IMG/VR virus record: IMGVR_UViG_3300012664_000177
Location: 1 to 24,074 of that record
Source: a virus
Taxonomy: Duplodnaviria; Caudoviricetes
Strand: one strand, 5' to 3'
Length of the DNA stretch: 24,074 nt
Both the position numbers and the translations under genes were made by a program. Positions 1-24,074 of this stretch are shown here, in pieces. Each line of letters begins with the position of its first letter. Position 1 is the first letter of the stretch. The notes beneath the pieces were generated by a model. It searched no databases and was not told where the DNA came from. It saw only the letters and a list, made by a program, of their open reading frames with translations.

Positions 1-467
1 GAGTATGCTTCTTCTACTGCACGTTTTAATTCACGACGCATTTCATCGTGCGTTGTAACGTTAACTGCGTATTTGCACACAGGTTTAACCATGCTAACAA
101 TATCCATCTGTTGGAAACCAGCTTGACGAACAGCAGCACCACGATAGAGCTTTTGTTCTTCGTAGTTAACTTGTCCAGTAATGTGCAAGCTAGGAATTGA
201 ATCGTAATATCCACAAGCAATACCTGTGATCAAGTTACTTGCACCTGGACCGGATGTTGCCATAGACACACCTAGTTGTCCATTTGTGCGCCATAACGCA
301 TCTGCGGCCATTGCAGCAGCTTGTTCATGTTGGAAGCAAATAACATCCATTCCTTCTTCTAACGCGATAGCATCAACTAAGAATGTAATTGCTCCACCTT
401 GTACTTGGAATACCTTGTTGGCACCAACTGCCTTTAAAAACTTCGCTACGTATTGACTACCCTTCAT
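1..467 (-). CDS. ThDP-dependent enzyme, acetolactate synthase large subunit/YerE-like (N-terminal part; runs off the window)
   Basis: Not in the ORF track; translated by hand from ATG at 467 with SD AAGGAG: MKGSQYVAKFLKAVGANKVFQVQGGAITFLVDAI...FQHEQAAAMAADALWR...SMATSGPGASNLITGIACGYYDSIPSLHITGQV...GFQQMDIVSMVKPVCK. HEQ-A-A-MA, TSGPGA-N and ITGQV are PYR-domain motifs of the ALS family. Confidence 0.9.
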   Translation of the reverse strand, partial: MKGSQYVAKFLKAVGANKVFQVQGGAITFLVDAIALEEGMDVICFQHEQAAAMAADALWRTNGQLGVSMATSGPGASNLITGIACGYYDSIPSLHITGQVNYEEQKLYRGAAVRQAGFQQMDIVSMVKPVCKYAVNVTTHDEMRRELKRAVEEAY

Positions 468-477
468 AGGTATCTCC

Positions 478-1797
478 TTATTTAAATAAACTCAAGAACC
501 CCTCGACCTTCTCGCCGATGTAGGCAATCTGTTCAGGTGTGATCACAGGACTAGTCCCGTGGAAATATGTGTGTGTCATTGCATGGGTAGCATTGGGATA
601 ATTGTCCTTTGCTACTTGTGGATCCATGATATGATCATATGCTGGTTGCAACATAATGTTACCAGCAAAGTACGGACGTGTCTGGATCAAATTCTCTTCC
701 AGGTAATCTACAATGTCGGCACGAGTAAATGGAGCATCGGCGCGAACAGTGAGTGGGAACGCAAACCAACTAGGATCGCTCTTGTCTGTGGCTCTAGGCA
801 AGTGGAAGAATTCTTCGTGCTTCTCGTAGATTGCAAATAACAAGTTGTAGTTACGTCGACGTAGAGCATGGATCTCTGGCAGCTTCTTCAATTGCTCCAG
901 GCCCATTGCACACTGCAATTCGATTGGCTTTAGATTGTATCCAATCTCGTCATACACATACTTGTGATCAAAGATCTCTCCGGGCAACTGTGGGATCCAC
1001 TCTTTGAATCGACTACCGCATGTTCCGCATTTTAACTTGTTTGCTTCCGGCCCAACACAATAGCAACCACGCCCCCATTCACGGAAGCTGCGCAGGATAA
1101 CATCTGTGTTGGCATCGTTGGTTGCAACGTAGCCACCTTCGCCCATGGTCATGTGGTGTGCTGGGTAGAAACTGCAACTTGCCATCAATCCATAACTGCC
1201 CAAGGGTTTGTTGTCATAAGTGCTGCCAAGTGCATCACAACAGTCTTCTAGCAAAATTAGTTTATGCTTGTTGACAAGTTCCATTACTTTATCCATGTTA
1301 GGTGGATTGCCTAGTACATGAGCAAATGTAATAACACGAATGTCTGGATTGTCTGCTAATACTTGTTCTGCTTGTGCGAGATCGATGTTCAGCGTATCTA
1401 GTTCAATGTCCACAAACACAGGTGTAAATCCCACTTGCAGAGTTGGATTCAATGTAGTAGGGAATCCTGCAATGGGCATCAATACTTTTGTGCCCTTGGG
1501 CAAATTATATCCACGCTTGGAAGTTAGCGCTGACATCATAAGCAAGTTGCTTGAACTACCGGAGTTGGTAACAATGCCTTTGCTCTTGCCAAACAACTGA
1601 GGAAACTCACGTTCAAACTTTAGACCAGCGTCTCCCATTGCTAGCCAGCCCTTGAGTAAACTTTCTACTCCTGCTATGTATTCAGCAGAGTCATAGTATG
1701 CACCTGCATAGTTTACAAAGTCCTTGCCAGCCACCCATGTTTTGTTGGCTTGTTTTTGTTCAATGTGCTCACGCACTAGTTTGAGAATTTCTTCCAT
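478..1797 (-). CDS. rfbH: CDP-4-keto-6-deoxyglucose 3-dehydrase (E1, RfbH/DdhC), PMP/[2Fe-2S] enzyme
   Basis: NSGSSSNLL, EDCCDALG, SFYPAHHMTMGEGG (His in place of the PLP Lys, diagnostic of E1), GRGCYC...CGTC Cys cluster, DHKYVY, GYNLKP; 439 aa. Confidence 0.92.
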   Translation of the reverse strand: MEEILKLVREHIEQKQANKTWVAGKDFVNYAGAYYDSAEYIAGVESLLKGWLAMGDAGLKFEREFPQLFGKSKGIVTNSGSSSNLLMMSALTSKRGYNLPKGTKVLMPIAGFPTTLNPTLQVGFTPVFVDIELDTLNIDLAQAEQVLADNPDIRVITFAHVLGNPPNMDKVMELVNKHKLILLEDCCDALGSTYDNKPLGSYGLMASCSFYPAHHMTMGEGGYVATNDANTDVILRSFREWGRGCYCVGPEANKLKCGTCGSRFKEWIPQLPGEIFDHKYVYDEIGYNLKPIELQCAMGLEQLKKLPEIHALRRRNYNLLFAIYEKHEEFFHLPRATDKSDPSWFAFPLTVRADAPFTRADIVDYLEENLIQTRPYFAGNIMLQPAYDHIMDPQVAKDNYPNATHAMTHTYFHGTSPVITPEQIAYIGEKVEGFLSLFK

Positions 1798-2519
1798 TAT
1801 ATAACACCTAATTGTTGACAGATTAATTTCATAAGATCGATTACTTGTTGACTTCCACGGCTAGCATGGAAATGCAAAATATGTGCATTACGCACGTCGA
1901 TTCCGTTCCAGGAATTATGTAAGTTTACTACTTCTTGGCTTAACTCTCTAAGTCGCATTGCTTGGTACGCAAGTTCAGGGTGAAACCAATCGTCCTCTGG
2001 TATACCTTGGCTCCAAAACATTTCGTTATGTCGCAGTTGATCAAAGCCCCAAAACTGGTCTGGATGGCCTTCTCTAACACTCCATAAGTGTTCGCCTATA
2101 TCCCAAGTTTCTTTTCTCATGGCATGAGAGTAATACTGTATATCGTCGTTGAAGTAATTTACATACCCACGATAACTTTTTGGATCAGTATAGTTGAACA
2201 GTCTATACTCTTTGAATCTGTCTGAGAATAAACTAGTGGGCTGAGTCATAAGTGTATCTGCCCCTGCCCAAAAAATATTACACGGCTCACTATGCCACAG
2301 TTCTTTGATTGCATTCCAGTTAGCAATGGTATATTCGTCGTTGTTCTTTACCGGGTCTGTCCAAAGAACATCTTCAAATGGTTCCGTAACAAACTTACGA
2401 AAACTTGCCAATCTTAAATCGTACATTTGACGATACTGATTGTACAAGTCTTGATTTTTTTCAATATGCCATCCATCTTCGATTGGACGAACAGCACAGA
2501 CTAGATAATTTTTTACCAT
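1797..2519 (-). CDS. Putative GT-A fold nucleotide-diphospho-sugar transferase (GT8-like)
   Basis: FWAGADT (DxD-like position), FDQLRHN (compare GT8 DQxxLN) and C-terminal ILHFH; located within a sugar operon and coupled to neighbours. Confidence 0.55.
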   Translation of the reverse strand: MVKNYLVCAVRPIEDGWHIEKNQDLYNQYRQMYDLRLASFRKFVTEPFEDVLWTDPVKNNDEYTIANWNAIKELWHSEPCNIFWAGADTLMTQPTSLFSDRFKEYRLFNYTDPKSYRGYVNYFNDDIQYYSHAMRKETWDIGEHLWSVREGHPDQFWGFDQLRHNEMFWSQGIPEDDWFHPELAYQAMRLRELSQEVVNLHNSWNGIDVRNAHILHFHASRGSQQVIDLMKLICQQLGVI

Positions 2520-3463
2520 ACAAAGTTCTTAATATAGTATTTTACTACATACTCTAGCTCTTTGTCAAAGTCTGCTTTTGGTAGCCAACCCAAACCTTTA
2601 AGTTTTGAATCGTCAATTGCGTAACGAACATCCTGGCCTACTCGTTGGCTATCAACAATATAGTCTTCCCAGTAGTCAGTTGCGTCATTACTGTTGTATA
2701 CACTGAGAATCTTTTTAATCACTTCTCGGTTAGGCATTTCTGCATTTCCTGAGATGTTGTAAATCTCATTAGTTACATTTGCTTTAACAATTGTAATCAC
2801 AGCATTTGCAGTATCGTCTGCATGCAACCATGTTCTGCGTGGCTCTCCACGATCGTGCAGATCGATCTTCTTGTTGAGAGTTAGATACTTAATAGATTTG
2901 GGAATAAGTTTTTCAACATATTGGCCAACACCGTAATTATTAGTAGGGCGTACAATCACATACTTGATACCGTATGTTCTTGCCCATGCAAGTACCAACA
3001 TATCAGCGGCTGCTTTTGATGCAGAGTATGGATTACTAGGCTTGAGTAAGTCCTTCTCAGTATGCGCACCGTTTTCGATATCGCCGTATACTTCATCTGT
3101 ACTAAAGTGCAACAACACTGGCTGCTTGTGTTTTGGTTGTTGCTTGATCAACTCTAACAAACGATGAACACCATTGATATTGCTGCGCAAAAACACATCG
3201 GAACTCATAATAGAATTATCTACGTGTGTTTCTGCCGCGGTATTGATAACATAGTCGCAATCTAACAGCCCGTCTAAGTCATTAATATCTTGTTTGATAA
3301 ATTTAAAAGTATCGTACTGGTTGAACTCATCTAGAAAATTAACATTACTAGCATACGTACATTTGTCAACGCCAATAACATACCAGCCTTGTGCTAAACA
3401 CTCTCTGGTTACATGGACTCCAATGAAGCCAAGACAGCCTGTTACATAAACTATTTTTTTCAA
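2513..3463 (-). CDS. rfbB: NDP(dTDP)-glucose 4,6-dehydratase, extended SDR
   Basis: VTGCLGFIG Rossmann motif, AAETHVDNSI, STDEVYG, YSASK catalytic motif, NNYG, EKLIP, DVRYAID; TTG start overlapping the upstream stop. Confidence 0.9.
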   Translation of the reverse strand: MKKIVYVTGCLGFIGVHVTRECLAQGWYVIGVDKCTYASNVNFLDEFNQYDTFKFIKQDINDLDGLLDCDYVINTAAETHVDNSIMSSDVFLRSNINGVHRLLELIKQQPKHKQPVLLHFSTDEVYGDIENGAHTEKDLLKPSNPYSASKAAADMLVLAWARTYGIKYVIVRPTNNYGVGQYVEKLIPKSIKYLTLNKKIDLHDRGEPRRTWLHADDTANAVITIVKANVTNEIYNISGNAEMPNREVIKKILSVYNSNDATDYWEDYIVDSQRVGQDVRYAIDDSKLKGLGWLPKADFDKELEYVVKYYIKNFVW

Positions 3464-4245
3464 ACTTTTCTCGCTTTAACTAACAAATGCCAGCCGAGAT
3501 ATTCACGCACGGCTTCGCGCATGGCATCCGGCATAGCTGCAAACCAAGGCTCTAGTTCGTAGCGTCCTTGCTTGTATGCATCAATGTTATACATGAAACA
3601 ATGATCTTGGCGCAACCTCTCGACATTCCATCCTGTGCCTAACAGCTCTGGAATTTCTTCTTTGGTAAAACTCTTGGCATAAGGACAACCTGCTTGAGCT
3701 TCGTATTGATCGAGCCCTTTGTAAATCATTGCTTGTTTCCAGGAGTTCTTGGCATACACCATGAATCGAAATTCGCCACCAGGTTCTAACGCTTCATGCA
3801 CATTATCGATAATTTTATCAATAGCAGGAAAGTGATGAATCACACCATAGCTGTATACCAAATCAAATTTCGGAAGATCTTTGTATGTTTCAATTTTGCT
3901 GGCATCGCCTGCAATAAAAGTACCTTCGAGTCCTTCAACTTCGAAACGTTTTCGAGCTAGCTTAACACTCTCTTCAGAATAGTCAATGCCGTAGAACTCA
4001 GCACCATTGCGAGCAAACTCTGCTGCATCTGAACCAATGCCTGGTCCAATCTCCAGCACACGTTTACCTTGCCATAAATGAAATCCTGCAAATTCAGCAA
4101 TGTGAGGCTCCACTTGATATCTTCTAGCACTTACTTGCTGATAGAATTCTAATGTTCCTGGCTCAGCAGTACTGTGCTTGCTGTTGCACGGTTGTGCATT
4201 CCAATATTTTTTAATACGCTCTTCGAGCTCTTGTGTGTCGATCAT
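3460..4245 (-). CDS. Class I SAM-dependent methyltransferase
   Basis: VLEIGPGIG motif I, GIDYS motif II, FDLVYSYGVIHH, LEPGG. Confidence 0.88.
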   Translation of the reverse strand: MIDTQELEERIKKYWNAQPCNSKHSTAEPGTLEFYQQVSARRYQVEPHIAEFAGFHLWQGKRVLEIGPGIGSDAAEFARNGAEFYGIDYSEESVKLARKRFEVEGLEGTFIAGDASKIETYKDLPKFDLVYSYGVIHHFPAIDKIIDNVHEALEPGGEFRFMVYAKNSWKQAMIYKGLDQYEAQAGCPYAKSFTKEEIPELLGTGWNVERLRQDHCFMYNIDAYKQGRYELEPWFAAMPDAMREAVREYLGWHLLVKARKV

Positions 4246-5069
4246 TACTTAACTACCTGATAAGATTGTTGAAATTGCATACACTGTTTGTTTGGATCGT
4301 TTTCTTGCAATTTAACCCAAGGATCTTGGTCCCCGGTTTTGACATTTTCCCACCAAGATGTATCCAGGTTTCTTGACTTCATGTATTCGCACAATCTATC
4401 TGTGTCGACCATTCTACGTAGATGCCAATTTGTATGATGGAAATCATTTGGGTTCTTTGGATTGCCTTCGAACATCACACGTTCAACGAACGTGTCGTCC
4501 TTGTTGTTTCCGGTTAGATCAAAACGATCGTGGGTGACCCAGACAGGGATTTTTTCAAATATATCTAACATGTATGCTTGTTGACTTAACCAAGCATCTG
4601 AAATTTGATGCGGGCAAAGATAGCCTAATGTGTCTAGCCATTCTCTTGGAACAATTGGAAAAATCGAATATGGATGGTCTCGGTGTGTATGCACTGCTAA
4701 ACACTTGAACTCTCCGGTATGTGCTGATATTTGTTTATCCCAGCCTGCGGTGTCCATCATTGCATCGTCGTTCCAAAAGAACAACCAATCCGCATCAGAT
4801 GCTTGTGCAAGTGCATTCACATACTCGTTAAGCCTAGTATAACCCATGCGCTCGTATACATGAGCTTCATAGGCTACGCCCTTGCTATCTAACCAGGGCT
4901 GGAGCTCTTTTTCAAAATGGTTCATGCCAATTTCGTCGTCGTCGTCAAATCCTAGCATGAGCTGTATAGAGTCTAGTTTAACTGCTCTATTTACAATGCT
5001 CATTACACTGCGGCTTAATGCGTCAGTGCGTCCTCTTGTGGGTAATAATACTGCGATGCTGTGTTTCAT
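4245..5069 (-). CDS. Glycosyltransferase family 2-like (GT-A)
   Basis: N-terminal IAVLLPTRGR, GFDDDD, FFWNDD (DxD-type), SDAWL. Confidence 0.8.
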   Translation of the reverse strand: MKHSIAVLLPTRGRTDALSRSVMSIVNRAVKLDSIQLMLGFDDDDEIGMNHFEKELQPWLDSKGVAYEAHVYERMGYTRLNEYVNALAQASDADWLFFWNDDAMMDTAGWDKQISAHTGEFKCLAVHTHRDHPYSIFPIVPREWLDTLGYLCPHQISDAWLSQQAYMLDIFEKIPVWVTHDRFDLTGNNKDDTFVERVMFEGNPKNPNDFHHTNWHLRRMVDTDRLCEYMKSRNLDTSWWENVKTGDQDPWVKLQENDPNKQCMQFQQSYQVVK

Positions 5070-5085
5070 ATCATTATGTAGTCAT

Positions 5086-5117
5086 AAAACGACCATGCCC
5101 TGCAAAAACAGGGCATG
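5086..5117 (-). terminator. Hairpin, probable intrinsic terminator or processing stem after queD
   Basis: Perfect 9-bp inverted repeat CATGCCCTG (5094-5102)/CAGGGCATG (5109-5117) with a 6-nt loop. On the minus strand it is followed by GTCGTTTT, a weak, offset U-tract. Confidence 0.55.
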
Positions 5118-5135
5118 TGCGTGAGTTAGCTTAAT

Positions 5136-5648
5136 TTAAGCAAATAAATCTTCGTTCCATTCGCGATGTCCTTCGCGAAATGCCATGTTGCTTTGTGTTT
5201 CGCGCACTTCTACACGATAACACCACAAGCGTTTTGCTTCGCCTTCTCCCCACATTTCTGGAACATAAACCCCGTTAACGTATTTGTACAGCATGTCACT
5301 AAGTGCTTCGCAACCTAGCGCAGGTAAAACAATAACCTTGGCCATCTTCTTTTCTTGTAGCAGTTTGAATGTTTCCATCTCTGGATCATCTTGTGCAACG
5401 ATAAGTGTATGATCAAACTGGTCTTCTAAGAACTTCTTTAGTTCTTTTAACCCGCCGTAATCAGCAGCCCAGTTACGAGCATCTAGATCGTTTGTACCAA
5501 AATAGAATTTCATACTGAAACTATAACCATGGATTGTATTGCAATGGCTGTCTGCTCTCCATTGACGATATGCGCAAGGGAACGCATCGTGATACTCTTT
5601 TGTTGAGGTATACTTGTATTGTACTGGGGTTCGATCGAATGTTGACAT
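5136..5648 (-). CDS. queD: 6-carboxytetrahydropterin synthase (QueD/PTPS family)
   Basis: HCNTIHGY (CxxxHGx), DYGGLK, FDHTL, GCE, VEVRE T-fold motifs; SD AGGAG; near folE. Confidence 0.88.
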   Translation of the reverse strand: MSTFDRTPVQYKYTSTKEYHDAFPCAYRQWRADSHCNTIHGYSFSMKFYFGTNDLDARNWAADYGGLKELKKFLEDQFDHTLIVAQDDPEMETFKLLQEKKMAKVIVLPALGCEALSDMLYKYVNGVYVPEMWGEGEAKRLWCYRVEVRETQSNMAFREGHREWNEDLFA

Positions 5649-5740
5649 GCTTGTTTCTCCTATGTTAATTTTAGCATAGGCAGCAGAATTTGTATACCGG
5701 GATGATGCTCTAAAGGCCGGTTAGAGAAATACTTATGCTA
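5649..5740 (-). promoter_or_regulatory. Structured queD leader: preQ1-I-like H-type pseudoknot plus SD-sequestering hairpin (candidate riboswitch)
   Basis: Minus strand: stem ACCGG (5721-5717)/CCGGT (5700-5696), 16-nt loop CCTTTAGAGCATCATC, A-rich linker ATACAAA, then TTCTG able to pair with loop TAGAG. Downstream CCTATG (5680-5675)/CATAGG (5664-5659) covers part of the AGGAG SD. Confidence 0.55.
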
Positions 5741-5849
5741 GTTCTACTAGATGATATTTAGAAGCTGGATAGCGCTCTTGTAACCATTCTAGTAGACCTT
5801 CTTGCTGAGGCAATTGTATGTCTCCGGCTTTGTTTGATATTACAATCAT
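5733..5849 (-). CDS. Small hypothetical protein, 38 aa
   Basis: Hand-translated MIVISNKAGDIQLPQQEGLLEWLQERYPASKYHLVELA*. The ATG overlaps the HIT stop (ATGA), the same coupling seen across the operon. Below the ORF-track size cutoff. Confidence 0.6.
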   Translation of the reverse strand: MIVISNKAGDIQLPQQEGLLEWLQERYPASKYHLVELA

Positions 5850-6241
5850 TTCGGTAACTGGTATCCGCCAGATTTATAATTAGCTTGTCCGAATACTACG
5901 CCGCGGACTCCACCGATAGGGTCAGCACAGTCTCCGTGCTTTCTCAAGATCAAATGAACATGCGGGTACATTACTGTTTGTCCGGCAGCTTTTCCCATGT
6001 TGATCCCAACATTGAATGCTTCACATTTGCCTTCGTCTACTAGCCTATTTCCGTGCCGTAGTGCAGATTCAAATGCATCCACAATAACAGTTGGTGTGTT
6101 ATACCTAGGAACAAACAATAAGTGTCCGTGTGTAACTGGGAATCGATCTTGGAATACTGCTGTATGGAAATCACTAAGCTCTTCTACCAACAGATCCCAA
6201 GGTGCTATACCATCTTTGTGTGCTTGTGCTAAATCATTCAT
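5846..6241 (-). CDS. HIT family nucleotide hydrolase
   Basis: DRFPVTHGHLLFVP, FNVGINMGKAAGQTVMYPHVHLI (HIT motif with the first His replaced by Tyr). Confidence 0.85.
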   Translation of the reverse strand: MNDLAQAHKDGIAPWDLLVEELSDFHTAVFQDRFPVTHGHLLFVPRYNTPTVIVDAFESALRHGNRLVDEGKCEAFNVGINMGKAAGQTVMYPHVHLILRKHGDCADPIGGVRGVVFGQANYKSGGYQLPK

Positions 6242-6939
6242 CGTGGTGCAAACTCCTGTTGTAGTTTAATGTTGTCAAAGAACTCTTTCTTTACTGACGG
6301 ATCTGTTTTGAAAGACCCGTTAAGCACCGTGGTCTGGGTGAGACTACTGTGAGCCATAATACCGCGATTTTCACAACATCCGTGGGTAGCCTGGATATAA
6401 ACTGCAACGTCTTTCGATCCAGTTGCGAACTCAATCTCGCGAGCGATGTCCATGCACAGCTCCTCTTGTAGCGTTCCACGTCTCGCACACCATTGTGCAA
6501 TTCTTGTATACTTCGAAAGGCCAATGAGTTTGGGACCAGCAATAATTCCAATATAAGCCACACCCGTAACAGGCTGGTGATGGTGCGAGCACATGCTCTT
6601 AAGCTCTGAACGCACAACCAGCATACCGTTGTATGCTCCGCTCGTATCGTTCGGGAAAGCCGTAGCATTAGGGCTCTCCTCGTACCTGCCAGCCATAATT
6701 TCATATACATACATCTTTGCTAAACGTCGGGCTGTGCCCTGAGAGTTTGGATCATTGTGTCGATCAATAATCAAACTGTCAAGCACGCCTTCGAACTTGC
6801 CTGTGAGCTCGTCAACTAGCAAGTCTTTTTCCTTGTCAGTGATATACTCACTGATATTGTCACCTGCCCAGAAACGCTTGTCTGCGTCAGTTAAGCGTTT
6901 GCGAATTACTTGTGATAGGTTTAAACTGTTATCTGTCAT
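6238..6939 (-). CDS. folE: GTP cyclohydrolase I
   Basis: TARRLAKMY, SMCSHH (Zn ligands), IGLSKYTRI, LQEEL, HGCCENRG. Confidence 0.95.
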   Translation of the reverse strand: MTDNSLNLSQVIRKRLTDADKRFWAGDNISEYITDKEKDLLVDELTGKFEGVLDSLIIDRHNDPNSQGTARRLAKMYVYEIMAGRYEESPNATAFPNDTSGAYNGMLVVRSELKSMCSHHHQPVTGVAYIGIIAGPKLIGLSKYTRIAQWCARRGTLQEELCMDIAREIEFATGSKDVAVYIQATHGCCENRGIMAHSSLTQTTVLNGSFKTDPSVKKEFFDNIKLQQEFAPR

Positions 6940-6942
6940 TTT

Positions 6943-7539
6943 TTATTCCGTAATGTTAATATTCCTAAGATCGGGGTAGGCGACGGGTTGCGGCCTAACA
7001 GGAAATTCTTTAAGGCCCTGTAACAAAGCCAAACCTTGGACGGCTTCTTCAGGGGTGGGCTTGTAATGGTAACCAATTGTAAATTCCTTCTGATCTTGCC
7101 AGGGTGTTATATTTAGATCGCGACCGTCATACCTCATACGAATTATCTTATCATAAGCCTTCTTATCATCTAATAGTATAGCACCACCACGGCCTAGATG
7201 TAAAGGCTTAGTATGCCCAAAACTTAAACATTGCATAGTTCCGGGCCGATACATATCCTTTTCTAGACGTCTTGCACTATCCCAAACTCTAGTATAGTAG
7301 AACTCGTATTCGCCTACCCAGGTTTGTTCTGGCTCGTCGTGGTAAACATAGTGGATCCCTAACTTGTGCATGGTCATCGGAATACTTAGATACGTGTACG
7401 GAGTCATTTTTAATGCTTTTACTCGATCGTATCTCAAGCACATTTCGATAGCATGGGTACAGCAATCGGTCATAATTGCATAAGGTGCACCGGTATATTC
7501 CGCTAGTGCTTTTTCGAATTGTAGAATTTTGTCAAACAT
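6943..7539 (-). CDS. Short DegT/DnrJ/EryC1/StrS-family PLP-dependent aminotransferase-like protein
   Basis: FEKALAEYTGAPYAI, CTHAI, WDSA (PLP Asp), LSFGHTKPL..GRGGAI (PLP Lys), GYHY; only 198 aa. Confidence 0.75.
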   Translation of the reverse strand: MFDKILQFEKALAEYTGAPYAIMTDCCTHAIEMCLRYDRVKALKMTPYTYLSIPMTMHKLGIHYVYHDEPEQTWVGEYEFYYTRVWDSARRLEKDMYRPGTMQCLSFGHTKPLHLGRGGAILLDDKKAYDKIIRMRYDGRDLNITPWQDQKEFTIGYHYKPTPEEAVQGLALLQGLKEFPVRPQPVAYPDLRNINITE

Positions 7540-8311
7540 GTGAATGTATTAAGTTATAAATGTTAAGAGTATCAGCAGGGTAGATATCGCTATTAAACAT
7601 AGGCCCTTTATCTAATCCGGTCATCATAGTAATGTTGTAGTTTATCCAGGCTTCTTCATATGGTGTGCAGTTAACAGGGATTGACTGTTGGGAGAATATA
7701 TTCTCCAGAATCTGCTCACAGTGAACATAAGACTGGTATCCTTGATTTCGAATAATAAACTCTTGCCACAATTTATACAATGCCTGATCCGGAACAAATG
7801 TTTGATCTAGGAAGTCGGCAATGCCTTGTAGCCCACTACAGAATTCTGACCAGACAAATAATGATTCAAATTTAAACTCTTGTATAGGATTGGGTATTTC
7901 TGGAAATTCTGTGTAACCATCTCTCAATATATATTTGTAATAATATTGATTCCTAAACCGTTCCGGCGAGTTACGTACATCTTCATTGATTTCCAGGAGC
8001 TTCTGATCAAACGATACATCGCCGGACCGATACCATCGATTCACTTGTGCAATGTAAAACGATTGATTACTTGATTTATCAATTGTAATTCTAATAACCG
8101 GTTCAGTATCAAATTGATGCTTGTAGTCAACCCACCACCAATGCCCGCATCTTACAGCGCGATTGTTTTTATAAAGGTCACTAAAGTTATGACATGCACC
8201 GGTTGTAGTAAACACTGAATCAACTTCACGTGGCATTTTCATAATCCATATGTTAGTTACATACTCTAAAAAATGTCCATGAGTGCTGCCATGGAAATCG
8301 ATCCAGATCAT
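7532..8311 (-). CDS. Hypothetical protein (paralog of 9946..10833)
   Basis: 259-aa ORF in operon. N-terminal strand/Gly-loop IWIDFHGSTHGHFLEY and C-terminal YPADTLNIYNLI resemble the 9946..10833 product. Confidence 0.75.
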   Translation of the reverse strand: MIWIDFHGSTHGHFLEYVTNIWIMKMPREVDSVFTTTGACHNFSDLYKNNRAVRCGHWWWVDYKHQFDTEPVIRITIDKSSNQSFYIAQVNRWYRSGDVSFDQKLLEINEDVRNSPERFRNQYYYKYILRDGYTEFPEIPNPIQEFKFESLFVWSEFCSGLQGIADFLDQTFVPDQALYKLWQEFIIRNQGYQSYVHCEQILENIFSQQSIPVNCTPYEEAWINYNITMMTGLDKGPMFNSDIYPADTLNIYNLIHSHV

Positions 8312-8320
8312 TTACACTGC

Positions 8321-9523
8321 TTATTCTTCAATCTTTACAACTTGATACTTGGCTTCAGCAACGTGGTCACGATAGCGGTTGCCCGATCGATTCCACTGTC
8401 CGCCATTACCAGTAATAATATCCACGACGCGATCAACAGTGCTGTTGTTCCAATCACTAATGAGACCCATGTTGTGATGCGGTTCACGCAGTAAGTTTTG
8501 CATCTTGTGATAAGCATCATCTATTGACCAAGGGACGTAAAGGCGGTTTGGATCGTTTGCAAAAGTTTCGGGGAAACTGCGATAGGCAGGATAAAGCACA
8601 TTGCAGCCAAGAGTGTCAGCCTCGGAAACTGTGTTAGAGACCCAGTCTTGTAAAGCACAATTAAACAGCACACGAGTATTGTTAAGATGAGCATAGTATT
8701 CATTCTTGCTTATGTTGTCATAGATCTTGAGTTTGCCTTCTGCCTCCATACGGCGGGCTCTCTCCACGAACTCTTGATTATTAGATCTGAGTGGACCACC
8801 TGAGTAAATTGCAAACTCACACGGCTCGCTGGTGAGCTCACCGTACATTTCAATAAGGTCCATAAAGAAGCCAGGTTGCTTCTCTTGGTCAAAGCGAGCT
8901 GCGAAACCCACCCTCCGTGGACGGCTATCAAACGGTTGGATGGTTTCTTTGCCGCCAATGCGTTCAAGAACTTCTTCTTTTCCAAATGCGAGACCGGAAA
9001 TGTTGTAGATAGGAGCAGTCCAACCAGCGATGCGCATGTGGGCAACCATCTCTTCGTTGGTAGCAAGAACACCTGTAACAAACTCATTAACCATTTTTTC
9101 ATACAAGCTCATCCATTTTTCCATACCCCACACGTGTACAAAGTCATCTGGATCAATTGCTTGTGCTAGGCAACGAACAAACACCTTAGGACGTTGTTCT
9201 GCAGGAATCTGATCCATGATATACGGAAGCGATTCAATGCCGGGCTGGAACATGTCTTCAAAGTAAACAACGTCATCACCTGTTACATCACCGTTCTTCA
9301 TAAGCTGAACTAGATTCATCATCTGGCTCATACCAAAATAACTGCGTCCATGTGCGTCTAACACTTGTCCTACGCTGATAGCTTGTGTGTTGTCAATAGT
9401 TGTACCGGGTACATAAACAACGTCTAAGCCACGTCGATCAAACACGCGACGGTTCCACTCTGTGAGCTGTAATGTGTAGCGGGCTTCGTAACTTTCTAAG
9501 CCCATGTAAAATAGTTTTCTCAT
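8321..9523 (-). CDS. GT-B fold (GT4-like) glycosyltransferase
   Basis: C-terminal domain VGFAARFDQEKQP, SKNEYY, VSNTVSEADTLGC, YRSFPE typical of GT-B. Start set at ATG 9523 (ATGA overlap, AAGGA SD) rather than 9541. Confidence 0.8.
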   Translation of the reverse strand: MRKLFYMGLESYEARYTLQLTEWNRRVFDRRGLDVVYVPGTTIDNTQAISVGQVLDAHGRSYFGMSQMMNLVQLMKNGDVTGDDVVYFEDMFQPGIESLPYIMDQIPAEQRPKVFVRCLAQAIDPDDFVHVWGMEKWMSLYEKMVNEFVTGVLATNEEMVAHMRIAGWTAPIYNISGLAFGKEEVLERIGGKETIQPFDSRPRRVGFAARFDQEKQPGFFMDLIEMYGELTSEPCEFAIYSGGPLRSNNQEFVERARRMEAEGKLKIYDNISKNEYYAHLNNTRVLFNCALQDWVSNTVSEADTLGCNVLYPAYRSFPETFANDPNRLYVPWSIDDAYHKMQNLLREPHHNMGLISDWNNSTVDRVVDIITGNGGQWNRSGNRYRDHVAEAKYQVVKIEE

Positions 9524-9942
9524 AATTTTCCTTTTGGCCATGTGCCACCGTTAACTAACATTGCAGTTTTCTTCGAGAGATTCTGCACAACATTGTTGTC
9601 AATAGACTGTGCCATCTGTGAAGCTGCCGCCATAGTATACTTGTCCTTGGACTCCCATGGATTGCGATTCTTTGTGCTCTCTCTAAAACGAAGATCAGTG
9701 ACTTCTTCTTGCAATCGACTTACACTTCTATTTAGGTCGTGCATGTCCTGAAACAATCTTCTTAACGGTCCTGCATTGCGATCATGTCCAGGTCCTGCGT
9801 CGGGTCGAGTCAGTGTAACAATCATTAGTAGACTGCGTAGTGTTTCGATTACACGCGGATCCTTGCTTGTCATTGCTTCATCAAACATATCGATAAAGCG
9901 TTCTAAGTCAAAGTCAGCTTGGTCTTTTTCTCTCATACCCAT
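9520..9942 (-). CDS. Hypothetical protein with a predicted coiled coil
   Basis: 140-aa ORF coupled to the glycosyltransferase; heptad pattern LFQDMHDLNRSVSRLQEEVTDL. Confidence 0.75.
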   Translation of the reverse strand: MGMREKDQADFDLERFIDMFDEAMTSKDPRVIETLRSLLMIVTLTRPDAGPGHDRNAGPLRRLFQDMHDLNRSVSRLQEEVTDLRFRESTKNRNPWESKDKYTMAAASQMAQSIDNNVVQNLSKKTAMLVNGGTWPKGKL

Positions 9943-9945
9943 AGT

Positions 9946-10833
9946 TTATACTTTCTCAAGTAGTTTGTAAAGTGTTTCGGAATCTGTAGGGAATGTATTT
10001 AGACCGTCGCATCGTATTTCGTATCCTTTTGCTCGTAAACGTTGTTGAACAATAGCTTCTGCAATGATGTTAATAGGTTCCCATGTTAACATTTGATTAT
10101 TAATAGAGCAATCTACAATCTGTCCCAACAAGTTATACTCATCAACAATATACTGTTGCGCTGACTGCCACTGCTTAACAAAGGTCTGAATGTCTCCCTC
10201 TAATACCAGCCCACAATAATCAATAATTTTAGTGAATGAATTTACTGTGTCGAATAGAATATCTACGTTAGACAATACTAACCAGTCTGATTCAGATACA
10301 TGCATTGGTGCAGTAGTAAACTCTGTAACAAACCCAGGGTAGAAGATACTAAGCCATTCACGTAATTCCCACGGTTGCATTTGTTCCCAATGTGTATAAC
10401 TAGAATTCCATCCGGATAAATTATGTCGGTTATCGCCAACTATTATTGCTATCCCGGTATCAATGTAACCAGTACAAACTTTATGATACTTAAACAACAA
10501 GTTCAATTCTGCCTGCTCTAGTCCGTCTTGATAAATTAATATTTTTTTATCAGTTGGCCAACTAGCAATAGATGAGAAATACTCAAGTATTTTAGGCAAC
10601 GTAAACTCTTTAAACGGGTAGGTCGGAGTTGTGACTGCATTAGCATTTTTATCGTTGCTTAAAAAATCTCCAAGCTCGTCGAACCTAGTAATATGATATT
10701 CTTTTTTAAAAGAGTGCATGGACCCATCGTCTAAGATGGACCCATCGATCTTCTTTTCGTGATTTGTGTAATTGTGCAGCACATATTCAATAGTGCTGCC
10801 AAATGATCCACAATCAAAAAACACATGAATCAT
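9946..10833 (-). CDS. Hypothetical protein (paralog of 7532..8311)
   Basis: Likely start ATG 10833 (TAATG overlap with the upstream ORF): MIHVFFDCGSFGSTIEYVL...FPTDSETLYKLL. Confidence 0.75.
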   Translation of the reverse strand: MIHVFFDCGSFGSTIEYVLHNYTNHEKKIDGSILDDGSMHSFKKEYHITRFDELGDFLSNDKNANAVTTPTYPFKEFTLPKILEYFSSIASWPTDKKILIYQDGLEQAELNLLFKYHKVCTGYIDTGIAIIVGDNRHNLSGWNSSYTHWEQMQPWELREWLSIFYPGFVTEFTTAPMHVSESDWLVLSNVDILFDTVNSFTKIIDYCGLVLEGDIQTFVKQWQSAQQYIVDEYNLLGQIVDCSINNQMLTWEPINIIAEAIVQQRLRAKGYEIRCDGLNTFPTDSETLYKLLEKV

Positions 10834-11057
10834 TACACACGATACCCAGCAAAGCGGCGTGCATCTTCCCACCACATGTTCTTGGCATTCTTGCCTTGAA
10901 CGTATTTGTTATATTGTTGCCATGCATAACTCTTGAAGTTATACAAGTCGGCTTCATTATAGCGATAGCCGTATTCCTGACAGAACTCCAAGAAGTGTTC
11001 TAGGTCTTCTTGAATTGCTGTAACTTTGGGGTTAGAACGAACTGCGATTTTTGCCAT
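10833..11057 (-). CDS. Small hypothetical protein, 74 aa
   Basis: SD AAGGAG upstream; fills the gap in the operon; aromatic-rich. Confidence 0.75.
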   Translation of the reverse strand: MAKIAVRSNPKVTAIQEDLEHFLEFCQEYGYRYNEADLYNFKSYAWQQYNKYVQGKNAKNMWWEDARRFAGYRV

Positions 11058-11068
11058 TTTATTTTCCT

Positions 11069-11512
11069 TTAGATAGCAATTGATAGGGAGGGGCGGTGAG
11101 TTTCATACTTAATAAGGGCGCCGTTTTCACCATCTTCGGCAACCTCAATCCAAACAGCACGGTTAGGATACTTTTCAGCAATCTGTAGATACAGATCGTC
11201 TGACATCATTTCGCAGGACTTGTAGTCCAGTTTAAGAACATCGTCTCTATAGAGATTTTCAAGCCAGCGTTTAAACTGGATGAATTCGATGTCTCGATCA
11301 TTGTGTATAACATCAATCCAAACGCGAAAATGGAAGATGTGACGATGAGGGGTACCAAGAAACGATACATCGTATTGGTCACCTGTTGCCAGAGCAGGAT
11401 CAGTTGCTGCTGCTGGATAGCAGTGAATTCCTTCCTTGCGAAAAGTAATCCAGATTTTTCGTTCTGCATGCTGTTTAATTTGTTCAATTTGTTCTCTTTG
11501 TGTTTGAATCAT
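11069..11512 (-). CDS. QueD-like T-fold protein with LxxxHRHxF motif (DpdL-like, putative CDG decarboxylase)
   Basis: LGTPHRHIF, DRDIEFIQFK, SCEMM, EVAEDGENGA; lacks the CxxxHGH Cys. The motif matches, from memory, the signature described for the phage QueD paralog DpdL. Confidence 0.7.
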   Translation of the reverse strand: MIQTQREQIEQIKQHAERKIWITFRKEGIHCYPAAATDPALATGDQYDVSFLGTPHRHIFHFRVWIDVIHNDRDIEFIQFKRWLENLYRDDVLKLDYKSCEMMSDDLYLQIAEKYPNRAVWIEVAEDGENGALIKYETHRPSLSIAI

Positions 11513-11521
11513 ATATGTTAT

Positions 11522-12637
11522 TTAGGTTAGTGATTGATATACTTCGGGAAATATTTTTTGACTATCAAGGTTTCGACGGGTATCTAACTCTTCTAACTTA
11601 GATACCAACTCCTTTGAGTTATTATAAACTAATTTGTTTACATAGTCAAAGCAATTCTGCCATCCTGTCATCTTTTGGTAAACCTGAGTGTTCATTCTGG
11701 AAAGGATTTGTTTCTGCATATCGACTGGTAAATTTCTAATATCAAATGCTCCTTGGTACACACCATTGTTATACAACGCTGCGCTGAAGTTATGTACAAG
11801 AAACCCAGTCTCGATTAACCAATCAACTGTGTCCCAGAATGTTAGGCTGTTCAAACTCATAAACACCATGTTGAATTTGATTTTTTCAACACCCACTGTG
11901 TCTTTGAGCAACAACAGATTACGTTCAAATTCGCTCCATACTCCTGGATATCTGATATACTCGTAACGATCCTGCATATCGTCTACGCTAACTAACCATT
12001 CGCAGTTGGGCAACTTAGTTAACCCTTCGAATATTTTGTTGTTGCGAATGTTTAGCAAGTTTGTGTTTACTAACACACGACATTCGGGATTCTCTTTAAC
12101 AATAGCTTCTACTACTGCTTCGTTCTCTTTCATCAACAACGGTTCGCCACCTGCAAGATATACATATTTTATTTCTTTGATATGGCCTAGCACATACTCT
12201 AGTATCTTTGTCTTGTCGTCTCGCTGTATCTTGTGCTCTTGCTTGAGCTCCTGAGCCCAAAGAGAACTAAGATATGGCACACAATACACACAGGCTAGAT
12301 TGCATGTATTGCTCCATCTGGCATCGAGATATTCTAACTTAAAATTTCCGGTAGTATCAAACAGTTTATCTTCTCGCTCACGAGGATATCGTTCTAGCAT
12401 CATTGATTGCAAGGACTCTGATTTATGATGACACCATTTACATCCGTCTATCAGAGTATTATCCAACATATCCTGTTGTATCTTGATATTTTTCTTACCA
12501 AGTACAATCTCTGTTATGTCTGTGTCAGTGATGTTGCCAATATCATTCTTTGCCACACAGCAATTATCTACTTTACCGTTTGGTTCTAAATATAAACTAT
12601 TCCACGGTGCTGGACAGAATTGATCGTATTCACTCAT
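11522..12637 (-). CDS. Radical SAM protein with N-terminal SPASM/twitch-like Cys domain
   Basis: CNLACVYC (CxxxCxxC), YLAGGEPLL, NTN; N-terminal CPAPWNSLYLEPNGKVDNCC...CKWC. Confidence 0.88.
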   Translation of the reverse strand: MSEYDQFCPAPWNSLYLEPNGKVDNCCVAKNDIGNITDTDITEIVLGKKNIKIQQDMLDNTLIDGCKWCHHKSESLQSMMLERYPREREDKLFDTTGNFKLEYLDARWSNTCNLACVYCVPYLSSLWAQELKQEHKIQRDDKTKILEYVLGHIKEIKYVYLAGGEPLLMKENEAVVEAIVKENPECRVLVNTNLLNIRNNKIFEGLTKLPNCEWLVSVDDMQDRYEYIRYPGVWSEFERNLLLLKDTVGVEKIKFNMVFMSLNSLTFWDTVDWLIETGFLVHNFSAALYNNGVYQGAFDIRNLPVDMQKQILSRMNTQVYQKMTGWQNCFDYVNKLVYNNSKELVSKLEELDTRRNLDSQKIFPEVYQSLT

Positions 12638-13152
12638 TGTACTGAATCATCCTCGTATTTAGACCAGTGAGTAAAGCTATCTTGATTTTGCAATGTGTGC
12701 AAGCTATGGCACCATACTCCGGGATTAGTTGCTTTAAAATCCTTGTCGTCGATCTTTAGTGTAGCATTGTACCCAAGCTGGCAAACGTACGGCAGCTTGG
12801 CAGAGATCATTGGGATAAAGTAGTTATGCTCGCATAGCCCCGATTCCGCAACACCTTCTACACAACTAATATCAACATCGAGGGTACACCAGATCTCCTT
12901 GTCAAGGAAGTGATAGATCATGGTTTCCCACTTTGCCCATTCTGCTCCGTTGTTGACAGGAATGTTTGGAAAACTCATGTTGGCACCAAAGTAGATATGC
13001 TCAACCTGTTGTGCCCCACACGTCAATGCTAGTGCAATGTCAGCAGCTGGTTGTACACCGACCACAAACAGAGTATACTTGCCGTATGCTGGTGTGTGTT
13101 CTACTTCTGTACCGTAAAAGAATTTTACGTCTTCATGACCTTCACGATTCAT
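12634..13152 (-). CDS. Hypothetical protein coupled to the DpdA-like gene
   Basis: 172-aa ORF overlapping the end of the TGT-like gene; FYGTEVEHTP, HIYFGAN, TNPGVWCH motifs; function not recognised. Confidence 0.8.
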   Translation of the reverse strand: MNREGHEDVKFFYGTEVEHTPAYGKYTLFVVGVQPAADIALALTCGAQQVEHIYFGANMSFPNIPVNNGAEWAKWETMIYHFLDKEIWCTLDVDISCVEGVAESGLCEHNYFIPMISAKLPYVCQLGYNATLKIDDKDFKATNPGVWCHSLHTLQNQDSFTHWSKYEDDSVQ

Positions 13153-14710
13153 TATGAATATCCTGTTCCATTTTATCTAATACATCAGAGTCTAACTGTG
13201 TGCTATCGTCAAGTTGTGCAACGTCAGGTTCTTCTGAATCAAACAATGCATTAAACATAGTATTGGCATTCTTGGTCTTCTTGCCTTTGAATCCACGAGT
13301 ACCTACAATTTCCATCCAGTAGCTGTCATATGTTTCAATAATAGCTTCTGCTGTAGCTCTGTCTGGTGCAGCAAAGATTGATTCTACAATGTCTTCAAAC
13401 TTGGCATAGTCGCCTGTACTTCTACGCATCATTGCAGGATGTTCGCCTGCATCAAAACGTCGATTAGCTTCTTGCACCGCAGTCAAGTGCATCCAAACAT
13501 TATGACCCATAAGCAGTGCGTATGAGAAACTATCCCACGAAGTTTTACCTTCTTTGCCAATCTTATTTAGATCGCCGGGCTTGTAGATACAGATGTCTTT
13601 CATTGTTAGCATAGAGCTAATTGGTGAATCTTCCCAGCGTGGATAGATACCGTCTGTGACTACCCCTTGACCCCAGGGTCGAGTGTCTGTTGAGTATTTT
13701 TTGTCGTCTGCTGATGGGGCCATTCTGTAGCTCCACTTTGAGTTGTGTTCAAAGACGTTTTCAAAGTAGACTTGCCCATTCGCAGTCGCCAGAAACGGAC
13801 TGGCGCAATCAAAAGAAATAGTAAAAGCAGGGTTAACATATTTTCTCACAGCTCTCTGAATAACAGTAAGCAATACTGCCCACTCTAATTTACTTGTGCC
13901 CAAGAAGTGCATCCAGTCATGCACACCTTCCTGCAACAAGTTGTCATAGCGTAATGCTACAAGACGTTTTAATACCAAGTGTACGTCACACATGTTCTGA
14001 CCGCCCATGGACCAACCGTCAAAGTGTGTGTCTGGATACTTTGCAGGATCGCAGTACTCTTTCATGGTTTCGTACCAGGCATCTGCTGATGTATGGTTGT
14101 CGCCTTGCAAAACGTTCAAGAACTTGGCACCACCATTCTTAACACCTTTGCGGTGTTTCATAAAGTACTCGTTATTAAACTTTGTTGCATCAACTGCTTC
14201 TTGCAATGTAGTAATTTGACAAGCTGCCGATGCTTTCTTATCATGAATAACCCAGGTAGGAATATCCAAGATCATTCCGTAATCAGCAATATTGTCTAGC
14301 CAGTTAAGAATCAGTTCACGTTTTTTCTGAGCTTTGGGACAACCAGAGTTGGCTTTCCAATCGCCTTCCCACAGACCTTTAGCAATCTGGAAACCGCCTG
14401 AGTCCCCGAGAATAAATGTGCCAGGTTCTCGCGTTCGGACCATGTCTTCCGACCAATCCTGCTTTGCAAGATCGAGGTTAGCGTGGCCTCCGGAGTATAG
14501 ACTCCACTTATACGGGAATAGAGCTTTGTTGGAATCCAACCAGTTAAGCTGCTCCATATCAGTAAGGCCTTGAGGGAATCGAGCCGGATCCACGTAATGT
14601 TCATTTCGTTGCTTGCCTATAAATGTAGCATAGAAGCCAGATATAGCCGGCAGAAACACAGCATAGTCTTTCTGCTTGGCTGTGAGATTGTCTTGAACTG
14701 GCTCAGTCAT
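13142..14710 (-). CDS. dpdA: TGT-superfamily guanine transglycosylase, probably DNA-acting (DpdA-like)
   Basis: GDSGGFQ, ILDIP, NVLQG, GWSMGG, HFLG, SFDCASP map onto TGT catalytic motifs. No CxCxxC Zn site as in tRNA TGT. Clustered with folE/queD and replication genes. Confidence 0.75.
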   Translation of the reverse strand: MTEPVQDNLTAKQKDYAVFLPAISGFYATFIGKQRNEHYVDPARFPQGLTDMEQLNWLDSNKALFPYKWSLYSGGHANLDLAKQDWSEDMVRTREPGTFILGDSGGFQIAKGLWEGDWKANSGCPKAQKKRELILNWLDNIADYGMILDIPTWVIHDKKASAACQITTLQEAVDATKFNNEYFMKHRKGVKNGGAKFLNVLQGDNHTSADAWYETMKEYCDPAKYPDTHFDGWSMGGQNMCDVHLVLKRLVALRYDNLLQEGVHDWMHFLGTSKLEWAVLLTVIQRAVRKYVNPAFTISFDCASPFLATANGQVYFENVFEHNSKWSYRMAPSADDKKYSTDTRPWGQGVVTDGIYPRWEDSPISSMLTMKDICIYKPGDLNKIGKEGKTSWDSFSYALLMGHNVWMHLTAVQEANRRFDAGEHPAMMRRSTGDYAKFEDIVESIFAAPDRATAEAIIETYDSYWMEIVGTRGFKGKKTKNANTMFNALFDSEEPDVAQLDDSTQLDSDVLDKMEQDIHNES

Positions 14711-15432
14711 TACTTGCTTTGTGCTGGTAAGATGTAGTTGTATGTAGCAAGACCTGAATTTACAGTAATCATTGCTGCACCGTCATCACTAATGCGCATG
14801 ACCTTGTCGCCTGTTAAACTCAAGATTGAAATGACTGTACTAACTGGCCAGGCCCATGCTCGTTTCAATTGACCGCTGACGTCTGATTGGAACACAAAAT
14901 TACCAGCATGAGTAGAGTGATCACCAAAGAAGAACTTTAAATCAGTACCATCTGTTTTGGCCTGGAATGTTGTTTCTTCAGCGTTAGCCTGTGCTTGCAT
15001 ACGCAGTCGCATGATCGATGCAACACTTGGTTCAAATTCAATATGCCAGGCTGGTGTTTTAAATTTAAGTGTTTTGAGCTTTTCGTTGATCACACTGTCT
15101 GTCATGAATCGATAGCTGTTTTTAAAATCGCCGTGTGCGTTTTCAAAATTCAACCCATCGAGTGTGCCATCAGCTTTTTTAGTGATACTAAGTTTAGCAT
15201 CCTCACGATACTCTTGCAAGTTAAGCAAGATCTTGAGTTTGTTCAAGTTTGGCATGCCAAATGTTCCAGTAAATTCTGGTACCGGGGTAGCAAATGTTCC
15301 TTCAATAACAACGCTACGATCTTCAGCAAGTCCTGAGATAGTGGTTGCACTAGAGGTGCCAGTGATTTTGACTAGATCAATGCAACCAAGGTCTAGTGTG
15401 TGACTTACTAAGTCAAGTAAATTGTTTCTCAT
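14710..15432 (-). CDS. Probable DNA polymerase sliding clamp (gp45-like)
   Basis: 240 aa, alternating beta/alpha pattern (FGMPNLNKLKILL; terminal YNYILPA), near a family B polymerase whose C-terminus has a clamp-binding-like motif. Inference from size, pattern and context. Confidence 0.6.
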   Translation of the reverse strand: MRNNLLDLVSHTLDLGCIDLVKITGTSSATTISGLAEDRSVVIEGTFATPVPEFTGTFGMPNLNKLKILLNLQEYREDAKLSITKKADGTLDGLNFENAHGDFKNSYRFMTDSVINEKLKTLKFKTPAWHIEFEPSVASIMRLRMQAQANAEETTFQAKTDGTDLKFFFGDHSTHAGNFVFQSDVSGQLKRAWAWPVSTVISILSLTGDKVMRISDDGAAMITVNSGLATYNYILPAQSK

Positions 15433-15442
15433 AATGTTCTCC

Positions 15443-15479
15443 TGTATATGATTGTATATGATATATTTAGATTTTGCAA
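15443..15479 (-). promoter_or_regulatory. Sigma70-like promoter for the clamp-dpdA operon, with a 10-bp tandem repeat
   Basis: TTGCAA (15479-15474)-17 nt-TACAAT (15456-15451); ATCATATACA x2 (15443-15462); CTAAATA in the spacer; SD AGGAG. Confidence 0.6.
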
Positions 15480-16451
15480 CTACTTTGGTAAAGTATTTTC
15501 GCTTGCAGGTGCTAATGCAAGTGGGGTCACTTTAGTCATGATTTGTCCACCACGTATTGATTTAAGTTGCCCAGGTTTCTTTAGTTCCATCCAAGTTGTA
15601 GGGCCGTGATTATTGTATTCAAACACAATCTCATATCCCATTGCCTTAATCTGATATTTGAGAGCCCTGCCCGGAGTGTATGATGCTCGGTAGTTCTCTA
15701 CTAACTGCATGGCTTTGTCAGTTTCGCAGTCGTTAAATGTAAAACAAACAGTTCCGCCTGGGCGCAATTTTGAATAGACCTGTTGTAGTATTCTCTCAAT
15801 CACGTACATGGGCAAAAAGTTAAAATAGTCATATGCTAGAACTACCCCAAATTGATTGTCTGGTAATGCATCAAGCGAGTTTTCGCTGTGTTCATCAAAC
15901 ACAACTGGGCGCAGTCTTCTACGGTACTGTTCGGGAAACTCTAACTGGCACGGAAATAACAAATTATCTGTTTTGTCTACTAGATACAAAGGATCATAAC
16001 AGACCATGTGTTGTACTAGATCATGGAGACCGGGTCTAAATATTAAACCAGGATACTTCCAACTTGAGTACGTTTGCAGTCTTGAAATATAAAAGTCTTT
16101 GTCTTCTTGTGGAATACTACTCTTGCGCTGTAGATACCAATCGTCAGACTGATGCTCATGATCGAAGAAATAACGTTTGGTACTCTCCATGAACCATGGC
16201 TGTCCTTGCTCGTCAAGAATCTTACCAATCTTATCTTTAAGCTGTGTTAGTATAGCATCAAAGTGCTCGTACTCTTTGTAGATAATCTTGTGAACTGAGT
16301 CTAGTTCATCTACTACTGGTCCTACTGGAATCAATGACTGTTTTACAATGTCGAATACTTTTAAAAATTCAGTATTAGACACCTCCCAGATAGGACCAGC
16401 GGACAGTTCGTCAAGCCTGTTACGATAATTTATAAGATCACTTAGTATCAT
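15480..16451 (-). CDS. Hypothetical protein: helical N-terminus plus degenerate class I methyltransferase-like domain
   Basis: LPDNQFGVVLAYDYFNFLP and KLRPGGTVCFTF resemble MTase motifs; motif I is degenerate (LIFRPGL). Confidence 0.6.
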   Translation of the reverse strand: MILSDLINYRNRLDELSAGPIWEVSNTEFLKVFDIVKQSLIPVGPVVDELDSVHKIIYKEYEHFDAILTQLKDKIGKILDEQGQPWFMESTKRYFFDHEHQSDDWYLQRKSSIPQEDKDFYISRLQTYSSWKYPGLIFRPGLHDLVQHMVCYDPLYLVDKTDNLLFPCQLEFPEQYRRRLRPVVFDEHSENSLDALPDNQFGVVLAYDYFNFLPMYVIERILQQVYSKLRPGGTVCFTFNDCETDKAMQLVENYRASYTPGRALKYQIKAMGYEIVFEYNNHGPTTWMELKKPGQLKSIRGGQIMTKVTPLALAPASENTLPK

Positions 16452-19111
16452 GAAAAGTCAAATAAGTTTTGGAATGTATTTTCTGTATTAGTAGCAGACA
16501 CAAGATCCCACTCTAGTACACCTAGCAAGTTATCAATCTTTTGATCAACTACTGTAGCTTCCATTTCTGCGTCGTTAAACGGCAGTTCTTTAAACCATTG
16601 TGGCAAGTGCAATTCATCTGTAGGATAGCCAATGCTGGTCCACCCCAATGGATTTGATTTTAACTTACGCACAATAGTTTTCATGCCGTCTACAATCTGC
16701 ATTGAATAGTTGTCGCTATTCATTCTACGCAAAGTATTCCAGTTTAGTGCCGCTCTCACATGTCCTGGCATGTTTGCTTTACCTAGACGTTTTTCTTCTG
16801 CACCGTACTTGGTTAGGTTGTTTACACGCTTAGGTGAACCTTTTTCCCAACCTGGGCGCTCAGCAAACAGATACTTGAATGTACGAATTTTTTCAATGAT
16901 ACTATCTCTAGTTACACCAGTTAGTACATCTAGCAACACTTCGCTCAAGAATTCTTGAATGACCTTAGGAGTATCACTTCGCTTCAAGTCCAAGCCCATG
17001 GCTTTTACTTTGCCCGGACTTCCGTCGTTGTCTGTGCGTTTGCCTTCTTTGTCAATGATCATCACAGCATAGCGCTTCTTGGTAATGAACAAGCCCTTGC
17101 TTGCTACTACTTCGCGACCACCTTTGATTACTGATCCCATTTCTCGTGGAACGTGAAAGGCTTGCTCCATAAAGCCCGGAAAACTAATGTTAACCTGGTC
17201 TGCAATTGAGTCATATAATTGGATAGCAATATCTTTGCTCCACTCCATGCGCCCTTCCTCAACTTCTTGTTTGAGTACTGGCCAGGCCGTGAAATAGCAC
17301 GAATCGGTATCACCGTAGATGATCGTTTCGCCAACATGATCATATTTGCCGGTAATGCATTCGTTGACATACGCATCCATGTGCTTCGCGATACTGCGCC
17401 CAGTAAGAGTGGTTGATTGACCAATACGCTTGTCAAAGAATCTACAGCCCGGGTTAAGGATGGCGCCATAAAGTGAGTTAAGGTTAATTTTTTTAACCAG
17501 TTGTCGTTTGTCCCAGTACTCTTCATCTTCCTTGGTCTCACACTTTTTAAGTTTGGCCTGCATCTCTTTACGTTCAGCATACCAACGCTTTAGCAATCCA
17601 GGAATAACAGCTTCTTTCTCGTATGTGAAGATAGTACCGTTTGCACTCAAGGTCCAGGGTTGGTTACTATCAAAAATCATATGCCAAATTTCTGCGGCGC
17701 TGTGTACCGACGATTCTCCACCGTGCCAATCAATAGTAAGTTCTGTACCACGTTGCATTTCCATTACTGCGGTGTATTCTAGAGATGCAAACAATCCTTC
17801 CCAAGCAGCAGCAAAGCTCATCTTTTGCTTTTCCATACGCTCCTTGATGAGGTGGTCGGTCATTATCGGTCGGAGTTGCCCAACAATTGTTTCGGGTCCC
17901 ATGTTAAGAGCACGGATCGTTGACGGGTAGAGCGAGTTGATGTCAATGGAACCGACATATTCGTGGATTCCTTTTTTGGGATAAGCAACATAGGCACCTG
18001 CGGCTTGCGTGTCTTCATCTGTGAGTCTTTCTTTACGGTTAGGAACTACCATGCCACGTTCGTGGGCTTCTACAATGATTGCTTGCTCAGTCACTGCTAC
18101 CGCACCCATAGTGGTTTGGAGCAACACTGTGTTTTCGTGTGCCAGTGTATTTGCCAAGTCCAAGAACTTGAGCTTGTCATCTAGCTTGGCTAGAATCATA
18201 GTATCTTGACGGTTATACTCGATAAACGTCTTGAAGTTTTGATTGTAAAGTTGATCCAGTGTACCTTCGAACACTGTTTTGGTCTCACCTAGTTCGTAAT
18301 CAGCAATAGCATCCAGACTGTAGCTATGACGTTCTTCATAGGTATATTTGCGATACAGTTGCATATAGTCCATATGCACACGACCGATCAGATCGTAAGT
18401 TTCGTTCTCTGCGCCAAAGCGTTCAAACATACGCTTCTTGGGCAACTGTCCCCACAAACAAAAACGGCGTGTGTCGTCTTTGCTGAGCACTCGCACAATA
18501 CGATTGATGGTGTACGGAATATCGAAGCCTTCCGAGTTCCAACCAGAAAGTGCATCAGCATCTTCAATTAGATCTAGGAATGTTTTCAACAAGTCTTCTT
18601 CGTTGTCAAACACCATGCAGTTTTCAAACTCTGACGCAATTTCTTGTGCAGTTTCCATGCTCATGTGCTTAGGCGGCATGACCAAGGTAACCATTTGCTT
18701 GAGCCAGCCTAGGTAGACCGAAATAGCAGTGATAGCATTGAATGGGTCTGCTGGTGGACTGAACCCTCGTTCCGGGTCAAAGTCCACCTCAATGTCGAAA
18801 AATGCTGTGTGTAGTTTAGGACCGTCTTGTCCTTTGTAGTTGTCTTCTAAACAACGAAAGATTGGATTGATGTCTGATTCGTAAATCTGTTTACCAGATT
18901 GCCCGCGCACTTCTCTGCGGAATTCTTTGTTGTTGCGTGTGCTGAATCTAGACACTGGCGTGCCGTAGATGCTTTGGAATTTACCCCGAGGGTCGTCATA
19001 GTAAAACACATAGTTAGCAGGGTACTCTTGATAAACCCGCTTGCTGTCTTTGCGTTCTACTACATGAATGCGATCGTGTTCACGATCAAATAAGGCGTCT
19101 ACGTAACTCAT
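16448..19111 (-). CDS. Family B DNA polymerase with 3'-5' exonuclease (phage gp43-like)
   Basis: Exo I FFDIEV, Exo II GWNSEGFDIPY, Exo III YNRQD; polymerase motifs DINSLYPS, KINLNSLYG, YGDTDS, KKRY; 887 aa, uninterrupted. Confidence 0.97.
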   Translation of the reverse strand: MSYVDALFDREHDRIHVVERKDSKRVYQEYPANYVFYYDDPRGKFQSIYGTPVSRFSTRNNKEFRREVRGQSGKQIYESDINPIFRCLEDNYKGQDGPKLHTAFFDIEVDFDPERGFSPPADPFNAITAISVYLGWLKQMVTLVMPPKHMSMETAQEIASEFENCMVFDNEEDLLKTFLDLIEDADALSGWNSEGFDIPYTINRIVRVLSKDDTRRFCLWGQLPKKRMFERFGAENETYDLIGRVHMDYMQLYRKYTYEERHSYSLDAIADYELGETKTVFEGTLDQLYNQNFKTFIEYNRQDTMILAKLDDKLKFLDLANTLAHENTVLLQTTMGAVAVTEQAIIVEAHERGMVVPNRKERLTDEDTQAAGAYVAYPKKGIHEYVGSIDINSLYPSTIRALNMGPETIVGQLRPIMTDHLIKERMEKQKMSFAAAWEGLFASLEYTAVMEMQRGTELTIDWHGGESSVHSAAEIWHMIFDSNQPWTLSANGTIFTYEKEAVIPGLLKRWYAERKEMQAKLKKCETKEDEEYWDKRQLVKKINLNSLYGAILNPGCRFFDKRIGQSTTLTGRSIAKHMDAYVNECITGKYDHVGETIIYGDTDSCYFTAWPVLKQEVEEGRMEWSKDIAIQLYDSIADQVNISFPGFMEQAFHVPREMGSVIKGGREVVASKGLFITKKRYAVMIIDKEGKRTDNDGSPGKVKAMGLDLKRSDTPKVIQEFLSEVLLDVLTGVTRDSIIEKIRTFKYLFAERPGWEKGSPKRVNNLTKYGAEEKRLGKANMPGHVRAALNWNTLRRMNSDNYSMQIVDGMKTIVRKLKSNPLGWTSIGYPTDELHLPQWFKELPFNDAEMEATVVDQKIDNLLGVLEWDLVSATNTENTFQNLFDFS

Positions 19112-19173
19112 TGTTCTCCGTTTATGGCCGGTAAGCCGTGATACATACCCGTAACGTGGGCGAGTCGGTGAAA
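19112..19173 (-). promoter_or_regulatory. Structured leader of the DNA polymerase gene (candidate translational operator)
   Basis: Minus strand TTTCACCGACTCGCCCACGTTACGGGTATGTATCACGGCTTACCGGCCATAAACGGAGAACA-ATG contains hairpins GCCC/GGGT and GGC/GCC, and TTCACCG can pair with CGGAGAA (SD). Confidence 0.4.
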
Positions 19174-19767
19174 TTACATTTCACGTTTAGTTATCACCTT
19201 GTCGATCAAGCCATAATTTAATGCTTGCTCTGCTGACATGAATGTATCTCGATCCATGTCTTTCTCAAACTCTTCATATGTTTTGCCAGCAGTGTTATGG
19301 CTTACATAGATTTCGGTTAAACGCTTTTTCAAGTAAGTGATTTCTTTGTAGCTGATTTCAATGTCACTCTGCATACCACGTGCGCCACCTGAAGGTTGGT
19401 GAATCATGTGTCGAGCATTGGGCAACATCATACGCTTGCCTGCGGCACCTGCTTGTGCCAACAATGAACCCATTGAACATGCTTGGCCCATAACAATAGT
19501 GCAAACATCTGGACGAATAAATTGCATGGTATCGTAAATTGCCATACCAGCAGTGACTGATCCACCTGGCGAGTTTACATACAAATAGATGTCCTTTTCA
19601 GGATTATCACTTTCGAGGTATAGCATCTGAGCAACAATCAAGTTTGCCATTTGATCGTGGACTTCGCCTTCCAGCAAAATAACACGCTCACGTAACAAGC
19701 GACTGTAGATATCATAACTGCGTTCGCCTTTTGCGGTCTGCTCAAGGACCATAGGTACTAATGCCAT
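19174..19767 (-). CDS. clpP: ATP-dependent Clp protease proteolytic subunit
   Basis: [26 protein letters not shown] (Ser), MIHQP (His), DRDTFMSA (Asp), YGLID. Confidence 0.97.
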
Positions 19768-19779
19768 ACTGATTCCTTA

Positions 19780-20040
19780 TTAGAGAGTTTTGCCAACTGT
19801 TTCGAGAATAGTTTCCAACAATTCGTGGTCTTGTTTTTCTTGACCAAACTGTGCTTTGTGTGCAAGTCGGATTGCTTTTTTTAGTACGCCTGGCTTGATC
19901 TCAAGCTCGTCAGCAATAGCTTTGATAGTGTCAGTTAGGCCGCCTTGCAAGGTGTCAATTTCGTGCATGACTTGCATACCTTCATTGATAATTTGAGTGA
20001 GTTTGATCTTTTGATCGCCGTTGAAAGTTTTTGTATCCAT
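19780..20040 (-). CDS. Small dsDNA-binding protein, T4 DsbA/GapR-like
   Basis: 86 aa, all-helical; IKAIADELEIKPGVLKKAIRLAHK resembles the DsbA/GapR pattern; own promoter and SD GGAG. Confidence 0.6.
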   Translation of the reverse strand: MDTKTFNGDQKIKLTQIINEGMQVMHEIDTLQGGLTDTIKAIADELEIKPGVLKKAIRLAHKAQFGQEKQDHELLETILETVGKTL

Positions 20041-20061
20041 AGAGTTCTCCGTAAAATTACT

Positions 20062-20089
20062 ATTATACAGAGATAGTTTACAAACGCAA
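20062..20089 (-). promoter_or_regulatory. Sigma70-like promoter for the dsbA-like/clpP/polymerase genes
   Basis: TTGCGT (20089-20084)-16 nt-TATAAT (20067-20062), about 20 nt upstream of ATG 20040. Confidence 0.65.
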
Positions 20090-20096
20090 TATGTTT

Positions 20097-20196
20097 GGAG
20101 AAAGTGCTACACTTTTGGATTCCCAGTAGCGAATTGGGCCGTCCAGGGCAGTAGCCTCCCCACACTACGGTAACGAGTACCGGTCCTAAGGTGTGT
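20097..20196 (-). ncRNA. Candidate structured RNA, two stem-loop domains, family not recognised
   Basis: GC-rich intergenic island with six nested helices: CACAC/GTGTG, CGGTA/TACCG; GGAG/CTCC, GCTAC/GTAGC, TGGA/TCCA, CCCA/TGGG. Strand inferred from the flanking genes. Confidence 0.65.
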
Positions 20197-20775
20197 TCAT
20201 TTTCGACCTATAACCATATACCTTGTGTACGTGGTTTCCGGGTCTTGTAACTCTAGTTGTCCTTGATACAATACTTCAGTCAAGGGAAACTTTTTTAATA
20301 TATCTTGTGTGCTGTAAAAAGGTTTACTCTCTACGTTGTCACGTGCCTGCATTACTATCATAGTGTTGTTAGGAATGTTGCTGAACCATTCGGTACCATC
20401 CATGTCAGTCAGGCTACAGTTGATCACAACACCATCTGTTCCTAGTTGGCGATAGTCGAGAGTGTTAGCATCCTTGTGCATGTATTCTATATTTTGGGCA
20501 CCCACACGATCCAGCATGCGTTCACTTTGATTCAACATAGCCCGATTGGTTTCTACATTGATAATTTTCTTAACACGAATCATAGGATCTAGTGTTATAT
20601 ACAATGCTAGATTACCATACCAAGATCCTAGTATATACATTGTAGAAATTTCAGGTTGAACTCGTGCTAGTTCTTGCATCAACCAAACTTTACTTTTAGT
20701 TAAGTCGTGTGTGAAACTGCCTTGTAGGCTGTATCCACTAGACTCTGCTATCGCATAAAGTTCGTTGAGTATCAT
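20197..20775 (-). CDS. Putative class I SAM-dependent methyltransferase
   Basis: YILGSWYG motif I, INVET motif II, KDAN, VINCS, terminal RYMVIG strand. Confidence 0.65.
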   Translation of the reverse strand: MILNELYAIAESSGYSLQGSFTHDLTKSKVWLMQELARVQPEISTMYILGSWYGNLALYITLDPMIRVKKIINVETNRAMLNQSERMLDRVGAQNIEYMHKDANTLDYRQLGTDGVVINCSLTDMDGTEWFSNIPNNTMIVMQARDNVESKPFYSTQDILKKFPLTEVLYQGQLELQDPETTYTRYMVIGRK

Positions 20776-22640
20776 CTAGCTGACTTGTCTTTAGCGTCAA
20801 TTGCGGCCAACCGGCGTGCTAGATCTTTGATGTCAACAGGTTTGGACTTTTCTTGCTCTCGAGCTTTTTGTCCAACTCGAGCAACCATGTCCTGATACTT
20901 GTCGCTGTACTTGGCTTCTTGGCCATTGTTCTCTTGAACTCCAAAATCATCACGTGCTACTCTTTCTACTGATTTAGATCCTGGGTCCATAACATCTCTA
21001 AATGAAACATCTTGTGCTCCTGCATTTTTACCAGCTAATGCATTTTTCCTGATTTGTTGCATTGCTAAATTGACACTATCCTGACCGTAATCACTTGGGA
21101 ATAACGAAGCTTGTGGATTATCTGCAGTCGACAATGCAGGCGCCATTTTTGAGAATGCATGAGCACCTGGGTTCGGACTTGCTATTTGTCTAGTAACGGG
21201 CTTTGTGCTAGATTTTGCCGGTTGAGATTTGGCTTTTGTTTTGGATTTTGTTTTAGTCTTTGATGTAGCTGTTGCAGGAGCAGGAGCATCTGGAATGCTT
21301 GCTGTCGGAGAGAAAGTATTTACACTGGTATCTGCCGGTGTTGTTTTTTCTTTCTTGCGACCACTCATTGATGCAAGTGTTTTTTCAAGTTTTGCGTTAA
21401 CAGATTGAATCTGTTGCAGTCTGCGTTTTAGGGTAGTGTTGTCTTGTTCAAGATTATCAATCTCTTGTGTTTGATTCTGATCAACTTGTGCAATCTGTGC
21501 TAGCATACGCTCTTGATCTTTATCAACTGCACGAATCTTTTCGAAGTCTTGCTTGTCTTGCTCTTGACCACGCATAAGGTCTTTTGCTAGAGCTTCGATG
21601 CCCGAGCCAGCAGTTGGGAAATCAGACTTAGCTCGAGCTATTGCTCTCTGTAAGCTAACATCTCTTACTTCTGTGCCGAGCTCATCTTCTTTTTTTTTAT
21701 CTGCTTCCGTTACATCTTGCTGGCCATAGTCTTCAAACTCATCAATTGTATACTGGCGATGATCGTTGCTACCAATTTTATAAAGTACAATAGCAGTATA
21801 GTCGTCACCAAATTCTGGCTTCCATCCTAGCAGGCTCAGTTTGCGTTCTGCTTGGGCTGAGTCCCCAGCTTCAGACCAAATTTCCCATGCAAGATGGAAT
21901 AGCAAGTCTTCGTATTCATCACTACCGGGCCCGTCTTCTGGTTTTTCAGCAAACTCTAATACCGAGCCTTCTGCAGCGCTCTTTTGCAAGAATGATGGAA
22001 TCGGTCTATCATCTTTTCTCTGTACTTTTGTACTTGTGATAGTCGGGTCAACTCTTGTTGCTACTGTCATACCACTAGTACGACCTGCTTTAGACGGGGC
22101 ACCTTTTAAATTAGTAGCAACTGCACTACGCTTTGCTAAACTGTTAGAACTATCGGGCCATTGTTGACCTTCGTTTGTACCGGTAGCTAATCTATCGTGG
22201 TCTGCATCACGTTCTGCTTTCTTAGCAGCCTCACGCTTTTTGCGGAAGATTTCACGGAAGTAGTCTTCGTCATCGGGAATAACACCGGGACTGGATTGGC
22301 CACGGTATCTTGGCTTTGCTGGAGTGTCACCGGGGCGAGGGTAATCAATACCGGGCAAATCATATGGGCCACCTTCGTCTACTGCGGGTTTATTCATTTG
22401 CAAATCTAAATAAGCATTTACTAGGTCGCTGTCAAAATCCTCGTCGTAAGAAAACAAAGCATGGGCTCTCTTACGCCCCAAATCATTTACTGCTAGATCA
22501 AATGCATAGTCTAACACTTCGTCGGCTGCACCAGTAGTATCTAATTCTGGTGCTACTTTAAAAATTTGATATGCCAACTCTTCGGCATAGTTAGGGTTAG
22601 GGGTTGAGTTGTCGTCTTCAAATAAGTTATGTAAATTCAT
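20772..22640 (-). CDS. Large acidic/low-complexity hypothetical protein, possibly virion-internal
   Basis: 622 aa; modular blocks separated by (V/A/T/L)xE motifs, a coiled coil and a K/T/S/P-rich linker. Confidence 0.8.
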   Translation of the reverse strand: MNLHNLFEDDNSTPNPNYAEELAYQIFKVAPELDTTGAADEVLDYAFDLAVNDLGRKRAHALFSYDEDFDSDLVNAYLDLQMNKPAVDEGGPYDLPGIDYPRPGDTPAKPRYRGQSSPGVIPDDEDYFREIFRKKREAAKKAERDADHDRLATGTNEGQQWPDSSNSLAKRSAVATNLKGAPSKAGRTSGMTVATRVDPTITSTKVQRKDDRPIPSFLQKSAAEGSVLEFAEKPEDGPGSDEYEDLLFHLAWEIWSEAGDSAQAERKLSLLGWKPEFGDDYTAIVLYKIGSNDHRQYTIDEFEDYGQQDVTEADKKKEDELGTEVRDVSLQRAIARAKSDFPTAGSGIEALAKDLMRGQEQDKQDFEKIRAVDKDQERMLAQIAQVDQNQTQEIDNLEQDNTTLKRRLQQIQSVNAKLEKTLASMSGRKKEKTTPADTSVNTFSPTASIPDAPAPATATSKTKTKSKTKAKSQPAKSSTKPVTRQIASPNPGAHAFSKMAPALSTADNPQASLFPSDYGQDSVNLAMQQIRKNALAGKNAGAQDVSFRDVMDPGSKSVERVARDDFGVQENNGQEAKYSDKYQDMVARVGQKAREQEKSKPVDIKDLARRLAAIDAKDKSAR

Positions 22641-23347
22641 TATGCTTCCTCGATATAGTCTGCTGATGCATCGTTTTGTTTACGTCGTGACATAAACATT
22701 TCCATAGCTAGTGTAGCATGGTTTAAATTTTTAAAGCGACTAGGCAAACGTCTATTGCCATGTCGTATTTCGAATCCAGAGTTTTCGTCGCCGTGAATTT
22801 CACAAACTCGTCCGTCTTCTAGTGTGATAGTTTTTACAGGAGCAACTGTAGCAGCAGCATAAGTTGGTTCCTGTATAGCCGGTGTCGGCATGTCTGTAGC
22901 GGGTGCTTGATCAGTTGGGTCTTCGGCAATTTCTTTAGCTTTAGCAACTAAATCTCGATCTTTTTTAACTTTATCCTTGATATCACTGTCACCTTTGACT
23001 TTGTCTTTGATATCACTGTCGCCCTTAACTTGATCTTCGATGCTGCTGAGATAGTCAGCAAAGGATCGTTTAACTTTGTCCAGAAGTTTTTCTTCATTGG
23101 CTTGTGCTTCTTCCAATGCTTCTTCTTCTTTTTCTTCTGCCTCTGCACCAAAAAAGTAACCTTTAGTTACTGCTGGCTTGTCTGGATTGCCCCCAAGAAT
23201 TGGTCCACCTTTACCTGGTTTAAACAACGCTGGTAATTGATGCGCTGACTTTTGCTGTGAATTTTGGTCTCCAGCGGGTTCAGCAGGTGTGATACGTCCT
23301 TCAATTAATGCAAGTCGTTGAACGATGTCGTGTATGGGGTCTCTCAT
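22640..23347 (-). CDS. Hypothetical protein with internal 10-aa repeats
   Basis: 235 aa; TAATG coupling with the next gene; Glu-rich tract. Confidence 0.8.
   Translation of the reverse strand: MRDPIHDIVQRLALIEGRITPAEPAGDQNSQQKSAHQLPALFKPGKGGPILGGNPDKPAVTKGYFFGAEAEEKEEEALEEAQANEEKLLDKVKRSFADYLSSIEDQVKGDSDIKDKVKGDSDIKDKVKKDRDLVAKAKEIAEDPTDQAPATDMPTPAIQEPTYAAATVAPVKTITLEDGRVCEIHGDENSGFEIRHGNRRLPSRFKNLNHATLAMEMFMSRRKQNDASADYIEEA
22964..23033. repeat. In-frame 30-bp imperfect tandem repeat (~2.3 copies)
   Basis: TTGATATCACTGTC at 22977-22990 and 23007-23020; encodes VKGDSDIKDK x2 followed by VKKDRD. Confidence 0.8.
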
Positions 23348-23351
23348 GATA

Positions 23352-23792
23352 TTATGCTCTCTGATCTTTCAGGTAACTTCTCAACATCCAACCATGCTTT
23401 TGGTGGGCGTCGATACGGGAAGCCAAGAAGTCCATGATGCCTTGCTGATTTTCTTGTTCAGCTTCTGCAAAGCATTCATTTAGTAGTTCTATCATTTGCC
23501 CATTGTTGGCTAACAATTCTTCCAGCATGAGTCGAGCACGTGGAATCTTTGTTTGACCGGAGATACGTGACAGCTCTGCGAATCTCTCAAAGCTACCAGG
23601 AGTGTATTCATTTAGTGCTCGGATATATTCAGCGGTAAGATCAATTGCTTCATACACATCATCGTAGATCATGTTGAAGAACTTGTGCAACTGACCGAAG
23701 TCAGGTCCTTCTACGTTCCAGTGAAACTGTTGCGCTTTTACAGTAAAAGCGTATTCAGTTGCCAGGAGTGTTTTTAAAGCGTCCGCTAACAT
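23352..23792 (-). CDS. dps: Dps/ferritin-like DNA protection protein
   Basis: FHWNVEGPDFGQLHKFF, DLTAEYIRAL, KHGWML; 146 aa. Confidence 0.92.
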   Translation of the reverse strand: MLADALKTLLATEYAFTVKAQQFHWNVEGPDFGQLHKFFNMIYDDVYEAIDLTAEYIRALNEYTPGSFERFAELSRISGQTKIPRARLMLEELLANNGQMIELLNECFAEAEQENQQGIMDFLASRIDAHQKHGWMLRSYLKDQRA

Positions 23793-23973
23793 TTTTATTC
23801 CTCTTATATTCTTTAGGTGTGTTCGGGGTTGGATCCGAGCTCGTTACATATTTACCTGTTAACATTGATCCGCCATTTCTTGAGACCATGCCTAAACTTG
23901 TTTCAGTTGGTGCCATGCCACCGGCACAACTAGCTCCAACTGATGCATTTTCCATTATTTCATACGCTCTCAT
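23755..23973 (-). CDS. Small hypothetical protein, 72 aa
   Basis: MRAYEIMENASVGASCAGG; GGAG upstream; overlaps the dps start by 38 nt. Confidence 0.55.
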   Translation of the reverse strand: MRAYEIMENASVGASCAGGMAPTETSLGMVSRNGGSMLTGKYVTSSDPTPNTPKEYKRNKNVSGRFKNTPGN

Positions 23974-24074
23974 TTTCAGGCTCCCTAATTCTTAATACAT
24001 TGCCCTTGATTGTGCCTGGACCAAAGTCTACATGCATGTTTTCAACTCTGAGTTGTACCAAGCCTGGGGAAATA
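23960..24074 (-). CDS. C-terminal end of a hypothetical protein (starts outside the window)
   Basis: Open frame ...ISPGLVQLRVENMHVDFGPGTIKGNVLRIREPENESV* ending at TGA 23960, overlapping the next ATG. Confidence 0.5.
   Translation of the reverse strand, partial: ISPGLVQLRVENMHVDFGPGTIKGNVLRIREPENESV

Follow-up and report, generated by a model that had tools for sequence, protein, structure and literature searches.

A segment of about 90 nt on the minus strand of the window (the whole stretch of 24,074 nt that was analysed) is, on comparative grounds, one copy of a conserved pseudoknotted RNA family that occurs in contigs of uncultured jumbo phages. As the preliminary description had proposed, it appears to be a phage RNA that presents rRNA-antisense loops: the loops are conserved, the stems covary, and the antisense (minus) strand is likely the transcribed one. 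The family is real, widespread and apparently undescribed, and its action on rRNA is predicted from sequence. We consider it very probable that the RNA pairs with rRNA in some form.

Location and fold of the element

All rRNA position numbers refer to the E. coli rrnB operon (L241), which served as reference, and the helix names (69, 70, 71 etc.) are those which we take to apply to the respective 23S positions. The parts of the element are as follows.

20106..20195, minus strand: whole structured RNA element, about 90 nt (covariance model R1 and covariation)
20161..20195, minus strand: domain 1, consisting of outer helix P1, 8-nt internal loop and inner hairpin (RNAfold and family comparison)
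20181..20192, minus strand: arm A, 12 nt fully complementary to 23S 1920-1931 (complement test against rrnB)
20170..20174, minus strand: GUUAC segment, antisense to the loop side of helix 69, 23S 1910-1914 (consensus of alignment A1 and flank test)
20146..20160, minus strand: hairpin P2 with a 7-nt loop, which is a pseudoknot strand and resembles the antisense of 16S 519-527 (covariation)
20116..20145, minus strand: stem-loop P3, bearer of the second antisense loop (covariation)
20126..20134, minus strand: loop D of class I, with 8 of its 9 nt complementary to 23S 1930-1937 (best site in all of 16S and 23S)
20106..20113, minus strand: 3′ tail, which closes the pseudoknot with the P2 loop, then a short U-rich run (covariation and T content)

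Model R1, whose training set includes the window, matches the minus strand at 20104-20203 with 80 bits and has no match there on the plus strand. A weak R1 match at 9172-9270 on the plus strand (15 bits, E 0.015) falls within a coding region of the opposite strand and is probably due to chance. In the RNAfold prediction, 8 nt of the 12-nt antisense segment are found in the internal loop, and the 8-nt segment is found in a 9-nt terminal loop. The folding energy of the minus strand alone is unremarkable (z 0.27); support for the fold is comparative. In the comparative fold, domain 2 consists of a 4-bp hairpin, the loop of which pairs with the 3′ tail to form a pseudoknot, plus a second stem-loop. 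The fold described originally is supported by covariation, but domain 2 is not the single multi-helix arm drawn by RNAfold, and the pseudoknot had been overlooked.

Both antisense segments were confirmed at their positions; they complement E. coli 23S 1920-1931 and 1930-1937 without a mismatch. For arm A and 23S, a duplex of -22.1 kcal/mol is predicted. The GUUAC segment also pairs in cis, within the inner hairpin. Judged by its complementarity, domain 1 amounts to an antisense version of 23S helix 69 together with the 3′ flank. A 7/8 match to the 16S 530 region, previously called weak, is real and coincides with the pseudoknot (P2) loop.

The expectation that a lone 12-nt rRNA match occurs by chance proved correct, with six such matches in the window (both strands) and with 24 of 1500 shuffled elements reaching one. 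The combination of a 12-mer with an adjacent 8-mer is rare, being found in 1 of 1500 shuffles of the element. Upon co-folding, 23S 1901-1940 was the best of 220 windows, by a margin of only 1 kcal/mol.

A conserved RNA family in jumbo-phage contigs

A pattern search of IMG/VR with the two arms yielded at least 120 loci, and about 860 stored stretches are estimated to carry the element. A second search used only the pseudoknot core, to avoid circularity on the antisense arms. The 4-bp hairpin was found in 94 of 120 loci (88 unique); the 88 include a few chance matches, which were retained. Upstream of the core, 81 of the 88 have a perfect match of at least 8 nt to 23S 1918-1933, and downstream of it, 50 of 88 have a perfect match of at least 8 nt within 23S 1929-1937. 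In the control flanks, at most 9 do so at any position.

The element is present once in each of five long contigs and twice in another one. The second copy in a complete genome of 353 kb (L377, G002:C1:76939-77017) has kept the pseudoknot and loop D and has lost the helix 69 arm, which is likewise absent from L227. Among the 120 matches listed for GTDB cellular genomes there is one true member (L324), which is probably a phage contig inside a binned genome; the others look like chance. No match to R1 or arm A occurs in the cultured phages Phosso, Atu_ph07, 2.275.O and GAP32, which are related by PolB, and a blastn comparison of two members with 50,697 phage records returned nothing. Rfam 15, a check already suggested in the preliminary description, assigns the element to no family: the only match in the whole window up to E 5 lies elsewhere and below threshold, and small self-cleaving ribozymes (HDV-like, twister, pistol, hatchet) give no match for the element. 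In the titles and abstract openings that make up the searched literature, the family is not described. The seven supplementary files searched from a catalogue of 10,000 phage RNA candidates (PMC10690425) contain no match; its files 1 and 2, outside this search, may hold the family as an unannotated candidate.

Covariation was computed on a 74-sequence alignment (A1, MAFFT), in which 82.6% of the cells pair. The covariation score is 0.377, compared to 0.136 upon shuffling and at most 0.114 for slid partners. P2 is paired in 99.3% and has compensatory changes at 3 of 4 pairs. For the pseudoknot between P2 loop and 3′ tail these values are 97.7% and 3 of 6 pairs, and both strands change together. 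P3 is 79-86% paired, with compensatory changes at all six counted pairs. Domain 1 aligns less well (55-63% paired); for P1, the value of only 63% in the MAFFT alignment is explained by its variable length. The family thus behaves as had been anticipated for a functional RNA with loop-borne arms, namely with fixed arms on covarying stems. As G-U pairs in the stems outnumber A-C pairs by 126 to 18, the antisense (minus) strand is likely the folded one.

Complementarity to rRNA beyond the two segments

The flanks of domain 1 beyond the core also follow helix 69. The 84 distinct flanks score 8.5, compared to 5.4 +/- 0.2 after shuffling, and only 2 of 618 other rRNA windows outscore helix 69 in this test. 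In some variants the match covers almost the whole of helix 69; in L324 and L431, the complement extends over 22 nt with one gap. Part of this flank signal could be explicable in cis, since any sequence antisense to a hairpin also forms a hairpin.

Loop D was sorted into classes for 79 unique members, nine loci with weak folds having been dropped. There are 44 members in class I, 19 in class II, 7 in class III, 2 in class IV and 7 others, of which three look like misparsed class I loops and four are without domain 1. For class I, the best site in all of 16S and 23S is 23S 1930-37, and for class III it is 23S 1971-78; in both cases P is about 0.004 and none of 632 windows is better. One class III member is shifted to 23S 1969-1976. 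Class III members also bear a segment antisense to 23S 1828-1833, which is able to pair with their own loop in cis. In seven loci (L004, L006, L047, L071, L076, L100, L148), CCUAAGG, a sense copy able to pair with arm A in cis, comes after that arm and precedes the antisense of 23S 1828-1833. This subfamily is possibly a self-locked form.

The remaining classes fit 16S better than 23S. For the class II loop, 23S 1964-69 is a weak site (P 0.10, -8.7 kcal/mol) and 16S 1053-60 a better one (-10.5 kcal/mol). The class IV loop reaches -14.0 kcal/mol on 16S 1379-86, far better than -5.6 kcal/mol on 23S 1938-43 (P 0.23 for 23S). We estimate that these 16S fits of class II and IV loops are about at chance level. 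A combined P of 0.005 for 23S over loop classes II-IV was set aside because classes II and IV fit 16S better.

Predicted loop variants were also searched for. The perfect complement of 23S 1964-1971 is present in the true members L647/L654 (one sequence), L649 and L650, representing about two lineages, while its A and C control alternatives occur in non-members only. For 16S, the class II loop in its perfect form likewise turned up in non-members and in no member. In the class IV scan, 13 of 15 matches are members, all with the same loop, and none is a better 23S complement. An arm-A variant fitted to actinobacterial helix 69, in the form in which we take that sequence to be, gave five matches, none of them a member.

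Domain 1 reaches over 23S 1931-1933 in 15 of 19 class II members compared to 8 of 44 class I members, in which loop D already covers these positions; the Fisher p of 8e-6 is overstated because class labels cluster by kinship on the 38-row DsbA tree. The P2 loop carries a perfect 16S-antisense 9-mer (519-527) in 64 of 106 members and has lost it in 42. As this loop changes together with its tail, its 16S match would be optional or due to chance, and the pseudoknot is the constraint that the alignment demonstrates. 23S 1904-1960 is identical in 30 of 30 Pseudomonadota genomes. With such an invariant target, no host-phage covariation is measurable.

Genomic context and strand

The window is a fragment of a jumbo phage, and all of its long ORFs are on the minus strand. 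Its PolB is closest to that of Sinorhizobium phage Phosso (51%), followed by Atu_ph07 and GAP32-like phages (42-43%). We infer a host among the Proteobacteria; homologs of ClpP gave no host name. The neighbours of the element are the following.

20197..20775, minus strand: 192-aa ORF, class I SAM methyltransferase-like (lead only), with its stop 2 nt before the element
20062..20089, minus strand: sigma70-like promoter of the next gene, downstream of the element (perfect -10, 3/6 at -35, 16-nt spacer; read from sequence)
19780..20040, minus strand: gene for an 86-aa DNA-binding protein (phrog_12534, phrog_639), which we take to be DsbA-like

The promoter, which had been noticed before as lying downstream of the element, was thus found by reading the sequence; a consensus promoter scan did not list it. 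The 192-aa ORF has no Pfam or PHROG match and its single-sequence fold is unusable (pLDDT 44), but its feature neighbours in the ESM Atlas are named methyltransferase. The DsbA-like gene is the commonest neighbour of the family (within 1.5 kb in 44 of 84 loci), and the upstream genes vary among genomes. A guide RNA for the adjacent methyltransferase had been envisaged. This idea finds no support: only 9 of 84 loci have a methyltransferase homolog within 1.5 kb, and the target of the second loop moves between classes.

Context was counted for 205 unique members with flanks. A stop codon on the same strand is found at most 25 nt upstream in 133 of 205, compared to 24 of 205 on the opposite strand. 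The late-promoter motif TAAATA is directly upstream in 20 of 205 (control windows: 3 and 4), and promoter motifs on the opposite strand number 2-8 of 205. Downstream, the motif for the next gene is late in 56 and sigma70-like in 61 of the 205. The T fraction is 0.5-0.7 at positions 2-6 after the tail. An intrinsic terminator would have a G+C-rich hairpin with a U run directly after it; at least five T in the 8 nt after the tail are found in 62 of 205, and the element is absent from the terminator scan of the window. From the counts of stops, promoters and neighbours, it is therefore likely that the element forms the end of a late transcript or is an RNA of its own, with no tie to the methyltransferase. 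The earlier suggestion of a 3′ trailer or stand-alone RNA fits this context. An RNA run (X1; contigs only, share 0.04) covers the neighbouring genes and not the element, both in the window and in L069, and carries no weight either way.

Further features of the carriers were noted. A 622-aa ORF at 20772-22640 (minus strand) has no Pfam or PHROG match, contains repeated acidic modules and has an internal TAAATA at 21322, which could start the transcript carrying the element. Genes for bS21 are present in three of five long carrier contigs (L659, L660, L661). On the minus strand of the window, ORFs at 5136-5648, 6238-6939 and 13142-14710 resemble QueD, FolE and a tRNA-guanine-transglycosylase-like protein, which suggests deazaguanine DNA modification; the 522-aa ORF of this set has no Pfam or PHROG match.

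A similar hairpin in T4 species 2 RNA

T4 species 2 RNA (rnaD) is a late small stable RNA, to which the accessible parts of two publications assign no function (PMC9697503, PMC12685909). Within its 5′ hairpin lies UCGCUACC, which is perfectly complementary to 23S 1929-1936 and thus resembles the class I loop D in target. The stem-loop register is identical to that of class I loop D, and both RNAs are late, or predicted to be so, and of similar size. In T4 rnaD (L667:1254-1372) and its relatives, this hairpin is invariant in 9 of 9 aligned Tevenvirinae (L667-L675), with one covarying stem pair. Unlike the jumbo-phage element, rnaD has neither a helix 69 arm nor a matching pseudoknot, and it sits in a tRNA cluster.

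Homology over the whole RNA was not found, R1 giving only E 0.51 over 31 nt. Shuffled rnaD gives such an 8-nt match 9% of the time, while shuffling the 15-nt hairpin gives P 0.004 in a test made post hoc. A second 8-nt match in rnaD (23S 1937-1944) is confined to T4 and is probably due to chance. At most, rnaD and the element would have a module in common, and this likeness was found post hoc.

Comparison to known RNA and protein systems

Loop-presenting antisense RNAs such as CopA/CopT, ColE1 RNA I and OxyS expose loops as toeholds on stems, followed by strand invasion. The element resembles them in having conserved unpaired, target-complementary segments on covarying stems. They target mRNAs or primers, often from the same locus, whereas the target of the element would be the universal rRNA core, and its scaffold, unlike theirs, is a pseudoknot.

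Eukaryotic U3, U8 and U14 snoRNAs and the archaeal C/D and H/ACA guides place several short arms on discontinuous rRNA segments that are neighbours in the fold, which is also the arrangement in the element. In box C/D guides, the C (RUGAUGA) and D (CUGA) boxes flank the antisense element; in H/ACA guides, two arms flank an unpaired target dinucleotide and ACA is near the 3′ end. The element is phage-encoded and has no linked partner gene, and its consensus is without C, D, H or ACA boxes. C and D boxes are absent from the A1 consensus and the conserved columns; concerning H/ACA, the arms overlap at 23S 1930-1931 and the 3′ tail sits in the pseudoknot.

The site predicted for the element, the interface formed by helices 68-71 in free or immature 50S, is also where YjgA (PMC11260487) and a synthetic PNA against helix 69 (PMC12828698) act. 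Other anti-association and late 50S assembly proteins with this site are RsfS and IF3. While these are proteins and a synthetic oligomer, the element would be a natural RNA, and the literature searched contains no natural RNA that acts on this interface by base pairing.

Proposed mechanism

Conservation, fold, strand polarity as judged from sequence, and complementarity are regarded as demonstrated by the comparison. As to function, our preferred explanation, held tentatively and with chances slightly short of even, is that the phage makes this RNA late in infection and that it base-pairs with host 50S subunits which are free or still immature, keeping helices 69-70 in an open state. The RNA would come from the 3′ end of late transcripts or, in a subset, from a late promoter of its own. 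The pseudoknot may serve as a rigid, exonuclease-resistant scaffold. The 8-nt internal loop would act as a toehold from which domain 1 invades helix 69, and loop D would provide a second grip on 23S. Bound subunits would fail to mature or to join 30S, which would cut the host ribosome supply and possibly feed rRNA to recycling.

In the consulted parts of the respective publications, undocked pre-50S has flexible helices 69 and 71 (PMC11260487), free 50S is cut at loop 70, a known toxin cut site (PMC6101614), and PNA against helix 69 blocks translation (reviewed in PMC12828698). From these flexible helices, the accessible loop 70 and the anti-helix-69 PNA as described there, capture of free or immature 50S is therefore favoured. 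Blocking mature subunits would be costly, as the phage needs ribosomes late and as three of five carriers encode bS21. The direction of the effect is uncertain and is the weakest step of this explanation.

More generally, a modular class of phage RNAs is conceivable that pairs with the conserved rRNA core through a fixed helix 69 arm and an exchangeable arm to sites in 23S or in the 16S decoding region, and that controls subunit maturation or joining, with T4 species 2 RNA using the same grip. We rate this a little better than an even bet.

Alternative explanations

Rather unlikely, but best placed among the alternatives, is a tethered 3′-UTR device or two-subunit clamp. On late mRNAs, the element would catch 50S (and 30S via the 16S-matching loops) released at the stop codon, and would keep subunits near phage mRNAs or park them. 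The closely preceding stop codons, the P2 loop fitting 16S 519-527 in most members, the best fits of class II and IV loops on 16S and the bS21 genes all agree with this. Yet a promoter motif for the next gene often stands between the element and that gene (the 56 late and 61 sigma70-like cases), and the upstream gene is unrelated between genomes. In the P2 loop, which covaries with the tail, the match to 16S is missing from 42 of 106 members, and the class II loop never takes its perfect 16S form in a member.

Unlikely too is a guide or adaptor, with arms that select 23S and a pseudoknot that recruits an unlinked phage or host nuclease or modifying enzyme acting near helix 69. A constant scaffold with exchangeable arms would suit such a role, and since arm A is near-invariant, the site of action could be fixed relative to it. 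However, there is no fixed neighbour gene, C/D and ACA boxes are lacking in the consensus, the arms overlap by 2 nt on the target rather than flanking a free base, and the second target shifts between loop classes.

It is improbable that the RNA is a shield, which by transient pairing would hide helix 69 and loop 70 from those abortive-infection nucleases of the host that cleave 23S. The main arm covers 23S 1920-1931 and not the cut site, and invasion of helix 69 by 12 bp is expected to inactivate rather than to protect. In favour of a shield are the known toxin cut site in loop 70 of free 50S, as given in the consulted part of PMC6101614, and a GGAAU segment, antisense to 23S 1938-1942, in 34 of 72 class II arms. 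However, GGAAU fits 16S near 1380 as well, and is present in only 6 of 71 class I arms.

Still less probable is a purely cis-acting element (terminator or 3′-end stabiliser) that derives from a captured inverted piece of rDNA, with the complementarity being a relic. Its position at the ends of transcription units and the U-rich tail are in keeping with this origin, as is the one copy without domain 1 (L377). But a relic would drift, while here the unpaired arms are fixed and the stems covary; class III and the 1964-1971 variant match other, non-collinear 23S sites, and the terminator scan did not list the element.

A plus-strand helix 69 decoy for ribotoxins, which had been suggested earlier, is very improbable. 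In isolation, the plus strand has a slightly better fold (z -1.42), and its likeness to helix 69 is unavoidable, but the excess of G-U over A-C pairs and the few stop codons and promoter motifs on the opposite strand speak against such a decoy. A homing-endonuclease site at the DNA level, as implied by the earlier mention of I-CeuI, is equally improbable: that enzyme recognizes a contiguous site of about 19 bp or more, whereas the two pieces found here, of 12 bp and 8 bp, are separated by 47 nt and occur in permuted order.

Significance

To our knowledge, the known phage tools against ribosomes are proteins, and the known bacterial antisense RNAs target mRNA. If the proposed pairing is true, phages would take over their hosts by a new route, through an RNA directed at the universal core of 23S where the subunits join, and the bacterial world would have a counterpart of snoRNA-rRNA pairing. 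Because E. coli and all 30 Pseudomonadota sampled share an identical target, the idea is testable with E. coli ribosomes. It would also provide a first target for the long-unexplained T4 species 2 RNA, and the loop shared with rnaD makes the role of that RNA testable in the best-studied phage.
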